A stretch of 64,000 nucleotides of DNA from positions 64,001-128,000 of the forward strand of contig JAYKHS010000028.1 in the NCBI GenBank assembly GCA_035285865.1. The letters are read 5' to 3'. Source of the DNA: Candidatus Sericytochromatia bacterium (GTDB lineage: Bacteria; Cyanobacteriota; Sericytochromatia; S15B-MN24; VGJW01). Made by a program: the position numbers and the translations under genes. Shown here piece after piece: positions 1 through 64,000 of the stretch; the first letter of the stretch is position 1; the number at the start of each line of letters is the position of its first letter. The notes beneath the pieces are model-generated. The model was not told the DNA's origin and made no database searches. It saw nothing but the letters and a program-made list of their open reading frames with translations.

Positions 1-1249
1 CGGCCTCGTCCGGATCGAAGACGATCACGCCGCCGACCGTGCCAGGCGAGGCGGCAAGACCAGTGGCCAGAACTTCCGGGCTGAAGGAAGGATCGAGGCG
101 CGGCAGCAGCATCTGGATGACGTGACCGGCATTCAGGCGCCGCACGGCCTCGCGGGGCGTGATCAGGCCCTCACGGTACATGTCATGGGCGATGCGGGCT
201 GCGGCAGCACCCGTTCGCTTGCCGTTGCGGGTCTGCAGCATGTAGAGGCGACCACGCTCGATGGTGAACTCGAGGTCCTGCATGTCCCGATAGTGGGTTT
301 CCAGCATGCGGGCGACCTGGCGAAGTTGCGCCGCGGCCTCGGGAATCGTCGCGTCCAGTTCGTCGATGGGGCGGGGGGTCCGGATGCCGGCGACGACGTC
401 CTCGCCTTGCGCGTTGGTCAGGAACTCGCCGTAGAGGCGTGCCTCGCCGGTATTGGGGTTGCGGGTGAAGCAGACCCCCGTGGCAGAATCCTCGCCCATG
501 TTGCCGAAGACCATGGCCTGCACGTTCACCGCCGTCCCGAGGTCGTTGGGGATGCCTTCATGGCGGCGATACGTGACAGCCCGATCGCTGTTCCAGCTCC
601 GGAAGACGGCCTCGATGGCCATCTTGAGCTGCTGCCAGGGGTCCTCGGGGAACGGGATTCCCAGCTCTCGCTCCACCAGGGCGAGGTAGGCTTCGGCCAC
701 GTCCTTGAGCGTCGCGGCATCGAGATCCGTGTCCAGCTTCGCGCCGACCTTGTGCTTGTACTGCTCCAGCAGGTACTCGAAGTTCCCGAGGCGCAGGCCG
801 AGAACGACATTGCTGAACATCCCGATGAAGCGGCGGTACGCATCCCACGCGAATCGGGCATTACCGGTCTGCTCGGTGACACCGGCGACGGTCGCACGGT
901 TCAGTCCGAGGTTGAGGATCGTGTCCATCATCCCGGGCATCGAGAACTTGGCACCGCTCCGGACGCTGACCAGAAGGGGGTTGGCCGGATCCCCGAAGCG
1001 CTTGGTCGTGGTCTTCTCGACCTCGACCATCGCCTGGCGGATTTCGTCCTCGAGACCGTCGAGCTTGCGGTCGCCGCTTGCCAGGTAATCGAGGCAGACG
1101 GCCGTCGTGATGGTGAAGCCGGGCGGCACGGGCAGGCCTTGCGCAGCCATCTCGGCGAGGCCGGCGCCCTTGCCTCCCAGCAGGTCTCGGGACAGGCCCC
1201 TGCCGTCGCGGAAAAGCACGACACGGCGAGTGTCGGTCACTGTGGACAT
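1..1249 (-). CDS. ppdK: pyruvate, phosphate dikinase (5' part; runs off the window's left edge)
   Basis: Manual minus-strand translation from ATG 1249: MSTVTDTRRVVLFRDGRGLSRDLLGGKGAGLAEM..GLPVPPGFTITT, later PLLVSVRSGAKFSMPGMMDTILNLGLN; AGGAG SD upstream. Absent from ORF track because truncated. Confidence 0.96.
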   Translation of the reverse strand, partial: MSTVTDTRRVVLFRDGRGLSRDLLGGKGAGLAEMAAQGLPVPPGFTITTAVCLDYLASGDRKLDGLEDEIRQAMVEVEKTTTKRFGDPANPLLVSVRSGAKFSMPGMMDTILNLGLNRATVAGVTEQTGNARFAWDAYRRFIGMFSNVVLGLRLGNFEYLLEQYKHKVGAKLDTDLDAATLKDVAEAYLALVERELGIPFPEDPWQQLKMAIEAVFRSWNSDRAVTYRRHEGIPNDLGTAVNVQAMVFGNMGEDSATGVCFTRNPNTGEARLYGEFLTNAQGEDVVAGIRTPRPIDELDATIPEAAAQLRQVARMLETHYRDMQDLEFTIERGRLYMLQTRNGKRTGAAAARIAHDMYREGLITPREAVRRLNAGHVIQMLLPRLDPSFSPEVLATGLAASPGTVGGVIVFDPDEA

Positions 1250-1333
1250 CGTTGTCTCCTCAGGTTGTCGGCCGCGCATCATCGAGCGGTCGGGTCGGTG
1301 GGTTATTGGGCAGCAATGAGGCTGCCGGTGGTT

Positions 1334-2158
1334 CTAGACGTAGGTTTCCTTGCGTTGGGTCAGTTCGAGGATTTCCGCGGCCGTTTCTTCGATGGCCTTG
1401 TGCGTCACGTCCACCACGGGACAACGCAGCTTGCGGAAGATGGTTTCGGCATAGTCGAGCTCGTCCGAGATGTGTTGGGCGCTGGCATAGGAGGCCGAAC
1501 CCGTCAGGCCCAGGTTCTGCAGGCGCTGGGTGCGGATGTCTTGCAGCGTCGCGGGGTTCAGCGTCAGCCCGATGACGCGGCCCGCAGGCAGGGCGAAAAG
1601 TTCCTTGGGAGGTTGCACGCCCAGCACGAGTGGCACGTTGCTGGTCTTCAGGCCCCGGACCTGAGCGAGGTACATGCTGGTCGGCGTCTTGGACGTGCGG
1701 CTCACGCCGACGAGCACCAGATCGGCGAGGGCCAGGCCCTTGGGGTCCTTGCCGTCGTCGTACCGGATGGCGAACTCGATGGCTTCCATGCGGTTGAAGT
1801 AGGCTTCGTCCTTCTGGTGGAGCAGCCCGGCCTCGAAGTGGGGCTCGGCACCCAGGATGAGGCCCAGGACATTGATCAGAGCACCCAGGATATCCACGGT
1901 CGGGATGCCCTTGCGCTTGGCCTCGGCCTGCAGGGTTTCTCTCAAGCGCACGTCGACGATGGTGTAGGCCAGCACGCAGCGTGTCTGGGTGGCCAGCGTG
2001 ACCATGCCGGTGATCTGCTCGATCGTTCGGGCGCGAGGCAGGCGCACCAGCTTGATGGGGTGGCCCTTGAACTGCAGGGCAGCCGCGCGCGCCACGAGCT
2101 CGGCCGTCTCTCCCGAGGCGTCCGAGACCGTGTAGACGGTCAACGTTGCCCCATCCAC
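1334..2158 (-). CDS. PPDK/PEP-synthase regulatory protein (bifunctional kinase/pyrophosphorylase, DUF299 family)
   Basis: VSDASGETA, AIEFAIRYDDG, LVGVSRTSKTP motifs; GTG 2158 with GGAGG SD; directly upstream of ppdK. Confidence 0.93.
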   Translation of the reverse strand: MDGATLTVYTVSDASGETAELVARAAALQFKGHPIKLVRLPRARTIEQITGMVTLATQTRCVLAYTIVDVRLRETLQAEAKRKGIPTVDILGALINVLGLILGAEPHFEAGLLHQKDEAYFNRMEAIEFAIRYDDGKDPKGLALADLVLVGVSRTSKTPTSMYLAQVRGLKTSNVPLVLGVQPPKELFALPAGRVIGLTLNPATLQDIRTQRLQNLGLTGSASYASAQHISDELDYAETIFRKLRCPVVDVTHKAIEETAAEILELTQRKETYV

Positions 2159-2256
2159 AGCTGTTCCTCCGGGCCGCAAGGCCCAGTGGCATGCTATCGC
2201 CCGCGCCCCGGGTGCGTAAAGCATGGCGGGCATTGTGAGAAGAGGGACTGCGGGGT

Positions 2257-2760
2257 ATGGAAGTTCAGGATGGTAACTTCCCCATGACCGAACGCCACGT
2301 CCTTAGCCGCCTCATCATCACGGAGGAGCTTGGTGCCCTCATGACGCAGCAAGTCACCGAGCTTGCTGCGGAGGAGTCGATCGTGGGCTGCGCTGTTCTG
2401 GACGCCAGCGGCCTTACCTTGGCGCATGCCGGCGAGGGTCGGATGGGAGACCCCGGCGTGGCGGCGCTGGTTGCCGCGTCCTTCCGAACCCTTGCGGAGC
2501 TTGCGAAGATGACGGGTGAGAATGCCCCCCAGACTTTCGTGTTGCCCGGAGTCGACACGAGGACCCTGTGTTTCCGGCTCGAGTCGGGTGACTTCCTGAT
2601 CGTTCAGGCCACGGCAGCGACACCTGTCGAGGAGCTTGAGGCCACCCTGCTTCCGGTGGAGCACGATCTCGGGGCCGCGCTGACGACGGCGCGTCTGGGG
2701 CCCGCTCCGGAACCGCTGCCTGACGCCTCGGCCCTCGACAACCTCTTCGGCGATCTCTAG
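2257..2760 (+). CDS. Roadblock/LC7-domain protein (MglB-like)
   Basis: GCAVLDASGLTLAHAG...AALVAASFRTLAELAKM roadblock pattern; immediately upstream of mglA-like gene; alternative start 2284. Confidence 0.75.
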   Translation: MEVQDGNFPMTERHVLSRLIITEELGALMTQQVTELAAEESIVGCAVLDASGLTLAHAGEGRMGDPGVAALVAASFRTLAELAKMTGENAPQTFVLPGVDTRTLCFRLESGDFLIVQATAATPVEELEATLLPVEHDLGAALTTARLGPAPEPLPDASALDNLFGDL

Positions 2761-2769
2761 GCGATTCCG

Positions 2770-3351
2770 GTGGCCGTCCTCCACTACGGCAGGCGAGAGA
2801 TCCGCTCCCGGGTGGCCTATTTCGGTCCCGTGGGCTCGGGCAAGGCCTCGAATCTCTTGGCGTTGCAGGACCTCTGGCCCGTTGAGCGCCGGGGAGCCGT
2901 CGTCGAGGCGACCCCGGAAAGCGAACGCGCCGTGCGTTGTTTGCGCCTGCCCATGCTGGGTGACCCGGTCGGCGACTGGTCGGTGCGGTTCGAGGCCTTC
3001 ACGGTGCCCGGGCAGGCCCAGTTTCCGAGCACGCGGGCGAATCTGCTGGCCGGCGCCGACGGAGTCGTTTTCGTGGCCGACGCCGCCCCTGCCAGAAGAG
3101 AAGCGAACGTCGCCGCCTGGCACGAGTTGTTGGTCCACGTCGTGGCACAGGGCATCGATCCCGAGCGGATGCCCATCGTCATCCAGATCAACCACGCCGA
3201 TGTCCGCGACGCCTTGGGCGTGGGGGAGATTGCGTCGCAACTCGGGGTCGAAGTCCGCCCTTCCTTCATGGCCATCGCCCGGGACGGCAGAGGTGTGCTC
3301 GAGGCCTGGATGGCAGTCGAGGGCCTGATCCGCATGGACTGGCGTTCATGA
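2770..3351 (+). CDS. MglA-family small GTPase with degenerate motifs
   Basis: REIRSRVAYFGPVGSGKAS, FTVPGQ, GADGVVFVAD, PIVIQINHAD parallel MglA. Confidence 0.85.
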   Translation: MAVLHYGRREIRSRVAYFGPVGSGKASNLLALQDLWPVERRGAVVEATPESERAVRCLRLPMLGDPVGDWSVRFEAFTVPGQAQFPSTRANLLAGADGVVFVADAAPARREANVAAWHELLVHVVAQGIDPERMPIVIQINHADVRDALGVGEIASQLGVEVRPSFMAIARDGRGVLEAWMAVEGLIRMDWRS

Positions 3352-5288
3352 AGGCCGCCTCCTCTGGCATCGGCAGCGCCCGGCCAGGCAATCTGTGGCG
3401 CGAGGCCGACGGACTGTACGACTTCATGAGCCGTGCGGTTCTCCTGCTGGTCGCCGAGCTCGATGATGCCGACGTGGCCTTCATGGTGCGGGAGGACCCT
3501 TCGCTGCCGTGGCGGGTGTCTGCGTCCCGTCCCGAATGGGAGGCCCAGTTGACGATGGCCTCGATGAGCGGTTTGCTGGCCGGCGTTCCGGCGCAGGGCT
3601 TCGAGGGATGGCAGGTTCGCGATCTGGAAGTCGAGAAGCCCGTGGCTGCCCGGCTGCTGACACGGGGCCCGGCACCGGCACAGGAATCCTGCGATGGCCT
3701 GGCGGCCGGCATCTCCCTCGTCATCGCACGGGACCGTCTGGCTCGGGCGGATGCCGGCATCGGCGAGATCGGGCGGGTGGTCCAGGCCTTGCGCCAGTTG
3801 GCTTCCAACATCCACCAGGCCGAGGATCTTTCGCTGCTGGCCGAGGTCGTCTGTGCCTCGGTGGCTCGTGCCACGGGCGCAGAGGTGGTGGCGCTCTACC
3901 AGCTCGAGGGCGATGCCTTCCGATTGACCGAGGAAATCGGCGTGCATCGCCCGGGCGTTTCCGGCATGGCGGCTGCACTGGCTGCATCGCTTGCGCCGCG
4001 GCAGCCCATTCCCCGGGATGAGGCGGGCTTTCTCTCCCAGGCGCTTTGGGAGGGGCGTCCGGTGGCCATTCCCAATATGGCGGCTGCTGACGGCGCGCGT
4101 GTCGGGCTTGGCCATTTGGGGCTGATGTCCGCGATGGCGGCCCCGCTGCTGACGCCTCTGGACGACTTGGGCGTCCTGCTCGTGGGCAGCCGTGCACCGC
4201 GCCTCTTCAGTCCGACCGAATTGTCCGAGTTGTCCGAGCTGGCCCAGGCGGCGTCGGGAGCCTTGCTGACGTGGCGGCTCCACGCGCGTGCCCAGGAGGA
4301 GTCGCGCAAGGCCAGCGAGCTCATCGCCCGGTTGCATGACCTGACGCGCGCGACCCGTGAGGTCGGCAAGACGCTTGAGGCCAAGCACGCCTGCGAGGCC
4401 TGCGTGCGCCTGCTCCCGCAGTTCATGCGCCCTGCGGAGTGGGTTGATTGCTACCTCATCGAGGGCGACGCATGGCGGCTGGTGGCTGGCTCCAGTCCGC
4501 AGGACGCCAGCCCTCCCGAGTCCTGGCTCTACTACCTTGATCGTTCGGGCTATCCGCCGTCCTTGCGGCTCGAGTCCGATGCGCTGGCGGGCACCGGATT
4601 CGAGGATGCCGGACAGGTCCTGCTGTTTCCGATGCGCATGCAGCAGACCCTGCTTGGCCTGGTCGTCGTGGCGACGGAGCGCGACCTTGCCATGACCGGT
4701 CGGGACATGGCCGAGACGCTGGTGGCCCATGCGGCGTCGGCAGTCTTCAATGCCGAGCAGTGGCGACGGGCGCATGAGCGATCTATCACGGACCCGCTCA
4801 CGGGGGTCCACAACCGTCGGCACTTTGTCGACGTCTTCGAGCAGGAACTGGCCAAGGCCGCCCGTTATCACCGGGAGTTCAGCGTGATTCTGCTCGACAT
4901 CGATCACTTCAAGATGATCAACGATCGCCTGGGTCATCTGGCCGGGGACCAGATCCTGCGCGAGGTTGCGGCCCTGTTGCGCGACAACGTGCGCAAGGTC
5001 GATCTGGTCGCGCGCTACGGTGGGGAAGAATTCGCGTTGCTGTTGCCGGAGACCGGGGATGATGGTGCTCGTGCACTGGCCGAAAAGTTGCGGCATCGTT
5101 TCGAGGCACATCCCTTCAGCGACCAGGATCTGATGCCCGGGCGACAGGTCACGGCCAGTTTCGGGCATGCCTCCTTTGGGCTGGACGGCACGACTGCCGA
5201 GCAGCTGCTGCAGGCCGCGGACGAGGCTTTGTATGCCGCCAAGCGGGATGGCAGGAACCGGGTAGGTTCGCCGTCGAGGAGAGCGTGA
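3348..5288 (+). CDS. GAF-domain sensor diguanylate cyclase
   Basis: TDPLTGVHNRR, DIDHFKMIND..GH..GD, RKVD I-site plus RYGGEEF; GAF-like segments upstream; ATGA overlap with mglA-like gene. Confidence 0.93.
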   Translation: MKAASSGIGSARPGNLWREADGLYDFMSRAVLLLVAELDDADVAFMVREDPSLPWRVSASRPEWEAQLTMASMSGLLAGVPAQGFEGWQVRDLEVEKPVAARLLTRGPAPAQESCDGLAAGISLVIARDRLARADAGIGEIGRVVQALRQLASNIHQAEDLSLLAEVVCASVARATGAEVVALYQLEGDAFRLTEEIGVHRPGVSGMAAALAASLAPRQPIPRDEAGFLSQALWEGRPVAIPNMAAADGARVGLGHLGLMSAMAAPLLTPLDDLGVLLVGSRAPRLFSPTELSELSELAQAASGALLTWRLHARAQEESRKASELIARLHDLTRATREVGKTLEAKHACEACVRLLPQFMRPAEWVDCYLIEGDAWRLVAGSSPQDASPPESWLYYLDRSGYPPSLRLESDALAGTGFEDAGQVLLFPMRMQQTLLGLVVVATERDLAMTGRDMAETLVAHAASAVFNAEQWRRAHERSITDPLTGVHNRRHFVDVFEQELAKAARYHREFSVILLDIDHFKMINDRLGHLAGDQILREVAALLRDNVRKVDLVARYGGEEFALLLPETGDDGARALAEKLRHRFEAHPFSDQDLMPGRQVTASFGHASFGLDGTTAEQLLQAADEALYAAKRDGRNRVGSPSRRA

Positions 5289-6061
5289 GCGTGGGCGATC
5301 AGTGGAAGAGCTCGGGACCCTTGCCGCCCGGTCAGACCGGCAAGCTTCGCGGCACGGGGACGCAGCGCCTCGCTTCTGGCGATGCCGTACAGGTCTCCGC
5401 CGGCGTCACCGCAGGAGGGGTGCCTTGGGATCGGGCTGCCATCGAGCGAGCCGGAGAGCTGGCTGTCCTCGTGGCGATGGGACGGCGCCTTCTGGCGGAT
5501 TACGCCCGCCCGCTCGAGGCACTCAGGCTGGTGCTGCAATTGTTGCGTCCGGATGCGGATGCCGGCGGGCTCCTCGCCCACTACGGCGAGGCCGAGCGGG
5601 GCTATCTGGAGGGCCTCGTCCGGCATGTGTCGCCCAAGGCTGACCTTCGTCGCCGCATGGAGATGGCCGGCTTGCAGATGGAAGGTGCCCGGCAGGGCAT
5701 CGAGGACTTCGCCCGTCGCCTCGACGAGGCCTTGGTCTATCTCGGGGACGAGGGCATGTCCGCTTTTCGGGACCTGCGCACGGAGAGCCTGCGGGGTGTC
5801 CTGCATCCCGTCACGGTCCTGCATGCTGCCTTCGAGGCCGACTCCTACCTGCGCGAGCTGTTCCCGCCTCCGCGCATCAAGCTGCCGACGGGCACCGGTC
5901 CGCTTGTCGCCCCCGCCACCGCCACTGCCGTTCCTGTCCAAGAGTCGGTGCAGCCCCAGCGATCCGTGACCGGTGGCTTGGGCCAGGCCCTAGGCGACGG
6001 CCTGGGGCGTTTCGTTCGCAGTGCGACCCAGAGCCTTCGGCCGCCCAATCACCCCGGCTGA
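5285..6061 (+). CDS. hypothetical protein (helical core, low-complexity ends)
   Basis: 258-aa ORF with GTGA overlap to the cyclase stop and GGAG SD. Confidence 0.7.
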   Translation: MSVGDQWKSSGPLPPGQTGKLRGTGTQRLASGDAVQVSAGVTAGGVPWDRAAIERAGELAVLVAMGRRLLADYARPLEALRLVLQLLRPDADAGGLLAHYGEAERGYLEGLVRHVSPKADLRRRMEMAGLQMEGARQGIEDFARRLDEALVYLGDEGMSAFRDLRTESLRGVLHPVTVLHAAFEADSYLRELFPPPRIKLPTGTGPLVAPATATAVPVQESVQPQRSVTGGLGQALGDGLGRFVRSATQSLRPPNHPG

Positions 6062-6076
6062 ATCTGACCTGCTCTT

Positions 6077-6859
6077 TCAGGGACGGAGGAGGCGCATCGT
6101 CAGGATGCTGCCCTCATAGAGGAGCAACAGCATCCCGGCCATCATGACCTGGGACAGCACGTCGGGCGATGGGGAGATCACGGCCCCGAGAATGAAGGCC
6201 CCGAGAATGGCCGGCCGCCGGAATGCAGTCAGTTGGCGCCATGTCACGAATCCGGCAAGGCCAAGCGCAACCAGGACGACTGGCAGTTCGAAAACCACGC
6301 CCGTGGCGAAGAGGAACAGCGCACAGAAATCCAAGACGGAGGCGACCGTCAGCATCGGCATGATGCTGGTCGGGGTGAAGGCGACCAGAAATTGGAAACC
6401 GATGGGCAGCAGGGCGAAGTAGGAGAAGGAGAGTCCGGCGGCGAAGAGGACCACGGCCCCGATGACGAGCGGCACGGCCAGACGCCGCTCTGCCGGCTTG
6501 AGGCCGGGTCTGATGAAGGCCATGACCTGCCAGAGGATGACCGGCAGCGCGACCGTAAGGCCTCCCAGGCCCGACATGTGCAGGGTCGCGAGGAAGTATT
6601 CGGCCGGACGGGTGGTCACCAGTTTGCCAAGGCCGCCAAGGGGACCCTCGACCGGGGCCAGCACCAGCGGGATCAGTTGATCGTGCAGGCCGAAACAGCC
6701 TAGGAAGCCGACCACGAGGGCCGCGATCGAGACGAGCAGCCGATGGCGCAGCTCTTCCAGATGCTCGACAGGACTCATCTCGCCCTGTTTGCGCCGCGGT
6801 TCGCTGGCCGCCGGGGTGGTCACGGCGGGTGAAGGAGTCAGGGGCGCCTGAGGTTCCAT
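6077..6859 (-). CDS. tatC: twin-arginine translocase subunit TatC
   Basis: EHLEELRHRLL, WQVMAFIRPGL, FELPVVL, ISPSPD motifs; start at MEPQAP (6859). Confidence 0.95.
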   Translation of the reverse strand: MEPQAPLTPSPAVTTPAASEPRRKQGEMSPVEHLEELRHRLLVSIAALVVGFLGCFGLHDQLIPLVLAPVEGPLGGLGKLVTTRPAEYFLATLHMSGLGGLTVALPVILWQVMAFIRPGLKPAERRLAVPLVIGAVVLFAAGLSFSYFALLPIGFQFLVAFTPTSIMPMLTVASVLDFCALFLFATGVVFELPVVLVALGLAGFVTWRQLTAFRRPAILGAFILGAVISPSPDVLSQVMMAGMLLLLYEGSILTMRLLRP

Positions 6860-7467
6860 GACTGTCGCGATCCGTGCTTGGGGGGGCGCATGTGGCTCAT
6901 GATGCGCCGCATGCGGCCGGGACCGGAAGAGGGTTCCGCGAGAAAGCGCACGGCAAATGTCTGATGGCCGACCTTGCGCAGGACGCGGATACGCTCTTCG
7001 AGCGCGCCGTCTCTCAACTCGAGCGTCACCGAGACGTCCTTGCCGACCGGCAGCGAGACGGGGCTGTGGAGCAGCATGCCGCCGCTGCTGACGTTCAGGG
7101 TGTGGCCTCTCGCCACGGCGCGCTCGAGCCTGAGGATGGCCGGGACCATCGCATCGAGACGCAGGGCGCCACGCTGGTCCCGGGAGGCCAGAGGGGCCGT
7201 TCCGGGCCTGGCTTTCCCGAGACCGAACTCGGGCAGAGCGGTTCGTATCTCCAGACGCTGACGCGCATGGATGAGCGGGACCTCGACAATGCCGGTCTGG
7301 CCATTGGGCCAGGTGATGACCACGTGGTCGGGCATCTCGACCGGTACGGGGAGTGCAAGCGTCACCTGACCCGCCATCACGGAACGGACCTGACCCTTGA
7401 GCAACAGCGGGCCCCACTGGACGTGGACCGGTTGTCCCGCTTCGAGGGGAACTCCGTCCGGGGTCAC
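6838..7467 (-). CDS. PilZ-domain c-di-GMP receptor
   Basis: RxxxR (QRGALR) and NxSxxG (NVSSGG) PilZ motifs. Confidence 0.85.
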   Translation of the reverse strand: MTPDGVPLEAGQPVHVQWGPLLLKGQVRSVMAGQVTLALPVPVEMPDHVVITWPNGQTGIVEVPLIHARQRLEIRTALPEFGLGKARPGTAPLASRDQRGALRLDAMVPAILRLERAVARGHTLNVSSGGMLLHSPVSLPVGKDVSVTLELRDGALEERIRVLRKVGHQTFAVRFLAEPSSGPGRMRRIMSHMRPPKHGSRQSWNLRRP

Positions 7468-8030
7468 GGCTGGGGATGCTGGCTGGGCTCGATGAGCCCG
7501 TAGTTGCCGTCGCGCCTGTGGTAGATGACGGCAAACTGGCCTGTCAGCCGATTGTGGAAAGTCAGGAAGTCCTTGCCCGAGAGGTCGAGCTGATAGGCGG
7601 CATCTTCGGGGGCGAGGTCCAGCACGACGGCGTCGCGGATCCGAACGATCTGCGGAGCTTCGTCCACTTGCGTGGGTTCGATGGCGGCTTCCTCGGCCAC
7701 GACGGCAACCGTCTTGGTCCGGGCGTGGCGCCTGTCCTCGAGGCGCTGCTTGTGGCGCTTGAGCTGTCGGGCAATCTTGTCCGAAACCAGATCGATCGAC
7801 GCATACATGTCCGTCGAGGCTTCCTCGCCCCGAATCAGGGTGCCGTTGGCATGCAGCGTCACTTCCACGATCTGGTTCTCGGAAACGGACGGGTTGCGGA
7901 TGACCGTCAACTCCACATGGGCTTGGCGGATGTCCTCCATGAAATGGGTCACGCGGCCCAGTTTTTCGCGGGCGTAATCCTTCAGGGCGTCCGTGATGAC
8001 GATGTTCTTGCCCTTGATCACCAGTTCCAT
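7464..8030 (-). CDS. hpf: ribosome hibernation promoting factor (long HPF/RaiA)
   Basis: MELVIKGKNIVITDALKDYAREKL...DMYASIDLVSDKIARQL...YHRRDGNYGLIE. Confidence 0.95.
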   Translation of the reverse strand: MELVIKGKNIVITDALKDYAREKLGRVTHFMEDIRQAHVELTVIRNPSVSENQIVEVTLHANGTLIRGEEASTDMYASIDLVSDKIARQLKRHKQRLEDRRHARTKTVAVVAEEAAIEPTQVDEAPQIVRIRDAVVLDLAPEDAAYQLDLSGKDFLTFHNRLTGQFAVIYHRRDGNYGLIEPSQHPQP

Positions 8031-8132
8031 CGGCAGGGTCCTCGCGGCGTGGGTGGGAGTCGGAAGAGGGGCGTGGCCCAGGCTAACCGTCGGGACCGGC
8101 CGACACAAGGCCCGGACCCCCGGCACGCCGTC

Positions 8133-8399
8133 TCAGCGGGGTTCGATCAAAAACTTGATGGCTGTGCGCTCCTCGCCTTCGATGGTGATGTCGATGAAGC
8201 CGGGGATGCACACCAGATCCATGCCCGCCGGGGCCACGTAACCTCGGGCGATGGCGATGGCCTTTACCGCTTGGTTGATGGCTCCGGCACCGATGGCCTG
8301 CATCTCGGCGCGCCCCTTTTCACGCAGGGCACCGGCCAATGCGCCGGCGACGGAGGAAGGGTTCGACTTCGCCGAGACCTTGAAGACGTTGGCGTCCAC
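8133..8399 (-). CDS. spoVS: SpoVS family protein
   Basis: KVSAKSNPSSVAGALAG...QAIGAGAINQAVKAIAIARGY; GTG start 8399. Confidence 0.95.
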   Translation of the reverse strand: MDANVFKVSAKSNPSSVAGALAGALREKGRAEMQAIGAGAINQAVKAIAIARGYVAPAGMDLVCIPGFIDITIEGEERTAIKFLIEPR

Positions 8400-8425
8400 C
8401 GTGGGGTCCTGTTCGTGCGGTGTGT

Positions 8426-9217
8426 TCAGCGATGTTGGATGCGTTCGATCCGGAGCGTCCTGCCGGACGACGGATCCATCTGGAGCCAGGCGGCACAGAA
8501 GACGGTCGGCCCGTCGGCCACCTCGAACCTGACGGGAAGTTGTTCGCGCATCCGCCGTAGCGACTGCTCGGGTTTCATGCCCACCACGGAGTCCCATGGA
8601 CCGGTCATGCCGACATCTCCCATGTACCCGGTTCCCGAGGGAAAGATACGCTCGTCCGCCGTCTGGACATGCGTGTGGCTGCCGGTCACCGCAGCGACAC
8701 GTCCATCCATGTGGCGGGCCAGTGCCTGCTTCTCGGCCGTCGCCTCGGCGTGGACATCCACGAGGATCAGGTCCGCCTCGGCTTCATCGAGGGCGGCAAT
8801 TTCGGCATCCGCCGCGCGGAACGGACAGTCGGACAGGCCCATGAACGCACGGCCCTGCAGCTGGAAAAGACCGATGCCGTGGCCTCGCACCATGTGGATG
8901 AGTCGGGATTTGCCGGGCGTGCCGGGCGGATAGTTGGCCGGTCGGACGATGTCGTCGCAGTGGTCGATGAACTCGAAGATTTCCTTCTTGTCCCACGCAT
9001 GGTTGCCGAGGGTAATCAGGTCGACACCGGCATCCTTCAGTGCGTGGTAGCTGCGCATTGACAGGCCGAAGCCCCGATCCGCGTTTTCACCGTTTGCGAT
9101 GACCAGATCCACGGGCCGTTCGCCGCGGACTCGGCGGATGCCCTCCGCGGCCGCCGCAATCCCGGGGCTGCCCACGACATCCCCGAGCACGAGGATGCCG
9201 AGGGTCTCAGCGGGCAT
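8426..9217 (-). CDS. ymdB: YmdB/TIGR00282 family metallophosphoesterase
   Basis: GDVVG, NGEN, TLGNH, DVHAEATAEK, GSHTHVQTAD motifs; between rny and spoVS. Confidence 0.93.
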   Translation of the reverse strand: MPAETLGILVLGDVVGSPGIAAAAEGIRRVRGERPVDLVIANGENADRGFGLSMRSYHALKDAGVDLITLGNHAWDKKEIFEFIDHCDDIVRPANYPPGTPGKSRLIHMVRGHGIGLFQLQGRAFMGLSDCPFRAADAEIAALDEAEADLILVDVHAEATAEKQALARHMDGRVAAVTGSHTHVQTADERIFPSGTGYMGDVGMTGPWDSVVGMKPEQSLRRMREQLPVRFEVADGPTVFCAAWLQMDPSSGRTLRIERIQHR

Positions 9218-10754
9218 GCTCGGTGCTCCGCGTTTCCCGGATCACGATGACCTTGATCTGGCCGGGGTACTGGAGCTCGTCCTCGATGCGTCGTGCGATG
9301 TCACGAGCCAGCCGGGCGGCCATCAGATCGTCGACATGCTCGGGAGCCACCACGACACGGATCTCGCGTCCCGCCTGGACTGCGAAGACCTTCTCCACGC
9401 CCTCGAAGGATCTGGCGATGGTCTCGAGGCCTTCCATCCGCTTTATGTAAATATCTACGTTCTCTCGACGGGCACCCGGTCGTGCAGCTGAGACGGCGTC
9501 GGCGACCTGGACGAGGACGGCTTCGGCGGACTGGGGTTCCACGTCGTGATGGTGGGCGCGGATGGCGTGTACGACGGCATCCGACTCGCCATGCCGGGCG
9601 GCAAGGTCGGCACCGATGACCGCGTGGGCCCCTTCCTGCTCGTGCGAGACGGCTTTGCCCAGATCGTGAAAGAGTGCGGCGCGCTTGGTCGTCTCGACAT
9701 CGGCTCCGACCTCCGCCGCCAGTGCTGCTGCCACGTGGGCCACCTCCCGGGCGTGGGCCAGGACGTTCTGGCCATAGCTCGTGCGGTACCGGAGGCGGCC
9801 AAGGGTGCGGACGATCTCGGGGTGAACGCCCACGATGCCCAGGTCAATCAGGGCTTTTTCCCCTTCGGTCCGCAGGCCGTCCTCGACTTCCTCGCGGGCC
9901 TTGGCCACCTGCTCCTCGATGCGGCTGGGATGGAAGCGGCCGTCGGCAATCATGCGCTCGAGGGCGACACGGGCAATCTCGCGCCGGACCGGGTCGAAGG
10001 ATGACAGCACGATGGCTTCGGGCGTGTCGTCGATGATGAGGTCGATGCCCGTGGCGTTCTCGATGGCACGGATGTTGCGGCCCTCGCGACCGATGATTCT
10101 GCCCTTGGTTTCTTCCGAGGGAAGGGGGACGACCGAGACCGTTCGTTCTATGCAGTGGTCGACCGCCGTGCGCTGGATGGCCGTGGTGACGATGTCCCGG
10201 GCCTTCAGGGCGACCTGATCGCGCAATTCCTGCTCGGCACGGGCCAGGCGCTCGCTGCGTTCGCGCTGCAGACTCTCCTCGAGCCGGGCAAGCAACTGCT
10301 GGCGGGCGACGTCACGGGACAGGCCGGCGACTTCGGCAAGCTTCTCTTCATGCTCCCGGCGCACCGTGTCCAGACTGGCAGCCCGGTCGTCGAGGTCTCG
10401 CTGGTTGCGCTCGAGCTTCGCCTTCTCTTCACGGAGGGCCTGCCAGTCGCGATTGAGTATCTCGCGATCGGCCTGAGTGGCCCTCTCGGCCTCGTTCCGG
10501 GCCTCAAGCCGTGCTTGGGCTCGGGCGGCTTCGATGGCTGCCTCCTGTGTCTGGGCGAAGGCCTCGTGATCCCGCCGGGCAATCAGTTGCCTACTTTCGG
10601 CATCGCGTTCGGCGAGCGCCAGCCGGGTGCGGGCCTCGGAAACGCGCATCTGGCCCCACAGGATGGCCAGCGCGGCCCCGATCGAGGAAGCCACGGACAC
10701 GATGATGGGCAGGGACGTGGACACGGATGCGGGACCTTCGAGGCTGGAGCGCAA
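9207..10754 (-). CDS. rny: ribonuclease Y
   Basis: N-terminal TM, coiled coil, KH (GRIIGREGRNIR), HD (HDLGK); alternative GTG start 10724. Confidence 0.96.
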   Translation of the reverse strand: MRSSLEGPASVSTSLPIIVSVASSIGAALAILWGQMRVSEARTRLALAERDAESRQLIARRDHEAFAQTQEAAIEAARAQARLEARNEAERATQADREILNRDWQALREEKAKLERNQRDLDDRAASLDTVRREHEEKLAEVAGLSRDVARQQLLARLEESLQRERSERLARAEQELRDQVALKARDIVTTAIQRTAVDHCIERTVSVVPLPSEETKGRIIGREGRNIRAIENATGIDLIIDDTPEAIVLSSFDPVRREIARVALERMIADGRFHPSRIEEQVAKAREEVEDGLRTEGEKALIDLGIVGVHPEIVRTLGRLRYRTSYGQNVLAHAREVAHVAAALAAEVGADVETTKRAALFHDLGKAVSHEQEGAHAVIGADLAARHGESDAVVHAIRAHHHDVEPQSAEAVLVQVADAVSAARPGARRENVDIYIKRMEGLETIARSFEGVEKVFAVQAGREIRVVVAPEHVDDLMAARLARDIARRIEDELQYPGQIKVIVIRETRSTEHAR

Positions 10755-10842
10755 CGCGGGCTTGCCGACTGGTCATGATAGCACGCACTCCCTGTCCGAT
10801 CCGGCCGTGCGGTCCGATCGGGCAGCGGGGCACGATGGCCCC

Positions 10843-11058
10843 ATGATCGAGGCCGAGGTGCACCGGAACGACGAACTGCTGATGCGCCGGACCTTTGCCG
10901 ACGGGGCGCTCTCGCTCGAGGCCGTGCTGCGTCGGCTCGAGTTCTACGTTGTCGGCGAGCAGCTCAATGCCAGCGGCGAGTGCCTGCTCAGGGTCCGGTT
11001 CGGCGACGGGGGAGCGCCGGATCGACCGCAAGGAAGTGATCCCACCCCCGGCTCGTGA
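10843..11058 (+). CDS. small hypothetical protein
   Basis: 71-aa ORF (MIEAEVHRND...) with GC3-rich codons filling the rny-thiL gap; 3' end overlaps thiL. Confidence 0.45.
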   Translation: MIEAEVHRNDELLMRRTFADGALSLEAVLRRLEFYVVGEQLNASGECLLRVRFGDGGAPDRPQGSDPTPGS

Positions 11059-12001
11059 GTCGCCTGCGGCTGCCCTCGGTCACCAGCCACGCTCCCTGTC
11101 CCGCCGTGACGGAGCCCAGCTCGCGCCAGCCCGGGGGCAGCGCGGCTTCAGGGGGGACGCAGGCGACAAGCCCGTAATCCTCGCCGCCGGCAAGCTGCCA
11201 CTGCCGAACGTCGGCTTCCGCGGCAACGGCCAATGCTTCCAGTGTGTCGTCTCCGGCCAGCTGTGCGTCCCGGATCTCGATGGCGACTCCTGAGGCCTCG
11301 GCGAGGGTTGCGGCAGAGGTGGCGAGGCCGTCCGAGTCGTCCATCAGGGCGAGACGCTCCATTTCGTACCAGGCGTCTGGCCAGGATGCCGGCTCAGGCC
11401 TGCGCTGGGCCTGCTCGGCACGGATGCGCACGGGCTCGGGGATGGCGGCCTCGGGATGCCGGAGGCACCACAGCCCCGCCGCGGCCCAGCCGAAGGGTCC
11501 GGACGCCACCAGTCGATCGCCGGGCCGCGCCGATCCACGGAGTACAGGGCGTAGCGTGGCACCCACGACCGTGACCGAGAGGCTGATGGGGCCTCGGCTG
11601 CCCGTGGTGTCACCTCCGACGACCGGCACGCCGAAGTGTCGGCATGCGTCGGCGAGTCCTGAGGCGAAGGCTTCCAGCCAGCTGGTCTCGAGATCGCCGG
11701 GAAGGGCCAGTCCAAGCACGCTCCAGAGTGGGTGCCCCCCCATGGCCCGGATATCCGAGACGTTCACGGCCAGTGCTTTCCAGGCGAGGTCTTCCGGGCT
11801 GAATGTGGCCCGCGTGAAGTGGATGTCTTCCACGAGCAAGTCGACCGTGGTCAGCAGGGACGTGTCTGAGGGTATGCGCGTCACGGCCGCGTCATCTCCG
11901 ATGCCGATCCAGGAAGCGGGCAGGCCGGTCCCGTCGAGATGTCGGGAAAGCACGTCGAGAATGCCGGCCTCCTTGATGGCGGCAAGGGTGGTTTTCTTCA
12001 T
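10988..12001 (-). CDS. thiL: thiamine-monophosphate kinase
   Basis: GIGDDAA, VEDIHF, NVSDIRAMGG, GGDT, DDSDGL, GGEDY motifs. Confidence 0.95.
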   Translation of the reverse strand: MKKTTLAAIKEAGILDVLSRHLDGTGLPASWIGIGDDAAVTRIPSDTSLLTTVDLLVEDIHFTRATFSPEDLAWKALAVNVSDIRAMGGHPLWSVLGLALPGDLETSWLEAFASGLADACRHFGVPVVGGDTTGSRGPISLSVTVVGATLRPVLRGSARPGDRLVASGPFGWAAAGLWCLRHPEAAIPEPVRIRAEQAQRRPEPASWPDAWYEMERLALMDDSDGLATSAATLAEASGVAIEIRDAQLAGDDTLEALAVAAEADVRQWQLAGGEDYGLVACVPPEAALPPGWRELGSVTAGQGAWLVTEGSRRRLTSRGWDHFLAVDPALPRRRTGP

Positions 12002-12132
12002 CTCTTCTTGACTCGGCTTTGGGCAAGTCTTGGGGTGATTCTCCAGATAATGAAGGCAGGACCCCAGACGTGACGATCTCCTCCGAAGCCTACCCCACTC
12101 CCGGCCAGTGCCGCACGGGGGAGACGGACCGC

Positions 12133-13182
12133 GTGCGTCGTGCATGTGGGGGCCCCTTGCTCGCCGCGATCGTGGCGCTGGCCACCACGGCTTGCGGTGT
12201 CACCGGAACCGGCATCCGCGATCTGGACCGTCCTGCCGCGGCCGCCCCCGATTTGCTGCCTGCGTTCGGTGGACAGGCCCAGCTCCTTCAGGGGGCTCCG
12301 GGTGGCGAGGCCTCCTGGCTTCGTCTCCAGGACGGCGCGCATCTGGTTGTCGTGGCCTCCGATCGACCCGGCGATCGGCATCTCTTCTTCGCGACCAGTG
12401 CCGACGGCCGCAACTGGTCGGCTTTCGTGCCGTTCACGACGGGCGCGCTGACGGACGTCGAGCCGGTGCTCTTCGCCTCTGCCCGCGGTGTCGAGTGCGT
12501 GTTTGCCTCCAATCGATGGCTTGCGCAGTACGCCCTCTACCGCACGACTTTCCGCGACGGGCGCTGGTCTGAGCCGGTTCGCCTCGAACTGGGGGCTGGT
12601 CCGCACCGTGCGCCGGCCGTCGTTCGCTCCGGGGACCGTTGGCTGCTTGCCTGGCAGGGACCCGATGGCGTGCGGGTGGCGTCCTCCGCGGACGGTCAGG
12701 CTTTCGGTCAGGGACGACTGGTTTTGGCGCAGCATGGTGATCCGACGGTGGCCGCGGTCGGTCAGCGGGTCGTCCTCGTGGCGCACCAGCGCAAGGCGCT
12801 GACGGCAAGCGTGCTCGACGGCGAGACATGGTCCGTGCCGGCACGGGTGCCCCTCGCGGCTCCGGCCTGGTCCCCGGCATTGGCCTCCGTGGCGACCGGA
12901 AGCGTGGCGCTGGCTTATGCGACCGCCCCCTCGGATCAGGCACCGGCTGCCCTGGGCCTTGCCCGCTGGGCAGATGCGCGCTGGACCGACATGGGCCGTG
13001 CGCTGTCCACGTCTGCCGAACTGGCCGCACCGGCATGGTGTGCCGGTCCCCAAGCACCCTTGTCGCTTCTGCTGGGTATGGACCTTTCAGGTCTCCAGCA
13101 GGGTCTCGCCCGTGTCACGTGGTCCTCCTTCCCGGAGGACGCCTCTGCCTCGTCGCCCGCCGGAGGTCCCGTCAACCCATGA
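12133..13182 (+). CDS. lipoprotein with Asp-box (BNR/sialidase-like) beta-propeller
   Basis: hydrophobic signal ending TTAC; Asp-boxes TSADGRNW and SSADGQAF; start uncertain (12070 or 12133). Confidence 0.65.
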   Translation: MRRACGGPLLAAIVALATTACGVTGTGIRDLDRPAAAAPDLLPAFGGQAQLLQGAPGGEASWLRLQDGAHLVVVASDRPGDRHLFFATSADGRNWSAFVPFTTGALTDVEPVLFASARGVECVFASNRWLAQYALYRTTFRDGRWSEPVRLELGAGPHRAPAVVRSGDRWLLAWQGPDGVRVASSADGQAFGQGRLVLAQHGDPTVAAVGQRVVLVAHQRKALTASVLDGETWSVPARVPLAAPAWSPALASVATGSVALAYATAPSDQAPAALGLARWADARWTDMGRALSTSAELAAPAWCAGPQAPLSLLLGMDLSGLQQGLARVTWSSFPEDASASSPAGGPVNP

Positions 13183-14501
13183 GTGCATCCATGACTGCCG
13201 ATCGCCGCCTGCTGGGCGAAGTGCTCGTCTCCGGCCAGTTCATCACGGCCGAGGACCTCAATCGGGCCTTGTCCGAGCAGCGGGCCACCAACGAGCGCTT
13301 GGGCGAGGTGCTGGTCCGTCTCGGCATCCTGTCCGAAATGGAGTTGCATGCGGTCCTCGCCTATCAGGGCGTAGGTGACATGACGCCAGCGGAGCAGGGC
13401 GCCGCGGTCCGCTACAAGTTGGGTGAGCTCCTGCTCAAGGCGCGTCGCGTCAGCAAGCCCCAGCTGGAGCTTGCGCTCGCCGAGCAGGAGCGTACCAACG
13501 AACGCCTCGGCGAGGTGCTGCTGCGACTCGGTCTGATCTCCGGCTCCGAACTCGAAGCCGTGTTGACGTGGCAGGATGATCATTCCCGTCAGGGGGCCAA
13601 GGCCGTTCGCTTCGTGCTGGGCGAGGTGCTGGTCGCCTCGAAGGTCATCACCCGCGATCAGCTCGAGCAGGCCTTGGCCGAGCAGCAGCTCTCGCGTCGC
13701 CAGATCGGGGAAATCCTCGTCGAGGCGGGTTTCGTCAAGCAGAACCAGATCCTCGAGGCCCTGCGCATTCAGGGCAAGCTGGTCGCAGCCTCGGTCATCG
13801 GCATCATCGGGGCCGCGGCACTGACGGGCTGCGGGACCGGAGCGAGCCTGACGGGCATGAGCGTGTCGGGACTGGCTGTCGATGCCAAGGGTAACCCCGT
13901 GGACAATGTCCGCGGGTCGCGCATTCCCTACAGCACGATGGTCCGGGATGTCCGGACCGTCGCCGGCATGCAGGCCACCCAGGACTTCGCCGATGGGTCC
14001 CGGACCGTCAAGGACGTGCCCTGGTTCCACCAGGCGGCCGTGACGCGGGACGGTTCGCCGGACAACACCTGCGCTCAGGCCGCGATGTCCAGCGTGCTTC
14101 ACTATTGGCAGGGCGACGCAGCACCCGCCTATCAGCAGGTGGTCAACGAATCGAACTACTTCAATCTCGCGACCAACCAAGGCACCATCACCGAGTACCT
14201 CAAGAAGAAGGGCCTCTCGGTCAAGGCTTACAAGAACGGGACGGTCAACTACCTGAAGAGTGCGGTGGACTCCGGAAAACCCGTCATCTGCATGTTGCAG
14301 TTCGAGGTGCCGCACTACATCGTCGTGGTGGGCTACAACGAAGCTCAGGGCACCATCATCTACCACGATTCGATCGACGGTCCCAATCAGACCCTGTCGG
14401 AGCGCAAGTTCCTCAAGCACTGGCACCAGACGTCCATGAAGGACATGCCGCTGCTGGGCGGAGGCAACTACGTGGGGCTTGCCATCGAAGCCTCCCGCTG
14501 A
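13179..14501 (+). CDS. triple MshEN-like domain + internal lipobox + C39-like cysteine peptidase
   Basis: six xLGExL...LxxxLxxQ half-motifs; KLVAASVIGIIGAAALTGC; VPWFHQ...NTCAQAA...PHYIVVVGY...YHDS; ATGA overlap with upstream gene. Confidence 0.85.
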   Translation: MSASMTADRRLLGEVLVSGQFITAEDLNRALSEQRATNERLGEVLVRLGILSEMELHAVLAYQGVGDMTPAEQGAAVRYKLGELLLKARRVSKPQLELALAEQERTNERLGEVLLRLGLISGSELEAVLTWQDDHSRQGAKAVRFVLGEVLVASKVITRDQLEQALAEQQLSRRQIGEILVEAGFVKQNQILEALRIQGKLVAASVIGIIGAAALTGCGTGASLTGMSVSGLAVDAKGNPVDNVRGSRIPYSTMVRDVRTVAGMQATQDFADGSRTVKDVPWFHQAAVTRDGSPDNTCAQAAMSSVLHYWQGDAAPAYQQVVNESNYFNLATNQGTITEYLKKKGLSVKAYKNGTVNYLKSAVDSGKPVICMLQFEVPHYIVVVGYNEAQGTIIYHDSIDGPNQTLSERKFLKHWHQTSMKDMPLLGGGNYVGLAIEASR

Positions 14502-14568
14502 CGGGATTCGGCGGCCTCTCCGCCCCCTTGACGGCAGGCCTGTCCAAGGGGGAACATGCCAATCCCCG

Positions 14569-14642
14569 GGGCGATTAGCTCAGTTGGTCAGAGCGCACGG
14601 TTCACATCCGTGAGGTCCACGGTTCAAGTCCGTGATCGCCCA
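14569..14642 (+). tRNA. tRNA-Val (anticodon CAC)
   Basis: GGGCGAT/ATCGCCC acceptor stem, D-arm GCTC/GAGC, anticodon loop TT-CAC-AT, T-loop TTCAAGT; CCA not encoded (CCT). Confidence 0.96.
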
Positions 14643-14647
14643 CCTCC

Positions 14648-14678
14648 AAGGTCGTCGGTGACTATCCGACGACCTTTT
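14648..14678 (+). terminator. intrinsic terminator after tRNA-Val
   Basis: AAGGTCGTCGG-loop-CCGACGACCTT then TT. Confidence 0.75.
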
Positions 14679-14770
14679 GCTTCGGCAGGTCTCCGGTTTT
14701 TGGTCGAAGCTTCAGCGCATCTTTGTTTCTGCTTAAGAAACCGCCCTCTCCGGCTGCCGACAACTCTTGC

Positions 14771-15550
14771 ATGAATCCCTCCTTCCTTCGCCGTGTCCGC
14801 CGACTCCCGGCTGCGCTCGGGGCGGTCGTCGCCTTGATGGGCCTTGTCGGTTGCGGACGCCCTGCGACGACTTCCGCGGTGCCCCGCGGTCCGGTCGCGC
14901 CCATGCTGCAGCCGTCGCCCCAGCAGCCCGTGCCCGGCCAGGACGGGGCCCGGATGGCGACCGAGATCCGCGGTCGGGTCGGCATGGCCTATCAGGGTGC
15001 CACGTCCATCCAAGCCAGCCTGAAGTCTTACATCCACAACGTTCAGACGGGCAAGACGGCCCGCTACGTGCTTGACAGCTGGTTCCAGAAGCCCGGTCGT
15101 TCCGCCTACAAGGTCCGTGAGTCGACCGAGGCCAGCACTATTGGCACCAAGATGATCGTCGACGGCAACGGACAGGTGCAGGTGCGCACCAAGTTCGCCG
15201 GCTTCTGGGTCAACACCACCCTGCCAGAAACCGACGAGCGGACAAGGACCGCGCGCGGAGACGGGATGTCGGATACCGCCTTGCCGCGCATGATGCAGGT
15301 TTTGCTCGATCCGCAGGCCCAGGTACAGTTCCTTGGTCAGGCTCAGGTGGCCGGCCGTCAGGTCTCGATTCTGGAACTCCGCAGCGCGATGATGCTGCCG
15401 CGCGTCACACACGAGCGCTATGCCATCGACATGGCGACAGGCATGCCCTACAGCCGCGAGTGCTACGAGGCCGGCAAGCTGACCTATCAGCTGACCATCG
15501 AACAGGTCCGCCTCAACCAGCCCGATCCGGCCGCCTTCCTGCTGCAATGA
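14771..15550 (+). CDS. lipoprotein, LolA-like/lipoprotein-sorting fold
   Basis: lipobox LVGC; WFQKPG, FLGQAQVAGR, YAIDMATGMP, C-terminal DPAAF resemble LolA-like carriers. Confidence 0.65.
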   Translation: MNPSFLRRVRRLPAALGAVVALMGLVGCGRPATTSAVPRGPVAPMLQPSPQQPVPGQDGARMATEIRGRVGMAYQGATSIQASLKSYIHNVQTGKTARYVLDSWFQKPGRSAYKVRESTEASTIGTKMIVDGNGQVQVRTKFAGFWVNTTLPETDERTRTARGDGMSDTALPRMMQVLLDPQAQVQFLGQAQVAGRQVSILELRSAMMLPRVTHERYAIDMATGMPYSRECYEAGKLTYQLTIEQVRLNQPDPAAFLLQ

Positions 15551-16296
15551 ACACGACGCCCGATCCGGGCGACCTTCCGTGGTCGGATAAGGACGATGCC
15601 TGGCTGGAGGCCTTGGGCATCTCGCACCTGCCCGATGTTTGCGGGGCACTCGGCCGTTACCGCATCTTGCTCGAGGAGGCAAATGCGCGCCTGAATCTGA
15701 CTCGGGTAGAGGGTCCGGAGGATTTCCTGCGCAAGCATGCACTTGATGCCCTGGCCTTTCTCGCCGCGGTGCCGGCCGAATGGCGGGACCGCCCTTGCTC
15801 CGTGCTTGATGTCGGGACGGGGGGGGGGCTTCCGGGCATTCCGCTGTTGCTTGCCTGCCCCTCGTGGCAGGGTGTTCTGCTGGATGCCACGCGCAAGAAG
15901 GTCGAGGCCGTCCAATCCTTTCTGGACCCACTTGGCCTTTCGGACAGGGCTCGGGCCTTGTGGGGTCGGGCCGAGGATCCTGCCTGCCTGCCGGGCATGT
16001 CGTTCGGATTGGTCGTGGCGCGTGCGGTCAAGGATCTTGCGCTGCTTGCCACCTGGTGTGCTCCGTATGTGGCGCCGGGAGGACGCCTGGTCGTCTCCAA
16101 GGGGCCTCGGGGTCCCGAGGAGCTTGCGGGTGCTCGGACTGCGCTGTCCAGGGTCGGTCTGCGCCTCGTCGAGAGCCGGGAAGTCGCGCTGCCCGGGGGT
16201 GCCGGAAGCCGCTGGCTGATGGCGTTCGAGCGGCCGCTCGCGCCGTCTTCCCGACGTCATGGCGTCGATAGGAAAACGCAAGACGAGGGTATGTAG
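15547..16296 (+). CDS. rsmG: 16S rRNA m7G527 methyltransferase
   Basis: NARLNLT, KHALD, LDVGTGGGLPGIPL, GRAE, VVARAV motifs. Confidence 0.94.
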   Translation: MNTTPDPGDLPWSDKDDAWLEALGISHLPDVCGALGRYRILLEEANARLNLTRVEGPEDFLRKHALDALAFLAAVPAEWRDRPCSVLDVGTGGGLPGIPLLLACPSWQGVLLDATRKKVEAVQSFLDPLGLSDRARALWGRAEDPACLPGMSFGLVVARAVKDLALLATWCAPYVAPGGRLVVSKGPRGPEELAGARTALSRVGLRLVESREVALPGGAGSRWLMAFERPLAPSSRRHGVDRKTQDEGM

Positions 16297-16341
16297 GATG
16301 ATGGCGGGAGCCTCGAGAGAGGCACCCGGACGAGGTCATCC

Positions 16342-16749
16342 ATGAAGAACTTCGCCGTGGTTCAAGACCACTTCCGGAAACTCCGCTGCGCGCATTGCAG
16401 CGAGTCTTTCCAGCCGGAGGGCGTTCACCTTCTCCGAGAAGAGCGTGACTACTGGGTCGTGAAGGTCCATTGCAACGCTTGCGACCAGCCTGCTGGCGTG
16501 GCCATCGTGGGCGTGGAATACGATAATCGCGAACCCGAGATGCCCCTCGCGGCGCGGCGACCGGCGGGGCTTCCCTTGCGCCCCTTGGCGCGTGCCAAGG
16601 CAGTCTTTACCGATGCGCGCGAGGAAGAGCGCTTTTCCCGGATGGAGCCGATCACCGAGGATGAGGTCCTCGATGTCCATCGCTTCCTTAACGAACTCGG
16701 GTCCGACTGGTCGAGCCAGTTGCGGCGTGCAGGGCGCGGACGGTCCTGA
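16342..16749 (+). CDS. zinc-ribbon hypothetical protein
   Basis: CAHC and CNAC pairs; C-terminal PITEDEVLDVHRFL; GAGG SD. Confidence 0.7.
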   Translation: MKNFAVVQDHFRKLRCAHCSESFQPEGVHLLREERDYWVVKVHCNACDQPAGVAIVGVEYDNREPEMPLAARRPAGLPLRPLARAKAVFTDAREEERFSRMEPITEDEVLDVHRFLNELGSDWSSQLRRAGRGRS

Positions 16750-16798
16750 GTTCGGGTATCGGCTGGTCGTGGGGCGCCCCCGGGAAGCCGGTGCGCCC

Positions 16799-17731
16799 TT
16801 AGTGCATGCTCCACGTGCGTGAGGCTGCCACGCGGCCGATATTCTGCCTGAGTCGCTGGCCAATGCCAGGCTCCGCTGCGACCAGGCGAGCATAGTCCTC
16901 CAGGAGAAAGACCAGGGCCTTGCTGGCGGCGACAGCCGTGACCGTGGCACTGCGCACGGGTTTGCTCTGGATCAGGGCTGTCTCACCGACGATCTGATCC
17001 GGACCCAGACGCGCGAGCGCGAACGGACGACCATTCTGAATCACGGAGACCTCGAGTTGGCCTTCGAGGATCAACAGGAAGCTCGTGGCCGGATCTCCGG
17101 TCTGGAAGAGCTCCATGCCTTCGGCAAGAGGGACCACGCGTGCCACGGACTCGAGGGCGAGGCGTTGTTCATCCGTCAGACCCGAGAAGACCGGATGCCG
17201 CCGGATGCGTTCGAGTCGCGCCGCGCGCTCCTCCGAGATGCCCGTGGGTTTGGGCATCGCGAACTTGCCAGTCTTCGGGGCCTGAGCGTTGGCTGGTTCG
17301 GGCTCAGGCTTCTTCTTGGACTGGCTCGCCCACTCCCGCGTGGCCACGACCCGCCCGAGGTTGCTCCGAAGCGTCCTGCCCAGCTTGGGGTCCTGCTCGC
17401 TCAGCGCCTGATAGCCTGCGTACATGAAGCGATAGAGCTTGGCATCGGAAACGGCCACGACATCGGCTCGTCGTTCGGTGTCGTGCTGGATCAGGGGCAT
17501 CTCGCCCACAAGCTGTCCCGGAGCGATGGTGGCGACCGCCATGTCCTGAACCCGCACCTCGAGACGGCCTTCCACCAGCATGAAGAAGGCGTCTGCCTCG
17601 TCTCCCGTTCGGATGACGGCCTGACCCGCCTTTGCCGTGACCCGTTCCGCAATGGCAAAAAGCGCATCCAACTCAGCGGCCGAGAGGCCCATGAACGCAG
17701 GCAGCATCTGCAATCGGGCATGGTTCAACAT
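16799..17731 (-). CDS. tandem cyclic-nucleotide-binding domain protein
   Basis: two cNMP domains (GEMPL...RRADV; GETAL...RSATV); no HTH or other output domain. Confidence 0.88.
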   Translation of the reverse strand: MLNHARLQMLPAFMGLSAAELDALFAIAERVTAKAGQAVIRTGDEADAFFMLVEGRLEVRVQDMAVATIAPGQLVGEMPLIQHDTERRADVVAVSDAKLYRFMYAGYQALSEQDPKLGRTLRSNLGRVVATREWASQSKKKPEPEPANAQAPKTGKFAMPKPTGISEERAARLERIRRHPVFSGLTDEQRLALESVARVVPLAEGMELFQTGDPATSFLLILEGQLEVSVIQNGRPFALARLGPDQIVGETALIQSKPVRSATVTAVAASKALVFLLEDYARLVAAEPGIGQRLRQNIGRVAASRTWSMH

Positions 17732-17818
17732 CCTGCGGCTTCCTCTGCCATGCACCTACCCGTCCGGAGAGCAGGTAAACGGGGGTGGCGACGGCCACAG
17801 ACGGACCCACGGTCGTCG

Positions 17819-19825
17819 GTGCATCGTCAAACCGTGCTGCAACGTCGACGTGTCGCCCGAGGACGGCACTTGCCCGTGGTCGCGGCCCTGCTCTGGGTCG
17901 CGGACCTCCCCGTTGCGCGCGCGGCACCCGGGCCTGTGGCTGGTCCCGTGGCGCCTGCCGTGCACGAACGCCTCGGGGAGCTGCGTCTGGTGGGGCTGGC
18001 CGGGGTTGTCCGCAGCAGGTTCAAGTTGTCGAATCCGGATCGCGAGGTCCTGGACCTGTTCGGTGTGCAGCCTCCTCCGGCCTACTGCGCCTCGCGCGTC
18101 TGGGAGGATGCTCGTGGCCGGGTGCTTTTGCGCAGCGGTTGGGATGCTGCGCTGCGCCGCTGGCGCTTCGTCCGTTCTGCCGGAGACGGCGCGGGTGCCG
18201 ACGTCGAGGATGCCGGCGGCACGTTGGTCTTCCGTGGGCCGGGGCTGCACGCCGCCCTGAAGGGTGCATTCGCCCCCGTGATGATGCGTCCGAATGGACG
18301 TACCGGTGCGACGGCCTCGGTCGGCGTTGCACCCGGCACGGCGACCGCCGGGACGCCGCGTCCGACGGGCCCTGCGGTCCCGACTGCGCCACCCGTTCGT
18401 CTGGTCACGCGGCCTTTCGACCCACCCGAGCCATTGGCAACATGGGGGCCGTTGCTGCCTCTGTGGCAACCCGCGCCCCGTGCATCCGTCCGACCGATCC
18501 CATCCGTGCGTCCTGCGAATCCGACACCTGCTCCCAGGCACTCAATGCTTCCGCCGGCGACGGCGGCCGTTGCTGTCGTCCTGCCACCGCTTCCGCTACC
18601 CCCGTTGCATGGCGTTCATCCTCGTCAGACCGTGCGGACTGGCCCGGAGTTGTTGGGCCCCTTCCTGCCGGCCATGTATCTCGGACCTCCGGTGCCCCGG
18701 GCCGTTGGGCAGCCAGCGGTCGGGGCTGCCGACGGTGGGCCGCATGGGCGTGCCCTTGCTGCAAACGGATCTTCTCGACCGGCGTGGGAAGTCGTCCGTC
18801 ACGGTACCGATGACGAGGGTGAACCGGATGTGCTGGCGCAGGCACCTTGGCCGCGGTCGCCGCAGCGCATCGAGCGACTGTCGCTCCGGAAGCAGCGCCA
18901 GGACACGGTCTTCGAGGTCGTGGCAGCCGGGGCGCTGACGGTCTGGATGGAGGCCCAGCCCCGTGACGCGCGCTGGATCCTGCGCTTCCCCAGGGCCGAA
19001 GTCCCGGCGGCCCCGCCACGTCCGCGCGGGGCGACGCGCCGACTTGCGCTCGGGCGCGACACGCGATCGTGGATACTCACGCTGGAACTGGATCCCGGCC
19101 AGTATGACGTCGAGGAGACGCGCATCAATGATGGTCGCGGCCTGCAATTGCGTTTCCATCGCCGCAGAACCGTGCCGGGGGATCGACCGGTGGTCGTGCT
19201 CGATCCGGGTCACGGCGGGGCGGACCCTGGTGCACGGGGCCCGATGGGGGTCACGGAGAGTCAGGTCACGCTCGACGTGTCCCGACGCCTGCGTCCCCTC
19301 CTGGAACATGCCGGCTTCCACGTGGTGCCCACCCGGACGATCGATGCCGCCGTTCGCCTCGGCGATCGCGCAGCACTTGCCGAAAGCCTGGACGCCACTG
19401 CCCTGATCAGCATCCATTGCAATTCCAGCCCGTTGCGCGAGGCCCGGGGCATCGAGACGTGGTTCCGCCACGAGGCCGGGTCGGGGCTCGCGCGCAAGGT
19501 GCACGAAGCGCTGGTCAAGGCCACGGGGCGTCCAGATCGAGGTGTCCGCCAGGGGCGTCTGATGGTGCTCAAGACGCCCGGCCTGCCGGGTGTCCTGGTG
19601 GAGATAGGGTTCCTGTCCCATCCCGACGAGGGCAACAGGCTCCTCGACGAGGAGCATCAGGCCCAGATGGCCGAGGGACTGGCACGCGGCCTTCGGCTGC
19701 TGGTCGAATCTGGCGAAGGAGCTGGAACCGTGGGGCGGCGGCGTCTACAGGACCAGCGAACTGGTGAGCCAAAGGTAGGAGCCCTTGGCATTCCCGAAAA
19801 GGCCCCCCACCGTCCCCGTGGCTAG
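17819..19825 (+). CDS. N-acetylmuramoyl-L-alanine amidase (Amidase_3) with long Pro-rich N-terminal region
   Basis: VVLDPGHGG, E, ISIHCN, VLVEIGFLS Zn-ligand motifs; signal-like LPVVAALLW..ARA; start uncertain. Confidence 0.85.
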   Translation: MHRQTVLQRRRVARGRHLPVVAALLWVADLPVARAAPGPVAGPVAPAVHERLGELRLVGLAGVVRSRFKLSNPDREVLDLFGVQPPPAYCASRVWEDARGRVLLRSGWDAALRRWRFVRSAGDGAGADVEDAGGTLVFRGPGLHAALKGAFAPVMMRPNGRTGATASVGVAPGTATAGTPRPTGPAVPTAPPVRLVTRPFDPPEPLATWGPLLPLWQPAPRASVRPIPSVRPANPTPAPRHSMLPPATAAVAVVLPPLPLPPLHGVHPRQTVRTGPELLGPFLPAMYLGPPVPRAVGQPAVGAADGGPHGRALAANGSSRPAWEVVRHGTDDEGEPDVLAQAPWPRSPQRIERLSLRKQRQDTVFEVVAAGALTVWMEAQPRDARWILRFPRAEVPAAPPRPRGATRRLALGRDTRSWILTLELDPGQYDVEETRINDGRGLQLRFHRRRTVPGDRPVVVLDPGHGGADPGARGPMGVTESQVTLDVSRRLRPLLEHAGFHVVPTRTIDAAVRLGDRAALAESLDATALISIHCNSSPLREARGIETWFRHEAGSGLARKVHEALVKATGRPDRGVRQGRLMVLKTPGLPGVLVEIGFLSHPDEGNRLLDEEHQAQMAEGLARGLRLLVESGEGAGTVGRRRLQDQRTGEPKVGALGIPEKAPHRPRG

Positions 19826-21157
19826 ATCCAGCCTGAAGAAGCGCAGATCCAATCCGAGGCCCACGCCACCCATCGGATAGGCACCGCCGAGGCGGACACC
19901 GGTGCGCAGGGCCAGCCAGCGTCCCAGCGGCCGGCCTTCGAGGCCCATGGATACCTGAGGGTTGCGTGAGACCCCGAAGCCCTCGCCAAGTCCCTGGGAA
20001 AGATCCATGGCGAAGCTGTAGGGAGACCGGGCATCTCCGAGAATGTCCGACAGCCTGCCGCGCAGGCCGAGGTCGCCTTCCCAGGCGAGGCCACCGCGCA
20101 GCAGCAGTGGCACGGTGACCGTTCGCCGAGCTTCACCGTCTCGTGAGCCGATTCCGTACTGCGTGACGTCCGAAAAGTCCGGGGCCTTGGGCGTGCCGCC
20201 CGAGAGGTCCAGCCCCAGGGTGGTCGGCGGCAGGACCAGGTCGACGGTCTTGTCCGTCCAAGGGCCTGCCTGCAAGGTGCTGCCGATGTTCGCTGCCATG
20301 ACGCTCCACGTGACGTTGTCATTCCAGCGATTGGCGAAGCCGATGTCGAACAGCAGGCTTTCCTGCGGCCGGGGTGGCGCGATGGCCGTCGGTGCGGAGA
20401 GCACGCCTTCGTAGCGGAGGTGACCATTGGCTGACAGACGTCCCTCCTCGTCGACCGTAAGGGCAGAACCCGAGGCCTCCGTGACGGAAGCAAATGCCAT
20501 CGCCGGGATATAGCGCGCCGTGATCCCCAGGGACGAGGCCTTGCCCAAGCCCAGGGGCAGGGGAATGGCGTGCGAGACGGCGACATTCGCGACGCCGTAG
20601 GCTGCTGCCCCCTGCAAGCCGGCGAGCGGAATCGAGGAGGCGTTGGCGTTGCCACGCAGGAGGAGGTCGACGAGCCCTCGGGGAATGCCGATGTTGCGGA
20701 TGCTGGTGTCGAGGGTGGCCGAGATGCCGGTGCGGAGGAACGGACTGGCAACGGCGACGCGCACCCCGCCATCCCCGATCAGGCCCACGCCTTCTTCGGG
20801 GAGACCGGCAGCGAACGTGGCCCATTCCGCCTCTGTGAACGTGCGGCGCTTGCCATCAGCATCCGGCAGCAGGGTGCGCAGCGTGTCGAAGGAGGCAAAG
20901 GTGTTGCCTAATCCGGCGCCGACGCTGGAACTGAACAGCAGGAAATTGCCCGGCGCGCGCCGAGGCATGGCCAGCAGGGCAGGGTTCCACAGGCCTTGAT
21001 CGGCTTCGTCCGCGATGGCGGATTGGGCGCCACCCATGCCCATCGCCCTTGCCGTGCTGCTGCCTGAGGCTGAGGCCGGGTTCGCCAGGCCGGCAAGGCT
21101 CAGCAGGGCGAGGCCAAGGCCGGCCACGACGGGCTTGCGGTTGCGCAAGGGCATCAT
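19745..21157 (-). CDS. outer-membrane beta-barrel protein (FadL/TraF/DUF5723-like)
   Basis: signal peptide then ARAMGMGGA..A.....LWNPALLA; amphipathic strands at C-terminus. Confidence 0.7.
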   Translation of the reverse strand: MMPLRNRKPVVAGLGLALLSLAGLANPASASGSSTARAMGMGGAQSAIADEADQGLWNPALLAMPRRAPGNFLLFSSSVGAGLGNTFASFDTLRTLLPDADGKRRTFTEAEWATFAAGLPEEGVGLIGDGGVRVAVASPFLRTGISATLDTSIRNIGIPRGLVDLLLRGNANASSIPLAGLQGAAAYGVANVAVSHAIPLPLGLGKASSLGITARYIPAMAFASVTEASGSALTVDEEGRLSANGHLRYEGVLSAPTAIAPPRPQESLLFDIGFANRWNDNVTWSVMAANIGSTLQAGPWTDKTVDLVLPPTTLGLDLSGGTPKAPDFSDVTQYGIGSRDGEARRTVTVPLLLRGGLAWEGDLGLRGRLSDILGDARSPYSFAMDLSQGLGEGFGVSRNPQVSMGLEGRPLGRWLALRTGVRLGGAYPMGGVGLGLDLRFFRLDLATGTVGGLFGNAKGSYLWLTSSLVL

Positions 21158-23604
21158 CGGGCACCTCCCGAGGCCTTGAGCAGCTCGGGTGACAGGAGGA
21201 CGCCGAGGTAGGCCTTGAGGCGGAGGCGCAACTCTGCCGAGTTCCGGATCTCGAGTGCTTGGCCGTTGCTTCCCGACGAAACCGCACGGATGCTCAGGTT
21301 ACGGATGTCCGGCAGCGCGGCCACCTCGTCCGGTCCGAGATCCAACAGCGACACCGCCGTACTGCCGTCCGCGCTACCTAGGCGCAGCGTCCGCGAAAAC
21401 GCCGCGCTGCCGTCCTGTTTCAGAAAGTCCAACAGGATGTCGATGGGCAGGCCCCAGCCGTTGTCGATGCGGAACTCGAGCGACACGCGGCGTAGATGCT
21501 TGCGCAACTGGTCCAGCGTCGTGGCGTCCAAGCTGGCGGACAGGTCGAGCGGGCTGGTCGAGGCCGGCGGCCCGGGCCGCTGTCTGCCGGGGCCGAACTC
21601 GTTGTAGCGCAGGGCCAGTGGCATGGCCAGCTTCAGGGAACCGCCCATCCGGTCGGCACGGGTCAGGCGCACGGAGGCCCCCTCCCCCACGAGGAGGCGG
21701 GAGTTGATGCGCAGTTCATCGATGCCCAGCGCGATCAAGTCCAGCAGGTCGGTGTTCCGTTCGTTCAGTTCCAGGACCGTGGATTGCGTGGCCGCAGGCG
21801 CACCGGCAGCGAATGCCCCGTCGAAGGCGTCGGGTCCGGTCGTCTCGAAGCGGACGGAGGCTGTCGCCGGGCAGCCGTTGCTGCCGGGAAAGAGGTCCGC
21901 ACAAGTCTGGGCCGAGGCCGAAGCCGAGATGCTCGCTTCGAGGCGTGGGTCGAACCGTCCGACGATGCCACTGGCATTGTCGAGGCGGACTTGCATCGTG
22001 AAACGCCCCGGCAGGATGCCGTAATCAAGGAAGTCCGAGGGCAGAGCGATGGGTGCTTGCGCCGGTACGGCCTCGGTTCTGTCGATCTTCGCCTGCAAGG
22101 TCGTGATGCCGATAGGCGAAAGCGAGACCGTGCCCGACGCTTCCTGGCTGGTGACGAGGGTTGCGGGCACCCGGACGCCGCCGCGAAGGTGACTGCGGTC
22201 TGCCGTCGTGGCCAGAAGGTTCACCTGGGCCGCGATGGCGATGCCCTTGATGGGCGTGCCTTGGTCATCCGTCAGGGCCCGGGGACGCATCTTCGTGCCG
22301 GCGAGGTCCAGCGTCCACGTGACGGTCTGTCGTGCGTTGATGCCGAGGCGCAGGCCGCCGCCCGGCAGCGTGCTCGAGGGAGGGGCAGTGCCCGCATCGA
22401 CCGTGGCTCGGGCCGACGTGAGGTTTTCGAGACCCTCGAATGTCAGGTCCAGGTCCAGATCGGCATCGAGGCCGTTGGCCATCGTCAGCCGCAGCGAGCC
22501 CGAGGCGAGGTCGACTTCCTCCAGGTCCAGGATGCCCTGGTCCTGCGGCAGCTGAGCAGCGATGTCGACGGCCTTGCGGATGGCCTGCTTCAAGGCGTCG
22601 GGAGTCGGGAATCGCGGTGAACCGGCGTCATTGCGGCCCATCGCGGGCAGGTTCACGTCCACCTCGTCGGGCAAGATGGTCACGGCCGTCGTGCCCACGG
22701 CAAACGAACCGTTGTCGAGGTCGATGTCTCCGATGCGTGTGCCCACCGGCACCGTGCCGCTGATCCGGACGGCCATAGAAAGGGGGGGCAGGAGCTCACC
22801 GGTCAACGGCATGGTGACGTTCGCCGCGCTCTTGGCTCCGATGGCACGCACTACGCGTTGCAACTCCGTGCCGGCCCTGTCCGTCAGCACCATGGTCAAG
22901 TTCGCGTTCGTGACTGTGTCGTTGGTGATGGGGATGACCAGCTCGGAACCTGCTTTGAGGCGCATCGCCACGACTTCCGGGGGCATCTCGACCGGAATGC
23001 GGGTGGTGGGGCTGGGCCCGAAGGCCAGTTCGGGCACAGTCACATTGGTGAGGAGAGGGTTTGCCAAGGCCGTCGCGAGCGGGATGTTCACGGGGCCGGC
23101 GATGGGATCCACGACGGGAATGTTCACGTTGCCGAGGCCCGTGTCTGCGAGAAGGATTGGAGCTGGGGCAGGCACGGTCGTGCTCAGGTCCGGCAGATTG
23201 ATGGGCGCGGACGGGATGTCGAAGCTGAGCGGGATGGGGATGTCCTTGTCGAGGAACGTGCCGAGTTCGACGGGTCCGAAGGTGGCCACCTCGGAAGCGT
23301 AGGTCGGAACGTCGTTGGAGTCCGTCGACCAGGAGCTGGCAGCCGGACCCTTGGCAAGTGACTTCTGGAAGACCAGGTCCCCGAAAGTGGCCTTCGTGTC
23401 GCCGAGTTGCACCGTCAGGGCCACGGGGAAGTCCGGCAGTGCCGACAGGAAGTCAGGGGAGGACTTGCCCTCGCTGTCGGTGGTCTTCGGGATGCGATCC
23501 GCCAGGTACAGCACGTCCTGAATGCCGCAGCCGGCGAGCACCATCGCGAGTGCGGAGGCAGCGGTCAGGAGGGACGGGCTCTGGCGCAAGCAGGGATCCT
23601 CCAT
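21154..23604 (-). CDS. large beta-rich lipoprotein of unknown function
   Basis: lipobox VLAGC; ~810 aa; ATG 23604 or TTG 23589 (GGAGG SD precedes the TTG); overlaps the barrel start. Confidence 0.75.
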   Translation of the reverse strand: MEDPCLRQSPSLLTAASALAMVLAGCGIQDVLYLADRIPKTTDSEGKSSPDFLSALPDFPVALTVQLGDTKATFGDLVFQKSLAKGPAASSWSTDSNDVPTYASEVATFGPVELGTFLDKDIPIPLSFDIPSAPINLPDLSTTVPAPAPILLADTGLGNVNIPVVDPIAGPVNIPLATALANPLLTNVTVPELAFGPSPTTRIPVEMPPEVVAMRLKAGSELVIPITNDTVTNANLTMVLTDRAGTELQRVVRAIGAKSAANVTMPLTGELLPPLSMAVRISGTVPVGTRIGDIDLDNGSFAVGTTAVTILPDEVDVNLPAMGRNDAGSPRFPTPDALKQAIRKAVDIAAQLPQDQGILDLEEVDLASGSLRLTMANGLDADLDLDLTFEGLENLTSARATVDAGTAPPSSTLPGGGLRLGINARQTVTWTLDLAGTKMRPRALTDDQGTPIKGIAIAAQVNLLATTADRSHLRGGVRVPATLVTSQEASGTVSLSPIGITTLQAKIDRTEAVPAQAPIALPSDFLDYGILPGRFTMQVRLDNASGIVGRFDPRLEASISASASAQTCADLFPGSNGCPATASVRFETTGPDAFDGAFAAGAPAATQSTVLELNERNTDLLDLIALGIDELRINSRLLVGEGASVRLTRADRMGGSLKLAMPLALRYNEFGPGRQRPGPPASTSPLDLSASLDATTLDQLRKHLRRVSLEFRIDNGWGLPIDILLDFLKQDGSAAFSRTLRLGSADGSTAVSLLDLGPDEVAALPDIRNLSIRAVSSGSNGQALEIRNSAELRLRLKAYLGVLLSPELLKASGGAR

Positions 23605-23624
23605 CGTGCTACCATCGGTGCACC

Positions 23625-24596
23625 ATGATAGATCACGGGGACGGACCGTTCCTTCCTGCCGATTGGGAGGCGGGCTGGCAGGTCTGGCTGCGTGCCGCAT
23701 TGTGGCAGCGGGCCGTTGCGGAACAGGGCGCAGGGGATGCCGCCCGTCGGGCTGTCCTCCAGCGGCAGGTCCCCGATGTCGCGCCCCTCGTCTCGGCGGA
23801 CTGGGTCGGCGCTTTTGCGGGCACGGGCTCCGCGCCTCCCTGGCCGGGCGGCTTGCCCGAGAAGCTTGCCGGGATGCTTGAGGAGCTCGAGGCTGCCCTG
23901 CTGCGGATCGGTTTCTGCGAGGTGCCCTCGGCCTACATGGCCTGGTTGGACCCGGGCTGGGGCGCGTGGCCGCCGGCGGCGCTTGCGCCGCGCCCTGTGG
24001 AGCGCGACGAGACCGGCTTCGTGCCGTTGCCCGTCGGTGAGGTCGCGCTGCCCCTTGCCTGGCCTGCGGCCATCGCGTCGGTGGGCCAGCCCGTGGGAGG
24101 TTGTCCGCCCAGGGACTGGTCTGCATTGCTCCTGCTGGCGCGGTCACTGCGCCGCGCCCGGGCCGGGATGCCGGCCGTCCTGGACCTCGGGGAAGAGTTC
24201 CCCCGTGGCGCTGTCGTTGCCGGAGTGGCCGAGCGGTTGCATGAAGGTCTGCTGGCCTCGGCCCTGCCCGTCTCCGCGTTGGCCGACGTCAGGGCCGGAA
24301 TCGGAGCCCTGGGTGACGGAGCGGTGCTTCGCGGAGGTGCGCTTTATGCGGTCCTCGACGGCTTGCGTGAGGAGCCCGTGATGCCCTGGGAGCTCCAAGC
24401 GGGTGCTTGGCTGGCCTTTCGCACCATGAGGGCTGGATGGTCGGCCCAGGCCCTTGCGCATGCCGGAAGCCCGGCCGAGGCCACCGAACGCCTGGGAGCG
24501 ATGGTCGGGGCCTTCATGGAGCTCGTGCGCAAGTCCCTGGAGACGGCTGCGCTGCATCGCCTGTTGCGGGATGCCGTGCCCGGGAGGCCCGCATGA
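23625..24596 (+). CDS. hypothetical protein
   Basis: Trp/Ala-rich helical ORF; ATGA overlap with dcd. Confidence 0.6.
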   Translation: MIDHGDGPFLPADWEAGWQVWLRAALWQRAVAEQGAGDAARRAVLQRQVPDVAPLVSADWVGAFAGTGSAPPWPGGLPEKLAGMLEELEAALLRIGFCEVPSAYMAWLDPGWGAWPPAALAPRPVERDETGFVPLPVGEVALPLAWPAAIASVGQPVGGCPPRDWSALLLLARSLRRARAGMPAVLDLGEEFPRGAVVAGVAERLHEGLLASALPVSALADVRAGIGALGDGAVLRGGALYAVLDGLREEPVMPWELQAGAWLAFRTMRAGWSAQALAHAGSPAEATERLGAMVGAFMELVRKSLETAALHRLLRDAVPGRPA

Positions 24597-25213
24597 TTCT
24601 GAACGAGCGGGACCTGCTCGAGCGCCTGACGACGTCGGATGAGCATCGGCGCGTGGTGGTCACGCCCATCATCGAGCCGCGCGAGCAATTCGGTCCTACA
24701 TCTCTGGACATCCGCCTCGGCACCGACTTCAAGGTGGTCGACGTAGCCAATCTGACCCATCTGGACCCGGCCCGGACCATGGCCGACGAGCCCGTGCCCA
24801 TGCGGGCCTACGAGGTGCGTCCGGGCAAGGCGTTCATCCTGCATCCGGGCGAGTTCGCGCTGGGGGCGAGTCTCGAGTTCGTGCGCATCCCCGAGGATAT
24901 TTCCGTCCGGGTCGAGGGGCGCTCGAGCTGGGGGCGGCTCGGCCTGCTCATTCACGCCACGGCGGGCTTCGTGGACCCCGGATTTTCGGGCAGCATCACC
25001 TTCGAACTCAACAACATCAGCCGAGTGCCCATCGCCCTGTACCCCGGCGTCCGCATTGCCCAGCTCTGCTTCTTCGAAGGACGTCCCACAGGCCTTCCAT
25101 ACGATCGCAAGACTTACACCAAGTACTCGGGCAAGACCGGCGCCTATGGCTCGAATGTCCATCGGGATCCGGAATATGCCCGGTTTCGTGATGCGGGGCC
25201 GGCCACGCCGTGA
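24593..25213 (+). CDS. dcd: dCTP deaminase
   Basis: SLDIRLG, EGRSSWGRLGL, ATAGFVDPGFSG, RIAQL. Confidence 0.95.
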   Translation: MILNERDLLERLTTSDEHRRVVVTPIIEPREQFGPTSLDIRLGTDFKVVDVANLTHLDPARTMADEPVPMRAYEVRPGKAFILHPGEFALGASLEFVRIPEDISVRVEGRSSWGRLGLLIHATAGFVDPGFSGSITFELNNISRVPIALYPGVRIAQLCFFEGRPTGLPYDRKTYTKYSGKTGAYGSNVHRDPEYARFRDAGPATP

Positions 25214-28053
25214 GGCCGCCTGTCCCCTGGCTGGTGCTTGCGGGGCTGCTGAGCGCGTTGGTGGCACCCGTCGCCCGGGCAGCCAATCGTCCGGTTGTCG
25301 GACTGCCGAACGGGGGGATTTCGCGCGTGAGGCATGAGGCCACCGAGGGAATTTCAGTCGCGCGCCTGCCCAGTGGCCTGACGCTCGTCCACAAGCGGAT
25401 GCCCTCCCGGGACCTTGTCGCCGTGAGTGCGTGGGTGCATGTGGGCAGTCGTCATGAGGATCCGGTCCAGGCCGGAATCAGCCATGACCTCGAACATCTG
25501 CTCTCTCGAGGCACGAAGAAGCGGCGCGAGCTCGAGGACCGTCTCGAGATCTTTTCGATGGGCGGTCTCCACGGCGCAGATACCTTCTATGACCGCACCA
25601 CCTACCACGCCGTGGTGCCGCAGGCCGGATTCCCGGCGGCCCTCGATGCGCTGGCGGACAGCCTGAGCAACCCCCTCTTTCCTGAAGAGGGGATCGCCAA
25701 GGAGCGCAAGGTGGTCGGCGAGGAAATCGCGCGTATGGTCGACCGTCCCGAGACCGCATCCTGGCGAGCTTCCTGGGCACTTGCCTTTGGTCGTCATCCT
25801 TATGGTAGGCCCGTCATCGGCGAGCTGGCGAACCTGGAAGGGCTGGACCGGGAGGATTTCGTGTCCCATCACCGGCGCTGGTACCGACCCGCCAACATGG
25901 TGGTGGTCGTGGCCGGACCCTTGCCCTTTGCCGAGGTCGTGGCCGAGCTGGCCCGTCAGTTTCCCCCCGAAGAGGCTGCTCAGCCTGCCCTGCCGGCTGA
26001 GGCCACTCCTTCCTGGTCCTTCCGTGGCTTTCAGAGCCTTCGGCAGGTCCAGGATGTTCCCGAGCCATCTCTCGACGCGGTCGTGGTCGTGCCGGGGGTG
26101 CGCCATCCGGATCGCTGGGCGCTCGAGTTGCTGGCTGCCCTGATGGGTGGGGATGGCGGTGCGACGCTATGGCAGGAGCTCGTGGTGGGAGATGGCAAGC
26201 CCGCGACGTCGGCATGGTCGGGCTTGCAGTTGCTGGAGCAGCACGGGGTCCTCTGGTGCTCCGTTCGGCCGCGCGCGTCGGCCGAGGCCCCCCGCGCCGA
26301 GGCTGCCTTGTGGACGGCCATGGCCCGATATCGCGATACCCTGCCGGACCCGAAGGTCCTTGCGGGCTGGAAGGAGTCGCTCCGGCGAGCGCGGAGCATG
26401 GAGCGGGAGACGCCCTTGGGCCTCGCGCGCTGGCTGGGGGAGGCAGCTGTGCTCGGCAGCCTCGATTCGGGCCTCGAGGATGTACGCCGGTTGGATGCCG
26501 TGACCCCCGAGGACATCCGCCGCGTAGCCCGCAGATACTTGCGTCGGGACAACCTGACGCTCGTGCTGACGATGCCGGCTGCCCGTGCCGGCGATGCCGG
26601 CGAGGATCCGGCGGCGACTGCAGCCGCGGCCCGGCAGCTGGCCTTGCTCGAGCCGTCCGATGATGCTGAGGGGGCTGCGACGATCTGGGCCGAGACGGCA
26701 CCGTGGACGGCTGCCAGGGAGCGGAAAGCCGAGACGACGTCCGCGTCTGTTCTCGCTGCGCCGGAAGTCCGGCGGCATGTCCTCGCCAATGGTCTGGTCG
26801 TTCTGCATGAGCGACGTCCGGGCGTCGAGATGGCTGGGTTTTCTCTGCAGATCCGGGGGGGAGCGGCGGATGACGCACCCGAGGAAGCAGGTGCCTCGGC
26901 CCTGCTGGGCGAGGTCTTGCAAGAGGGGACTGTCCGTCTGGATCAGGCAGCATTGGCCGCTGCCTGGCGACGTCTCGGCAATGCGTGGAGCATCGGGGCG
27001 GACCGCGAGTCATTGGCCGTCGGCGCATCCGTACTTGGCGAGGATCTGCCCGAGGCACTGGGTCTGGCGCTCGAGGTGGTGACGACGCCGCGACTTGAGC
27101 CGGCTGGCCTCGCCCGGGCCAAGGATCGTCTGCGCGACCGTATGGATCGCGAGCGGGAAGACCCGGCAATCCGTGCGGGAAGGGCCCTGATCGAGGTCGT
27201 CTGGGGGGACGGACCCTACGGCCTGCCCGTGTCCGGAACGCCCGAGGCCCTCGCCGCTGCCACCCCGGAGCGTTTGCGGGCGTTGCTTGCGCAGCGCGCC
27301 ATCCCCACGGGGTGCGTGCTCTCTATCGTGGATGGGCGTTCGTGGGCAGAGTTGGCGCCCTTGTTGGCAAAGCACGCCGCGTGGACTCCCGCTCGGGATG
27401 GCGTCTCCGCGGCCGATGCAGCCCCCGTCCCGCCCCGGGTGCCCGTGGCACCGCTGGCGCCGGCATTGGTCAAGCGCCGTACGTTGCATGTGCCCCTCGA
27501 TCGGCAGCAGGTCCATGTGGCCGTCGGTTTTCCCTTGCCTGCAGCCGGGCATCCCGATGCGCTCGCGCTACGGGTGCTGGTCGGTGGCCTCGCGTTCGAC
27601 GGGTTCGTGGATCTGGTCTATCGGAAGCCTCTGGCCTACAGCACCGGAGGGGGCGCCACCCTGCTCGGGCGGGCGGGACTGGCCCAGTTGACGTTGGCGA
27701 CCCGTGCAGACGGAGTGGACGAGGCTGTTCGGGAGTTGGTGACACGCTGGCAGCGCGCGGCGCGCGAGGGGCTGTCTCCGGAATCCTTCCGCAGGGCCAG
27801 GGTCCGCCTTGAAGGTGGCCTCGCGCTCAGGGACCAGCAGGCCGGCCAGGCAGCCGCCGCCCGGGCCACCTGGTATCGGCAGGGCCTCGGGGAAGACGAG
27901 CTTGCGGCGACGCGTGCAGAGTTGGCTCGGGTCGACGAGGCGACGGTGCGTCGTGTCGCCAGGACCTGGCTCGTTCCCGGTCGGATGGTCGTGGCCGTTG
28001 CCGGACCCGTTGCCCCTCGGGGCAGCAAGGGTCCGAAAGCCGCGCACCCCTAG
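25210..28053 (+). CDS. M16 (pitrilysin-family) zinc peptidase, fused two-module form
   Basis: signal peptide; VGSRHE, HxxEH (HDLEH), HPYGRPVIG, WYRPANM; second half lacks HxxEH. Confidence 0.92.
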   Translation: MRPPVPWLVLAGLLSALVAPVARAANRPVVGLPNGGISRVRHEATEGISVARLPSGLTLVHKRMPSRDLVAVSAWVHVGSRHEDPVQAGISHDLEHLLSRGTKKRRELEDRLEIFSMGGLHGADTFYDRTTYHAVVPQAGFPAALDALADSLSNPLFPEEGIAKERKVVGEEIARMVDRPETASWRASWALAFGRHPYGRPVIGELANLEGLDREDFVSHHRRWYRPANMVVVVAGPLPFAEVVAELARQFPPEEAAQPALPAEATPSWSFRGFQSLRQVQDVPEPSLDAVVVVPGVRHPDRWALELLAALMGGDGGATLWQELVVGDGKPATSAWSGLQLLEQHGVLWCSVRPRASAEAPRAEAALWTAMARYRDTLPDPKVLAGWKESLRRARSMERETPLGLARWLGEAAVLGSLDSGLEDVRRLDAVTPEDIRRVARRYLRRDNLTLVLTMPAARAGDAGEDPAATAAAARQLALLEPSDDAEGAATIWAETAPWTAARERKAETTSASVLAAPEVRRHVLANGLVVLHERRPGVEMAGFSLQIRGGAADDAPEEAGASALLGEVLQEGTVRLDQAALAAAWRRLGNAWSIGADRESLAVGASVLGEDLPEALGLALEVVTTPRLEPAGLARAKDRLRDRMDREREDPAIRAGRALIEVVWGDGPYGLPVSGTPEALAAATPERLRALLAQRAIPTGCVLSIVDGRSWAELAPLLAKHAAWTPARDGVSAADAAPVPPRVPVAPLAPALVKRRTLHVPLDRQQVHVAVGFPLPAAGHPDALALRVLVGGLAFDGFVDLVYRKPLAYSTGGGATLLGRAGLAQLTLATRADGVDEAVRELVTRWQRAAREGLSPESFRRARVRLEGGLALRDQQAGQAAAARATWYRQGLGEDELAATRAELARVDEATVRRVARTWLVPGRMVVAVAGPVAPRGSKGPKAAHP

Positions 28054-29036
28054 TCCAGGGCAACCGCTGCCACGGGTGGGCCGGGCAGGGTGTCGACCCA
28101 GCGTGCGGCGAGCAGGGTCGAACCGCTCCAAGTCAGGGCGAAGACCTGGTTCGGTCCTTCGTGGGCGACATGTAGGCCTCGGGCATCTGCCACGAGGCTG
28201 CGTGCCCCGTTCGCGCCGCTGGCATAGGATTGGCTTCGGCCATCGGTTTCGATGAGCACGATTCGGCCGGCGTCCGGAAAGCTGACGGCAGCCTTCCCGT
28301 CCGGTGCCACGGCGAGGTCCGCGGGTTGTCCCCCGCCCGTGACGGTGCCGATGCTGACGAGGGTGGCGCTGTCGCCACGAGCCGAGGCCAGTCGGACCAG
28401 TGCCGCCCGACCGGTGTCGAGCAGCACGATGCCCCCGTTGCTGTCCGGTACGGCCCGCACGGGGCGGATGCTCCCCGTCACGGGCACCGGTGCCGCTTGC
28501 AGGGCTCCGTCCCGAACGATTTCGAGCCGTCCGTCCTCCGCAACGATCCATGATTCGTCTTGTGCCTGACGGGGACAGGCAAGCACGACAGGGCGCGCAC
28601 CCGAGGGCGACAGGGCCACCCTCTGGATCCGTCCGCTGCGGAGATCGACCAAGGCCACGGCGCGCTCGTCGGGCAGCAGGACGTGGGCGGTAAGGCCGGA
28701 GGTGCCGATGGCGACGTCCGAGGGGCTGCCCCCGACCCCCACGGTGCGGGTCACCCGAAGCGTGCCGGCGTCCACGATGGCGACCGAACGAGCTTCGGGC
28801 TGGATGGCCACGACCTGGCGCATCACGGGGCTCCACGCCATGCGGGTGGCACCTGCCTCGAGCCAGACCTGGCCCAGCGTGCTGCGCAGGCCCTCTCGGT
28901 CCAGTTCGAAGATGCGGCGCTGCGCGGGGACCGAGACCCAGAGTCGTGCGGGCTGGGCCAGAAGATAGATAGGATTGCGGCATCCTGCCGTCAGCAGGAT
29001 GAGCACGGCCAGCACGGACAGCGTGACGTGGCGCAC
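28050..29036 (-). CDS. YncE/YVTN-type beta-propeller lipoprotein
   Basis: lipobox LTAGC; SVAIVDAGT..VTRTVGVGGSPSDVA, PADLAVAPDG repeats. Confidence 0.75.
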   Translation of the reverse strand: MRHVTLSVLAVLILLTAGCRNPIYLLAQPARLWVSVPAQRRIFELDREGLRSTLGQVWLEAGATRMAWSPVMRQVVAIQPEARSVAIVDAGTLRVTRTVGVGGSPSDVAIGTSGLTAHVLLPDERAVALVDLRSGRIQRVALSPSGARPVVLACPRQAQDESWIVAEDGRLEIVRDGALQAAPVPVTGSIRPVRAVPDSNGGIVLLDTGRAALVRLASARGDSATLVSIGTVTGGGQPADLAVAPDGKAAVSFPDAGRIVLIETDGRSQSYASGANGARSLVADARGLHVAHEGPNQVFALTWSGSTLLAARWVDTLPGPPVAAVALD

Positions 29037-29168
29037 GGCCCGAGTGGTCGGCGAGGGACGGGAGACGAGATGGGACAAGGCTTTTCCTGCTTGACGGCCA
29101 GTGGGGTTATTTGTTAAATCCATGTTTAGGGTCCATCGAGACCCTTTCACATACAGTCGAGGTAACCC

Positions 29169-29543
29169 ATGATTCGCTCCATCTCCGTGGCCATCGCCAC
29201 GTTGTCGTTCGTTCTTGCCGGTTGCGGCAGCACCATGCCGGCCCAGGCCCCGGTTTCCAACAACACCAAGGTCACGGCCAACACGATGTTCCAGCCCCAG
29301 ATCGGCACCGGTGAGATCCTGGTCAAGTTCGCTCCCCGGGTGTCCGTGGCTGCCGTCCAGCAGTTCCAGGTCACCCATCGTCTGCGCAGCCGTCGCGTCA
29401 TCGAGGGCATCGGCGTCCACGTCTTCGAGATCGTGGATGGTTCCGGCATGATGGCCAAGCTCGACGAGATTCGTCGTTCTTCGCTGGTCTCCTACGCCGA
29501 GCCCAACCAGCAGGTCCGGGTTCAGCCGATCCTCGGCCAATAA
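29169..29543 (+). CDS. lipoprotein consisting of a stand-alone subtilase propeptide (I9-like) domain
   Basis: lipobox VLAGC; GEILVKF...VSYAEPN propeptide signature; TAA before any catalytic domain; GAGG SD. Confidence 0.75.
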   Translation: MIRSISVAIATLSFVLAGCGSTMPAQAPVSNNTKVTANTMFQPQIGTGEILVKFAPRVSVAAVQQFQVTHRLRSRRVIEGIGVHVFEIVDGSGMMAKLDEIRRSSLVSYAEPNQQVRVQPILGQ

Positions 29544-29561
29544 CGCCGAAGCCGCCGTTTC

Positions 29562-29591
29562 GAGGGGTTCGACCGCAAGGCCGGACCCCTC
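29562..29591. terminator. GC hairpin between convergent genes (probable bidirectional terminator)
   Basis: GAGGGGTTCGACC-GCAA-GGCCGGACCCCTC then TCTTCT. Confidence 0.55.
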
Positions 29592-29604
29592 TCTTCTCGG
29601 GGCC

Positions 29605-29955
29605 TCAGGCGATGCGGTCGACGCCGGCGAGGTGCTGTCGGCGGGAGAGGTCCGCGACCATGCCCTGGACTCGGGCGTGGGTCAGGGCCGCGACGACGGG
29701 TCCTTCGCTGGCGGGCACGTGCTCGAGCGTGGCCAAGGCGATGCTGCGCAGGTGCTCCATCGTGTGGGGGTCGCGGCCCAGCCGCTGGAGGATGGCCTGA
29801 AAGATGCGCTCGGCGCGAACCTGAACTTTCTGGGGTGTTTCCAGGGGACCGGGGCCTTCCGCGACCTGCGCGGCGCGTGGAGCAACGGAGTTCCGCGGCT
29901 TGTCTGCCCACGGACGCACCCCGTCACCGGACATCGTCACGGAAGTCATGCGCAC
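29605..29955 (-). CDS. hypothetical protein
   Basis: 116-aa ORF downstream of the pilin gene; GGGAG SD; C-terminus LAGVDRIA. Confidence 0.55.
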   Translation of the reverse strand: MRMTSVTMSGDGVRPWADKPRNSVAPRAAQVAEGPGPLETPQKVQVRAERIFQAILQRLGRDPHTMEHLRSIALATLEHVPASEGPVVAALTHARVQGMVADLSRRQHLAGVDRIA

Positions 29956-30045
29956 GACCTGTCACTCCCTGATTCAGGGACCCGGGCCATCCTGGCTCGG
30001 ATCGCAACGGTCGATCCGGGGTCCCGGGAAAATTATCGGCCGGGC

Positions 30046-30552
30046 TCAGAAGTTCTTGAGCGTCAGCACCCTTACCGGATGGTTGCCGCGCTTGCCCGTG
30101 CCACCGATAAGGTACTGGCCTTCAGTCGAGGTGTTGCTGTAGGCAATGGCGCCGTAACTTGCGGTCGACACCGGGTCGAGCCGATTGCCCAGTTCGTTCG
30201 CGTAGACGTGGTCATTGGGGGTGTCGTCGCAAGCCAAGGACGTGTTGACCGCCTGCTGCGTTCCCCAAGGGGTGGGCGGGTAGGTGTCGTTCGGCAGGTA
30301 GTCTTCGCTGCCCCCGATGAAAGCGTGTCCGTCGACCGAGGTCCGGAGCGTGGCCGGGTAGTGGTTGTTGATGTCCGAGCCCCAGACCTCAATGGCCTGT
30401 TGCACGATCCGGAGGTTGTTCTGGACATTCGCGTTCCGCGACTTGTCCTGGGCCCCTGCGTAGTTGGGGATGGCTACTGCTGCAAGGATTCCGATGATGA
30501 CCACGACGACCAGCAGTTCGATCATCGTGAAGCCCCGAGGGGGGGCGTGCAT
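30046..30552 (-). CDS. type IV pilin / type II secretion pseudopilin
   Basis: prepilin motif RG|FTMIELLVVVVIIGILAAVAIP (G-1, F1, E5). Confidence 0.92.
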   Translation of the reverse strand: MHAPPRGFTMIELLVVVVIIGILAAVAIPNYAGAQDKSRNANVQNNLRIVQQAIEVWGSDINNHYPATLRTSVDGHAFIGGSEDYLPNDTYPPTPWGTQQAVNTSLACDDTPNDHVYANELGNRLDPVSTASYGAIAYSNTSTEGQYLIGGTGKRGNHPVRVLTLKNF

Positions 30553-30618
30553 GAATCTGCGAGACACGGGGTTGTTGTTCCCCGTGCCTCGCGACACTAA
30601 CCTGCAACCCCGGGCAGA

Positions 30619-31737
30619 TCAGGAGCCGGCAGCCACTCCGCCGTAGGGAACTTCCACGATCTGGGCCTTGGGGCCTTCCACGCCTTTGAAGCCATCGTCG
30701 GCCACTACCGGGGCGGGCGGCGCTGGTGCCGGTCCCGGTTCCGGCGCGGGGACGGGAGAGGGTACGGGAGCGGGTGCCGGAGCCGGCTTCTTCTCCTCTT
30801 CCTCTTCTTTCTTCGTCGTCACGATGACTGGAGCGGGGAAGACGGGAGCGGGAGCCGGCGACTGCGGGGCCGGCTGGTTGACGACGGGACCGGGTTCGGC
30901 CTGCGTGGGCTTCTTGCGGACTGTATTCCAGAGATCCCCGAAGGCCTTGGCCAGTTCGGCGAGCGCGGTAAGGCCGTTTGCCACGTCCTGAATACCGGTT
31001 CCCTTCCCACCATTGCCTTGAGCCTTTCCATTGCCCTGCGCCTGGCCAGAGCCCTGGGTCTCGCCGCTGTTCTGCGCGGGAGCCGAACCGCCGGATGCCG
31101 GTGCCGGGCTCGACGGGGCCGCCGGCTGGTTCTGTTGCTGGGCTGGCGGCTTGCCGCCGGCCACGACCTTGGGCATGAAGATCTCGACCTTGGCCGAACG
31201 ATCCGTCTGATCGTTGTTGTCAAGCGGCTTGCCGGGGTTGCTGGGCGTACCGGCCCCCTTGCTCTTGATGGCGCTCGCAGGAACATCGATGCCCTGCTTG
31301 GCGAGGAATGCCTTCACGTGCGCCGCCGTCTCGGTGGCGCGACGGGCAGACAGACCCTGGTTGTCGTAGCTGCTCTTGGTCCCTGCGTTGGAGGCGTAGC
31401 CCGTGACGTCGATGCGGAATCCGGGGTCGGCCAGCAGGGTCTTCTGTTGTTCGGGCGACATCATCTTGAAGTCCGCCGAGAACTGGTTGAGCATCTTGTC
31501 CAGATCCTGCGTGCCGCCCCGCGGATCGGACTTGCCGGTCTGGAAGAGAGCTTGGCCGCTGTAGGCCGGACGACTACCCGACACCGCGCTGGAAGAGATC
31601 GACGAGACGTCGCCTACGGCCTGGCTCCGGGGCGCGTTTGCAGGCGCACCCTGCGACGCCGGCGGGGCCGAGACCGTCGTGCGCCCCGTCTGGGACGACA
31701 GCGGCTGGGTGGACTTGCCCGTGACGTTGTTCAACAT
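30619..31737 (-). CDS. OmpA-C-like domain protein with Pro/Ala-rich tail and no Sec signal
   Basis: FQTGKSD...IDVTGYAS...NQGLSARRA...KGAG...DRSAKVEI; AAGGAG SD before ATG 31737. Confidence 0.8.
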   Translation of the reverse strand: MLNNVTGKSTQPLSSQTGRTTVSAPPASQGAPANAPRSQAVGDVSSISSSAVSGSRPAYSGQALFQTGKSDPRGGTQDLDKMLNQFSADFKMMSPEQQKTLLADPGFRIDVTGYASNAGTKSSYDNQGLSARRATETAAHVKAFLAKQGIDVPASAIKSKGAGTPSNPGKPLDNNDQTDRSAKVEIFMPKVVAGGKPPAQQQNQPAAPSSPAPASGGSAPAQNSGETQGSGQAQGNGKAQGNGGKGTGIQDVANGLTALAELAKAFGDLWNTVRKKPTQAEPGPVVNQPAPQSPAPAPVFPAPVIVTTKKEEEEEKKPAPAPAPVPSPVPAPEPGPAPAPPAPVVADDGFKGVEGPKAQIVEVPYGGVAAGS

Positions 31738-31810
31738 GGCCCGCGACTCCTTCCGTACCTGACGGTTTATGCCTGTCTCGCCGGAGAGGACTGCGGAAGT
31801 TACAGGGATT

Positions 31811-33127
31811 TCACGAAGATTTGACGCTCGGTCCGCGTGGCATGCCGGTGAGCAGGAGCCAGCCCAGCAGCAGCATGATGCCCTGGCTACCGAGCGCAAG
31901 CCTGAAGCGGTCTTCACCAAGTCCTTGTCCCAGCGTGACGGTCACGCCCCATACCAAGGGGCCGACGACGGCCGCAGCGCGGCCCACGAGGGCCCAGATG
32001 CCGAAGACCGTGCCGTGCGTCTCAGGTGGGGCCAACTGGCTCAGATAGGGGCGGACGATGGTGCCCGTCCCCCCCATGCACCAGCCGATGGCCGGACCCA
32101 CCACCCAGCGGAAGAGGTCGGCGTCCCGGATGCCCACGGCAAGGGCCAAGGCCACCGCCCATGAGCCGAGACAGAGGTGCAGCGCCCTGCCGGGCCCCCA
32201 TGCGTCGGTCATTCTGCCCCACGCGAAGGCCCCGCCAATGGCGACGATCGTGCTTGTCGCCAACAACAGTTCCACATCGCTTCCCGCCTTGAGGCCGATG
32301 GCCCGCGTGGCGTAAGTGGCCATGAACAAGATGACGGTGTTGACGGCATCCATGAAAAGCAGGTTCGCCAGCATGAAGCGCCCCAGGCCCGGATGTCGGG
32401 TTGGCGACAGGGTATCCCGAATCATGCGGAAGGTTTCCCGAAGGCCTTCCGGGGCAGGTTCACGGACGGGTGCCCGGTCAGGCAGGAGCAGGAATGCCGG
32501 TATGGCGAAGAGCAGGTAAAGCAAGGCCGATGGCACGAAGGCTGCCTCGGGACCACCGCTTCCCCATGGCATGCTCCAGGGGCCCAGTCTTCCGCTGACG
32601 AAGGAACCGACCACGGCAAGGCCCAGCAGCGTGCCCATGAACCCCACACCGATCCCGGCAGCCGACCATCGGCCGCGATCGGCAGGAGCCGCAAGGTCCG
32701 GAAGAAGCCCGTGGTAGACGGACTGGGACAGCTGGAACCCGATGATCGAGACGCCGAGGAGCGTTGCCGCGACCCAGGTTCCGGCCTGATGGCCCGCCCA
32801 GGGGACCAGAATCGTGACGCCGATGCACAGCAGGGCCCACCCTCGCAACAGCACCATGCGCCGGCCGGTGCGGTCCGACCAGGCGCCCTGCAGGGGGGCG
32901 ATGACAGCCACCACCACCATGGCCATCGTGACGGTCCAGGCCCAGAGGCTGTCCGAGGCGCCCAGCACGTCTTGCAGGAACAACTGCCCGTGGATGGACA
33001 GCACATCGATGCTCCAGATGATGTACGCGAAGTCGTACAACACCCAGGCCCTCAGGGCCTTCACGTCGCTTTCGGCAGGGCCGGACGTCACGGTGCCCGG
33101 GAGGCCGCTCAGCCCGGCTTCTTCCAC
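31811..33127 (-). CDS. MFS transporter (UMF1/Atg22-like)
   Basis: ~12 TM segments; AWVLYDFA, GAWSDRTGRR. Confidence 0.9.
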   Translation of the reverse strand: MEEAGLSGLPGTVTSGPAESDVKALRAWVLYDFAYIIWSIDVLSIHGQLFLQDVLGASDSLWAWTVTMAMVVVAVIAPLQGAWSDRTGRRMVLLRGWALLCIGVTILVPWAGHQAGTWVAATLLGVSIIGFQLSQSVYHGLLPDLAAPADRGRWSAAGIGVGFMGTLLGLAVVGSFVSGRLGPWSMPWGSGGPEAAFVPSALLYLLFAIPAFLLLPDRAPVREPAPEGLRETFRMIRDTLSPTRHPGLGRFMLANLLFMDAVNTVILFMATYATRAIGLKAGSDVELLLATSTIVAIGGAFAWGRMTDAWGPGRALHLCLGSWAVALALAVGIRDADLFRWVVGPAIGWCMGGTGTIVRPYLSQLAPPETHGTVFGIWALVGRAAAVVGPLVWGVTVTLGQGLGEDRFRLALGSQGIMLLLGWLLLTGMPRGPSVKSS

Positions 33128-33783
33128 GTGCCCCCCGATTCGATCCGACGGCGGACATTGCGTGCGATGTCACGAGTACCTTGCTGTTGCAGGCCCGAGA
33201 TGACCCAGCCCGGGATCAGGTTGCCTGTCGTGTCGACCCCCAAGGCATATTCCAAACAGGCGCCTTCGCCGAGAGGATGCATCTGCCAGCGTCCTTCGAG
33301 CCGGCGGAAAGGCGTCCGGACCTGGACCCAGCGAATGGTGCGCGTGGCAGGAACACCCCAGCGCCGAATCGTCAGGTCCGGCGCGAAGGGAACCTGGCTG
33401 ACCATCCGCAACACGGTGCCGTCCGGTTGCTCGCCAAGAACCCGCACCGAGTGCAAGCTGGGCATGAAGTCGGCCAACTTGGCCGGATCCGCAAGGATCT
33501 TGAAGCACTCATCCGGGGAAGCCTTGGCCCAGAAGCGGAGGACCGATCCCCTGAGGCCGTCGGCGTGTTCGAAGTTCCGGGTGAGGACCTGACCTGACTG
33601 CAACCGGGCGGCGTCCGCCTCACTGGGTACGGCGATCGTTTCGGGCAGCCCCGATTCGCCGCTCTCGGCCCAAGCGGGCTGTTGCAGCAGCACGGACAAC
33701 AGGAGCGCCGTGAGCAGCTGGCCCGGATTGGAGAAGAAGTTGCCCGCCTTAGAAGTTGTTGCCGAAAGGATTGCTGATACCAC
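33109..33783 (-). CDS. SRPBCC/START (polyketide cyclase-like) exported protein
   Basis: ASPDECFKILADP..LADFMP, LEGRW, LIPGWV; signal-like LLTALLLSVLL..AWA; start uncertain (GTG 33783 lies inside motB). Confidence 0.7.
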   Translation of the reverse strand: MVSAILSATTSKAGNFFSNPGQLLTALLLSVLLQQPAWAESGESGLPETIAVPSEADAARLQSGQVLTRNFEHADGLRGSVLRFWAKASPDECFKILADPAKLADFMPSLHSVRVLGEQPDGTVLRMVSQVPFAPDLTIRRWGVPATRTIRWVQVRTPFRRLEGRWQMHPLGEGACLEYALGVDTTGNLIPGWVISGLQQQGTRDIARNVRRRIESGGTWKKPG

Positions 33784-34585
33784 CGTTGTTGAAGGGATTC
33801 TGGAAGTTGCCCGGAGTCGGATAGCTGTATCCCGGGGCCACCAGCTGGTCGGAGGGTGTCGGGCTGGGCGTGAGTGCTGCCTTGGGGGCATCGGCGGACA
33901 CGACGAGGTCCACACGCCTGTTGAGGGCGCGGTGCTGGGCCGTATCGTTCGGGAAAAGCGGGCGGAACTCCGCATAGCTCGTGGCCGAGAGGCGCTTGGG
34001 CGCAATCTTGCCTTCGCGAACGAGAAACTCCACGACCTTGATGGAACGATCGCCTGCAAGTCGCCAATTGGTGCCCGCTGCCCCGCCCGGCGAGATATTG
34101 TCGGTGTGTCCCTCGACGCTGATGGCATTGGGCATCTTCTGCAGGGCCTGGGCCGCCTTGCGCAGGGCTTGCTTGAGCGCCGGCTTCAGGTCCGTGGAAT
34201 TTGCATCGAAGAAGGCCGTGTCGTACAGGCTGATGACGAGACCCCGATCCTGAAGGTCGACGCGAACCTGGGAGCGTCCGTCGAACTTCGCGATGGCCTG
34301 CTTGACCCGTGCCTGCGCCTCCTGGATCTGGTCCGTCTTCACGGTGGCCGGGGTGTTCGCGAAGATGTCCTGGCCTTCCTTCTTCTTGATGCTCGAGGCC
34401 TGCTTCATGGACTGGGTGATCTTGGCGAAGTTCTCCACCGAGATACGGCTCGACATCGCGTACATGACGACGAAGAAGACCATCAGGAGGGTGATGAAGT
34501 CCGCGTAGGTAATGAGCCACCGTTCGCGGTCGTTATGCTGCTCTTCTTCCCCTTCGCGCTGAAGGCGCCAGTCCTTGGCCCTCAT
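33749..34585 (-). CDS. motB: stator protein MotB
   Basis: WLITYADFITLLMVFFVVMY with conserved Asp; VEGHTD, NWRL, NRRV peptidoglycan-binding domain. Confidence 0.92.
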   Translation of the reverse strand: MRAKDWRLQREGEEEQHNDRERWLITYADFITLLMVFFVVMYAMSSRISVENFAKITQSMKQASSIKKKEGQDIFANTPATVKTDQIQEAQARVKQAIAKFDGRSQVRVDLQDRGLVISLYDTAFFDANSTDLKPALKQALRKAAQALQKMPNAISVEGHTDNISPGGAAGTNWRLAGDRSIKVVEFLVREGKIAPKRLSATSYAEFRPLFPNDTAQHRALNRRVDLVVSADAPKAALTPSPTPSDQLVAPGYSYPTPGNFQNPFNNGGISNPFGNNF

Positions 34586-34588
34586 GCG

Positions 34589-35437
34589 TCAGCCCTCGTC
34601 GTACTGGGGCACGGCCATCTCGGGTTCTGCACCGCCGAGGCCCGCCGTGGGGCCTGCGTTGCGTCGGGTCTTTGCCGAGGCCCGGATCGTCTTGCGGGTG
34701 GACGGGGGCAGGCTGACCTGAAGGCGTTCGTTGATCAGCCTCGGGTTCGCACCCGCTTGCATGGCGAGGATGATCTCGACCATGACCCAGCGGATGCGCA
34801 GTTCCTCCTCCGAGTTCTTGCGCAGCTTGTTGGCCAGCGGCAGAAAGAACAGGTTGGCGGCACCGACACCATAGAGGGTGGCCACCATGGCCGTCGCGAT
34901 TTCGGGGCCGAGTTGCTCCGGTTTGTCGAGGTTTCCGAGGACGGAGACCATGCTCAGGACCGTACCGAGGATGCCCAAGGTCGGACAGTAGGCCCCCAAG
35001 GACTCAAATACCGCAATGTTGGTACGGTGTCGGCCCCGTATCGCGAGCATCTCGGCCTCGAGCAGGTCCTGGATCTCCTGAGAGTCGAAGCCTTCCGTGA
35101 TGTACTGCATCCCGCGCTTCAGGAACGGATCCTCGATGTTGCCGATGTCCTTCATCGTGCCCTGGATGCCGGCCGTGCGCAGACGGGTGGAGAGCTTCAT
35201 GAGCTTGGCCACCACTTCGACCATCTCGATGCTGGCAGGTTTGAGCGCTTCCCAAGTCAGGCGCGGGATGGCCAGGACCCGATCGGCGGGAAAGGACATG
35301 AACGCCGCAGTTGCCGACCCGCCCAGCACGATGACGAAGGCATGCCACGACCACAGGGCGGCGGCGCTGCCGCCTTGCAGGGCCAGGGCGCTGAGCAGGA
35401 AGAAGATGAGGGCCACGAGGCCGAACATGTTCCGCAT
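34589..35437 (-). CDS. motA: stator protein MotA
   Basis: IVLGGS, DPFLKRG, PTLGILGTVL, ATLYGVGAANLFFLP, GANPR motifs. Confidence 0.92.
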   Translation of the reverse strand: MRNMFGLVALIFFLLSALALQGGSAAALWSWHAFVIVLGGSATAAFMSFPADRVLAIPRLTWEALKPASIEMVEVVAKLMKLSTRLRTAGIQGTMKDIGNIEDPFLKRGMQYITEGFDSQEIQDLLEAEMLAIRGRHRTNIAVFESLGAYCPTLGILGTVLSMVSVLGNLDKPEQLGPEIATAMVATLYGVGAANLFFLPLANKLRKNSEEELRIRWVMVEIILAMQAGANPRLINERLQVSLPPSTRKTIRASAKTRRNAGPTAGLGGAEPEMAVPQYDEG

Positions 35438-35487
35438 CGCCGTTTCCTCGGTCGGTCAGGGCACCCTAGGATACCCGACCGTTGCCT

Positions 35488-36555
35488 CTAGCGCACACCA
35501 GCCGTCCTGGGACGGGGCATCGCCCAGCTCGTCCGGTTGTCCCGGGGACCGGCCAGGGCCGGTTCGGGTGTCGTGCTGGAGCGAAGGTCGGCCGTGGGCT
35601 GCAGTTTCTTGACCAGGTCGAACTGGAAGCGAGCACGCAGCGGATCGCCGGCTGCCATCGCGGTCTGGCCAAGATAGTAGCGTGCCACGCTGTTGCTCGA
35701 GTCGAACCCGACCGCGCGCTCGAGGAATCGATTGGCTTCCGCCATGCGACCCGCATCGAAGGCCATGATGCCCAGCCAAGCGTTGGTGTCCGACGCCTCC
35801 GGGGCGAGGCGCCACGCCTGCCCGAAGGCCTCGAACGCCTTGGCGCCCTGTCCACGAAGGTAGGCCAACCGGCCCATGGCCAGCCACGCTTCGGTGCTGT
35901 CCGGTCGGTCGGAGACGACGGTGGTCAGATGGGGTTCGGCCTCGAGGTACTGGCCCGAATCCGTCAGCAGTTTGCCCAGCAGGGCCCGCGACTCCAGATC
36001 CCCCGGATGAGCCAACGCTTGCTGGCGCAGGATGGCAAGCGCACGGGGTTGTTGCCCTGCGGCCAGAAGGGTCCGGACGCTCTGCAGTCGGCCTTGCCGA
36101 TGACGCACCTGATCTCCGGGAGCGAGGACAAGGCGCGCGAGCCAGGTCGTTGCCTTGTCGATGCCCTCGGCCAGGCGATTGAGGAGGTCCGGTGCACTCA
36201 GACGGCCATCGGCCTGACGTTCTGCGGCATGCTGCCACGCCTCGAGGACCCGGACCCTCGGATGGTCGCCCAGACCGCGGCGACGCAAGCCTTCGAGCAA
36301 CTCCCGGGAGGCCTCGGCATCTTCCAGGCGTCGCGTGACCTGCGCGGAGCGTTGAAACGTGTCCTGCGGCAGCAGGGGAGCCGTGCGCGCCGCCGGAGAG
36401 TTTTCCCAACTCATGCGGGTGCGCGCGCCTCGAAGCGGCGTACGGGTATCGCGAGGCAGGCGGATGGCATCCTGCTGCGGTACGGTCGGAGTGGCAATGG
36501 ACGCCGGATTGGCCGCCAGGGCCAGCGCGCGGAAGTCTGCCTCGATGCGACGCAT
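35488..36555 (-). CDS. tetratricopeptide repeat protein
   Basis: C-terminal TPR-like repeats (AEPHL..PDSTEAW, AWRLAP, ARYYLG). Confidence 0.8.
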   Translation of the reverse strand: MRRIEADFRALALAANPASIATPTVPQQDAIRLPRDTRTPLRGARTRMSWENSPAARTAPLLPQDTFQRSAQVTRRLEDAEASRELLEGLRRRGLGDHPRVRVLEAWQHAAERQADGRLSAPDLLNRLAEGIDKATTWLARLVLAPGDQVRHRQGRLQSVRTLLAAGQQPRALAILRQQALAHPGDLESRALLGKLLTDSGQYLEAEPHLTTVVSDRPDSTEAWLAMGRLAYLRGQGAKAFEAFGQAWRLAPEASDTNAWLGIMAFDAGRMAEANRFLERAVGFDSSNSVARYYLGQTAMAAGDPLRARFQFDLVKKLQPTADLRSSTTPEPALAGPRDNRTSWAMPRPRTAGVR

Positions 36556-36802
36556 GCTCGGGATCTGTACCCGGGCCCGCGCGTTCGCGAAACCTTTTAG
36601 GGAATCTTGGTCGGGGGTGAAAAGGTTGTTGCAGGCGCCCGGGGAGGGGCGACGCGGGTATGGACCATGCAGAACGCCTCTCCCGACCCGGCGGTCCTAA
36701 GTGTTGCCCGAGGATTAAGCTTAGCGGCGCCCGGAGAGGACGCGGCGACAAGTCGGGTGTGAAGGCCAGGGCCCCGGGGGGGGAGCCCAGCGCAACGAGG
36801 AG

Positions 36803-38140
36803 ATGACGATGTCCAGCATTCAGGGCGGGTCGACCTGGACCCCGAGTTTCGACACGGTGAAGATGACGCCGAATGCGTCGGTGCCCCAGATCAAGGACGA
36901 GGCCGCCGTCGTGCCCACGGGTTCCTCCGAGGAGCGTGGTGCTCAGGAAGAAGTCGTCACGGAACTGCCCACCGGTGGCGTCACCCTCGACCGTCCGACT
37001 GTCGAGGGCGATGTCGTGGGGGGCAACATCGTTCCGGACCGTGGTGGGTTCGTGGACGATCGCAACGCCATCGGCGGCAACCAGCAGGTGGATGGCAGCC
37101 GCGTGCCCGATTATGCGACGGCTGTGCAGAATCCCGCCCGCCCCACCAATCTGGGGGTGGATCAGCTGGGCTCGGACCCGCGTAGCACCGCTCCCGAACT
37201 GCCTCGGACGCCCATCAACACGGTCGTGGGCGGCATCGGCCAGGTGCTGGATCGGGTCAGCAACGGCGAGCGGGGTGACAAGATGGCCGGCGACCTGTCG
37301 TCGCTCATCGACAAGTTCAAGGACGATCCCGCCCTGCAGAAGCTGCTCATGAAGCTGTACGAGATCGCGATGGGCCAGGGTAATCCGTATGACGTCGCCG
37401 GGATCATCAAGGAGATCGAAGGTTACCTGAACAGCAAGGCGAAGATCATGTTCCCGCAGCATGAGCCCTGGGAGGCCATCGTCCAGCGCCCCGACGGTTC
37501 CAGCGAGCGCGTTTCCGTCCCGCCTGGCACCACCGAGGCTTCGTACAACGCCAATCCCTTCCCGCTCAATACGTCCCGTGGCCCGGCGACCGCGGGCGGG
37601 GGCACCGGCACCCATGATCCGCTCAAGATCACGCTGGACGGCACGGACGCGAAGGTCAACACGACGGACAACAGCCAGATTCGCCTCGACGACGGCCGCG
37701 AAGTGACCATGTCGGGCGGTCTCAACGACAACGAGGCCTGGCTGGTCAAGGACCGCAACGGCGACGGCACGTCCAAGAACAATGGCGTCATCGACGGCAA
37801 CGAGATCTTCGGCGACCACCTGGGCAAGTTCAAGAACGCCTATGACGAACTGGCTCATGAGTACGCCGCCGAGCTCAAGACGGACGAGCAGGGCCGCAAG
37901 TACATCGATCTTGCGGACCCGAACTCGGTCGCGGCCAAGGAACTCAAGCTGATGGACAAGGCCGGCAACTACATCCACGCCGCGGACAAGCTGCAGAAGC
38001 TCTACGTGTCGTGGGACGAGGTGAACATCCAGGCTGGCGACGGCCAAACCTCGCTGCGTCAGCAGGCCCTTGTCCAGTACAACGATGGCAAGGTGGCGAA
38101 GTCGGCCGACCAGTGGTTCGGCGAGAAGCAGGCCGCCTGA
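36803..38140 (+). CDS. protein with C-terminal FrpC-like Ca2+-dependent self-processing (Asp-Pro) module
   Basis: HDPLKITLDG, WLVKDRNGDG..IDGNEIFGD, NAYDELA, GDGQTSLRQQ...DGKVAKSADQWF; GAGGAG SD; strongly biased codons. Confidence 0.75.
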   Translation: MTMSSIQGGSTWTPSFDTVKMTPNASVPQIKDEAAVVPTGSSEERGAQEEVVTELPTGGVTLDRPTVEGDVVGGNIVPDRGGFVDDRNAIGGNQQVDGSRVPDYATAVQNPARPTNLGVDQLGSDPRSTAPELPRTPINTVVGGIGQVLDRVSNGERGDKMAGDLSSLIDKFKDDPALQKLLMKLYEIAMGQGNPYDVAGIIKEIEGYLNSKAKIMFPQHEPWEAIVQRPDGSSERVSVPPGTTEASYNANPFPLNTSRGPATAGGGTGTHDPLKITLDGTDAKVNTTDNSQIRLDDGREVTMSGGLNDNEAWLVKDRNGDGTSKNNGVIDGNEIFGDHLGKFKNAYDELAHEYAAELKTDEQGRKYIDLADPNSVAAKELKLMDKAGNYIHAADKLQKLYVSWDEVNIQAGDGQTSLRQQALVQYNDGKVAKSADQWFGEKQAA

Positions 38141-38150
38141 GTCGCTGGTG

Positions 38151-38193
38151 ACGGGGGGCGTTCCGCTCGTGGGCGGGACGTCCCCCGTTGTTT
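38151..38193 (+). terminator. intrinsic terminator
   Basis: ACGGGGGGCGTTCCGC-loop-GCGGGACGTCCCCCGT followed by TGTTT. Confidence 0.65.
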
Positions 38194-38227
38194 GGTCCAT
38201 TCCTGCCGCGGGAACGCTGAAGTCATC

Positions 38228-39172
38228 ATGACTGCTGCATTGTCCCGGCCTCTCAGTCGTCTGGCCCTGGCCTTGGCCGTGACGACGATGCCTCTGCCGG
38301 TTCTGGCGGCCGGTCTCGAAAGCGATGCCTCCGACCTGCATCGAGAGGTCTTGGTTCGCCTCGCGGACCAGCTGATCGGGCTGGGTTACGTGCAGTCCGG
38401 CGAACGGGTCTGGTGGGAACCGGAGCACGCGGGCTCAACGGATTCGGACGCCGATATCCTGCGTGCCATGTTGGCGCGCGCCCTGATGATGCGCGGCGTG
38501 GTGCTGGTCGACCGGGAGCCGGATGCCCAGGTGCGCCTCGAGGCGCGCATGCTCCGTGGACCCGGGGAGGTCGTCTATCGGCCCGAGCTTGTCGAGGGGC
38601 GTCCGGGACCCAGCTACACGGTGACGCACCGCCTCGTGGTCCGCTCCGTCGAGTCGGGCTCGAAGCAGGTGCGTGGGGCGGATGTCCTGGTCGTTCAACT
38701 TCAGCCTTTTGCCCCGATTGAGGTTCTTGCGCCCGCAGGGGCACCGGGCGCACAGCGACCCGGGGTGCCGCACCCGGTCCGGGAGCTCCAGGGGGTGGGG
38801 CTTGCAGTGTCCAATCTGTCGGGTTCCGGCTTCTCCTATCGGCGCTGGACCGCATCCGGGCTTGGCTATCAGATATCGGGCTTTCCCTATGTCAATGGCC
38901 CGGATACGTTCTTCAACGCGGGCGGACAGGTGATGCAGTCCTTCTTCGAAGCTCCGTGGGGCCGAGGATACGGGCTTGGCTCGGCCGGTGCCGGATTCGG
39001 CAGTGTCGCGGATCGCTGGTTCGGCGGCACGGCATGGAACCTCAGTGTCGGAGGCGGGCTCGATCTGCGCCTTGCCGGCAACCTGGTGCTGTGCGCGCAA
39101 CTCGCCTACAGCATCTCTGCGGGAAACCGCGTCGGTCCCGGCGTGGGTGCCGGAGCCTACATCGAGTTCTGA
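38228..39172 (+). CDS. exported protein with small C-terminal outer-membrane beta-barrel (paralog 1)
   Basis: signal peptide; GLAVSNLSGSGFSYRRW..GLGYQ; ends YIEF (terminal Phe). Confidence 0.75.
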   Translation: MTAALSRPLSRLALALAVTTMPLPVLAAGLESDASDLHREVLVRLADQLIGLGYVQSGERVWWEPEHAGSTDSDADILRAMLARALMMRGVVLVDREPDAQVRLEARMLRGPGEVVYRPELVEGRPGPSYTVTHRLVVRSVESGSKQVRGADVLVVQLQPFAPIEVLAPAGAPGAQRPGVPHPVRELQGVGLAVSNLSGSGFSYRRWTASGLGYQISGFPYVNGPDTFFNAGGQVMQSFFEAPWGRGYGLGSAGAGFGSVADRWFGGTAWNLSVGGGLDLRLAGNLVLCAQLAYSISAGNRVGPGVGAGAYIEF

Positions 39173-39200
39173 TGAGCCTCTTGAACGGGTGGAACGAGCG

Positions 39201-40241
39201 ATGCGCTTAGAGCAGTTTCTGACCGGATGCATGGCCGCTCCTTGCCTTGCGATGGCCTTGGGCGCCGTGGCTGTCGCGGCCCCGCCACCCGATGCCACGA
39301 CGTTCCATCGCGTCAACATGGAGGATGTGGCAGACCGTCTGCTGGGAGGGGAGCAGCCTTGGCTCAGGAAGGGGGAGCGTGTGTGGCTGTCGGATTCGGC
39401 CTCGCTTCGTACCGCGCGGGATAACGATGCACGGGCTTTGAAGCACATGTTGATGGCAGCGCTCGCGCGTCGCGGGATTGTGTTCACGGCCTCCGAGGAG
39501 CGTGCCGATGTGATGCTGGCTCTGTCCTTCCCGGATGTGCAAGGGGAGAATCTGTTCTTCCGGCAGGAGTTGCTGGGTGTCCGGCCGGGTCCGTCCTGGC
39601 AACTTCGTGATCGCTTGACCGTCCGTGCGGTCGACCGGGCTACCGGGCGTGTCCGGGGCGAAGACTACCTTGTCTCCGAGTACATGCCGTTCGGGGGCGG
39701 GACTGCCGTGCCTGGGTCCGAGGCTTCCGGAACCGCTAGTCCTTCCGTGCCGGACCTTGGCTCGGTCCAGGCCGAGCTGACAGGCTACGGACTGTCTGTC
39801 TCGTGGCTTTCGGGATCGGGCTTTGCCTGGCGGCGCTGGTTGTCGGACGGCTGGGGCTGGCAGTTGGCGGGCATCCCCTACAGCGATGGCACGTACTACT
39901 TCCACAATGCCGGGGGGCAGGTGATGCGCCAGCTGTTCGAGGGGCGGCCCGGACGACTCTATCTGCTCGGGGCCGTCGGTGCGGCCTATGGGACAACCGG
40001 TCCCACCGGCTGGGATCAGTTGTCCGATGACGGGAGCACCTACAACCGTCAGCCAACCTTGCTCTGGAACCTCAGCGCCGGACTCGGGGCCGACCTTCGT
40101 CTGAGTCCAAACTTTGTGGTCGCGCTCGGGGCGGGCTACAGCATGAGCCCCCGGGCCAGCATCGACGCCAGCTACCGTGTCCGGACGGAAAGCGTGGGGG
40201 TCACGCCGGCATTCTCCGCAGGGACGTTCCTCGAGTTCTGA
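39201..40241 (+). CDS. exported protein with small C-terminal outer-membrane beta-barrel (paralog 2)
   Basis: signal peptide; GLSVSWLSGSGFAWRRW..GWGWQ; NAGGQVM shared with paralog 1; ends FLEF. Confidence 0.75.
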   Translation: MRLEQFLTGCMAAPCLAMALGAVAVAAPPPDATTFHRVNMEDVADRLLGGEQPWLRKGERVWLSDSASLRTARDNDARALKHMLMAALARRGIVFTASEERADVMLALSFPDVQGENLFFRQELLGVRPGPSWQLRDRLTVRAVDRATGRVRGEDYLVSEYMPFGGGTAVPGSEASGTASPSVPDLGSVQAELTGYGLSVSWLSGSGFAWRRWLSDGWGWQLAGIPYSDGTYYFHNAGGQVMRQLFEGRPGRLYLLGAVGAAYGTTGPTGWDQLSDDGSTYNRQPTLLWNLSAGLGADLRLSPNFVVALGAGYSMSPRASIDASYRVRTESVGVTPAFSAGTFLEF

Positions 40242-40257
40242 GCCGTGTCGGGCGGGC

Positions 40258-41058
40258 TCAGATCGACAGGTTGCGTCGCCTGAAGACCTGCCAGGCTCCG
40301 ATCAGGGTGGCGAGGGGCAGGCCAGCGAGGCACAGCCACGCGGTCCAGGCCGTTTCCTTCCCCGCGAGGGGTTCGTAGGGCCTGAACCATGTGAACGGGG
40401 ACAGGGGTTTCAGAGGTTCGAGTGCCCGAAAGACATCCCCGAACAGGCTCACGAAGAGCGCGACCATCATGATGGCAATGGCGGGCCGGAAGGCGTTTGC
40501 CGATTCACTCGTGGCCGACGAGATCAGCATCGTGATGCCGCCGAAACCCATCATGAGCAGCAACGCCTGAAGTGCGGTCAGCAGCCAGCCGACGGGCCCG
40601 CCCGGCAGGTTCACGCCATGCCACGCGAGCATGCCGGCGACGGCACCGACACACGCGGTTACCGTCACGGCTTGGCCAAGCACCAGGATGCCGATCTGGG
40701 CAAGGATGAACCTGCCGCGTGTGATGGGGCCCGACAGGGTGAAGGAGAGCGTGCCCCGTTCGATGGCCCCGGCGATCGCCGCTGACGGTATGCCGATGGC
40801 CCACGTCGCCAGCATCGCGAGGCTCAGTGGATGAATCAGGACCCAGGACACGTAGCCTTCGGGGCGTGCCATGGACACCCTGGCGCCCATCATCTTCTTG
40901 ATGAACGAGGGCAGGAGTTTCATCGAGACTTCTGCCTGGGCCCGGTATTCCGGATACCACCACGCCACCATCCCGAGAAACAGCGCGAGGCCTGTGGCGA
41001 GCGCCAGCATGGTCGGCCAGCGGTCCTTGAGGGCACGCAGGAAGACGGCGGCGGTCAT
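40258..41058 (-). CDS. ABC-2 type transporter permease
   Basis: IAGAIERGTL..LSGPITR, LSPFTWF, C-terminal FRRRNL; ~6 TM. Confidence 0.88.
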   Translation of the reverse strand: MTAAVFLRALKDRWPTMLALATGLALFLGMVAWWYPEYRAQAEVSMKLLPSFIKKMMGARVSMARPEGYVSWVLIHPLSLAMLATWAIGIPSAAIAGAIERGTLSFTLSGPITRGRFILAQIGILVLGQAVTVTACVGAVAGMLAWHGVNLPGGPVGWLLTALQALLLMMGFGGITMLISSATSESANAFRPAIAIMMVALFVSLFGDVFRALEPLKPLSPFTWFRPYEPLAGKETAWTAWLCLAGLPLATLIGAWQVFRRRNLSI

Positions 41059-41945
41059 GCGTAGTACTCCAGAAACGAGTCCTCGAGCCGGGCCGGTTCG
41101 ATGGCCACGTCCCGGACCGGCAGGGTGGCCAGCAAGCCGAGCAGGGGCCGGATGTTTCCCTTGACCTCCAGGACCGCGCCGGCGCTTTCCCAGCGGACGA
41201 CACGGGCGTCCGGCAGGATGGCAGTCACAGCTTCCCTCGAGACGTCCTCATCGAGGACGAGGCTGACGCGTCGCGCCATTTTGGCCTTGAGGGCTTCCGT
41301 CCGGGCGACCTCGACGATGCGGCCGTCCCGAATGATGGCGACCTGGTCGCAGAGGCGTTCCACTTCGGAGAGCACGTGGCTCGACATGAAGATCGTGCCG
41401 CCCTCGTCCCGGTAGTTCTGCAAAAGGCCGTGGAAAGCCTGTTGCATCAGTGGGTCGAGGCCTTCGGTGGGCTCGTCGAGGATGACCAACTCCCGCGCCA
41501 GCAACAGGGCGTGGATGATGGCGATCTTCTGCTTGTTGCCCTTCGAGAGCGTCTTGAGTTTCTGGTCGAGGTTGGCGTCCAAAGCCTGGACCATCGGGTC
41601 GAGTCGGGCTTCGGGAAGTTTCATGCCACGAAGGTGGGCGGCGTAGTTCAAGAATGCGCGACCTGTCAGGCCTTCCGGAAGATGTACCTCGCCGGGCAGA
41701 TAGCCGATGCGTCGCCGGACCTCCGGACCTTCACGCCATGGATTTCGTCCGAGGACCGTGGCCACACCGGCCTGCGGGCGCAGGAAATCGAGCAGCAACC
41801 GGATGGTGGTCGACTTGCCGGCGCCGTTTGGGCCGAGGAAACCGAAGATGCTGCCCTCGGGCACGTCCAGCACAAGGTCGCGCACGCCCTTGCCGCCCGG
41901 ATGCAGGTGCGTGAGGCGTTGGAGGGTGATGGCCATGGCGGACAT
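41055..41945 (-). CDS. ABC transporter ATP-binding protein
   Basis: GPNGAGKST, LSKGN, ILDEP, SSH. Confidence 0.95.
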   Translation of the reverse strand: MSAMAITLQRLTHLHPGGKGVRDLVLDVPEGSIFGFLGPNGAGKSTTIRLLLDFLRPQAGVATVLGRNPWREGPEVRRRIGYLPGEVHLPEGLTGRAFLNYAAHLRGMKLPEARLDPMVQALDANLDQKLKTLSKGNKQKIAIIHALLLARELVILDEPTEGLDPLMQQAFHGLLQNYRDEGGTIFMSSHVLSEVERLCDQVAIIRDGRIVEVARTEALKAKMARRVSLVLDEDVSREAVTAILPDARVVRWESAGAVLEVKGNIRPLLGLLATLPVRDVAIEPARLEDSFLEYYA

Positions 41946-41990
41946 GCCCGTCACAGTAGCACAGCAAGGCCTTCAGGCAGACGTGTTACC

Positions 41991-42539
41991 ATGATCACCA
42001 TGCGTGGACTCATGGTCTTGTGGGCGACCTGCGTGGTGGCCGTCTCGACGGGGTGGGCGCCTGCCTTCGCTGCCGAACCGGTTGGGGCCGATCCGTTGGT
42101 GGCCGTCATCGCGCGTTCTGCCGGGCCAGACAAGGCAAGGCGTTATGCGCCGATGGTGCGCGCCGCGTCTCGCAAGCATGGCGTGCCCGAGTTGCTCGTG
42201 GCGGGCATCATCCGTCAGGAGTCCGACTGGGACCCGACGTGCCGGACCGGTCCCTCGCGAGGCCTGATGCAGGTCAATCGCGGGCACGCGCGTCGCGGGG
42301 ACAACCTCTTCGATCCGAAGACGAACCTGGACTACGGCTGCCGGATCCTGCGCGAGTACCGGGATTGGGCCGCCAGGCGCATGCCCAAGGGGTCGTCCGA
42401 ACGATCCATCTGGCACAAGGCACTCACGGCATATAACTTCGGACCTATTGCCGTCGCGCACCGGGGCCTGTATCGCAGTCGCTACAGCGCCAAGGTGATG
42501 GGGTCCTACGAAAAGGCCGAGGCTGCGCCTCGGCGCTGA
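41991..42539 (+). CDS. lytic transglycosylase (SLT domain)
   Basis: signal peptide; IIRQES, GLMQV, ALTAYNFG. Confidence 0.9.
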   Translation: MITMRGLMVLWATCVVAVSTGWAPAFAAEPVGADPLVAVIARSAGPDKARRYAPMVRAASRKHGVPELLVAGIIRQESDWDPTCRTGPSRGLMQVNRGHARRGDNLFDPKTNLDYGCRILREYRDWAARRMPKGSSERSIWHKALTAYNFGPIAVAHRGLYRSRYSAKVMGSYEKAEAAPRR

Positions 42540-42568
42540 AATCGCATCGGGGCGCGCCGCTTCGTGCT

Positions 42569-44035
42569 CTAGAAGCGGAAGAACAGTCCAAGGATCGGCG
42601 ATAGCCCCCCGTCCTGGACCGTGGCGTTCTGCAAGGCGTCCGCGGCCACGGGCGTGCTGGAACCGGACGTGTTGTTGTTGGCCCCGCTGCCGAGGCGCCA
42701 ATCCTGATAGATGGTCTCCGGACGCCACTGGACACCGGCACGGAGGTTGAGCGGGCCCCAGAGGCGCAGGTCCAACGCCGCTCCGGCAACACCGGAGATC
42801 GTCGACGCGCCCGCAGTGCTGACGGTCTCACCGCTCACCGGGACGGGTTTCTTGAGGGGCTGGCTGACTGCGTTCAGACCCACGCCACCCTGAAGGTTCA
42901 GGCGCAGCCTTTCCGAGAGGGGCAGTTGCCACTGTGCCAGCAGGTCGAGCTTGAATGGCGAGACGCCCTGGCCGTAGGTGCCCCCGGCGAAGCCGAGCGC
43001 CACGCCAAAGCTCTGGCCGGACCAAGGTTCCAGAAGGTCGATCTCGAATTGGGCGCGGCCCAGCGAGGCGACGGCAACTGCCGCACTTGCGCCGAGGATC
43101 TTGGCGTTTTGCATCTGAGCACCGGCGAAGAGCCCCAGCCGCAGAAGCGATGCGCGGGGGTCCTCGACCAGCAGGTCGTCGTCGCGGATTCTGTCCTGAC
43201 CTTCGATGATGACGCCGGTCGCGGTACCCGGGAAGACGCGCGTGACGGCGATGCGCCCGACTTCCGTCGTCGGGACCTGGAACACAGCCCCGCCAACCGG
43301 CTGGGACGTCGGGGTCATGCCACGTATCGCCGTAAGGATGTAGCCCTCTTGCATGCCCTGTTCCGAGCCCATGGCCAGCTGGATAAGGCGGCCCTGGCGC
43401 CCGACGATGCGCGTTTGCAGGCGGAACACGTCCCTGAAACCGCCTATGGCCTCGGCCACGAATTGGTCGGCCGCACGTCCCCTCGCCTGGGCCATCGAGT
43501 CACCGGATGCCTGGGAGTTGATGGCGAAGGAGCGTGCCACGATGCCCCGACGCACCTCGATGAGCCTGCAGGAGCCGATCCACTGGTCGTTGTAGATGAT
43601 CGCCCGGCCCTCGCCCCTCTGGGTGGCGATTTCGTTGGACACGTGGATCTCGATCAGGTAGTCCACGCCCTCGAGCCTGCTCAGTCGATCACGCTCCCCA
43701 AGCAGGCCGTCGATGCCCAGTTGCCGCTCCCGAAGAAGGGCGTCGATGCGGCCACGTTCGACGACCGAGAAGCGTCCGAGGTTGGCCAGCGCGTTGCCCA
43801 GGCGCTCATAGGCCATGTCCTCGTCATCGGCGAAATTGCTGTAGCGTTCGGGACGCAGCAGGGCGATCCGCGGGAGGGCAACGGCCACGTTCGCCATGGG
43901 AACGGCGGCGTTCTGGCCCGCCGCGGACGAGCCCTGGGCTCCCTCTCCGTTTGACCGCCGGATCTGCGCGGTGGCGGGAAGCGCACTTAGAATGCCGACG
44001 GAAAGGGCAAGTGCAATCGACAGGGCACGATTCAC
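42569..44035 (-). CDS. CsgG/FlgT-like protein with C-terminal beta-barrel
   Basis: signal peptide; GRFSVVERGRIDALLRE (CsgG-like); IQLAMGSEQGMQEG (FlgT C-terminal-like); ends LFFRF. Confidence 0.7.
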   Translation of the reverse strand: MNRALSIALALSVGILSALPATAQIRRSNGEGAQGSSAAGQNAAVPMANVAVALPRIALLRPERYSNFADDEDMAYERLGNALANLGRFSVVERGRIDALLRERQLGIDGLLGERDRLSRLEGVDYLIEIHVSNEIATQRGEGRAIIYNDQWIGSCRLIEVRRGIVARSFAINSQASGDSMAQARGRAADQFVAEAIGGFRDVFRLQTRIVGRQGRLIQLAMGSEQGMQEGYILTAIRGMTPTSQPVGGAVFQVPTTEVGRIAVTRVFPGTATGVIIEGQDRIRDDDLLVEDPRASLLRLGLFAGAQMQNAKILGASAAVAVASLGRAQFEIDLLEPWSGQSFGVALGFAGGTYGQGVSPFKLDLLAQWQLPLSERLRLNLQGGVGLNAVSQPLKKPVPVSGETVSTAGASTISGVAGAALDLRLWGPLNLRAGVQWRPETIYQDWRLGSGANNNTSGSSTPVAADALQNATVQDGGLSPILGLFFRF

Positions 44036-44132
44036 GAAGGATTCCTCGAGGGTAGCGCGACAGAGGGTTTCCTACCCGGTCGACGACACCATCACGCGAT
44101 GGGTTCCCTGAGCGCTAGGTCGAAAGACCGCC

Positions 44133-44576
44133 CTAGTGGGTCCGGGGGCGATCGGTCCGCTGCGCAAGGGTCTCGGCGAGGTTATCCGCTTCGACCCTGG
44201 CCCGTTCGACCATGGCCTTCATCTGCTCGTCCTGACGTTTGCGCCGACGCTCCTGCCTGGCTGCAACGCCAGCTGCTTCCTGACGTTCGGCCTGTATCGC
44301 GATGGGTTTGGACAGCAGGAGCCCCTTGAGTGCCCCGGTCACGCGCGCACGAGCAGCCTCGGCTGCCTCGCCGACCTTGCGTGCCACGAGCACGGCTGCC
44401 GCGACGATGCCGAGCGTGGCGGCCCTGCGGGCCATTTTGCCGTCCGTCCCCCCCTCGAGGGCGAGGCGATCGCCGGCGGGTCGGGCGGGCTCGGATGCAT
44501 CCCGGAGCCCTGGGTCGCCCGCGCTGCGGCGCAGGTCCTTGGCGGGCTGATGGCCCGGGCGGGCTTCCGTGCGCAT
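44133..44576 (-). CDS. hypothetical protein (one hydrophobic segment, coiled coil)
   Basis: GGAGG SD before ATG 44576; alternative start 44435. Confidence 0.55.
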   Translation of the reverse strand: MRTEARPGHQPAKDLRRSAGDPGLRDASEPARPAGDRLALEGGTDGKMARRAATLGIVAAAVLVARKVGEAAEAARARVTGALKGLLLSKPIAIQAERQEAAGVAARQERRRKRQDEQMKAMVERARVEADNLAETLAQRTDRPRTH

Positions 44577-44597
44577 GGGGGCCTCCGTCTGCAGAAA

Positions 44598-44624
44598 CTA
44601 TCGGGAGCGGACCAGGCGAACTTG
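44598..44624 (-). promoter_or_regulatory. possible sigma-28-like promoter
   Basis: minus strand CAAG-N15-CCCGATAG versus consensus TAAA-N15-GCCGATAA, just upstream of ORF 44576. Confidence 0.3.
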
Positions 44625-44640
44625 CGGAGAAGCGCCATGA

Positions 44641-44721
44641 TGCCCGAGGCGAGAGTCGAACTCGCACGCCTTTCGGCGCCAGATCCTAAGTCTGGTGCGT
44701 CTGCCATTCCGCCACTCGGGC
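44641..44721 (-). tRNA. tRNA-Leu (anticodon TAG)
   Basis: GCCCGAG/CTCGGGC acceptor, CCAGA-CT-TAG-GA-TCTGG anticodon arm, long variable arm, GTTCGA T-loop; CCA not encoded. Confidence 0.96.
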
Positions 44722-44781
44722 CCGGTACCCAGAGTACCGCTTCTCCGGGCGGCATGGGGGCTTCATTAAACGTCGATTAAC

Positions 44782-44790
44782 TGTTACGAT
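44782..44790 (+). promoter_or_regulatory. extended -10 promoter element for pckA
   Basis: TGnTACGAT in an AT-rich patch ~60 nt upstream of pckA. Confidence 0.4.
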
Positions 44791-44847
44791 GGAACTGGCT
44801 GATTCAACGGCGAGCGGCCCCGTAGCTATCGAAGAGGACGGTCATTG

Positions 44848-46449
44848 ATGAGTATTTCGGACAAGGGATTGCTGGCGTTGGGGCTCGGTGGCCTCGGGCA
44901 GGTCCACCTGAACCTGTCGCGTGCCGCCCTGATTGAAGAGGCCATCAAGCGTGGCGAGGGGCGCCTGTCTGCGGGAGGCGCGCTGGTCTGCGAGACCGGC
45001 CATCACACCGGACGTTCCCCCAATGACAAGTTCATCGTCGAAGAACCGTCGTCCAAGGATCGCATCTGGTGGGGCAAGGTCAATCGGCCAGTGTCCGAGG
45101 AGACCTTCGATCGCCTCCTGGGGCGTGTGCAGGCCTACCTTCAGGGTCGCGAGGTCTTCGTCCAGGACCTTTTCGCCGGGGCCGATCCCCAGTTCCGCCT
45201 CCCGATCCGCGTCGTGACCCAGCACGCTTGGCATGCCGCCTTTGCGAACAACATGTTCGTCCGGCCTTCCGGCACCGAGCGCGAGGGCCTGGAGGCCGAG
45301 GCCACGGTCCTGCATGTGCCTGATTTCGAGGCCGTTCCTGAGCTTGATGGCACGAACAGCAGCACGTTCATCATGGTCCACTTCGGACGCCGACTGGTCC
45401 TGATTGGCGGCACGCAGTACGCAGGCGAAATCAAGAAGTCCATCTTCACGTTGATGAACTACCTGCTGCCGCAGCGCGGCGTCATGAGCATGCACGCTTC
45501 CTCCAACATCGGGGCTCAGGGTGACGTGGCGGTGTTCTTCGGTCTTTCCGGAACCGGCAAGACCACCCTGTCCGCCGATCCGGACCGCAAGCTCATCGGC
45601 GACGACGAGCATGGCTGGGCTGATGGCGGTGTCTTCAACGTCGAGGGCGGTTGCTACGCCAAGGTCATCAAGCTTTCGCGGACTGCCGAGCCTGAAATCT
45701 ATGCCACAACGGCCATGCACGGCACCATCCTCGAGAACGTGGTGATGGACCCCGTGAACCGTCAGCTCGATTTGGACAGCGATGCCCGGACCGAGAACAC
45801 GCGTGCTGCCTACCAGCTGGATGCCATCCCAAACTACGAGTCCACCGGCAAGGGTGGGCATCCTCGGACCATCCTGATGCTGACCTGCGATGCCTTCGGC
45901 GTGATGCCGCCGCTGGCCAAGCTGACGCCCGAGCAGGCCATGTACCACTTTCTCGCCGGCTACACGGCCAAGGTCGCGGGCACCGAGCGGGGGGTCAAGG
46001 AGCCTTCGGCCACCTTCAGCACCTGCTTCGGTGCGCCCTTCATGTCGTTGCATCCCACCGTCTATGCCAAGCTGCTTGGCGAGAAGATCGCCCGGCACGG
46101 CACCACCTGCTACCTGGTCAACACGGGCTGGAGCGGCGGCGCCTACGGCGTCGGCAGCCGCATGAAGATTGCGCACACCCGTGCCTTGGTCCGTGCGGCG
46201 CTATCCGGCGAGTTGGACAAGGCCGAGTTCGAGCAGGAAGCCGCCTTCGGTTTCCAGGTGCCCAAGGCCGTCGATGGCGTACCTGCCGAGGTCTTGCTGC
46301 CCCGCAACACCTGGACGGACAAGGCTGCCTATGATGCCACCGCTGCAAGGCTCTCGGGCATGTTCCGCGACGCCATCGCCCAGTTCGAGGGCATGGTGGA
46401 CGGGCACATCCTCGAGGCGGGTCCGAAGGCCATCGCCGCCGCCCACTGA
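44848..46449 (+). CDS. pckA: phosphoenolpyruvate carboxykinase (ATP)
   Basis: TGRSPNDK, YAGEIKK, FFGLSGTGKTTLS, IGDDEHGW, EGGCYAK, ENTR. Confidence 0.97.
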   Translation: MSISDKGLLALGLGGLGQVHLNLSRAALIEEAIKRGEGRLSAGGALVCETGHHTGRSPNDKFIVEEPSSKDRIWWGKVNRPVSEETFDRLLGRVQAYLQGREVFVQDLFAGADPQFRLPIRVVTQHAWHAAFANNMFVRPSGTEREGLEAEATVLHVPDFEAVPELDGTNSSTFIMVHFGRRLVLIGGTQYAGEIKKSIFTLMNYLLPQRGVMSMHASSNIGAQGDVAVFFGLSGTGKTTLSADPDRKLIGDDEHGWADGGVFNVEGGCYAKVIKLSRTAEPEIYATTAMHGTILENVVMDPVNRQLDLDSDARTENTRAAYQLDAIPNYESTGKGGHPRTILMLTCDAFGVMPPLAKLTPEQAMYHFLAGYTAKVAGTERGVKEPSATFSTCFGAPFMSLHPTVYAKLLGEKIARHGTTCYLVNTGWSGGAYGVGSRMKIAHTRALVRAALSGELDKAEFEQEAAFGFQVPKAVDGVPAEVLLPRNTWTDKAAYDATAARLSGMFRDAIAQFEGMVDGHILEAGPKAIAAAH

Positions 46450-46458
46450 CCGGTGTCC

Positions 46459-46503
46459 GAAACGCGAGCTGTGCCGCTCCTTCAGAGGCGCAGCTCGCGT
46501 TTC
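46459..46503. terminator. 17-bp stem-loop between convergent pckA and AAA ATPase
   Basis: GAAACGCGAGCTGTGCC ... GGCGCAGCTCGCGTTTC; right arm lies within the last AAA codons. Confidence 0.65.
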
Positions 46504-48176
46504 AGTTCCGCGAGGCTCGTCTGGACAGCGTCCGCCGTCAGCTCGGCATAGCGGGCCGGCAGATAGCGTCGGCTCGAGCTTTCGTAAACGGCGAGCAGTT
46601 CCATGAACCGGATCATGGAGGTGTTGCGGTTCGGCACGAACTCGTCCAAGGCCGCGAGGACATGTTCGGCGGCCAGGGGGAGGCCACCTGCCCCGGCCTC
46701 CTCGGCGAGACGCGCGGCAAGCAAGAGGACGGCCTCGATTTCCGCGGCCGAATAGCCTTCCGTGCGGCTGGCGAAGGTGTCGGCGTCCCAGTTCTCGGCG
46801 GTGGCCAGGCGATGCTTGCGGAGCTGTGCCTGCAGGATGCGCAAGCGTTCTTCCTCCTGCCACGGCAGGAAGAAGGGAATCTTCTCGTCGAAACGGCCCG
46901 GGCGCTTGAGGTCGATGTCGAGCTTGTCCGGGCGATTGCTCATCACCATCCAGAGCACCTTGCCCCGCTGGCTGGTGTCGCTCATGAAGGTCTTGAGTCG
47001 CGCGAACACTCGGGAAGAGACGCCTGAGTCCCCGTCTTCCCCTCCCAGCGCGCGGTCCACTTCATCCACGAGGACGAGGACCGATCCCAGACCTCGGATC
47101 ATGCCCAGGATCTTTTCGAGGTTGGCTTCGGTAGAGCCTACCCAGCGATCGCGGAAATTCTTCAAGGCCAGGCAAGTGAGTCCCGAGTCGCGCGCGAAGG
47201 CTTCGGCAAGCCAGGTCTTGCCCGTGCCCATGGGGCCCACGAGGAAGATGCCCATCGGCACCTCGCGATGGCGTCCGTCGTGGATGGCGCGCGCGATGCG
47301 CTCCAGCCGCCGTTTCACGGCATCCTGTCCGCCGACCGCTTCAAGGCCATGGTCGGGCTCGATGAGTTCCACCAGACCATGGCATTCCTGTTCGATGATC
47401 TCCTTGCGCTTGCGCGCCAGCATGCCGAGGTCAAGAGGCGTTCTTTGTCCCTTGGCCCAGCGCACGATGCCCTCCAGCTGGATCCGCCGGAGCCCGCTGG
47501 ACAAGCGGGCGAGCTGGGGAAGGGGAGCCCCTGCCGCCACTTCATGGCGCTGGAGGGCGCGTTCGAGGAATGCGTGGCGTTCGCCTTCGTCCGGCAGGGG
47601 GATCTCGATGGGGATGACTTGAGCGTTGCGCACCACTCTCTGGTTGACGCTGCCGAGCTGTTCGGCAACCAGCAGGATGATGTTGTGCGAGTGCAGCATC
47701 CGGGGTTCGTGGGCCCACCGCTCCAAGGTCACGAGCGCGGCACGATCGTCGGCGGACATGTGCGCGGGTTCTCCGGCAGGGACCAGCGTCTCGACGTAGT
47801 CGATGACCAGTCCGCAGCGTTGGCCTGGCAAGGAAAGGAAGGCCTCGAGCTGGGGCAGCACCCGGCGGGCCTCGCGCACGCCCTCCGTCAAGGGGGGCTC
47901 GCCCGTCAGGGCTTGCCGCACCTCGCCCGCCGTGCGGGCCTTGTCCCGCATGGCGGGACTGGCGAAGGTCAGGCCCTCCGAGATGTCATAGCGCAGGACG
48001 ATGTCCTTGGCGGGCTTGAGCAGCGCTTCTTCAAGGAAGGTGGCGAGCGGTACGTCCTGATCCTGCCACGGCACGAGGTCTCGGACATTGCCGTGAAGGA
48101 GGAACTGCACGGCCTCACCGGCCAGGTAGCGGCTGCGGAGGTCTTCGGCCCAGGCCGGTAGCACGGGAGGATTCAC
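46482..48176 (-). CDS. classical AAA+ ATPase with N-terminal degenerate AAA-like domain (SpoVK/Ycf46/Vps4-like family)
   Basis: Walker A GPMGTGKT, pore loop RWVGSTE, Walker B VLVDE, SRH SNRPDKLD..LKRPGRFD. Confidence 0.92.
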   Translation of the reverse strand: MNPPVLPAWAEDLRSRYLAGEAVQFLLHGNVRDLVPWQDQDVPLATFLEEALLKPAKDIVLRYDISEGLTFASPAMRDKARTAGEVRQALTGEPPLTEGVREARRVLPQLEAFLSLPGQRCGLVIDYVETLVPAGEPAHMSADDRAALVTLERWAHEPRMLHSHNIILLVAEQLGSVNQRVVRNAQVIPIEIPLPDEGERHAFLERALQRHEVAAGAPLPQLARLSSGLRRIQLEGIVRWAKGQRTPLDLGMLARKRKEIIEQECHGLVELIEPDHGLEAVGGQDAVKRRLERIARAIHDGRHREVPMGIFLVGPMGTGKTWLAEAFARDSGLTCLALKNFRDRWVGSTEANLEKILGMIRGLGSVLVLVDEVDRALGGEDGDSGVSSRVFARLKTFMSDTSQRGKVLWMVMSNRPDKLDIDLKRPGRFDEKIPFFLPWQEEERLRILQAQLRKHRLATAENWDADTFASRTEGYSAAEIEAVLLLAARLAEEAGAGGLPLAAEHVLAALDEFVPNRNTSMIRFMELLAVYESSSRRYLPARYAELTADAVQTSLAELKRELRL

Positions 48177-49000
48177 GACCGGTCTTGCTCCTGCTGACGT
48201 TGGGTAGGCTGAGCGCCGGACGGACCGTCCTCCAGCGCCATTTCGAGGGCACGCATCTCGGCGAGGGTGCGCTCGGCCACGGTCAGCCCCGAGAACAGGG
48301 CCTCCAGATCCGTGTCCCGGGACGGATCGGCCTTCATGGCGAGGATCTGTTCATATGCGAGGTCAAGTGCGTCTTCCAGTACCTGGATGCGTGCCGCAAG
48401 GACCTGGACTTCGTCCTCCAATTCGCGAAGGCGCGCCTGACGCTTCTCAAGGATGGCGAGGTTTTCCTCGAGGGCCTCACGGTGCGCGTTGGATGCGGGG
48501 GACGCCAGGTCCCTGCAGACCTGATCGATTTCCCGGCGGATCCGTTGCGTGTCGTTCTGGCCAAGGTGAAGGCGTTGGCGATGCATCAGGCTGAGGAGCT
48601 GCAGGTGGGCATCTTCAAGGGCTTCGAGGCGCTCGAGCTCCGACATCATGAGGTCACGGGCCTGAGCGCCCTGCAGCACCAGCAGCTCGCGCAGGGCACC
48701 GATGCGTTCCCCGAAGGCCCTTGACTGCTTGGTCATCGCCGCGGACAGGTCGGCGCGCAGCGCCTTGCGCCGGGTTTCCCGTTCTTGATGTTCGCGGGTG
48801 ACGGCTTCGCGGGACAGGGTTTCGGCAACGTGCGTGCGCCAGCGCGGCAGCAAGGGAGCCAGCAAGAGCCAGATGCCCGATCCTAGTGCGGCGATGAGCA
48901 GCAGGCGCAGGCCCATCCGGCTACCTGTGGCGAGTCCCGTCAGCCCGAACAGCCCCACCAGAACCCACCAAAGCAGATGGGGCCCTGCCAGCAGGGTCAT
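48173..49000 (-). CDS. two-TM coiled-coil protein
   Basis: two N-terminal hydrophobic helices then long heptad-rich region; GTGA overlap with AAA gene. Confidence 0.8.
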   Translation of the reverse strand: MTLLAGPHLLWWVLVGLFGLTGLATGSRMGLRLLLIAALGSGIWLLLAPLLPRWRTHVAETLSREAVTREHQERETRRKALRADLSAAMTKQSRAFGERIGALRELLVLQGAQARDLMMSELERLEALEDAHLQLLSLMHRQRLHLGQNDTQRIRREIDQVCRDLASPASNAHREALEENLAILEKRQARLRELEDEVQVLAARIQVLEDALDLAYEQILAMKADPSRDTDLEALFSGLTVAERTLAEMRALEMALEDGPSGAQPTQRQQEQDRS

Positions 49001-49031
49001 ACGCCAGCCAGCAGCCCCGAAGGCAGCGGAA

Positions 49032-49769
49032 TCAGGACTGGCCAAGGCTCTCGGACGACTGCCCCAGCTGACGCTCGGTTTCGGCGGCAGGCGCCTGAAT
49101 GCCGAGCTGGCGCTTGTACTCTTCCAGCTTGGCCTTCGCATCGACACTGCGCATCTTGTCATCGAGACTGGCCATCTTGCCGGACAGCGAGCTCTGGTTC
49201 ATGTCACGGGCCAACTCGGCCTGGGCTTCCGTCTTCGCGACGGATTCCCGGATACCGTCCAGGGCTTTCAAGTCCGCGTCCACGGACATCCCGGAGAGTT
49301 GTTCCTGAACCTTCAGGCGTGCCTTGGCACTCTCGTGGCGGGCGAGCGTCTGGTCCCGTTCGGACTTGAGCTTTTCGATCTCGGCCTTGAAGGACTCGAG
49401 GTCGTGCTTGTGGCGCTCGGCATCCGATGCGATGCGTTCGAGCTCTCCGCGCAGCCGCGTGATGTCCGCGTCGACAACGCCCTTGCGCTCGACGGCCTGA
49501 AGGGCCGTGGCCTCATCACCGGCCTGCAGGAACTGGGGAATGCGGGCCTCGAGCGCCGTCGACTCGCTCAGACGATCCTCGAGCTCCTTTTGGGTCTTGT
49601 TCTTGAGGTGGACGATTCCGCTCACGGCCTGCATCAGATTCTGGTACTGCTTCTCGCGGGCCTGGATGGCCGCATCGTAGACGGCGGCGGGGTTGCGTGC
49701 CTCAAGGCCACCGATGAACAGGCCCAAGAATCCCCGAACCAGGTTGACTACACGCTCCACCAAAGCCAT
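49032..49769 (-). CDS. pspA: PspA/IM30 (ESCRT-III family) protein
   Basis: amphipathic N-helix ALVERVVNLVRGFLG, E..NP....D, LQAGDEATA, ARHESAKA, LEEYKRQLG; AAGGAAGG SD. Confidence 0.88.
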   Translation of the reverse strand: MALVERVVNLVRGFLGLFIGGLEARNPAAVYDAAIQAREKQYQNLMQAVSGIVHLKNKTQKELEDRLSESTALEARIPQFLQAGDEATALQAVERKGVVDADITRLRGELERIASDAERHKHDLESFKAEIEKLKSERDQTLARHESAKARLKVQEQLSGMSVDADLKALDGIRESVAKTEAQAELARDMNQSSLSGKMASLDDKMRSVDAKAKLEEYKRQLGIQAPAAETERQLGQSSESLGQS

Positions 49770-49852
49770 CGGACGCCTGTCCTTCCTTGCGCGGGCTACT
49801 CCGCATGCGCCTTGTATCATGCCATGAACGCGCACTCCACGCCGAGACGGAC

Positions 49853-51208
49853 ATGACCCAGAAGATTGCTGCGCCCCGCGGTACCCACGACGTCCTCCCC
49901 CCGGACGAGCATCTGGTTGCGCTGGTCGAGGAGACGGCCGCCAGCCTGTTCGCTCGCCATGGCCTGCGCGAGATCCGGACTCCGATCTTCGAGGCTACCG
50001 AGCTCTTCGCCCGCGGCGTTGGCAACGAAACGGACATGGTCGCCAAGGAGATGTACACCTTCGTGGATCGGGGCGATCGGTCCCTGACGCTGCGCCCGGA
50101 GGGTACGGCTGGCGTCGTTCGGGCCTACGTGGAAGGGCGGCTGGATCAGGCGTTGCCGCAGCCGGCGCGCCTTTGGTACCGGGGAGCCATGTTTCGCTAC
50201 GAGCGGCCTCAGAAGGGCCGCCAGCGCCAGTTTCACCAGATGGGTGCCGAGGTCCTGGGCTCCGGTGCCGCGACCGTCGACGCCGAGATGATTGTCCTGG
50301 CCCACGACCTCCAGCACGCCCTGGTCGAAGCCGTCCGAGCTTGGTTGGTGGCCTGCGATGTCCCCGTGCCCGGAGATTTGCAGCCTGTCCCGCTCGAGGT
50401 TCGGATCAATACGCTTGGAGATGCGAGTTGTCGGCCGGCCTACAGGGATTCCTTGCAGGCATGGCTCAAGGATGGGGCGGAAGCATACTGTGGAGACTGT
50501 CAGCGTCGCATGGAGACCAATCCATTGCGTGTTCTCGACTGCAAGGTGGCTGCTTGTCGTGCCCGGAATGCCGGGGCACCGCGACTCGAGCCTTGTGGGG
50601 CTTGCGTGGAACACATGGCTCAAGTGCGTGCCCTGCTCGAAGCCGCCGAGGTCAGGGTGGTCGAGGATTCCACCTTGGTGCGCGGACTTGATTACTACAG
50701 TCGAACGGTCTTCGAGATGGTACCCGCGGGGGGCGGCGTCGCCGCACAGGCCACGGTGTGCGCGGGTGGACGGTACGACGGGCTGGTTGCCGAACTGGGC
50801 GGGGCAGAAACGCCTGCCTTCGGATGGGCGCTCGGGCTCGAGCGGACCGTGCAACGTCTCGAGTCCATGCTCGAGGGACTGGCTCCCGCAGACCGGGCAC
50901 GCTTGAGGGCGGATCGGCCCGTCCTTTACATGGGAGGTCTGGATGCCGAGGCCCAGCGCGAGGTCTTCAGGATGGGCATCGCATTGCGTCGGCTCGGACT
51001 GGCCGTGCAGTGGCTGCCCGTCCACGCGAAGCCGGATCGGATTCTCAAGGCTGCGCTCAGGACCGAGGCTCGTTCGCTGTTGCTCTTGGGCGGCGACGAG
51101 ATGGCATCCGGAGTCGTCCGAATCAAGGATCTGGTGAGCCGGGACGAGCGCCAAGTGGCTTGGCTGGCGGGCGATCTCGCTGCCGCCCTCGGTGGCGGCA
51201 AACCTTGA
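49853..51208 (+). CDS. hisS: histidine--tRNA ligase
   Basis: PRGTHD, LRPEGTAG, FRYERPQKGR, LVRGLDYY, GGRYDGL, GLER. Confidence 0.97.
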   Translation: MTQKIAAPRGTHDVLPPDEHLVALVEETAASLFARHGLREIRTPIFEATELFARGVGNETDMVAKEMYTFVDRGDRSLTLRPEGTAGVVRAYVEGRLDQALPQPARLWYRGAMFRYERPQKGRQRQFHQMGAEVLGSGAATVDAEMIVLAHDLQHALVEAVRAWLVACDVPVPGDLQPVPLEVRINTLGDASCRPAYRDSLQAWLKDGAEAYCGDCQRRMETNPLRVLDCKVAACRARNAGAPRLEPCGACVEHMAQVRALLEAAEVRVVEDSTLVRGLDYYSRTVFEMVPAGGGVAAQATVCAGGRYDGLVAELGGAETPAFGWALGLERTVQRLESMLEGLAPADRARLRADRPVLYMGGLDAEAQREVFRMGIALRRLGLAVQWLPVHAKPDRILKAALRTEARSLLLLGGDEMASGVVRIKDLVSRDERQVAWLAGDLAAALGGGKP

Positions 51209-51239
51209 TTGATCGGTCAGTGAATATGGGTTGCGCCTG

Positions 51240-52373
51240 TCAGGCGCACTGGATGGATGGTTCCGTGAACCGCGCGAGGGTGGGAAAGTGCTGGCGTGCC
51301 TCGGCTGCGACCGAGGATGCCTCTGAGCTCAAACCCGCCTGAAGCAGGCAATCCATCAGGTTCTCCCAGGCGTCCTGACGCAAGGGTTCGATCCTCACGA
51401 GTCCCTCGAGGCAACGGATGGCCCTCTCGGTCTCTCCAAGTTGGTGCAGGGTGACGGCGAGGTTGTTCATGGGTTCGGGTGCGTCCGGGTGATGTTGCAG
51501 GATCTGCTCGAAGACCTGTCGTGCCTCCCGGTAACGGCGGTGGGCGAAAAGTTGCTCGCCCACGGCATTGTGCAGACCGAGGGCTCGTTCGCGGTCCTCG
51601 AGGCCCTGCAAGCCGTGGATGACTCCGGCCGCTTCCGCGCTGCGGTAGGTTCGGAAGATTTGCGCGTTCTCGCGCGCTCCGCGTTCGCGGTTGGCGTGTT
51701 CCACGCTGGTCGGCGACTTGAGGTACAGGCCCAGGACTTCAGGGATGTGCAAGAAGGCGTGAGTTTGTGAGACGCGCAGCCAGAACTCGTAGTCGCCGCT
51801 GGTGACGAAGGAAGGATCGAAGAGCCCGAAGACGTCGTGCAGGGTGCGGCGCCACATGGGTTGGGGGCCCATGAAGCACCCTTCCTCGAGCAGCGTCGTC
51901 CGGTCCCACTCGCGCCAGTTGTAACGCCCGCAGGGCGTGCACGCGTTCAAGGTCTCGTTCTCGTGGAGGGTGATGAGCAGGTCCGCATAGACCAAGGCGA
52001 TGTCCGGATTTGCGTCCAGTGTTTCCGCCATCCGTTCCAGCGCATCGGCGCGGTGGCGATCGTCCGTGTTGGCGTTGGTGAGGTACTTGCCTTGCGCCAG
52101 CTCCACGCCTCGGTTCCAAGCCGCGTAGACGCCTTCGCGTTCCGGGGTCCTGATGTAGCGGATGTTGTTGTGATGTTGCTGGAACTCGCGCACGATGGCG
52201 CCTTCGTCTTCGGGGGATGCGCTGTCGATGACAATGATTTCGAGGCGCTCGCCCAGAGTCTGGGCCACGAGATCCTCCAGACACCCGCGCATGAAGCGCT
52301 CGGACTTGTACGTGGAGACGATGGCCGTCACCAGGTAGGGTGTCTCTGGGGCGTCTTCGGGTGATGCAGGCAT
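51240..52373 (-). CDS. GT2 glycosyltransferase with C-terminal TPR
   Basis: IVSTYK, IIVIDSAS, NANTDD, SGDYEFWLR; TPR tail. Confidence 0.9.
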   Translation of the reverse strand: MPASPEDAPETPYLVTAIVSTYKSERFMRGCLEDLVAQTLGERLEIIVIDSASPEDEGAIVREFQQHHNNIRYIRTPEREGVYAAWNRGVELAQGKYLTNANTDDRHRADALERMAETLDANPDIALVYADLLITLHENETLNACTPCGRYNWREWDRTTLLEEGCFMGPQPMWRRTLHDVFGLFDPSFVTSGDYEFWLRVSQTHAFLHIPEVLGLYLKSPTSVEHANRERGARENAQIFRTYRSAEAAGVIHGLQGLEDRERALGLHNAVGEQLFAHRRYREARQVFEQILQHHPDAPEPMNNLAVTLHQLGETERAIRCLEGLVRIEPLRQDAWENLMDCLLQAGLSSEASSVAAEARQHFPTLARFTEPSIQCA

Positions 52374-52536
52374 GGGTCCGATCCGGCTTGCTCGGGCAAG
52401 GGTTCTGTTGGCGGTCTCGTGCGGACCGGTTCAGAATTTCTATCGAATCGTATCCGGGTGACCTTGAGCCACGCCGGGATTTGCCGAACCAATAGAATGG
52501 ATCGACTTTCCCGTCGCCCTCGTCCGGAGATTTTCG

Positions 52537-53547
52537 TTGGCCGATGCCCCTCGTTCCATCCTCGTCACCGGCGCGGATGGCTTCATCGGCTCCCACCTGA
52601 CGGAAGCCTTGGTCCGGCGCGGGCATCGGGTCCGGGCCTTCGTCTTCTATAACTCCTTCGGTCGGCGCGGCTGGCTTGATGAGGCACCTGAGGACATCCA
52701 GGCCGAGCTTGATGTCTTTGCCGGGGACATCAGGGACCCCTACGGAGTCCGGAAAGCCCTCCAGGGTACGGACGTGGTGCTGCATCTCGCGGCCCTGATC
52801 GCGATTCCTTTCTCGTACCACTCTCCGGATGCCTACCTGGACACGAATGTCAGGGGTACGTTGAACGTGTTGCAGGCCGCCCGGGATCTCGGGCTGTCCC
52901 GCGTGGTTCATACGTCGACCAGCGAAGTCTATGGCACGGCCAAATTCGTGCCGATGACCGAGGAGCACCCCCTCCAGGGGCAGTCACCCTACTCGGCGAC
53001 CAAGATCGGGGCGGATCAACTCGCCTTGTCCTTCCATGCGGCATTCGGCCTGCCCGTTTCGGTGATACGTCCCTTCAATACCTACGGTCCGCGCCAGTCG
53101 GCGCGAGCCGTGATTCCAACCATCATTTCCCAGATTGCCTCCGGGATGCGCACCATTCGGCTCGGCTCCTTGCATCCCACTCGGGATTTCAGCTATGTGG
53201 CGGATACGGTCCGTGGCTTCATCGCGATGGCCTCGGCTGATGCGGCTGTTGGCCGCGTGGTGAACCTCGGCAGCGGGTTCGAGGTCTCCGTAGGGGACAC
53301 GGCACGCCTCGTGGCCGCCTGCATGGGAGCCGAGGTTGCGATCGAATCCGAGGATGCCCGGACACGTCCCGAGAAGAGTGAAGTGGAGCGTCTGTGGTCG
53401 GACAATCGCCTCGCCCGTGATCTGCTGGGCTGGTCCCCTGAATATGGCGGACTCGAGGGCTTCAGAAGAGGGCTCGAGGAGACGATCACATGGTTCGGGA
53501 AGTCCGTGGATCGGGTCGGCTATCGGCCGGACCGATACGTCGTGTGA
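52537..53547 (+). CDS. NAD-dependent nucleotide-sugar 4,6-dehydratase (LegB-like)
   Basis: TGADGFIGSH, HLAALIAIPFSY, STSEVYG, QSPYSATK, RPEKSEVERL. Confidence 0.9.
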   Translation: MADAPRSILVTGADGFIGSHLTEALVRRGHRVRAFVFYNSFGRRGWLDEAPEDIQAELDVFAGDIRDPYGVRKALQGTDVVLHLAALIAIPFSYHSPDAYLDTNVRGTLNVLQAARDLGLSRVVHTSTSEVYGTAKFVPMTEEHPLQGQSPYSATKIGADQLALSFHAAFGLPVSVIRPFNTYGPRQSARAVIPTIISQIASGMRTIRLGSLHPTRDFSYVADTVRGFIAMASADAAVGRVVNLGSGFEVSVGDTARLVAACMGAEVAIESEDARTRPEKSEVERLWSDNRLARDLLGWSPEYGGLEGFRRGLEETITWFGKSVDRVGYRPDRYVV

Positions 53548-53557
53548 GGGAGGCTCC

Positions 53558-54265
53558 GTGCGTGCCGTGATCCTGGCCGGCGGGAAGGGTACCCGCCTCA
53601 GGCCATACACTCTCGTCCTCCCCAAGCCCTTGGTGCCCATCGGAGACTATCCCATCCTCGAGGTGGTGATCCGGCAACTGGCGGCGAGCGGGTTCACCCA
53701 CGTCACCATGGCCGTGAACCACCTCGCCGAGTTGGTCGAGGCGTTCTTCGGGGACGGTCGACGCTGGGGACTGAAGATCGATTACTCGGTCGAATGTCGG
53801 CCGTTGAGCACGATGGCGCCCCTCAAGCTGATTCGGGATCTGCCCGATGACTTCCTCGTGATGAACGGCGATATCCTGACGGATGCGCCCTTCGAGCGGC
53901 TCTATCAGGAGCATGTCGCCGGGGGCAATCTTTTCACCATTTCCTCCTACCAGCGGGAGGTGCATGTGGACTTCGGGGTCCTGGAAACCGATGGGAACGG
54001 GCTGCTTCGGGGTTTTCAGGAAAAGCCCGTGCAGCGCCATGATGTCAGCATGGGGGTGTATGTCCTGAGCAGGCGGGTGCTTGAACACATCCCTGATGAT
54101 GTGCCGTTCGGTTTCGATGACCTCATGCTGGCCTTGTTGGGCAAAGGTGAGAAGGTCCACCTGCGAGGACATGAGGGTTACTGGCTGGATATCGGACGTC
54201 CGGATGACTACGTCGAGGCGGTCGAGCAGTTCGAACGCCAGAAGCATGCGTTCCTGAGGCAGTGA
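53558..54265 (+). CDS. sugar-phosphate nucleotidyltransferase
   Basis: ILAGGKGTRLRP...PKPL, VMNGD, EKP, WLDIG; GGAGG SD before GTG. Confidence 0.92.
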   Translation: MRAVILAGGKGTRLRPYTLVLPKPLVPIGDYPILEVVIRQLAASGFTHVTMAVNHLAELVEAFFGDGRRWGLKIDYSVECRPLSTMAPLKLIRDLPDDFLVMNGDILTDAPFERLYQEHVAGGNLFTISSYQREVHVDFGVLETDGNGLLRGFQEKPVQRHDVSMGVYVLSRRVLEHIPDDVPFGFDDLMLALLGKGEKVHLRGHEGYWLDIGRPDDYVEAVEQFERQKHAFLRQ

Positions 54266-54266
54266 G

Positions 54267-55322
54267 ATGAGAATCAACAAGGGCAACATCAGCCTGAGCC
54301 GCCTGAAGCAGCTGGGCTTCCATTTGCGGCGTGGTCGTGGGCATCTGCCGCGGTACATGGTCAACCGCTTCAAGTGGCATGTCTTCCCGCGCATCCGGAA
54401 GGTGGCGGACTTCCCCGATCACGTCGATATCGAGATTTCGAGCGCGTGCGACATGAAGTGCCCCATGTGCTACACGATCACTGATGCCTTCAAGGCAAGC
54501 GTCAAGAAGGGGTTGATGGACTGGGATCTCTACACGAAGCTCGTGGACGAGTGTGCTCGGAACGGGGTGTATTCGATTCGCCTCAGCCTGCGGGGAGAGC
54601 CTTTCGTGCATCCCCGCATCATCGACATGATCCGGTACGCCAAGGAGAAGGGCATACGGGAGGTTTCCACGCTGACGAACGGGCTCAAGCTCAATCCCGA
54701 GAAGTTCACCCAAGCGCTGGAGGCTGGTCTGGATTGGCTGACGATATCCTTTGACGGCCTTGGCGAAACTTATGAGAAGATTCGGCGCCCGGCCAAGTTC
54801 GAGGAGGCCCTGGCCAAGATCCGCGAGTACAAGGCCATCAAGGATGCCCGTCAGTCCGTGAAGCCCGTCATCAAGATCCAGTCGGTCTGGCCGGCCATCA
54901 AGGACGATCCCGAGGCCTTCTTCAGTACCTTTGCGCCTATCGCGGATGAGGTCGCGTCCAACCCTCTGATCGATTACCTCCACAACGACCAGGAAATCGA
55001 GTACGAGGAGCGATTCGAGTGTCCGGTGCTCTACCAGCGGCTGGTGGTCGGCTCGGATGGTCGGGTGCTGCTTTGCGTCAACGATGAGATGGGCAAGCAC
55101 ATCGTGGGAGATGCCAATGCCCAGTCCTTGAAGGAAGTGTGGCACGGACCGGCCCTGATGCAGGCGAGGGCGGACCATATGCGGCATCTGGGCGTGGCGA
55201 AGTACGATGCCTGTCGCGAGTGCTTCCTGCCACGCAAGACACGTGCCGTGCCGACGGTGGTCGGGGGTACCAAGGTCGCGATGGAGGAGTACGTGAATCG
55301 ACCTCAGGAGGTCGGCAAGTAA
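54267..55322 (+). CDS. radical SAM protein with SPASM/twitch domain
   Basis: CDMKCPMC (CxxxCxxC), GEP, C-terminal C...LC...CREC. Confidence 0.92.
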   Translation: MRINKGNISLSRLKQLGFHLRRGRGHLPRYMVNRFKWHVFPRIRKVADFPDHVDIEISSACDMKCPMCYTITDAFKASVKKGLMDWDLYTKLVDECARNGVYSIRLSLRGEPFVHPRIIDMIRYAKEKGIREVSTLTNGLKLNPEKFTQALEAGLDWLTISFDGLGETYEKIRRPAKFEEALAKIREYKAIKDARQSVKPVIKIQSVWPAIKDDPEAFFSTFAPIADEVASNPLIDYLHNDQEIEYEERFECPVLYQRLVVGSDGRVLLCVNDEMGKHIVGDANAQSLKEVWHGPALMQARADHMRHLGVAKYDACRECFLPRKTRAVPTVVGGTKVAMEEYVNRPQEVGK

Positions 55323-55323
55323 C

Positions 55324-56187
55324 GTGCGCCTGGTGCTGACGGGGGCGACCGGATTTCTGGGGGCTGCCGCGGCACGTGCCTTCGGGGCCGCCGGTCACGA
55401 GGTCGTGCCCTTCGCCCGGTCGCTCGGGCACGACTTGGGCACGGGGCAGGCCGTGCCCGCCATAGTTGCTGCCGCACCGGACGCCATCGTGCACCTTGCC
55501 GGTCGTACCTTCGTGCCCGAGAGTTGGCGTGAGCCGGCCCTCTTCGTCCGGGACAACGTGATGGCGACCCAGGAGGTTCTCGATGCCTGTCGGTTGACCG
55601 GCGCTTCCCTGCTGCACGTCAGTGCCTATGTGTACGGGCAACCGTGCTACCTGCCCATCGACGAGCGTCACCCGGTCGCGCCGGGGACCCCCTACGCGCA
55701 CAGCAAGTGGCTGGCCGAAGAGTTGTGCCGTTTCCAGGCCGGCGCCTTCGGCGTGCCCCTTACGGTGTTGCGCCCCTTCAACATCTACGGACCCGGCCAG
55801 CGTCCGCCGATGCTGGTGGCCGATCTCGCGAGCCAGTTGCTTCGTGACGGCCGGATGAAGGTCCTGGATCTGGAGCCTCGGCGCGATTTTCTGCATGTGG
55901 ACGACTTCTCAGCCGCCTTGGTCCGGATTCTGGATGCAGGCGCCTGGGGCCATACCTTCAATGTCGGGTCGGGACGTTCCCATTCGGTCCGGGAGGTGGT
56001 CGAGATTCTGGCCGCGGCCTGGCCTGGGGGTGCCGACTGGGCTTGCTCGGAACAGGTGCGTCCCGCCGAGGTTCCCGATGTGGTGGCCGACTGCGGGGCG
56101 CTTCGCGATGTCGTCGGCTGGGCGCCTTCCGTGACATTCGAGAAAGGGTTGCAGGCGATGATTCGCGAAATGCAGGTGCCGGCATGA
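55324..56187 (+). CDS. NAD-dependent epimerase/dehydratase
   Basis: TGATGFLG, YAHSK, RPFNIYGPGQ. Confidence 0.9.
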   Translation: MRLVLTGATGFLGAAAARAFGAAGHEVVPFARSLGHDLGTGQAVPAIVAAAPDAIVHLAGRTFVPESWREPALFVRDNVMATQEVLDACRLTGASLLHVSAYVYGQPCYLPIDERHPVAPGTPYAHSKWLAEELCRFQAGAFGVPLTVLRPFNIYGPGQRPPMLVADLASQLLRDGRMKVLDLEPRRDFLHVDDFSAALVRILDAGAWGHTFNVGSGRSHSVREVVEILAAAWPGGADWACSEQVRPAEVPDVVADCGALRDVVGWAPSVTFEKGLQAMIREMQVPA

Positions 56188-57215
56188 CAGCCATCGTCGT
56201 TGAGGGGCGCCCCATCGGGCCGGGGCATCCGGTCTATGTGATTGCCGAAATCGGGGGCAATTTCACGACGGTCGATCAGGCCGTCGCGCTCATCGATGCT
56301 GCCGCGGCCAGCGGAGTCGATGCCGTGAAGTTGCAGACCTATCGGGCCGAGACCCTGTCCTCGACCCGTGCCATGTTCGACATGGAAAATACCGGCGTGA
56401 CCTCCCAGCATGCCTTGTTCAAGGCCTATGAGATCGATGCCGAGGCCCACGCATCCATCTTCGCGTACGCGCGGAGCCTTGGGCTTACGGTCTTCTCGAC
56501 GCCTTCTCATGCCACCGACGCCGACATGCTGCTCAGCTTGGGGGTGCCGGCCACCAAGGTGGGCTCGGACGATGCAGTGAATCTCCCCTTCCTTGCGCAC
56601 CTGGCACGTCAGGGACTGCCGATGCTGCTGTCTACCGGCATGTGCACGATGGCCGAGGTCGCGGACTCCGTTTCCACCATCCTGGGCGAGGGGCTCGACC
56701 AGCTGGTGCTGCTGCACGCCGTGACCAGCTATCCAACGCATCCGGATCACGTCAACCTGCGTGCCATGGTGGCCATGGGGCAGGCCTTCGGCTTGCCGGT
56801 CGGCTACTCGGATCACACGTTGGGGCCGGTTGCGTGCCTGGGTGCCGTCGCACTCGGCGCTTGCGTGATCGAGAAGCACTTCACGCTGGACAAGGCGGCC
56901 GAGGGCCCGGACCACATGCTTTCGGCCGACCCGGTCGAGATGGCGGCGCTCGTGGCCCAGGTGCGTGCGCTCGAGCGCATGTTGGGCGACGGGGTGAAGC
57001 GGCCTGCGGCAAGCGAGCGAACCACGCGGCTCAACAACCGCAAGAGTCTCGTGGTCCTTCGCGACCTGCAGGCCGGTGCGGTGCTGCGTGCCGATGATCT
57101 CGGGATCAAGCGCCCAGGTACCGGAATCGCCCCGAAGGACCTGCGTCAGGTCCTGGGTAGGGTCCTGCGCCGGGAGTTGGCTGCGGACGACGTCCTTACC
57201 TGGGATCACCTTTGA
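56184..57215 (+). CDS. N-acetylneuraminate-synthase family protein (NeuB/PseI/LegI-like) with SAF domain
   Basis: VIAEIG, DAVKLQT, STGM, GYSDHT, IEKHFTLD, KRPGTGI. Confidence 0.93.
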   Translation: MTAIVVEGRPIGPGHPVYVIAEIGGNFTTVDQAVALIDAAAASGVDAVKLQTYRAETLSSTRAMFDMENTGVTSQHALFKAYEIDAEAHASIFAYARSLGLTVFSTPSHATDADMLLSLGVPATKVGSDDAVNLPFLAHLARQGLPMLLSTGMCTMAEVADSVSTILGEGLDQLVLLHAVTSYPTHPDHVNLRAMVAMGQAFGLPVGYSDHTLGPVACLGAVALGACVIEKHFTLDKAAEGPDHMLSADPVEMAALVAQVRALERMLGDGVKRPAASERTTRLNNRKSLVVLRDLQAGAVLRADDLGIKRPGTGIAPKDLRQVLGRVLRRELAADDVLTWDHL

Positions 57216-57892
57216 GCCGCGTCGGTGTCGTGCTGCAGGCCCGGATGGGCTCGTCTCGCCTGCCCGGCAAGGTGCTGGCGCCGATCGCCGGAAGGCCGAT
57301 GCTGCTTCACATCCTCGACAGGCTGCGTGCCGCATCGACGCCGGATCGGATCATCGTGGCCACCAGTGTCACTCCTGCGGATGACGTGGTTGCGGGCCTC
57401 GTTGCCGACTATGGCGTGGCTTGTTACCGCGGTGATGCGGCGGACGTGCTTGATCGATATTGGCAGGCTACCCTCGTGCATGATTTGGCTCTGATCGTAC
57501 GGGCGACCGCAGACAATCCCCTGGTGGATCCGGTCGAATTGGATCGCCTGGTGGCGTTGCATGGCGCCACGGATGCAGACTACTGCCACGCGTTCGGTCG
57601 GCTGCCCTTGGGCGTTGGCGTGGAGAGCTTCTCGAGGGCTGCGCTCGCGCGTTCGTGGCGGGAGGGCCGGGCCCCGAATCATCGCGAGCACGTCAACGAG
57701 TACATCCAGGAGCGGCCGGACATTTTCGACATCCGCGCGTTGGACGTGCCTGAGGCCAAGGTTGCTCCGCACCTGCGCCTGACGGTCGACACCCCCGAGG
57801 ATCTGGAGCGTGCGCGGCGTGTCTATGACCGGCTTCATAGACCCGGTACCCAGATCCGGACCGAGGAGGTGATTGCGTTCTGCGCATCCTGA
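57212..57892 (+). CDS. SpsF-like cytidylyltransferase
   Basis: QARMGSSRLPGKVL, RATADNP, RLTVDTPED. Confidence 0.9.
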   Translation: MSRVGVVLQARMGSSRLPGKVLAPIAGRPMLLHILDRLRAASTPDRIIVATSVTPADDVVAGLVADYGVACYRGDAADVLDRYWQATLVHDLALIVRATADNPLVDPVELDRLVALHGATDADYCHAFGRLPLGVGVESFSRAALARSWREGRAPNHREHVNEYIQERPDIFDIRALDVPEAKVAPHLRLTVDTPEDLERARRVYDRLHRPGTQIRTEEVIAFCAS

Positions 57893-58863
57893 TTGCCTTC
57901 GAGGCCTCCCATCATCGTGGTCTCGGTCATCTGTTCCGAACGCTCACGCTGGCACGGGCGCTTCGGGGCCGTGGGCACGACATTTGCCTGGTCGCCAATC
58001 CCGAGCCTGTTGCGCGGAGCCGTTGCGCGTCCGATGGCTTCGAGTTGGTCGAGGTGCCTGGTCTGGACGGGACGGACTGGCAGCTTGCCCTTCTTCGCGC
58101 TCGTTCTCCGGATGTCTGGGTCGACGATCGTCTGGACACGACCCGAGCGCATGCCTTGGCACTGGGTGGCTTGCCGCGCCTCACCTTCGACGATCAGGGC
58201 GAAGGAGGGAGTCTCGCGCGTGCGAATGTCTGCGGGATGGTGCCGCCGTCTCCCGATGCGTCGGCCAATGCCTACCGGGGACCGGACTTCCTGGTGCTCG
58301 ACGAGCGCCTTACGACCTGGACACCAGCCGACCCGGCCGAGAAAGCGCCGTTGCTGCTGACCTTCGGGGGAAGCGATACCCACGGTCTCACGCCCAGGAT
58401 TCTGGCTGCCCTGGGGGGGGGATGGACCGGAGCGATGCCGGTTCATGTGATTACGGGACCGGCCTTTCGGCACGAAGAAGCGCTACTCGAAGCGTTGCGA
58501 CGATTTTCGGGCGAGATCGTCCACGCGTCTGCGGTGCCGGATTTGCTGCCTCTGATCGCCGGTGCCGGCATGGTCGTCTGTGCCGGGGGACTGACGGCCC
58601 ACGAATCGGCTGCGTTGGGCAGGGCCACCCTCGTCGTGGCCAGCGAGCCCCATGAAATTCCCCCGGCGCGTTACCTGGCCGATCGGGGCGCGTGCCGTTA
58701 CCTGGGCTATCGGGACGAAGATGTCGAGGCTCGCCTGGAGCGGGAGGTGCGTGCGTGGCTCGAGCATCCCGAAGCACGCGCGCGCGATGGCGCGATGGGC
58801 CGGGCCGTGGTCGACGGTCGGGGGCTCGAGCGCGTGGTGGCTATTCTTGAGGCGTGTGCGTGA
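57880..58863 (+). CDS. PseG/SpsG-like nucleotide-sugar hydrolase/glycosyltransferase (probable CTG start)
   Basis: frame reads (L)RILIAFEASHHRGLGHLFRTLTLA, later LLTFGGSD, AGGLTAHE; first canonical start (58045) lies after the GLGH motif. Confidence 0.85.
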   Translation: MRILIAFEASHHRGLGHLFRTLTLARALRGRGHDICLVANPEPVARSRCASDGFELVEVPGLDGTDWQLALLRARSPDVWVDDRLDTTRAHALALGGLPRLTFDDQGEGGSLARANVCGMVPPSPDASANAYRGPDFLVLDERLTTWTPADPAEKAPLLLTFGGSDTHGLTPRILAALGGGWTGAMPVHVITGPAFRHEEALLEALRRFSGEIVHASAVPDLLPLIAGAGMVVCAGGLTAHESAALGRATLVVASEPHEIPPARYLADRGACRYLGYRDEDVEARLEREVRAWLEHPEARARDGAMGRAVVDGRGLERVVAILEACA

Positions 58864-59567
58864 GCCGTCGGCGGGTCGTCATCCATCAGCCGGACTTCCT
58901 GCCCTATCTGGGGTTCTTCGACCGGCTGCTCGACTGCGATTTGTTCATCCTTCTCGACCATGTGCAGTTCACCAAAGGTGGCTGGCATAACCGGGATCGC
59001 ATCAAGTCTCCCGAGGGACCGCGCTGGCTCACGGTTCCCGTCCAGTCGCCCACGGGGTTGGCCATCGCCGAAGTCCGCCTGACTGCTGATGCGACGTGGC
59101 CTGATCGTCATCTGCGGCAGTTGGCGGAAGCCTATCGCAAGGCGCCCGGCTACGCCGAGGTTCGGGGAAGCCTGGAGGCACTCTATCGGGACCTGCCTGC
59201 GGGCCTCGCGGATTTCAACATGCGGGGACTGGTGTGGCTGATGGAGGTTTTCGGCATCACGGTTCCTGTTGTCCGCTCCTCCAGCCTCCGGCCGCAGGGC
59301 CGAAGCAATGCGATGCTTGTCGATCTGCTGCAGAAGGTCGGCGCCACCGAGTACCTGTCGGGGGTGGGGGCACGAGCGTACTTCGACCCCGAGGTATTCG
59401 CCAAGGTCGGCGTGCCCGTGCTCTGGCAGGATTTCCGGCATCCATTCCATCCCCAGCTGCACGGAGCCTTCGAGCCTTTCCTCAGCAGCATCGATCTGCT
59501 GATGAACCTGGGCCTGACAGAGGCTCGACGGGTGCTGAGAGAGGGGGCAAGGTCACCTGTGCGCTGA
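58860..59567 (+). CDS. WbqC-like protein
   Basis: IHQPDFLPYLGFF, DHVQF, NRDRI, WLTVP, YLSG, LSSIDLLMN. Confidence 0.9.
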   Translation: MSRRRVVIHQPDFLPYLGFFDRLLDCDLFILLDHVQFTKGGWHNRDRIKSPEGPRWLTVPVQSPTGLAIAEVRLTADATWPDRHLRQLAEAYRKAPGYAEVRGSLEALYRDLPAGLADFNMRGLVWLMEVFGITVPVVRSSSLRPQGRSNAMLVDLLQKVGATEYLSGVGARAYFDPEVFAKVGVPVLWQDFRHPFHPQLHGAFEPFLSSIDLLMNLGLTEARRVLREGARSPVR

Positions 59568-59590
59568 GATCTCCCGGGATCCAATCAGGA

Positions 59591-60502
59591 TTATCTGTGT
59601 GCTGTCCCTGTCTTCCGGAGCAGATAGACGCTGTACATGCTGAAGGATCCTGGCCAAGTCCGGGCCAGGGCGTGGCATATACGGACCAGGATTGGGCTGC
59701 AACCGGATTGGGCCGTCAGGTCTTCGAGGATATTTTGGGGATGCTCCCTTCCTGACTCGCTTTCTGCCTTTCCGAAGGTGCGATGGTACTTGGCCATGCT
59801 CAGGTAGCGGACAGCCTCCAGAACACCATAATCGTCGCCAGTTTCCAGGACTTCCTCGATGATCAAGCCGGTATCCTGCAGTGCGTTGCGAACATCGTTC
59901 CTGGTGAAATAGACGGCCATGAAGTCTTCGGGCAACCGAGTTCGGGTCATTCGCGCCAGCAGGCGGGACAGCTTGATGGATGCGACAAGCAGCGGGGCCT
60001 GGTTCCAGACGATGAGGACCAACGTGCCATTTTCTGTCAGGATTCTTGACGATTCACGCAGCAATGCTTGCTGCGATTTTCGGTCTTCATAGAGGATCAG
60101 CAAGCTTGCCATGATGGCCATGTCGAAGCTTTTGCTCTCGATTCCGGTGTTGAACGCGTCTCCTGTGATAAATTTTGCTTCTGGATAGGATTTTTTAGCG
60201 GCAATTATGCTGTTTTCGGCATAATCTAGGCCAGTATATTCTATTTCTGGGAATATCCTAGAAATAGGCAGGTTTACTCCGTTACCGCATCCTATGTCGA
60301 TAATTCTTTGGGGGTTTTTTCTTAAAATTGCATTATATACGTGATTTATTGTATTATGGAATCTGTTTTTGACTAGGTGGTCCATGTTGGTGAAGTCGCT
60401 GCCGAACTCGCGTTCGTTGGAGAATCTCCTGTAGAAGGACTTGTAGTCATCGATGGGATTTTCGTCGTTGTGCTGGCGAAGGTAGCTGAAGGCACGAAAC
60501 AC
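59591..60502 (-). CDS. class I SAM-dependent methyltransferase
   Basis: IIDIGCGNG, GLD, GDA, SFD; opposite strand to cluster; GAGG SD before GTG. Confidence 0.88.
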   Translation of the reverse strand: MFRAFSYLRQHNDENPIDDYKSFYRRFSNEREFGSDFTNMDHLVKNRFHNTINHVYNAILRKNPQRIIDIGCGNGVNLPISRIFPEIEYTGLDYAENSIIAAKKSYPEAKFITGDAFNTGIESKSFDMAIMASLLILYEDRKSQQALLRESSRILTENGTLVLIVWNQAPLLVASIKLSRLLARMTRTRLPEDFMAVYFTRNDVRNALQDTGLIIEEVLETGDDYGVLEAVRYLSMAKYHRTFGKAESESGREHPQNILEDLTAQSGCSPILVRICHALARTWPGSFSMYSVYLLRKTGTAHR

Positions 60503-60671
60503 CTGATACCTCTTGCCGGGATGTTCCCGAGAATTTTGCCTTGTGGGTGTTGCTGGAAAACTGTTGATGATACCGTCGAGACCGTGATCGCGCCCCGAAG
60601 CAGCGGTCGGCGGATCTTGTCCTTTGCCGGAAGGGTACGATCAGCATTCCCTGCGATGTGGAAGGATTGCC

Positions 60672-61301
60672 ATGAATGTTCTGGCCATAGGGGCCCACTT
60701 CGATGACATCGAGCTCGGCTGCGGGGGCGCCCTCGCCAAGCACGCAGCGGCAGGAGATCGGGTCCTTGCCTATGTGGCAACGGTGTCAGGATTCTCGAAT
60801 CCTGACAATCAGGTCGTTCGATCCAGCGAACAGGCGCTTGCCGAAGGCCGGATGGCCATGGACGTGCTCTGTGTGCAGCTCATTCCGGGAGGTTTTCAGA
60901 CCTTGCAGGTCGAGTTCACGGACGACCTGAACCGGGAGATCATCAGGATTGTCGAGCGAGAGCAGATCGACCTCGTCTATACACACTGGGCGGGAGACAT
61001 TCACCACGACCACCAATCAGTGGCGCGAGCCTCGCTGCATTCCTGTCGCCACGTCAAGCGCATGTTGATGTACCGGAGCAACTGGTACCACGCGACCGTG
61101 GACTTCCGCGGAAACTTCTACATCGACATAACGGACACCTGGGCCTTGAAGGAGAAGGCGATACTGTGCCATGCATCGGAAGTCGACCGGACGGCTCATC
61201 GGTGGATCGACTTCTTTCGCAATGAGGCGGAGAATGCCGGCCAGCGGATTGGAGTTCGCCGGGCGGAGGTGTTCGAGGTCGTGAAGTGGCTGTGGACGTG
61301 A
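60672..61301 (+). CDS. PIG-L/LmbE family deacetylase
   Basis: IGAHFDDIELGCGG, DIHHDH, HASE, AEVF. Confidence 0.92.
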   Translation: MNVLAIGAHFDDIELGCGGALAKHAAAGDRVLAYVATVSGFSNPDNQVVRSSEQALAEGRMAMDVLCVQLIPGGFQTLQVEFTDDLNREIIRIVEREQIDLVYTHWAGDIHHDHQSVARASLHSCRHVKRMLMYRSNWYHATVDFRGNFYIDITDTWALKEKAILCHASEVDRTAHRWIDFFRNEAENAGQRIGVRRAEVFEVVKWLWT

Positions 61302-61323
61302 TTTGAGGAGGCATGAACGCGGC

Positions 61324-62082
61324 ATGAAAATCGTCGCGACCGTCGAGGTCCGAATGGGGTCCAGCAGATTGCCCGGAAAGGCCATGATGGACGTTGTCGG
61401 ACGGCCATTGTTGGCGCGTGTGATAGAGCGTATCCGCCTCTGTCCCTCGATCGGGCATATCGTGGTGGCTACGACGGTTCATCCGGATGACGACGTGATT
61501 GAATCGTTCTGCTTGCAGTCAGGCGTGGCCGTTCATCGAGGCAGTGAGGAGGACGTGCTCCAGCGGGTCGTGGATGCCGCCGAGGGGGCGGGAGCCGACC
61601 TCGTTGTCCAGTTCGGAGGGGACTCTCCGTTCATCGACTGGCAGTTGGTGGAGGAACTTCTGCGTGCATACAGGTCCGATCCGTCCGTCGATCTCCTGAC
61701 CAACTGCCTGACGCTCACCTATCCCCTCGGGGTTTACACCTTCGTGGTGCCGATGGCCAATCTGAGACTCATCGCGCTCGAGGCGAAGAGGCCGGACGAG
61801 CGGGAAGATGTCACTCGGGCCATCTGGGAACATCCGGAACGATGGCGTTTGCGCAACTTGGAGGCTCCTGATGCCTTGCGTCGGCCACATGTCCGATTGA
61901 CGGTGGATTACCCCGAGGACCTCGCGCTGACCCGGGAACTCTACGCGCGTCTCCTGCCGACGCGTCCCGCCTTCACGACACGGGATGTTCTGGCGGTGCT
62001 CGACGCCGAGCCGACCCTTGCCCGCATCAATGCCCATTGCGTGCAACGTTCGGCACCCCACATTCCTCGGGATGGGGCCTGA
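61324..62082 (+). CDS. SpsF-like cytidylyltransferase (second copy)
   Basis: EVRMGSSRLPGK, GSEEDVLQR, RLTVDYPED. Confidence 0.9.
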   Translation: MKIVATVEVRMGSSRLPGKAMMDVVGRPLLARVIERIRLCPSIGHIVVATTVHPDDDVIESFCLQSGVAVHRGSEEDVLQRVVDAAEGAGADLVVQFGGDSPFIDWQLVEELLRAYRSDPSVDLLTNCLTLTYPLGVYTFVVPMANLRLIALEAKRPDEREDVTRAIWEHPERWRLRNLEAPDALRRPHVRLTVDYPEDLALTRELYARLLPTRPAFTTRDVLAVLDAEPTLARINAHCVQRSAPHIPRDGA

Positions 62083-63120
62083 ATGGCCGTAGGTCTGCGG
62101 GTCGCCATCGCCGGCTGCGGAGCCATTGCCGGCGGTTACGACGAGGCAAGCGGATTCGCCCATGCCTACACCCACGCGGGTGCGGTTCGTCGTCATCCCC
62201 GCTTCGACCTGGTTGCGGTCGCCGAGCCTAGGGAAGACCGGCGTGCGGCCTTCCGGAAGGCATGGAACGTACCAGTCGCGCACGCCACCGTCGGGGCCAT
62301 GCTCGATCAGGGGCCGTTCGATCTCCTTTGTATCTGCGTGCCCGACGCGCATCACGGGAGCGTGGTGAGGCTTGCCCTTGAGCGGGGCGGCGCGCGCGCC
62401 ATTCTTGTCGAGAAGCCTCTGGCCATGACGGCTGAGGAGGCGGTTGCGTTGGCGGATCGGGCAGCGGATGCCGGTGTGTCGCTCTACGTCAACTACAATC
62501 GGCGATGGGACCCCTTGCACGAGCGGGTTCGGACTTGGATTGCCGACGGGGGGCTGGGCGTGCTCCAAGGTGGCATCGGACATTACGTGCGTGGCTTGCG
62601 GCACAACGGCACCACGATGGTCCAGACGCTTCGCCGCCTCCTCTCCAGGGAGGTCCGTTCCGTCCGTGCCATCCGCTCCGAGCCTTCCTCACTGGACGGG
62701 GATCTGGCACTCGATGGAGTCCTCGAGTTTTCGTGCGGTACTGCAGTCTGGCTGCAGGCTGCCGATAAAGCCGAGTACGGACACAGTGTCTTCGAGATCG
62801 ACCTCATGGGCAACAGGGGTCGGGTGCGCCTGCATGACAACGGCTATCAGGTTGAGGTGTCGCAAACGGCCGAGTACCGACGGTACCCTGGCTTTCGGGA
62901 GCTGGTCCGCTGGCCGGAACTTGAGGCCACCTGGCCCGAGGGACGCATGAGGGAAACCTTGCTGGCGACGCTCGACGAGGTGGCCGACGGCCTCGACCGC
63001 AATGTGCTCTCGCTGTCGCATGCCCGCGATGCCTGTCGGGACCTGAGAGTGGTTGAGGCGCTGGAGCGTTCGTGGCGTGCGGATGGGGCGCGTTGTGCCC
63101 CCGTGGTCGATTCGAGGTAG
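62083..63120 (+). CDS. Gfo/Idh/MocA oxidoreductase
   Basis: GCGAIA, VEKP, VNYNRRW. Confidence 0.9.
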   Translation: MAVGLRVAIAGCGAIAGGYDEASGFAHAYTHAGAVRRHPRFDLVAVAEPREDRRAAFRKAWNVPVAHATVGAMLDQGPFDLLCICVPDAHHGSVVRLALERGGARAILVEKPLAMTAEEAVALADRAADAGVSLYVNYNRRWDPLHERVRTWIADGGLGVLQGGIGHYVRGLRHNGTTMVQTLRRLLSREVRSVRAIRSEPSSLDGDLALDGVLEFSCGTAVWLQAADKAEYGHSVFEIDLMGNRGRVRLHDNGYQVEVSQTAEYRRYPGFRELVRWPELEATWPEGRMRETLLATLDEVADGLDRNVLSLSHARDACRDLRVVEALERSWRADGARCAPVVDSR

Positions 63121-63123
63121 CTC

Positions 63124-64000
63124 ATGTCGAAGTTGGCATTGTTCGGCGGTTCGCCGGTCCGCACCCGACCCTTCCCGGCCTACAACTCAATCGGGGACGA
63201 AGAGAAGCGGGCCGCACTCGAGGTCCTCGACACGGGCCGGCTGTCCGAGTTCATCGGGCGCCGCTGCGAGCTCTTCGGCGGGGGACGCAAGGTCCTCGAG
63301 CTGGAGGCGCTGGTCCAGGAACGCTTCAAGGTGCGCCACGCCGTGAGCATGAACTCGGCGACTTCCTGCATCTATGCGGCCCTGGGGGCCATCGGCATCG
63401 GTGCAGGTGACGAAGTCATCGTTTCGCCCTACAGCATGTGCATCTCGGCCACGGCACCCTTCCTGTATCAGGCAATTCCGGTCTTCGCTGATCTCGAGCC
63501 CGACTATTTTTGCCTGGACCCGGAGAGTGTGAGGCGCAACATCACCCCGCGTACTCGGGCCATTCTGACGGTCGACACGTTTGGCCAGAGTTCTGCCATG
63601 GAAGAGTTGCGAGCCATCGCGGATGCCCACGGCCTCAAGATCATCGTGGACTGTGCCCACGCGATGGGCGTCGACTACCAGGGGCGGTCGGCCGGAACGC
63701 TTGGCGACATCGGCATCTACAGCTTGAACGCACACAAGATTATCCAATGCGGCGAGGGAGGCCTTGCAGTAACGGACGATGACGATCTCGCCTTGAAGAT
63801 GAAGCTGATTCGAAACCACGCGGAAGCGGCAGCCGAGGATTTCGGCGTCGACCTCGTGAACATGCTGGGCCAGAACTACCGCATGCCCGAGATCGAAGCG
63901 GCTATTGCCATTGAGCAGGTTCGCAAGATGGATGGGCTCATCGCCCAGCGGGTGGAGTTGGCCGAACATCTGTCGCGTCGCCTGGCAGCCATCGACGGCC
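63124..64000 (+). CDS. DegT/DnrJ/EryC1 PLP-dependent aminotransferase (runs off the right edge)
   Basis: manual translation MSKLALFGGSPVR..MNSAT..GDEVIV..DCAHA..YSLNAHKIIQCGEGG. Confidence 0.93.
   Translation, partial: MSKLALFGGSPVRTRPFPAYNSIGDEEKRAALEVLDTGRLSEFIGRRCELFGGGRKVLELEALVQERFKVRHAVSMNSATSCIYAALGAIGIGAGDEVIVSPYSMCISATAPFLYQAIPVFADLEPDYFCLDPESVRRNITPRTRAILTVDTFGQSSAMEELRAIADAHGLKIIVDCAHAMGVDYQGRSAGTLGDIGIYSLNAHKIIQCGEGGLAVTDDDDLALKMKLIRNHAEAAAEDFGVDLVNMLGQNYRMPEIEAAIAIEQVRKMDGLIAQRVELAEHLSRRLAAIDG

Follow-up and report, generated by a model that had tools for sequence, protein, structure and literature searches.

Results

Gene layout at the locus

We analysed a window of 64,000 nt from Candidatus Sericytochromatia bacterium (GTDB lineage Cyanobacteriota; Sericytochromatia; S15B-MN24; VGJW01), which is the stretch from position 64,001 to 128,000 on the forward strand of contig JAYKHS010000028.1 (assembly GCA_035285865.1). 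Within it lies a gene that joins three MshEN_N domains, a lipoprotein signal and a C39-like peptidase in one frame (Table 1). Translation of 13179-14501 gives 440 amino acids uninterrupted by stops, with the codons of Cys218, Gln285, Cys298, His379 and Asp397 at 13830, 14031, 14070, 14313 and 14367. The start codon of this gene is overlapped by the stop of the gene upstream (ATGA), which bears out the coupling to an Asp-box lipoprotein gene proposed in a preliminary description of this DNA. The start of that upstream gene is a chosen in-frame GTG. A scan of 11900-14800 returned no promoter-like sites and 3 terminator-like sites (1.4 expected), an uninformative outcome.

Table 1. Coordinates of the features discussed, numbered from the first nucleotide of the window.
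Feature	Position	Strand	Evidence
BNR/Asp-box beta-propeller lipoprotein with ordinary N-terminal signal peptide; lipobox Cys at 12193	12133..13182	+	Pfam, Atlas, gene context, complex prediction
Whole gene, 440-aa precursor: three MshEN_N domains, lipoprotein signal, C39-like peptidase	13179..14501	+	Profile matches; AlphaFold2 mean pLDDT 81.7
MshEN_N domain 1, residues 11-63	13209..13367	+	NF053729, best stretch 12-63; four helices; contact residues kept
MshEN_N domain 2, residues 80-132	13416..13574	+	NF053729; AlphaFold2 model; contacts; leader profile against MshE 5HTL, E 1.5e-11
MshEN_N domain 3, residues 146-198; last helix is also the signal n-region	13614..13772	+	Predicted helix 188-214; Gln198 conserved
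Predicted internal lipoprotein signal: Gly199, Lys200, 17 uncharged residues ending in the Leu-Thr-Gly lipobox, Cys218	13773..13832	+	Conservation in 75 homologues
Mature part: short tether, beta-hairpin extension, papain-fold C39-like domain with Gln285, Cys298, His379, Asp397	13833..14498	+	PF13529, Foldseek, conservation

Three MshEN_N domains retain the ligand contacts of MshE

The preliminary description had read residues ~10-198 as three tandem MshEN-like domains. An HMM scan agreed and placed them at residues 11-198, with three matches to NF053729 (MshE-related c-di-GMP-binding domain; 155.8 bits, cut-off 38). Each domain consists of two 24-residue motifs and a 5-residue spacer, 53 residues in all, onto which the positions of MshE map gap-free. 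The sensor domains form a four-helix bundle in the AlphaFold2 model, and a related leader aligns to the MshE structure 5HTL with a Z of 6.3 and an rmsd of 1.6 over 58 residues. The MshEN_C subdomain is absent from the 440-residue protein.

The MshE residues that matter for binding are Gly11/Gly40, the leucine triads and Gln32/Gln61 (PMC5013675). Their equivalents (triads 10-54-58 and 25-29-39) are either unchanged or conservatively substituted in each of the three domains, every one of which has its guanine-stacking and Gln contacts intact, and Gln198 is conserved in 75/75 homologues and 47/47 leaders. The MshE Arg9 position is occupied by Leu11, Lys80 and Val146 in domains 1-3 and the Gly18 turn position by Gln20, Arg89 and Lys155. 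The preliminary caution that the first half-motifs lack the canonical Arg and Gly is thus correct as a description. Its further worry, that binding may be altered, is weakened because Lys or Leu at the first motif position gave Thermus PilF a higher affinity (PMC11731258) and because changes of Arg9 reduce binding by MshE less than fivefold (PMC5013675). An extended consensus of Arg, Lys or Leu at motif position 1 fits Leu11, Arg40, Lys80 and Arg109 but not Val146 and Gln175 of domain 3.

Repeats of this kind might have ceased to sense c-di-GMP and now have a targeting or holding role, either through a partner bound in the cytoplasm or by delaying export, comparable to an outsized version of the autotransporter signal extension. 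Such a loss would fit the threefold replacement of the Arg9 equivalent, the Gln in place of Arg38 in the second half-motif of domain 3 (Gln175 here; 71/74 homologues), the His that replaces the Gln61 equivalent of domain 1 in 12/69, and the existence of motif-bearing non-binders, PilF GSPII-A and Deinococcus PilB_3. Against it, the changes of the non-binder XpsE are all absent here, the Gly11/Gly40 equivalents are invariant across the peptidase set, and Lys or Leu as the first residue strengthens binding, so we give this alternative little credence. From these retained contacts, the leader is predicted with high confidence to bind c-di-GMP. The host genome has 7 GGDEF matches.

A predicted internal lipoprotein signal directly follows the third domain

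Lipoproteins exported by Sec and cut by signal peptidase II carry a basic residue, an uncharged h-region and a lipobox with an invariant Cys, and the lipobox lies about 35 residues or less from the N-terminus. Here the signal features are all present, but the distance rule is broken, the Cys being residue 218. Our signal-peptide calls are based on motifs and conservation. The alignment comprised 75 homologues, roughly 72 of full length and some partial. Cys218, Gln198, Leu195, Gln285, Cys298, His379 and Asp397 are each found in 75/75, as is Gly or Ala at position -1 to Cys218; the signal segment is free of acidic residues in 75/75, residue 200 is Lys or Arg in 74/75, and the same fraction shows a spacing of 20 residues between Gln198 and Cys218. 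The lipobox LTG|C that the preliminary description placed at nt 13830 is confirmed by codon position and by this conservation, which was also one of the tests it had set for its own refutation. A predicted helix (residues 188-214) runs unbroken from the ligand-contact residues Ile191, Leu195 and Gln198 into the hydrophobic stretch, with pLDDT falling to 62-77 at its end. The host genome encodes LspA and two Lgt proteins.

Taken by itself, a lipobox pattern proves little, since a crude scan found 11 'internal' matches among the 1830 long ORFs of the genome, many of them probably over-long start calls; these over-long starts confound the count as a chance control, and we rejected it for that use. 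In four paralogues without sensors (L111, L112, L122 and L124), this Cys is preceded by a signal peptide of the usual kind; the mature part is therefore an ordinary lipoprotein. Sensor copy number in relatives ranges from 0 to 4 while the junction stays constant. Tat substrates have a conserved twin-arginine motif directly ahead of the h-region; Tat export was rejected here, the Arg pair at 173-174 sitting 26 residues before Lys200 at a place where the family consensus is Lys-Lys. By its sequence features the precursor is expected to behave like a lipoprotein precursor, although not a canonical one, and the segment is very probably a genuine internal export signal.

An ordinary lipoprotein could also arise if translation began internally, giving two products from one frame, or if the repeats were a separate gene or joined to the peptidase by mis-assembly. 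The window does contain an ATT at Ile197 with GAGG upstream, an ATG stands at position 200 in 18/47 leaders (a possible though poor internal start), and one family has Met201. However, in agreement with the preliminary description, no in-frame ATG, GTG or TTG occurs within 45 codons before Cys218, and relatives share no conserved internal start: 19/47 leaders have none of these codons at positions 183-200, and many relatives have ribosome-binding sites upstream of the 5' start. Initiation at Ile197 was rejected given that its codon varies (ATC 19, ATT 6 and CTG 5 of 30 loci). As for mis-assembly, the fusion frame is open in dozens of genomes, and an RNA-library contig crosses 13660-13966 gap-free. 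That contig comes from one RNA run, which held 7% of the words and whose contigs, those of a relative and possibly not transcripts, cover 13119-13353 and 13508-13966 and leave the peptidase core uncovered. We consider internal initiation or an artefact very improbable.

The leader is found ahead of many unrelated exported proteins

The preliminary description had suggested a search for other proteins with MshEN repeats and an internal signal. This search found the sensor and signal leader in Nitrospirota, Thermodesulfobacteriota and other phyla, ahead of at least 10 unrelated cargos that include fn3/Ig surface proteins, pilin-like, Sel1, paired-CXXCH cytochrome c, CAP and DUF6242-like proteins, GH5+Ig and beta-helix lipoproteins, and one unnamed lipoprotein family. 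Among the best 150 representatives, 119 extend to the hydrophobic stretch, and its 12-residue mean hydropathy is at least 1.8 in 111 of these. The junctions carry either signal peptidase I sites, which the preliminary description had not noticed, or signal peptidase II sites. A peptidase I version occurs in Geobacter sp. OR-1 (NZ_BAZF01000015.1, locus L060). All 32 fn3 cargos have Ala at -1 and a small residue at -3 (32/32 each), with the site 23-24 residues after the Gln. The pilin-like cargo has a chaperone or usher gene at 19/28 loci, whereas its fold matches are weak (Foldseek best pilin matches, E about 0.008; VIA-align best Z 7.5, pilins Z 5-6), so that the label rests mainly on gene context.

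Leaders of different cargos can be sisters in the tree (100/95), and those of CAP and cytochrome c share 70% identity while C39 leaders share 46-51% across families. Several leader-bearing cargos occur within single genomes. One counter-example, a cytoplasmic receiver-LuxR cargo (P0249), was seen among 102 representatives with a cargo of at least 60 residues. In these comparisons the leader is a portable module, which several phyla have placed on different exported proteins.

If the signal were never cut, the product would be a single-pass protein in which c-di-GMP binding inside is relayed through the helix to switch the domain outside, much like LapD-LapG in a single gene. The unbroken helix from ligand site to membrane and its fixed register would suit such a relay, RsiV offers a precedent for an uncut signal peptidase site (PMC6066255), and five representatives have very long leaders (P0196, P0197, P0204, P0207 and P0226; ~960 residues with Hpt domains ahead of a similar segment), which look more like anchored proteins. 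Yet the lipobox and Ala-x-Ala sites are under strong selection, of 14 other lipoprotein cargos 7 have just 15 residues from Gln to Cys, a small number for a stable anchor, the lipobox Cys leads into tethers rich in Gly and Thr, and a single allosteric coupling common to unrelated cargos would be surprising. This arrangement appears distinctly unlikely, and cleavage of the internal signal is, from the conserved sites, the probable outcome.

The exported peptidase and its predicted propeller partner

The C39-like domain with Cys (14070), His (14313) and Asp (14367) expected from the preliminary description was recovered: Peptidase_C39_2 (PF13529) matches residues 279-398 (E 4e-11; 44.1 bits against a cut-off of 24), and all three residues are invariant in the homologue set. 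Foldseek returned 3ERV (E 5.9e-4) and the ComA peptidase domain (E 2.6e-3), and phmmer of the peptidase domain against the PDB gave no significant match. The PA2778 family profile (NF033920) stayed below its cut-off (24 against 150 bits), and the PA2778 papers listed held nothing useful. Atlas placed the domain in generic C39-like clusters only; distant relatives of the domain by itself (9 matches among 212 candidates) offered no functional clue.

The upstream protein is weakly recognised as a propeller by Pfam BNR_2 (E 2e-4, below the cut-off) and by Atlas sialidase-like clusters (0.90-0.91), and its relatives likewise have an ordinary lipobox. Its gene lies directly upstream of the peptidase gene in 26/27 genomes of the order, and the two are not adjacent in loci L026-L030. 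The predicted complex of propeller and peptidase scored 0.90, where the best of 3 controls scored 0.00, on a mark that 116/157 solved complexes and 2/215 mismatched pairs reach; the runs share at least 72% of contacts, with partner pLDDT of at least 85. Conservation of the predicted interface is not above background (peptidase 0.51 vs 0.55; propeller 0.43 vs 0.43). On the strength of the modelled complex, the upstream lipoprotein probably binds the peptidase domain, a pairing absent from the preliminary description.

A model for c-di-GMP control of a single exported protein

We propose that the protein is a prolipoprotein whose 198-residue cytoplasmic n-region comprises three c-di-GMP receptor domains. 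The whole precursor would be translated from the 5' ATG, as the sequence supports. Given the conserved signal features, residues 201-217 would insert N-in/C-out via Sec, leaving the sensors in the cytoplasm while the peptidase crosses the membrane, after which Lgt would lipidate Cys218 and LspA would cut before it. The mature peptidase would then meet the beta-propeller lipoprotein, predicted to sit at the active-site rim as an inhibitor or substrate adaptor. In the last and weakest step, c-di-GMP bound to the leader would determine how much precursor is exported or matured.

Since one helix both ends the ligand site and begins the signal, bound ligand would give the signal helix order and stability. 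The apo domain of PilF is already folded and rigid and changes only to a limited extent on binding, with the Gln198 equivalent flexible in the apo form (PMC11731258); a large switch from one domain is hence not expected. We see about an even chance that the ligand controls export or maturation, and the same holds for the overall reading, in which the signal peptide is cleavable and contains the sensor. Should there be control, high c-di-GMP would somewhat more plausibly favour export than oppose it, with the unliganded precursor stalling or being degraded.

Cleavage could instead be constitutive, and the fusion would then exist for what it leaves behind: with each cargo, a triple c-di-GMP receptor tethered to the membrane would be set free, where it could serve as a local sink or landmark or, once cut by intramembrane proteolysis, as a signal. 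The preliminary description had offered such a freed receptor as one of its two outcomes, next to gated export. All conserved features, both cleavage sites and intact ligand contacts, are consistent with this, as are the small effect of ligand on PilF conformation, the stand-alone (MshEN_N)2 proteins already known (PMC5013675 Supplementary Table 4) and several short multi-MshEN ORFs in the host genome. It leaves unexplained the transfer of the leader to many exported proteins, several per genome, and the fixed spacing of 20 residues from Gln198 to Cys218, and we regard it as unlikely.

The distribution of the leader suggests that c-di-GMP may control export protein by protein. We advance, at slightly less than even confidence, the broader form of the sensor-in-signal-peptide proposal: in several phyla, c-di-GMP on an MshEN n-region would license Sec export or signal-peptidase release of any fused cargo, be it an envelope peptidase, a subunit of a chaperone-usher pilus, an adhesin or a multiheme cytochrome, giving a single genome a small post-translational c-di-GMP regulon defined by signal peptides. 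In Sericytochromatia, the cargo so armed would be a lipoprotein peptidase, and the beta-propeller partner it meets would be exported constitutively.

Comparison with known systems

The biofilm messenger c-di-GMP is known to control secretion by way of the machines, through the ATPases MshE, PilB and GspE, or via receptors that are separate proteins, LapD for example. A sensor within the signal peptide, if true, would place this control on individual cargos, and the leader would be a transferable part. To our knowledge, chaperone-usher pili have no cytoplasmic ATPase; they would gain a direct link to c-di-GMP. Tools that seek signal peptides only at the N-terminus mis-annotate the leader-bearing family. 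The parts of the architecture are known; our literature searches, mostly outside subscription journals, found no description of the arrangement or of its portability.

The domains share tandem 24-residue motifs, a four-helix bundle and the Gly, leucine-triad and Gln positions with MshEN_N of Vibrio cholerae MshE (5HTL) and Thermus PilF GSPII-B (PMC5013675, PMC11731258). The partners of known MshEN_N domains are cytoplasmic ATPases, receivers, cyclases, kinases and glycosyltransferases, in contrast to the signal peptide and exported cargo found here. Supplementary Table 4 of PMC5013675 has no row with MshEN_N, signal peptide and exported cargo; the nearest, compared by table entry alone, is Acaryochloris MshEN_N - Peptidase_M23. 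The peptidase shares fold and Gln-Cys-His-Asp set with C39-like papain-fold peptidases (PF13529, Bacillus anthracis 3ERV, NF033920). The C39 domain of peptidase-containing ABC transporters is fused to the transporter, whereas the Sericytochromatia peptidase is unfused (no ABC transporter domain in the 440-residue protein by Pfam) and has a predicted propeller partner.

In outcome, the model resembles LapD-LapG-LapA of Pseudomonas fluorescens, in that c-di-GMP in the cytoplasm would govern a protease located beyond it. In that system (PMC3032553) the HAMP-GGDEF-EAL receptor LapD is a protein of its own, which sequesters LapG; the MshEN sensor here lies in the peptidase chain and is predicted to be cut off, and neither a HAMP-GGDEF-EAL receptor nor a LapG-family protease had a Pfam match in the 440-residue protein or eight neighbouring ORFs. 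The extended signal of autotransporters and two-partner secretion (PMC2805444) likewise adds an N-terminal piece to a standard n-h-c signal. Whereas that extension measures ~25 residues, the leaders here are 55-270 residues long, consist of folded domains of a ligand-binding type and precede diverse Sec cargos. The anti-sigma factor RsiV of Bacillus subtilis (PMC6066255) also combines a cytoplasmic domain with a membrane segment, has its signal peptidase site a long way into the chain, and is cleaved in a ligand-dependent manner. RsiV senses lysozyme outside and frees a sigma factor inside, whereas here the ligand would be inside and the product an exported cargo, and, unlike RsiV, the leader occurs in both peptidase I and peptidase II versions.

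Three predicted sensor domains precede an internal lipobox

The preliminary description had read this gene as three MshEN-like repeats running into a lipobox at Cys218 and a C39-like peptidase, and the searches bear this out: NCBIfam NF053729 gave three matches (155.8 bits; cut-off 38), Pfam Peptidase_C39_2 covered residues 279-398, and the coordinates assigned to Cys218, Cys298, His379 and Asp397 were correct. AlphaFold2 predicted three four-helix bundles and a single helix from 188 to 214 in the 440-residue protein, with a confident papain fold and low confidence around the lipobox; Foldseek matched the peptidase to the C39-like structure 3ERV and to the peptidase domain of ComA. Homologues bear the name Candidatus Sericytochromatia, which points to that class for the present genome. 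Nine ORFs of this genome bear MshEN domains, of which only the fusion gene has a hydrophobic stretch behind them; the genome further encodes LspA and two copies of Lgt, and gives seven matches to GGDEF.

Across 75 aligned homologues (P0001-P0074 and P0085, some partial), Cys218 was invariant with Gly or Ala at -1, as were Gln285, Cys298, His379 and Asp397. The spacing from Gln198, the last ligand-contact residue of domain 3, to Cys218 was 20 in 74/75, with no acidic residue in between. Other paralogues carry two, three or four sensors, and four sensor-free ones (L111, L112, L122, L124) have an ordinary lipoprotein signal at the start, then the same Cys. Lipobox rules, the -3/-1 rule and Tat motif criteria are rules of thumb; judged by conservation, the internal lipobox of the peptidase fusion is genuine.

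Translation from an internal start, or an artefact, is very improbable. In keeping with the claim that none sits at normal signal-peptide distance, the window has no ATG, GTG or TTG within 45 codons of Cys218. We rejected ATT at Ile197 as a start, since over 30 loci this codon reads ATC 19 times, ATT 6 times and CTG 5 times. In 18/47 leaders (the MshEN_N domains plus signal stretch) an ATG occupies position 200, which counts toward an internal start but would leave no n-region; positions 183-200 lack a standard start codon in 19/47, and a ribosome-binding site is clear ahead of the 5' start in many relatives. No internal start is conserved. A gap-free RNA-library contig crosses the leader/peptidase junction, lending weak independent support to the fusion being no assembly error.

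The sensors look competent for c-di-GMP

According to PMC5013675, MshE binds through Gly11/Gly40, a pair of leucine triads and Gln32/Gln61, while altering charged residues such as Arg9 costs less than fivefold. Both sequence sets retain equivalents of these glycines, leucines and glutamines in each of the three domains, the strongest departures from consensus being Val146 and Gln175 in domain 3. Where Arg is replaced by Lys or Leu, PMC11731258 gives 6 nM and 2 nM. From these residues, all three domains look competent for c-di-GMP, and it is quite unlikely that the repeats are a non-sensing holding domain. The same source describes the apo MshEN domain as already folded and little altered by ligand, which disfavours a simple ligand switch, and the Gln equivalent to Gln198 as flexible when ligand is absent.

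The leader is a portable module

The suggestion that MshEN repeats and an internal lipobox might occur with other cargos proved right, with GH5, beta-helix and unnamed-family lipoproteins found. The 47 weaker matches of the homologue search mostly carry the same leader on different C-terminal domains. From the loci of the GTDB contig scan described below, 15 scanned cargos comprised fn3 with Ig repeats, CAP, paired-CXXCH cytochrome c and beta-sandwich proteins and, with a lipobox, Ig plus GH5, beta-helix and an unnamed lipoprotein family. A leader profile searched against 1.84 billion representatives gave 206 at E 1e-30 or better. Among the best 150, the match reached the hydrophobic stretch in 119 (three being other multi-MshEN proteins), 111 of these with a strong h-region, and cargos clustered as pilin-like (63), fn3/Ig (10), C39 (7), Sel1-type (5), cytochrome c (3), unnamed lipoprotein (2), Hpt-led (2) and ten singletons. 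We scanned 30 of these cargos with Pfam; the receiver-LuxR cargo of the singleton P0249 is cytoplasmic, which contradicts the rule that cargos are exported. By sequence comparison, the leader is a portable module.

The beta-sandwich (pilin-like) gene has a PapD-type chaperone or usher gene alongside in 19/28 loci and often sits between SCPU pilins and chaperone. Matches of the encoded fold to pilins are weak, and versions of the protein also exist behind ordinary signal peptides or behind a single sensor. In ten pilin-like proteins (P0272, P0275, P0277, P0278, P0282-P0286, P0288) the leader is eroded, the sensor gone and the last helix kept before the h-region. Five proteins of about 1170 aa (P0196, P0197, P0204, P0207, P0226) have Hpt domains and many MshEN repeats at the front, followed by a hydrophobic stretch, an Ala-x-Ala motif and repeats of TSP3/dockerin-like type: the leader's junction in a far longer version. 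GH5, beta-helix or fn3 fusions at L053, L058, L074 and L080 adjoin a gene for a family 4 glycosyltransferase and may therefore belong to polysaccharide loci.

A leader-only profile built from 47 sequences matched 40/47 Sericytochromatia genomes at E 1e-25 or better and 0/104 other genomes of the phylum; the match extends into the hydrophobic stretch in 36/47, and three more genomes (L116-L118) have shorter versions below threshold. Among the 80 best of 388 loci from a GTDB contig scan, complete junctions occur in Nitrospirota, in Thermodesulfobacteriota (Geobacteraceae, Smithella, Syntrophorhabdus), in records labelled Myxococcota or Pseudomonadota, and in Sericytochromatia. Several leader genes can share a genome: three in Geobacter sp. 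OR-1 (fn3 twice, CAP once), four in another genome (fn3 and cytochrome twice each) and two in one Nitrospirota genome. In the order of Geobacter sp. OR-1, 35/121 sampled genomes carry the leader, with a signal-like junction in 29/29 loci examined.

Putative cleavage sites follow the cargo

All 32 distinct fn3 fusions have Ala directly before the domain start, 23-24 residues past the Gln, with Ala, Gly, Ser or Val at -3; by a looser test, 63/81 pilin-like fusions have an Ala/Val-x-Ala site within the expected range, though sequences within both sets are mutually related and the counts not independent. The Gln and the Cys lie 15-22 residues apart in 14 other lipoprotein fusions. The type of site follows the cargo; the precursor would be inserted through Sec, lipidated and cleaved. 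An uncleaved protein acting as an inside-out transducer is unlikely, and constitutive cleavage leaving a tethered receptor behind somewhat less so.

CAP and cytochrome c leaders share 70% identity and are tree sisters (100/95), as are a GH5 and an unnamed-lipoprotein leader (100/98); a 100/100 branch separates the C39 leaders from the rest. Because the root is not fixed, we claim no donor.

A beta-propeller is predicted to bind the peptidase

The gene upstream codes for a BNR-type lipoprotein whose signal peptide is ordinary. It is present in 27/27 genomes of the order to which this genome belongs and immediately upstream in 26/27, the locus being split across contigs in the remaining one; in L026-L030 the two genes are not neighbours. 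ESMFold2 predicted that the propeller binds the peptidase domain (0.90 against 0.00 for the best control; contact agreement between runs at least 72%, partner pLDDT at least 85), at a mark reached by 116/157 solved complexes and 2/215 mismatched pairs and only roughly valid with the alignments used here. The predicted interface takes in His379, Asp397 and 399-403; unusual conservation of its residues was looked for and not found. The propeller's PDB sequence relatives are sialidases and glycoside hydrolases, so we saw among them no similar complex that the predictor could have memorised.

Other genes

Coordinates of the fusion gene, its neighbours and related ORFs
Feature	Location	Strand	Description
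Fusion gene	window 13179-14501	+	440 residues
Diguanylate cyclase gene	window 3348-5288	+	GAF-like and GGDEF; ~8 kb upstream of fusion gene
tRNA-Val	window 14569-14644		
Lipoprotein gene	window 14723-15550	+	after tRNA-Val; weak match to SCO4651 family
Cyclic-nucleotide-binding gene	window 16799-17755	-	two binding domains, no output domain
Two adjoining envelope genes	window 19745-24147	-	470-aa protein with weak TraF_2 match; large lipoprotein without Pfam match
MshEN_N ORF	G000:C14:38630-40465	+	two domains, long helical region, no signal-like segment
Short MshEN_N protein	G000:C3:26659-27453		four repeats only
Short MshEN_N protein	G000:C22:85358-85750		two repeats only
Broken leader gene	L063:5968-7037		broken at or before signal, or ending there
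Broken leader gene	L083:2676-3910		as L063
Broken leader gene	L087:5914-6561		as L063

The lipoprotein after tRNA-Val, which by eye may be LolA/LppX-like, keeps its downstream position within the family only. ORFs like that on C14 recur across the order of this genome, and the short MshEN_N-only proteins are candidate stand-alone c-di-GMP receptors. The broken leader genes reflect either sequencing error or decay.

Proposed mechanism and comparison with known systems

Sequences establish the domain layout and how well it is conserved, the swapping of cargos and selection on the cleavage motifs; the folds and the propeller complex are predictions. We propose, with about an even chance of being right, that c-di-GMP bound to the leader would gate cargo export or maturation, with high c-di-GMP permissive. 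Two points favour this view: surface or attachment proteins are frequent among the cargos, and the last ligand helix is the beginning of the signal helix. Supplementary Table 4 of PMC5013675 lists no MshEN_N, signal and exported-cargo architecture, nor does the accessible text of PMC12943098 treat it; literature searches, thin for subscription journals, found no description. LapD-LapG (PMC3032553) and RsiV (PMC6066255) each share one aspect with the sensor-led peptidase fusion, and extended autotransporter signals (PMC2805444) share one with the sensor-led leader.

Follow-up and report, generated by a model that had tools for sequence, protein, structure and literature searches.

The open reading frame at 36803-38140 (+) of the window, that is, of the 64,000-nucleotide stretch of Candidatus Sericytochromatia DNA analysed here, encodes a protein whose C-terminal domain is, as judged by profiles and a predicted model, a homologue of FrpC's self-processing module (SPM), with an Asp-Pro pair in register. 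Sequence comparison places this domain in a subfamily of 67 sequences, many of them on pilin-like N-termini, which is defined by the loss of calcium loops and by the residues K275, E311 and W313. By analogy with FrpC, we propose that the protein would be exported unfolded, fold at low Ca2+, cleave itself at D272-P273 and link its passenger to a lysine, a reading to which we give a probability of about 0.45. The cleavage itself is predicted with more confidence and can be called probable; cleavage that also yields a useful cross-link is predicted at slightly less than even odds. The loop-stripped subfamily and the apparently repeated switching of SPMs between Ser and Asp go beyond the initial annotation. 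An SPM family with RTX-free clusters (PF26745) already exists in Pfam 38.1.

The ORF (445 aa) is a real coding gene under purifying selection against three congeneric orthologues, and this selection is strongest in the module, with a dN/dS of 0.004-0.04 for residues 272-445, compared with 0.05-0.07 for residues 144-271 and 0.13-0.16 for residues 1-143. A Shine-Dalgarno sequence, GAGGAG (36797-36802, +), directly abuts the ATG at 36803 and lies six bases before the ATG at 36809. Since, in addition, the aligned orthologues have no ATG equivalent to 36803 (L004 and L005 start with MSSIQ), translation probably starts at 36809, which would give 443 aa and a site at D270-P271. Residue numbers nevertheless count from the ATG at 36803, hence Asp272-Pro273.

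From the N- to the C-terminus, sequence and model give a disordered N-terminus, a four-helix passenger, a flexible linker, His-Asp-Pro, the SPM fold and the stop codon. Residues 1-143 (36803-37231, +) form a variable region of predicted disorder (pLDDT below 50) with no signal peptide, and the passenger core, residues 144-264 (37232-37594, +), is modelled as a four-helix bundle (144-213) and a small beta subdomain. The flexible linker GGGTGTH (37595-37615, +; pLDDT below 50 at residues 265-269) ends in His271 and is followed by Asp272-Pro273 (GAT CCG, 37616-37621, +), which structural and profile register make the equivalent of the scissile Asp414-Pro415 of FrpC. The SPM-fold domain, a divergent one by profile, model and structure match, runs from P273 to A445 (37619-38137, +), and the protein ends nine residues past D436, with no tail after the module and no cysteine anywhere. 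The Asp-Pro after GGGTGTH, together with all the motifs quoted in the initial annotation, is present in the ORF.

That annotation had assigned the module to FrpC from its motifs and named profile and structure comparison as a check; both match. A single-sequence phmmer search of the PDB missed FrpC and returned xylanase noise only, and the protein has no match in NCBIfam or in a local copy of Pfam, with none from Pfam even at E≤1. A profile built from 12 close relatives matched 6SJW, the FrpC SPM, over the whole module with an E-value of 8.5e-4, Pro273 falling on SPM residue 1. The module-only profile reached 0.0067 against the PDB, and a 52-row profile with full-length rows, probably diluted, found nothing there. 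Residues 267-445 were modelled by AlphaFold from 52 sequences with a pLDDT of 95 and a pTM of 0.91, and it is on this predicted model, not on a solved structure, that the fold match rests: Foldseek returned 6SJX and 6SJW at E-values of 3.4e-8 and 5.4e-8 (probability 1.00, TM 0.67), the next match lying at 0.1. In VIA, the FrpC SPM structures scored Z 15.3 and 15.0 (14.4 in the wide search) and no other of 998 chains reached Z 2, the best match having an rmsd of 2.9 Å over 154 residues at 25% identity. The register was the same as in the profile, with model residue 7 (Pro273) on 6SJW residue 1 and model residues 4 to 179 on 6SJX residues -2 to 174. The nearest clusters of the module in the ESM Atlas were all PF26745 SPM clusters (features 0.90, TM 0.80), and precomputed annotation gives PF26745 for one relative (P0013), not for P0002-P0012.

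According to PMC7078468, FrpC cleavage results when the module folds about four Ca2+ ions and a pair of Trp residues, and D478 and D579 are ligands of a transient fifth Ca2+, their replacement by Ala reducing or abolishing cleavage. With FrpC numbers counted along the 6SJW chain (residue 1 being Pro415) and functional residues taken from the same source, the residues around the scissile bond are kept in the window protein and the folding loops are not. Beside D414-P415 itself, D462 (D317 in the window protein), E474 (E334), G477 (G337), D478 (D338), D499 (D361) and D579 (D436) are conserved; D338 is present in 70 of 71 covered rows and D436 in all 70. By contrast, D419 has become T277, D423 T281, D456 E311, A417 K275, W451 G306, L458 W313 and G491 A346, so that the site-4 loop (D419/D421/D423/G424 and D456) reads T277, D279, T281, D282 and E311. 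W519 and EF3 are absent, and the inner acidic positions of EF2 are lost; the places of EF2 and EF3 (D499-D511 and D521-E532) are modelled as hairpins in which D361 and D385 alone remain. EF1 (D462-E474) is retained as D317-x-N-x-D-G and E334, with an insertion of 4-5 residues and a fifth position that varies among orthologues.

These losses go beyond the remodelled central loops that had been noticed at the outset, and they are uniform. The site-4 motif is found in none of the 67 subfamily rows and in 115 of 123 other SPM rows, the EF2 motif and the W519-EF3 motif each in 0/67 against 120/123, and Trp in the W451 column in 0/67 against 123/123. The three residues found instead, K275, E311 and W313, are invariant in the 67 rows, while Lys is never among the commonest residues in the 275 column of the other 123. 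Since K275 lies on the same strand as the lost D419 position, two residues before it, the simplest reading is that a K275-E311 pair replaces the site-4 ion, although one evolutionary event is all that this covariation represents; W313 may fill the space of the lost Trp pair. Outside the cell, the module would then fold with much less Ca2+ than FrpC, EF2 and EF3 being plain hairpins, and would retain the transient metal site (D272 carbonyl, D338 and D436) and the modified EF1.

The same losses count against cleavage, as features that serve Ca2+-dependent folding in FrpC and line its cleavage 'port' are altered (Gly for W451, Ala for G491, three loops gone). They favour another interpretation, in which the SPM fold is a non-cleaving cap, metal-binding, adhesive or structural, of exported or pilus-tip proteins and Asp is a tolerated substitute for Ser as a turn-capping residue: the loops and Trp pair that activate FrpC are missing in 67/67. 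Conservation of the fold and of the D478 and D579 equivalents does not prove cleavage or anhydride chemistry, because Ser/Thr-Pro relatives share it. RTX SPM proteins encoded beside type I genes likewise carry Ser/Thr-Pro together with these equivalents, and among the Ser-Pro SPM rows of the wider family all Ca2+ loops and both Trp are kept in 90-96 of 97.

The residue at the site is the second line of evidence. In the 67 covered rows from the representative search and the close hits, the invariant Pro follows Ser in 42, Asp in 15 (two of which are the window's own protein), Thr in 6, Cys in 3 and Ala in 1; among the 120 listed relatives of a signal-less paralogue it is Ser in 95, Asp in 19 and Thr in 1, five being without a residue call. 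The initial annotation had made conservation of the Asp-Pro a check on its proposal. The outcome is split: the pair survives in 11 of 12 close rows, but the wider family is mostly Ser (42/67; 95/115). The predominance of Ser, Thr or Cys (51/67; 96/115 in the paralogue relatives), which extends to the sister clade and to four paralogues of the source genome, speaks for a capping role. On the other hand, capping should admit Asn, and neither Asn nor Gly occurs at the site in any of 182 resolved rows (baselines 3% and 8%), while Ser, Thr, Cys or Asp occupies it in 181 of these 182, against a baseline of 15% for such motifs. The three Cys rows, the richer Gly/Pro content of the linkers before Asp forms (0.24 and 0.53, compared with 0.10) and the fixation of Asp over a whole clade also speak against a mere cap, which we consider unlikely without dismissing it.

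That clade comprises 14 rows, including the window protein (support 94), in which Asp is fixed across different passengers at a module identity of 50-65%, and it is sister to four His-Ser-Pro rows. On a 190-row tree built without the site itself, the distribution of Asp and non-Asp takes 7 changes, as did a first build, in which at least 4 changes were forced by well-supported branches and shuffled labels gave a mean of 33; the tree is unrooted and of FastTree quality, and related rows make the counts overstate independence. Its rows were extracted with a pattern admitting only D, S, T, C and A, so that the unbiased counts are those of the 67-row and 115-row sets. From these 7 changes we infer that Asp arose repeatedly, the kind of switching expected of a functional toggle, with gain of Asp from Ser as the likelier direction. 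In the FrpC SPM, His, Tyr or Trp before Asp gives the fastest cleavage and Gly barely cleaves, a flexible linker aids cleavage, and D414A abolishes cleavage and coupling (PMC7846742). In favour of cleavage, 12 of the 15 Asp rows in the subfamily place His or Tyr ahead of the Asp; against it, the site also follows His, Tyr, Phe or Trp in 21 of the 52 Ser/Thr/Cys rows there, and Gly precedes it in 9 of 18 Asp rows of the other subfamily.

The SPM has been described in RTX proteins only (PMC3034196) and as exclusive to a subset of large RTX proteins (PMC7078468), both in the accessible parts of those texts, and the initial annotation regarded the absence of RTX repeats, tail and Sec signal in the window protein as unusual. 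The absence is borne out by nonapeptide, hydropathy and family searches, and the protein contains no RTX nonapeptide; it is not unusual, as two or more nonapeptides occur in none of 191 relatives examined and the source genome has four other SPM genes. RTX-free SPM proteins are common. A representative search gave 60 clusters at E≤0.001, the longest of 1463 aa, without RTX. The further SPM-fold genes of the source genome (C28:34237-35475, C24:87825-88997, C5:116775-118778 and C15:31541-33073) are all Ser-Pro, three of them with signal-like N-termini; the signal-less one matches 6SJW directly (E 2e-7), its family and the window module match with a probability of 93.5% in profile comparison, and 116 of its 120 listed relatives have no hydrophobic N-terminal stretch. 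Of the 47 class genomes, 23 proved to have SPM genes, with up to 16 matches each; the family is expanded in the order to which the source genome belongs, and searching 20 genomes from three other families of the class gave none. The subfamily of the window protein occurs in 5 of the 47, with none further in a 401-genome sample of the phylum. Eight plasmid-borne SPM proteins taken from 86 matching plasmid records comprise 3 Asp, 3 Ser and 2 Thr forms; the three Ser forms, from Roseobacter, Pseudomonas and Sinorhizobium plasmids (L057, L059 and L062), carry 7-40 RTX repeats and are RTX proteins, annotated as FrpC-like or calcium-binding, whose SPM begins with Ser-Pro.

In the subfamily, 39 of 71 proteins begin with a hydrophobic segment of pilin-like, TadG-like or signal-peptide type and have the same loop losses, which suggests that the stripped module works outside the cell. 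This speaks against a further interpretation, by which loss of the Ca2+ loops would adapt the module to low calcium in an intracellular self-processing or tagging protein. Such a role would suit a protein with no known export signal and the loss of Ca2+ sites, and agrees poorly with the lack of cysteines and the long disordered N-terminus; we regard it as very improbable. Among 49 SPM relatives scanned, the N-terminus carries a Tad domain in 8 and an N-methylation motif in 6. Ser/Thr/Cys-Pro SPMs form the C-terminus of type IV pilin-like and TadG-like proteins (P0017-P0060 and L007), and one Vampirovibrionaceae MAG has three tandem pilin-like genes with the module (L007:701-8699). These proteins are candidates for self-processing pilus-tip adhesins; a stable tip domain in this position would make sense under the capping interpretation.

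How the window protein itself would leave the cell is a separate question. It has no hydrophobic N-terminal stretch, its maximum 11-residue hydropathy being 0.43, where four signal-bearing proteins encoded in the source genome reach 1.8-2.8, and none was seen in 13 of 13 Asp-clade proteins checked. The source genome, which is 82.7% complete and could thus lack a type I system by omission, has no match to the RTX family (PF00353) and none above cut-off to the type I adaptor (TIGR01843). Given that the searches revealed neither a Sec signal nor an RTX tail nor a type I system, we propose, at a confidence somewhat below even, that the protein passes unfolded and with its N-terminus leading through one of the genome's two flagellar-type type III export gates; the case is circumstantial. 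A long, disordered, signal-less N-terminus fits type III export. In the source genome FlhA, FlhB, FliP, FliF, FliI, FlgC and FlgG are duplicated, and one FliG, FlgK and FlgH each were found. Besides the main C22 cluster, a second scattered set (C22:4145-10273, C26:110934-121515, C28:60019-61317, C5:44208-45494 and 33749-35437 of the window) comprises FliR/Q/P/O/N, FlgF/G/A/H/I, FlgB/C, FliE/F, FlhA, FlhB, FliI, a FliA-like sigma factor and extra MotAB. The second FlhA scores just below the FlhA cut-off and further below that of SctV, and 1.4 kb upstream of the gene, on the opposite strand, is a motA-motB pair that does not belong to the main flagellar cluster. However, nearly every genome of the class has two full FlhA copies, also in families in which no SPM was found, so that their co-occurrence with SPM genes gives no support for this route. 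Stand-alone proteins resembling the C-terminal cytoplasmic half of FlhA (FHIPEP about 320-655) are also expanded in the class, with up to 12 matches per genome (G002-G009, G035-G043 and others). Type III-associated proteins with Ca2+-induced Asp-Pro self-cleavage exist in another domain family, MIIA/NopE (PMC6506597), and set a precedent for the proposed route.

By analogy with FrpC, the D272-P273 amide would probably be twisted in the folded module, Asp272 would cyclise into an anhydride and the module, of 19 kDa, would be freed. The anhydride on the 29 kDa passenger may then react with a lysine on whatever partner the four-helix bundle binds; the passenger itself, a surface appendage or another cell are possible partners, the product being a covalent surface or matrix link. 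The passenger, as noted initially, is unrecognised: it belongs to no Pfam or NCBIfam family, has no match in the ESM Atlas or by Foldseek, and occurs only with this type of gene among the 47 genomes of the class. Its identification as HPt, b562 or another named fold was rejected, the matches being to generic four-helix bundles only (Z≤8.5); a weak match in one class genome (G004) is an unrelated helical protein, and an apparent likeness to the passenger of the Ser-Pro paralogue was also rejected, as it covers only 18 residues and the profile comparison aligned the modules alone.

Cleavage could also serve release or maturation alone, of the passenger or of the module, with the anhydride lost to hydrolysis and no physiological cross-link formed. 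The anhydride is quickly hydrolysed unless a lysine is kept close (PMC12538545, PMC7846742), MIIA domains are described as cleave-and-release switches (PMC6506597), and outside the genus the gene has no conserved FrpD-like partner next to it. Against pure release, the passenger core is conserved (dN/dS 0.05-0.07) and has the form of a binding-type four-helix bundle; the core holds 8 of the 10 passenger lysines, and 12 Asp-form passengers carry 9-15 lysines each, which would permit linkage to self or partner. We consider release alone improbable, more so than a non-cleaving cap.

The DNA around the gene was inspected for signals and partners. A motif upstream, TGTTG-N8-ATTAAG.TTA (36702-36724, +), is a candidate promoter or regulator site; the upstream regions of congeneric genes that could be aligned retain it in 4 of 4 cases, with diverging flanks. 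It has no sigma-70 match, a sigma-28 promoter was rejected as no convincing spacing was found, a genome scan gave only a few weak look-alikes and no clear regulon, and inspection by eye did not find it before flagellin genes. Weaker copies (TGTT-N9-ATTAA) precede two other genes of the source genome (C22:148314, +; C2:40082, -), both encoding alanine-rich, apparently signal-less proteins. A GC-rich hairpin with a short T tail after the stop (38148-38193, +; outer bounds judged by eye) is a possible terminator and suggests a single-gene unit, but the one terminator-like site detected (38171-38183) is not above chance, 0.9 being expected in shuffled sequence.

The neighbouring genes are conserved within the genus only, and no conserved partner gene was found beside homologues outside it. 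Two paralogous, signal-bearing proteins encoded downstream (38228-39172 and 38976-40241) are syntenic in the genus and end in Phe like outer-membrane barrels, with no Pfam or NCBIfam match; as they are absent beside the distant relatives inspected, they were set aside as candidates for an FrpD-like receptor or export pore. Upstream, a gene for a protein that lacks a signal, is of low complexity at its ends and has a weak OmpA-family domain (30619-31920, -; E 2e-5, below cut-off) adjoins a pilin-like gene (30046-30597). One aquaculture metatranscriptome contains 0.11 of the sequence words, with three short contigs on the gene (95-99% identity) and further contigs on two neighbouring genes; these matches are not counted as evidence of expression, as DNA carry-over is possible. 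The nearest named genomes are Candidatus Sericytochromatia and Candidatus Tanganyikabacteria MAGs.

By keeping the scissile bond and both aspartates that flank it while lacking three loops and both Trp, the protein amounts to a natural experiment in which the folding trigger is separated from the twisted-amide chemistry, and the Ser-Pro sister clade and paralogues make the role of the majority Ser form directly testable. Anhydride ligation tools, for which premature Ca2+-driven cleavage is a stated problem and the homologues tested were 60-98% identical to the FrpC SPM (PMC12538545), would also profit from a small SPM whose metal dependence differs. A much broader scheme, which we put forward as speculative and rather unlikely in full, would make the SPM a mobile C-terminal self-processing domain far beyond RTX proteins (on pilin tips, Tad pilins, Sec and signal-less exports), with one residue setting the chemistry: an N-O/N-S acyl shift, or hydrolysis assisted by metal, for Ser/Thr/Cys-Pro, and an anhydride for Asp-Pro, a form that would have evolved repeatedly. 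The window protein would then be a nearly calcium-independent anhydride generator that leaves by the second flagellar-type export system and welds proteins to surfaces or prey. Among the papers within reach of our literature search, to which most subscription papers do not belong, none dealt with RTX-free, Ser-Pro or calcium-loop-depleted SPMs.

Three groups of known systems invite comparison. The RTX-free Asp-Pro proteins of the MIIA/DUF1521 type (Bradyrhizobium NopE1, Vibrio coralliilyticus VIC_001052), for which metal-induced self-cleavage is reported in PMC6506597, have a GDPH motif and another domain, whereas the window protein has HDPL, the SPM fold and no Pfam match. The hypothetical proteins of PF26745 from Sericytochromatia, Myxococcota and others (e.g., C28:34237) share the disordered signal-less N-terminus, the C-terminal SPM and the lack of a tail, but keep the Ca2+ loops and both Trp, and have mostly Ser instead of Asp. 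From the FrpC/ApxIVA class, the window protein and its 82.7% complete genome differ in that no RTX repeats, C-terminal type I signal or type I secretion genes were found. Compared with FrpC itself, the protein has 445 aa instead of more than 1000 and a module that is C-terminal and lacks the site-4 loop, EF2, EF3 and W451/W519, with K275, E311 and W313 instead; no FrpD-like lipoprotein gene lies upstream, and the host lineage is free-living and uncultured. With FrpC it nevertheless shares the fold, the Asp-Pro at the first strand, the D478/D579 equivalents, G477, a His/Tyr-type residue (His271) before Asp and an unrelated passenger in front. The window SPM most likely works as that of FrpC does, in a protein that departs from the FrpC/ApxIVA class in several of its defining features (RTX context, three Ca2+ loops, Trp pair).

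Follow-up and report, generated by a model that had tools for sequence, protein, structure and literature searches.

The window analysed here is a 64,000-nucleotide stretch of DNA from a Sericytochromatia-like genome (83% complete), in which an operon of three minus-strand genes, encoding a PspA, a membrane protein and an AAA+ ATPase, lies between hisS and pckA (Table 1). There is a 31-nt gap between the stop of pspA and the start of the middle gene, the middle gene and the ATPase gene overlap by 4 nt (GTGA), and 83 nt separate hisS from the start of pspA. A previous sequence-only reading of this DNA had described three co-oriented genes at 46482..49769, the last two overlapping, and these coordinates were exact; it had also said that pspB/C/F and liaRS-like genes are absent, and none adjoins the operon, whose immediate flanks are pckA and hisS. 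The pckA gene adjoins the ATPase gene in 3 of 17 loci, only those of the three closest relatives, while hisS was upstream in six of the loci compared, all from the window's own family. A scan of positions 46200-50100 returned no promoter or terminator. Horizontal insertion of the operon was considered and rejected, its GC and GC3 being the same as those of the flanking housekeeping genes, with no anomaly.

Table 1. Features of the pspA-ATPase locus, in window coordinates
Feature	Coordinates	Strand	Remarks
pspA	49032..49769	-	245 aa; PF04012, 62.6 bits (cut-off 33.9)
Internal tail-motif copy ERQLG, PspA residues 232-236	49062..49076	-	alignment A4; after last predicted helix
Middle gene, TM-hairpin helical protein	48173..49000	-	275 aa; no Pfam family above cut-off
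ATPase gene	46482..48176	-	564 aa; PF00004, 84 bits at residues 310-435
pckA (PEP carboxykinase), convergent flank	44845..46449	+	PF01293, 728 bits; outside module
hisS (histidyl-tRNA synthetase), divergent flank	49853..51208	+	PF13393, 146 bits; outside module

The pspA product is a PspA/IM30 protein (ESCRT-III superfamily) and, encoded by a single-copy gene, the sole member of the family detected in this genome. Its N-terminal helix is amphipathic (hydrophobic moment of 0.48 over residues 1-18), and in the subfamily tree it belongs to the ATPase-linked PspA subfamily; all trees reported here (PspA subfamily, D2 and ATPase-less PspA) are quick trees. In the ATPase, the D2 domain carries a Walker A motif (GPMGTGKT, residues 314-321), an RWVG pore loop (residues 344-347), a Walker B motif ending in D371-E372, sensor-1 N414 and arginines R425 and R428. 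Residues K320, D371, E372, N414, R425 and R428 were invariant in 68/68 aligned homologues and W345 was conserved in 67 of them, confirming the intact Walker A/B, aromatic pore loop and arginine finger of the sequence-only reading. The predicted model (pLDDT 91.7) superposes over residues 3-550 on residues 200-767 of p97 (TM-score of 0.65) and matches NVL with a Z of 24.2 (rmsd 5.7, 477 aligned). On this model, the protein is a p97/Cdc48-like D1-D2 tandem with a dead D1 (approximately residues 1-265) and an intact classical-clade D2 (approximately residues 270-540). D1 shows HGNVRD and DYVE at the places expected for Walker A and B, as positioned from the fold. Since a profile comparison of the ATPase's own two halves was weak (probability 9%), the assignment of D1 as a dead AAA domain rests on the structure model, and it is by superposition on p97 that the degenerate N-terminal domain noted earlier is identified as a predicted dead AAA+ domain.

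The best sequence matches of the ATPase in PDB and NCBIfam fall in the Cdc48/p97/VAT/NVL group, with a score below cut-off for TIGR01243 (99 bits; cut-off 803), and the CdvC model gave 64.9 bits (cut-off 650). In the D2 tree, the ATPase family forms a separate clade, and a clade joining it with the best CdvC-like bacterial proteins was rejected (AU p = 0.0004). The Vps4-like references were bacterial: the six sequences of the phylum that scored highest with the CdvC model (185-200 bits, still below its cut-off) stood in for Vps4 of archaea or eukaryotes. Pfam searches matched neither MIT nor Vps4_C in the ATPase, which has two AAA domains rather than the one of Vps4/CdvC. The reading of the ATPase as a Vps4 orthologue is rejected, given the predicted N-terminal AAA+ fold in place of MIT, the two AAA domains and the separate clade; the phylogenetic comparison with Vps4 that the sequence-only reading offered as a check turned out negative against these bacterial references. 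Compared with Cdc48/p97/VAT/NVL, the predicted tandem fold is the same, whereas the window ATPase has no N-domain, its D1 has lost Walker A/B and its D2 falls in a clade of its own. Ycf46-like proteins are marked by a homologous N-terminal half and a DUF1257/DUF2997 neighbourhood. Against the single Ycf46-like reference (L188), the N-half profile gave no match and the C-half 107 bits; in the D2 tree, this one reference formed a long branch beside the ATPase family plus paralogues.

We examined the distribution of the genes across genomes, in counts that include kin, so that the genomes are not independent. In the window's own class (47 genomes), the ATPase was found in 18; PspA of the linked subfamily was present in 17 of these 18 and in 0/29 genomes without ATPase, while the presence of canonical PspA paralogues does not follow the ATPase. 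The association extends to unlinked genes: in one family, 5/6 genomes keep all three genes unlinked, and four further genomes from outside, whose ATPase gene stands alone, all carry a subfamily PspA elsewhere, each ending in K-K-T-[IM]. In a second phylum (251 genomes), 71 have the ATPase and 62 of these the subfamily PspA, with 7 further ATPase genomes carrying a divergent PspA inside the ATPase operon. No ATPase match was seen in 30 of the 92 genomes of this phylum with subfamily PspA, indicating that such a PspA can work without the ATPase. More distant ATPase relatives (~30% identity; on contig C3 of the window's own genome and on three Paenibacillaceae plasmids) have no adjacent PspA.

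A [KR]-x-hydrophobic motif in the C-terminal tail was found in 47/47 ATPase-linked PspAs compared with 3/51 others (2/22 canonical and 1/29 ATPase-less) and a background of 251/6172, this relaxed form of the motif being partly post hoc, as it was adjusted after the sequences were inspected; a pattern fixed beforehand was present in 11/21 ATPase-linked and 0/29 ATPase-less PspAs. The tail sits on a low-complexity linker past the last PspA helix, and its motif is common to PspA groups that share only 17-20% identity. The window PspA has the internal copy only (ERQLG), its terminal copy being degenerate, though two further genera within the family have it, and we regard this segment as a candidate ATPase-recruitment tag. 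The ATPase-less PspAs form one derived clade (SH 87) without the tail, and the joint absence of tail and ATPase therefore counts as one event. In 12 of the 14 loci examined, a PspA gene of this clade is directly downstream of a receiver-type ORF (~450-470 aa), which proved to be REC-sigma54-HTH in 4/4 tested; this looks like a swap of the AAA+ partner. The near-perfect co-occurrence, even of unlinked genes, and the tracking of the tail motif with the ATPase together support the view that PspA and the ATPase are functionally connected.

Ravi et al. 2024 (PMC11237479), in the sections available, describe PspA beside an 'inactive-classical-AAA + classical-AAA' protein, with or without 'SIG+TM+Snf7', PBPB-OmpA and ABC (examples AEY64321.1, AEY64320.1 and OGG56892.1), and already propose an ESCRT/Vps4 analogy and an ATP-dependent membrane-remodelling role; the earlier guess that comparative surveys might hold similar neighbourhoods was thus correct. 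The window operon appears to match this context, judging from architecture and gene order: the ATPase has the same two AAA+ domains with the N-terminal one inactive, PspA is its neighbour, and loci L108 and L113 carry homologues of the window genes in the published order of PspA, SBP-OmpA, permease, ABC, TM protein and ATPase. It differs from the published long form in being a short three-gene form without the transporter, and its middle protein is the positional equivalent of 'SIG+TM+Snf7', the Snf7 relationship not being recovered here. The gene context was therefore published in 2024, and the window operon is a further member of an experimentally uncharacterised kind; no experimental test of the PspA-ATPase pairing was found in the literature searched, which covered few subscription journals. 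Those sections of Ravi et al. 2024 mention neither a tail motif nor a phyletic profile, nor any swap of partner; the tail motif on ATPase-linked PspAs and its tracking with the ATPase are new here.

We consider it probable (roughly 0.6) that the ATPase is recruited by the PspA tail and disassembles PspA polymers as a convergent Vps4 analogue. PspA would bind the stressed inner membrane via its amphipathic first helix and polymerise as is established for other PspA/Vipp1 proteins. The ATPase, to judge from its fold, would form a Cdc48-like double ring, in which the dead D1 ring may be a scaffold or a docking platform replacing the MIT domain, while the D2 ring, with the motifs observed, would hydrolyse ATP and thread polypeptide through the W345 pore loops. 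It would read the tail beyond the last PspA helix, as the observed correlation suggests, and pull subunits from the polymer for recycling or remodelling, with the membrane protein as an optional anchor or localiser. Such a module would be a convergent ESCRT-III/Vps4 analogue from a different AAA+ lineage: as in CdvB/CdvC, an ESCRT-III-superfamily polymer is paired with a classical-clade AAA+ protein with an aromatic pore loop, and recruitment via a C-terminal tail is proposed here too. Chloroplast Hsp70 disassembles VIPP1 in an ATP-dependent manner through the VIPP1 C-terminal tail (PMC12798727); the motor there is a general chaperone, whereas here it would be a dedicated AAA+ ring.

Since co-occurrence does not separate a substrate role of PspA from an adaptor or regulator role, we also considered, as an unlikely alternative, that PspA docks on the ATPase by its tail and either toggles its activity or brings it to sites of membrane damage, where it would extract other membrane proteins. 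Cdc48-like ATPases are known to extract membrane clients, which counts for this explanation, as does the apparent partner swap in the ATPase-less sister clade. Binding of E. coli PspA to the AAA+ protein PspF is moreover a known PspA-AAA+ relation (PMC7619361). However, PspF binds the coiled coil of PspA (residues 1-144; PMC6003685), an argument qualified by the title of that paper, which reports that the C-terminal domain of PspA has a second site, and a tail on a low-complexity linker past the last helix is what one would expect of a handle for pulling, as with VIPP1 and Hsp70 (PMC12798727).

The middle protein has hydrophobic helices at residues 7-25 and 28-50 followed by a long helical bundle (model pLDDT 89.6), and its family is directly 5' of the ATPase gene in many loci. 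A profile search recovered 1070 representatives at E<=0.001, and a word-index search only 4 close relatives. No consistent Pfam family was found in 127 members (top 4/127 among 25 of 43 families listed), the best E in a PDB sequence search with the profile was 0.22, and the profile matched PspA with a probability of 4%. PF03357 (Snf7) gave no match, this model being weak and below cut-off in all 14 controls. Fold searches brought up helical bundles of a generic kind (best Z 10.9, rmsd 8.2, 168 aligned), with Vipp1 8qhx the only Snf7/ESCRT-III protein among the matches listed (rank 49, E 1.1, TM 0.15). In mycobacteria, a PspA homologue is reported to complex with Rv2743c (PMC7619361), and the window resembles PspA-PspM (Rv2744c-Rv2743c) in that a helical protein with two TM segments comes after PspA. 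An Atlas feature search returned Rv2743c-bearing clusters at 0.92 (40% of members) and 0.87 (15%); PF25587 (PspM) did not match the window protein and its orthologues in five genomes, with no control genome above cut-off either, and PspM is confined to Actinobacteria according to the sections of Ravi et al. 2024 (PMC11237479) available. We treat the likeness as a lead only.

Within the class, the membrane protein was present in 14 of the 18 genomes with the ATPase and missing in 4, and a pspA-ATPase dyad with no membrane gene found occurs in three genomes; in the second phylum, 45 of the 71 ATPase genomes gave no membrane-protein match among the 10 candidates scored per genome. The core of the module is PspA plus the ATPase, with the membrane protein optional, and an obligate triad is rejected on the absences in both groups. 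Where the sequence-only reading had a minimal system of filament, adaptor and ATPase, the PspA-ATPase link was supported, by co-occurrence and tail, and the triad as a conserved unit was not. The dyads and the second-phylum absences also speak against the improbable explanation that the ATPase works with the membrane protein encoded next to it, or with the SBP-OmpA/ABC complex found in the long operon form, and that PspA is no more than a co-selected envelope-stress gene. This explanation draws on the membrane gene abutting or overlapping the ATPase gene in the window and most long operons and on the SBP-OmpA, permease and ABC ATPase of the long form, but no SBP-OmpA fusion was found in the window's 83%-complete genome. 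Middle-protein homologues also accompany an SBP-OmpA/ABC cluster without the ATPase.

That there is no physical link at all, only a co-inherited stress cassette in which the tail would be neutral and mark a clade, or would be another protease's degradation signal, is very improbable: short basic-hydrophobic C-terminal ends can be protease tags, and co-inheritance alone suffices for the correlation in pairwise identity between ATPases and the PspAs linked to them (rho 0.85, 18 pairs), which we did not count as co-evolution, but the co-occurrence holds when the genes are scattered, and PspA groups that diverged deeply share the motif, which the ATPase-less clade lacks.

According to the part available of a 2025 review (PMC7619361), bacteria appear to have no Vps4-like ATPase and must control the polymerisation of PspA in some other way; the PspA-ATPase module is a direct candidate for this missing motor. 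More tentatively, and at somewhat less than even odds, the bacterial Vps4 equivalent would be a half-dead Cdc48-like double ring that reads a [KR]-x-hydrophobic tag carried by a PspA subfamily of its own, the tag being an analogue of MIM read without MIT, and disassembles the polymer, one lineage having lost tag and motor together and taken a sigma-54 regulator; the window would be a minimal version in the non-photosynthetic cyanobacterial sister class, supplying its genome's only PspA found. If disassembly by the ATPase is true, different AAA+ lineages have given rise, on more than one occasion, to motors that use ATP to recycle ESCRT-III-type polymers. The tail motif provides a cheap and specific handle on the question of ATPase recruitment, and the pspA-ATPase dyads are a naturally two-protein version of the module, suited to reconstitution.

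The three co-oriented genes described in the sequence-only reading, pspA, a middle gene encoding a membrane protein with a transmembrane hairpin and a tandem AAA+ ATPase gene, were recovered with exactly matching coordinates, all on the minus strand and with the last two overlapping, by 4 nt. The operon is flanked by pckA and hisS, the nearest relatives are at 80-87% identity, and no PspA besides the one in this operon was detected in the genome, which is 83% complete. It is a conserved, real module, present in the window in its short form.

Features of the operon and its surroundings in the window
Feature	Position (nt)	Strand	Match
pspA	49769-49032	minus	PF04012, 62.6 bits
Middle gene, 275 aa	49000-48173	minus	No family over cut-off
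ATPase gene	48176-46482	minus	PF00004, 84 bits, residues 310-435
488-aa ORF	42569-44035	minus	CsgG-like domain, 27.4 bits
ABC-type exporter pair, near the CsgG-like ORF	40258-41954		ABC reading by inspection

That similar neighborhoods might already figure in comparative surveys proved correct: excerpts of Ravi et al. 2024 (PMC11237479) describe in silico a bacterial PspA beside a two-AAA protein with an inactive first domain, together with a 'divergent Snf7' protein that is membrane-anchored and optional and an ABC/PBPB-OmpA extension; their proposal is ATP-dependent remodeling of membranes, likened to Snf7-Vps4. In the portions consulted of other papers, Vps4-containing ESCRT systems occur only in archaea and eukaryotes (PMC11188069), bacteria appear to lack a Vps4-like ATPase (PMC7619361), the Vipp1 disassembler is Hsp70 (PMC13051332, PMC12798727), and nothing bears on the operon (PMC11304991). 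The kind of module is thus known from an in silico description, and as far as could be found the literature holds no experimental study of it and no mention of the PspA tail. The present analysis adds a phyletic profile, shows that the membrane protein is optional, finds no support for the Snf7 label of that protein and puts forward a candidate recruitment tag open to testing.

In the structure model of the ATPase (pLDDT 91.7, pTM 0.86), the degenerate N-terminal domain noticed earlier is real and takes the form of a dead AAA+ domain, not an MIT domain, because p97, the best fold match (E 3.6e-24, TM 0.65), covers residues 3-550 with its residues 200-767 (Z 23.7, rmsd 5.3, 477 aligned), whereas Vps4 aligns to residues 265-535 only (Z 23.2, rmsd 2.7, 263 aligned). 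The catalytic residues of the C-terminal domain (D2) are invariant across 68 aligned homologues, and W345 is present in 67. Among NCBIfam models, CDC48 (99 bits) scored above CdvC (65 bits), both far under cut-off. When 47 D2 domains were placed in a quick tree, with six bacterial CdvC-like proteins in place of archaeal or eukaryotic Vps4 as references, the 29 family members fell into one clade (SH 99) separate from Cdc48, FtsH and the CdvC-like six; the phylogenetic check proposed earlier yielded a clade of its own among these references. Grouping with the six CdvC-like proteins was rejected (AU p 0.0004).

Within the genome's own class, where kinship among genomes makes counts overstate independence, an ATPase orthologue was found in 18 of 47 genomes. 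The linked PspA subfamily occurs in 17/18 of these (once in two pieces; the genome lacking it is 75% complete) versus 0/29 others, and the membrane gene in 14/18 versus 0/29. The 18 comprise 8 intact triads, 1 probable triad interrupted by a contig break, 3 pspA-ATPase dyads, 5 genomes with scattered genes and 1 lone ATPase. What is conserved is PspA with the ATPase, also where the genes are scattered, and not the triad. Canonical PspAs form a separate clade whose presence does not track the ATPase. Outside the class, a sample of 154 genomes from the phylum gave no ATPase match at 1e-60, and in family f4 of the class PspA was over cut-off in 0/10 genomes, several of them 96-100% complete.

A [KR]-x-hydrophobic motif lies at or near the end of ATPase-linked PspAs, beyond a low-complexity linker. 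The pattern fixed beforehand occurred in 11/21 PspAs (from 20 of 62 ATPase genomes) versus 0/29 without ATPase; four of four out-of-sample unlinked PspAs end in K-K-T-[IM]. A relaxed pattern (terminal or internal), loosened after sequence inspection and with a background of 251/6172 reading frames, matched 47/47 ATPase-linked, 2/22 canonical and 1/29 ATPase-less PspAs. These tallies left out sequences cut by contig ends, and the first linked set also those under 200 residues. The window PspA has the internal form (ERQLG, 232-236), the terminal form being absent. From sequence, the tail is a candidate recruitment tag that can be tested.

PspA proteins bind membrane and polymerise, and classical AAA+ rings thread substrates via pore loops. 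The structure of the genes, the architecture of the ATPase with its motifs, the co-occurrence and the tail correlation were observed; beyond these, we judge that PspA is probably the ATPase substrate, with a probability of about 0.6: the ATPase would form a ring, bind the PspA tail and disassemble the PspA polymer, and the membrane protein might serve as anchor.

In the second phylum (251 genomes), the ATPase was found in 71 genomes, subfamily PspA in 92 and both in 62. In 7 of the 9 genomes where only the ATPase matched, the ATPase operon contains a PspA of greater divergence; of the other two, one is truncated at the end of a contig and one holds a distant paralogue. Subfamily PspA without an ATPase match, in 30 genomes, counts against a PspA-ATPase pairing. 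The 29 ATPase-less PspAs analyzed (28 from these 30 genomes, 1 from a genome in which the ATPase has a separate PspA of its own) group into a single clade (SH 87) derived from the ATPase-linked subfamily and count as one evolutionary event. They lie downstream of a receiver-type ORF in 12/14 loci examined, and 4/4 such ORFs tested were NtrC-type sigma-54 regulators (REC-sigma54-HTH), possibly an independent PspF-like arrangement; loci L207-L237 show this tail-less clade, mostly after the regulator. That PspA is instead a regulator or adaptor we consider rather unlikely.

The membrane protein is an optional part of the module. Its model (pLDDT 89.6) shows a pair of hydrophobic helices at the N terminus together with a long bundle of helices, its family is large (1070 representatives, E<=0.001), and HMM and profile comparisons found no relation to Snf7, PspA or Rv2743c, so we found no sequence support for the Snf7 label; fold searches with the model recovered generic bundles of helices (best Z 10.9, rmsd 8.2, 168 aligned); an Atlas feature search pointed twice to Rv2743c/PspM-bearing clusters, as a lead only. 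It matched in 36 second-phylum genomes, 10 without ATPase, and 4/8 such loci fetched lie inside an SBP-OmpA/ABC cluster. Among 79 metagenome loci, 27 had at least 4.3 kb of upstream sequence (near-duplicates kept), with PspA in 17, the membrane gene alone in 1 and neither in 9; several metagenome loci are a long form with PspA, NMT1/OmpA binding protein, permease, ABC ATPase, membrane protein and ATPase. That the membrane protein or transporter is the ATPase client seems improbable. A lack of any physical link between PspA and the ATPase is least likely; 4/4 genomes with a lone ATPase gene have subfamily PspA elsewhere, and a membrane-gene match in none.

Four loci (L267, L268, L270, L274) hold the membrane protein and SBP-OmpA/ABC cluster but matched neither PspA nor the ATPase; upstream, in the place where PspA would lie, L267 and L268 have an unrelated helical protein. 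In genome G127, PspA and the membrane gene are each in two pieces (G127:C8:5663-6359, G127:C6:96199-96979), by decay or assembly error. Family f5 (L189-L202) has a CdvC-model match (174-200 bits, under cut-off) and canonical PspA in 11/13 genomes, and this ATPase in none. The window's own genome encodes a second, distant dead-AAA plus AAA protein (G000:C3:116078-117886, L045:6001-7809; 31% identity, 603 aa); neither PspA nor the membrane gene matched within 6 kb of it, and related copies occur in 3 genus relatives, G088, G055 and G124. Large Paenibacillaceae plasmids (L183, L184, L185) carry full-length relatives (about 30% identity) surrounded by hypothetical genes and lacking a PspA annotated in the vicinity, on a D2 branch of their own. 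Family members of 808-828 aa (P0046, P0047, P0050, P0051, P0054, P0058, P0060, P0072, P0075, P0116, P0117) carry an additional N-terminal copy resembling the dead domain, apparently giving three AAA-like domains.
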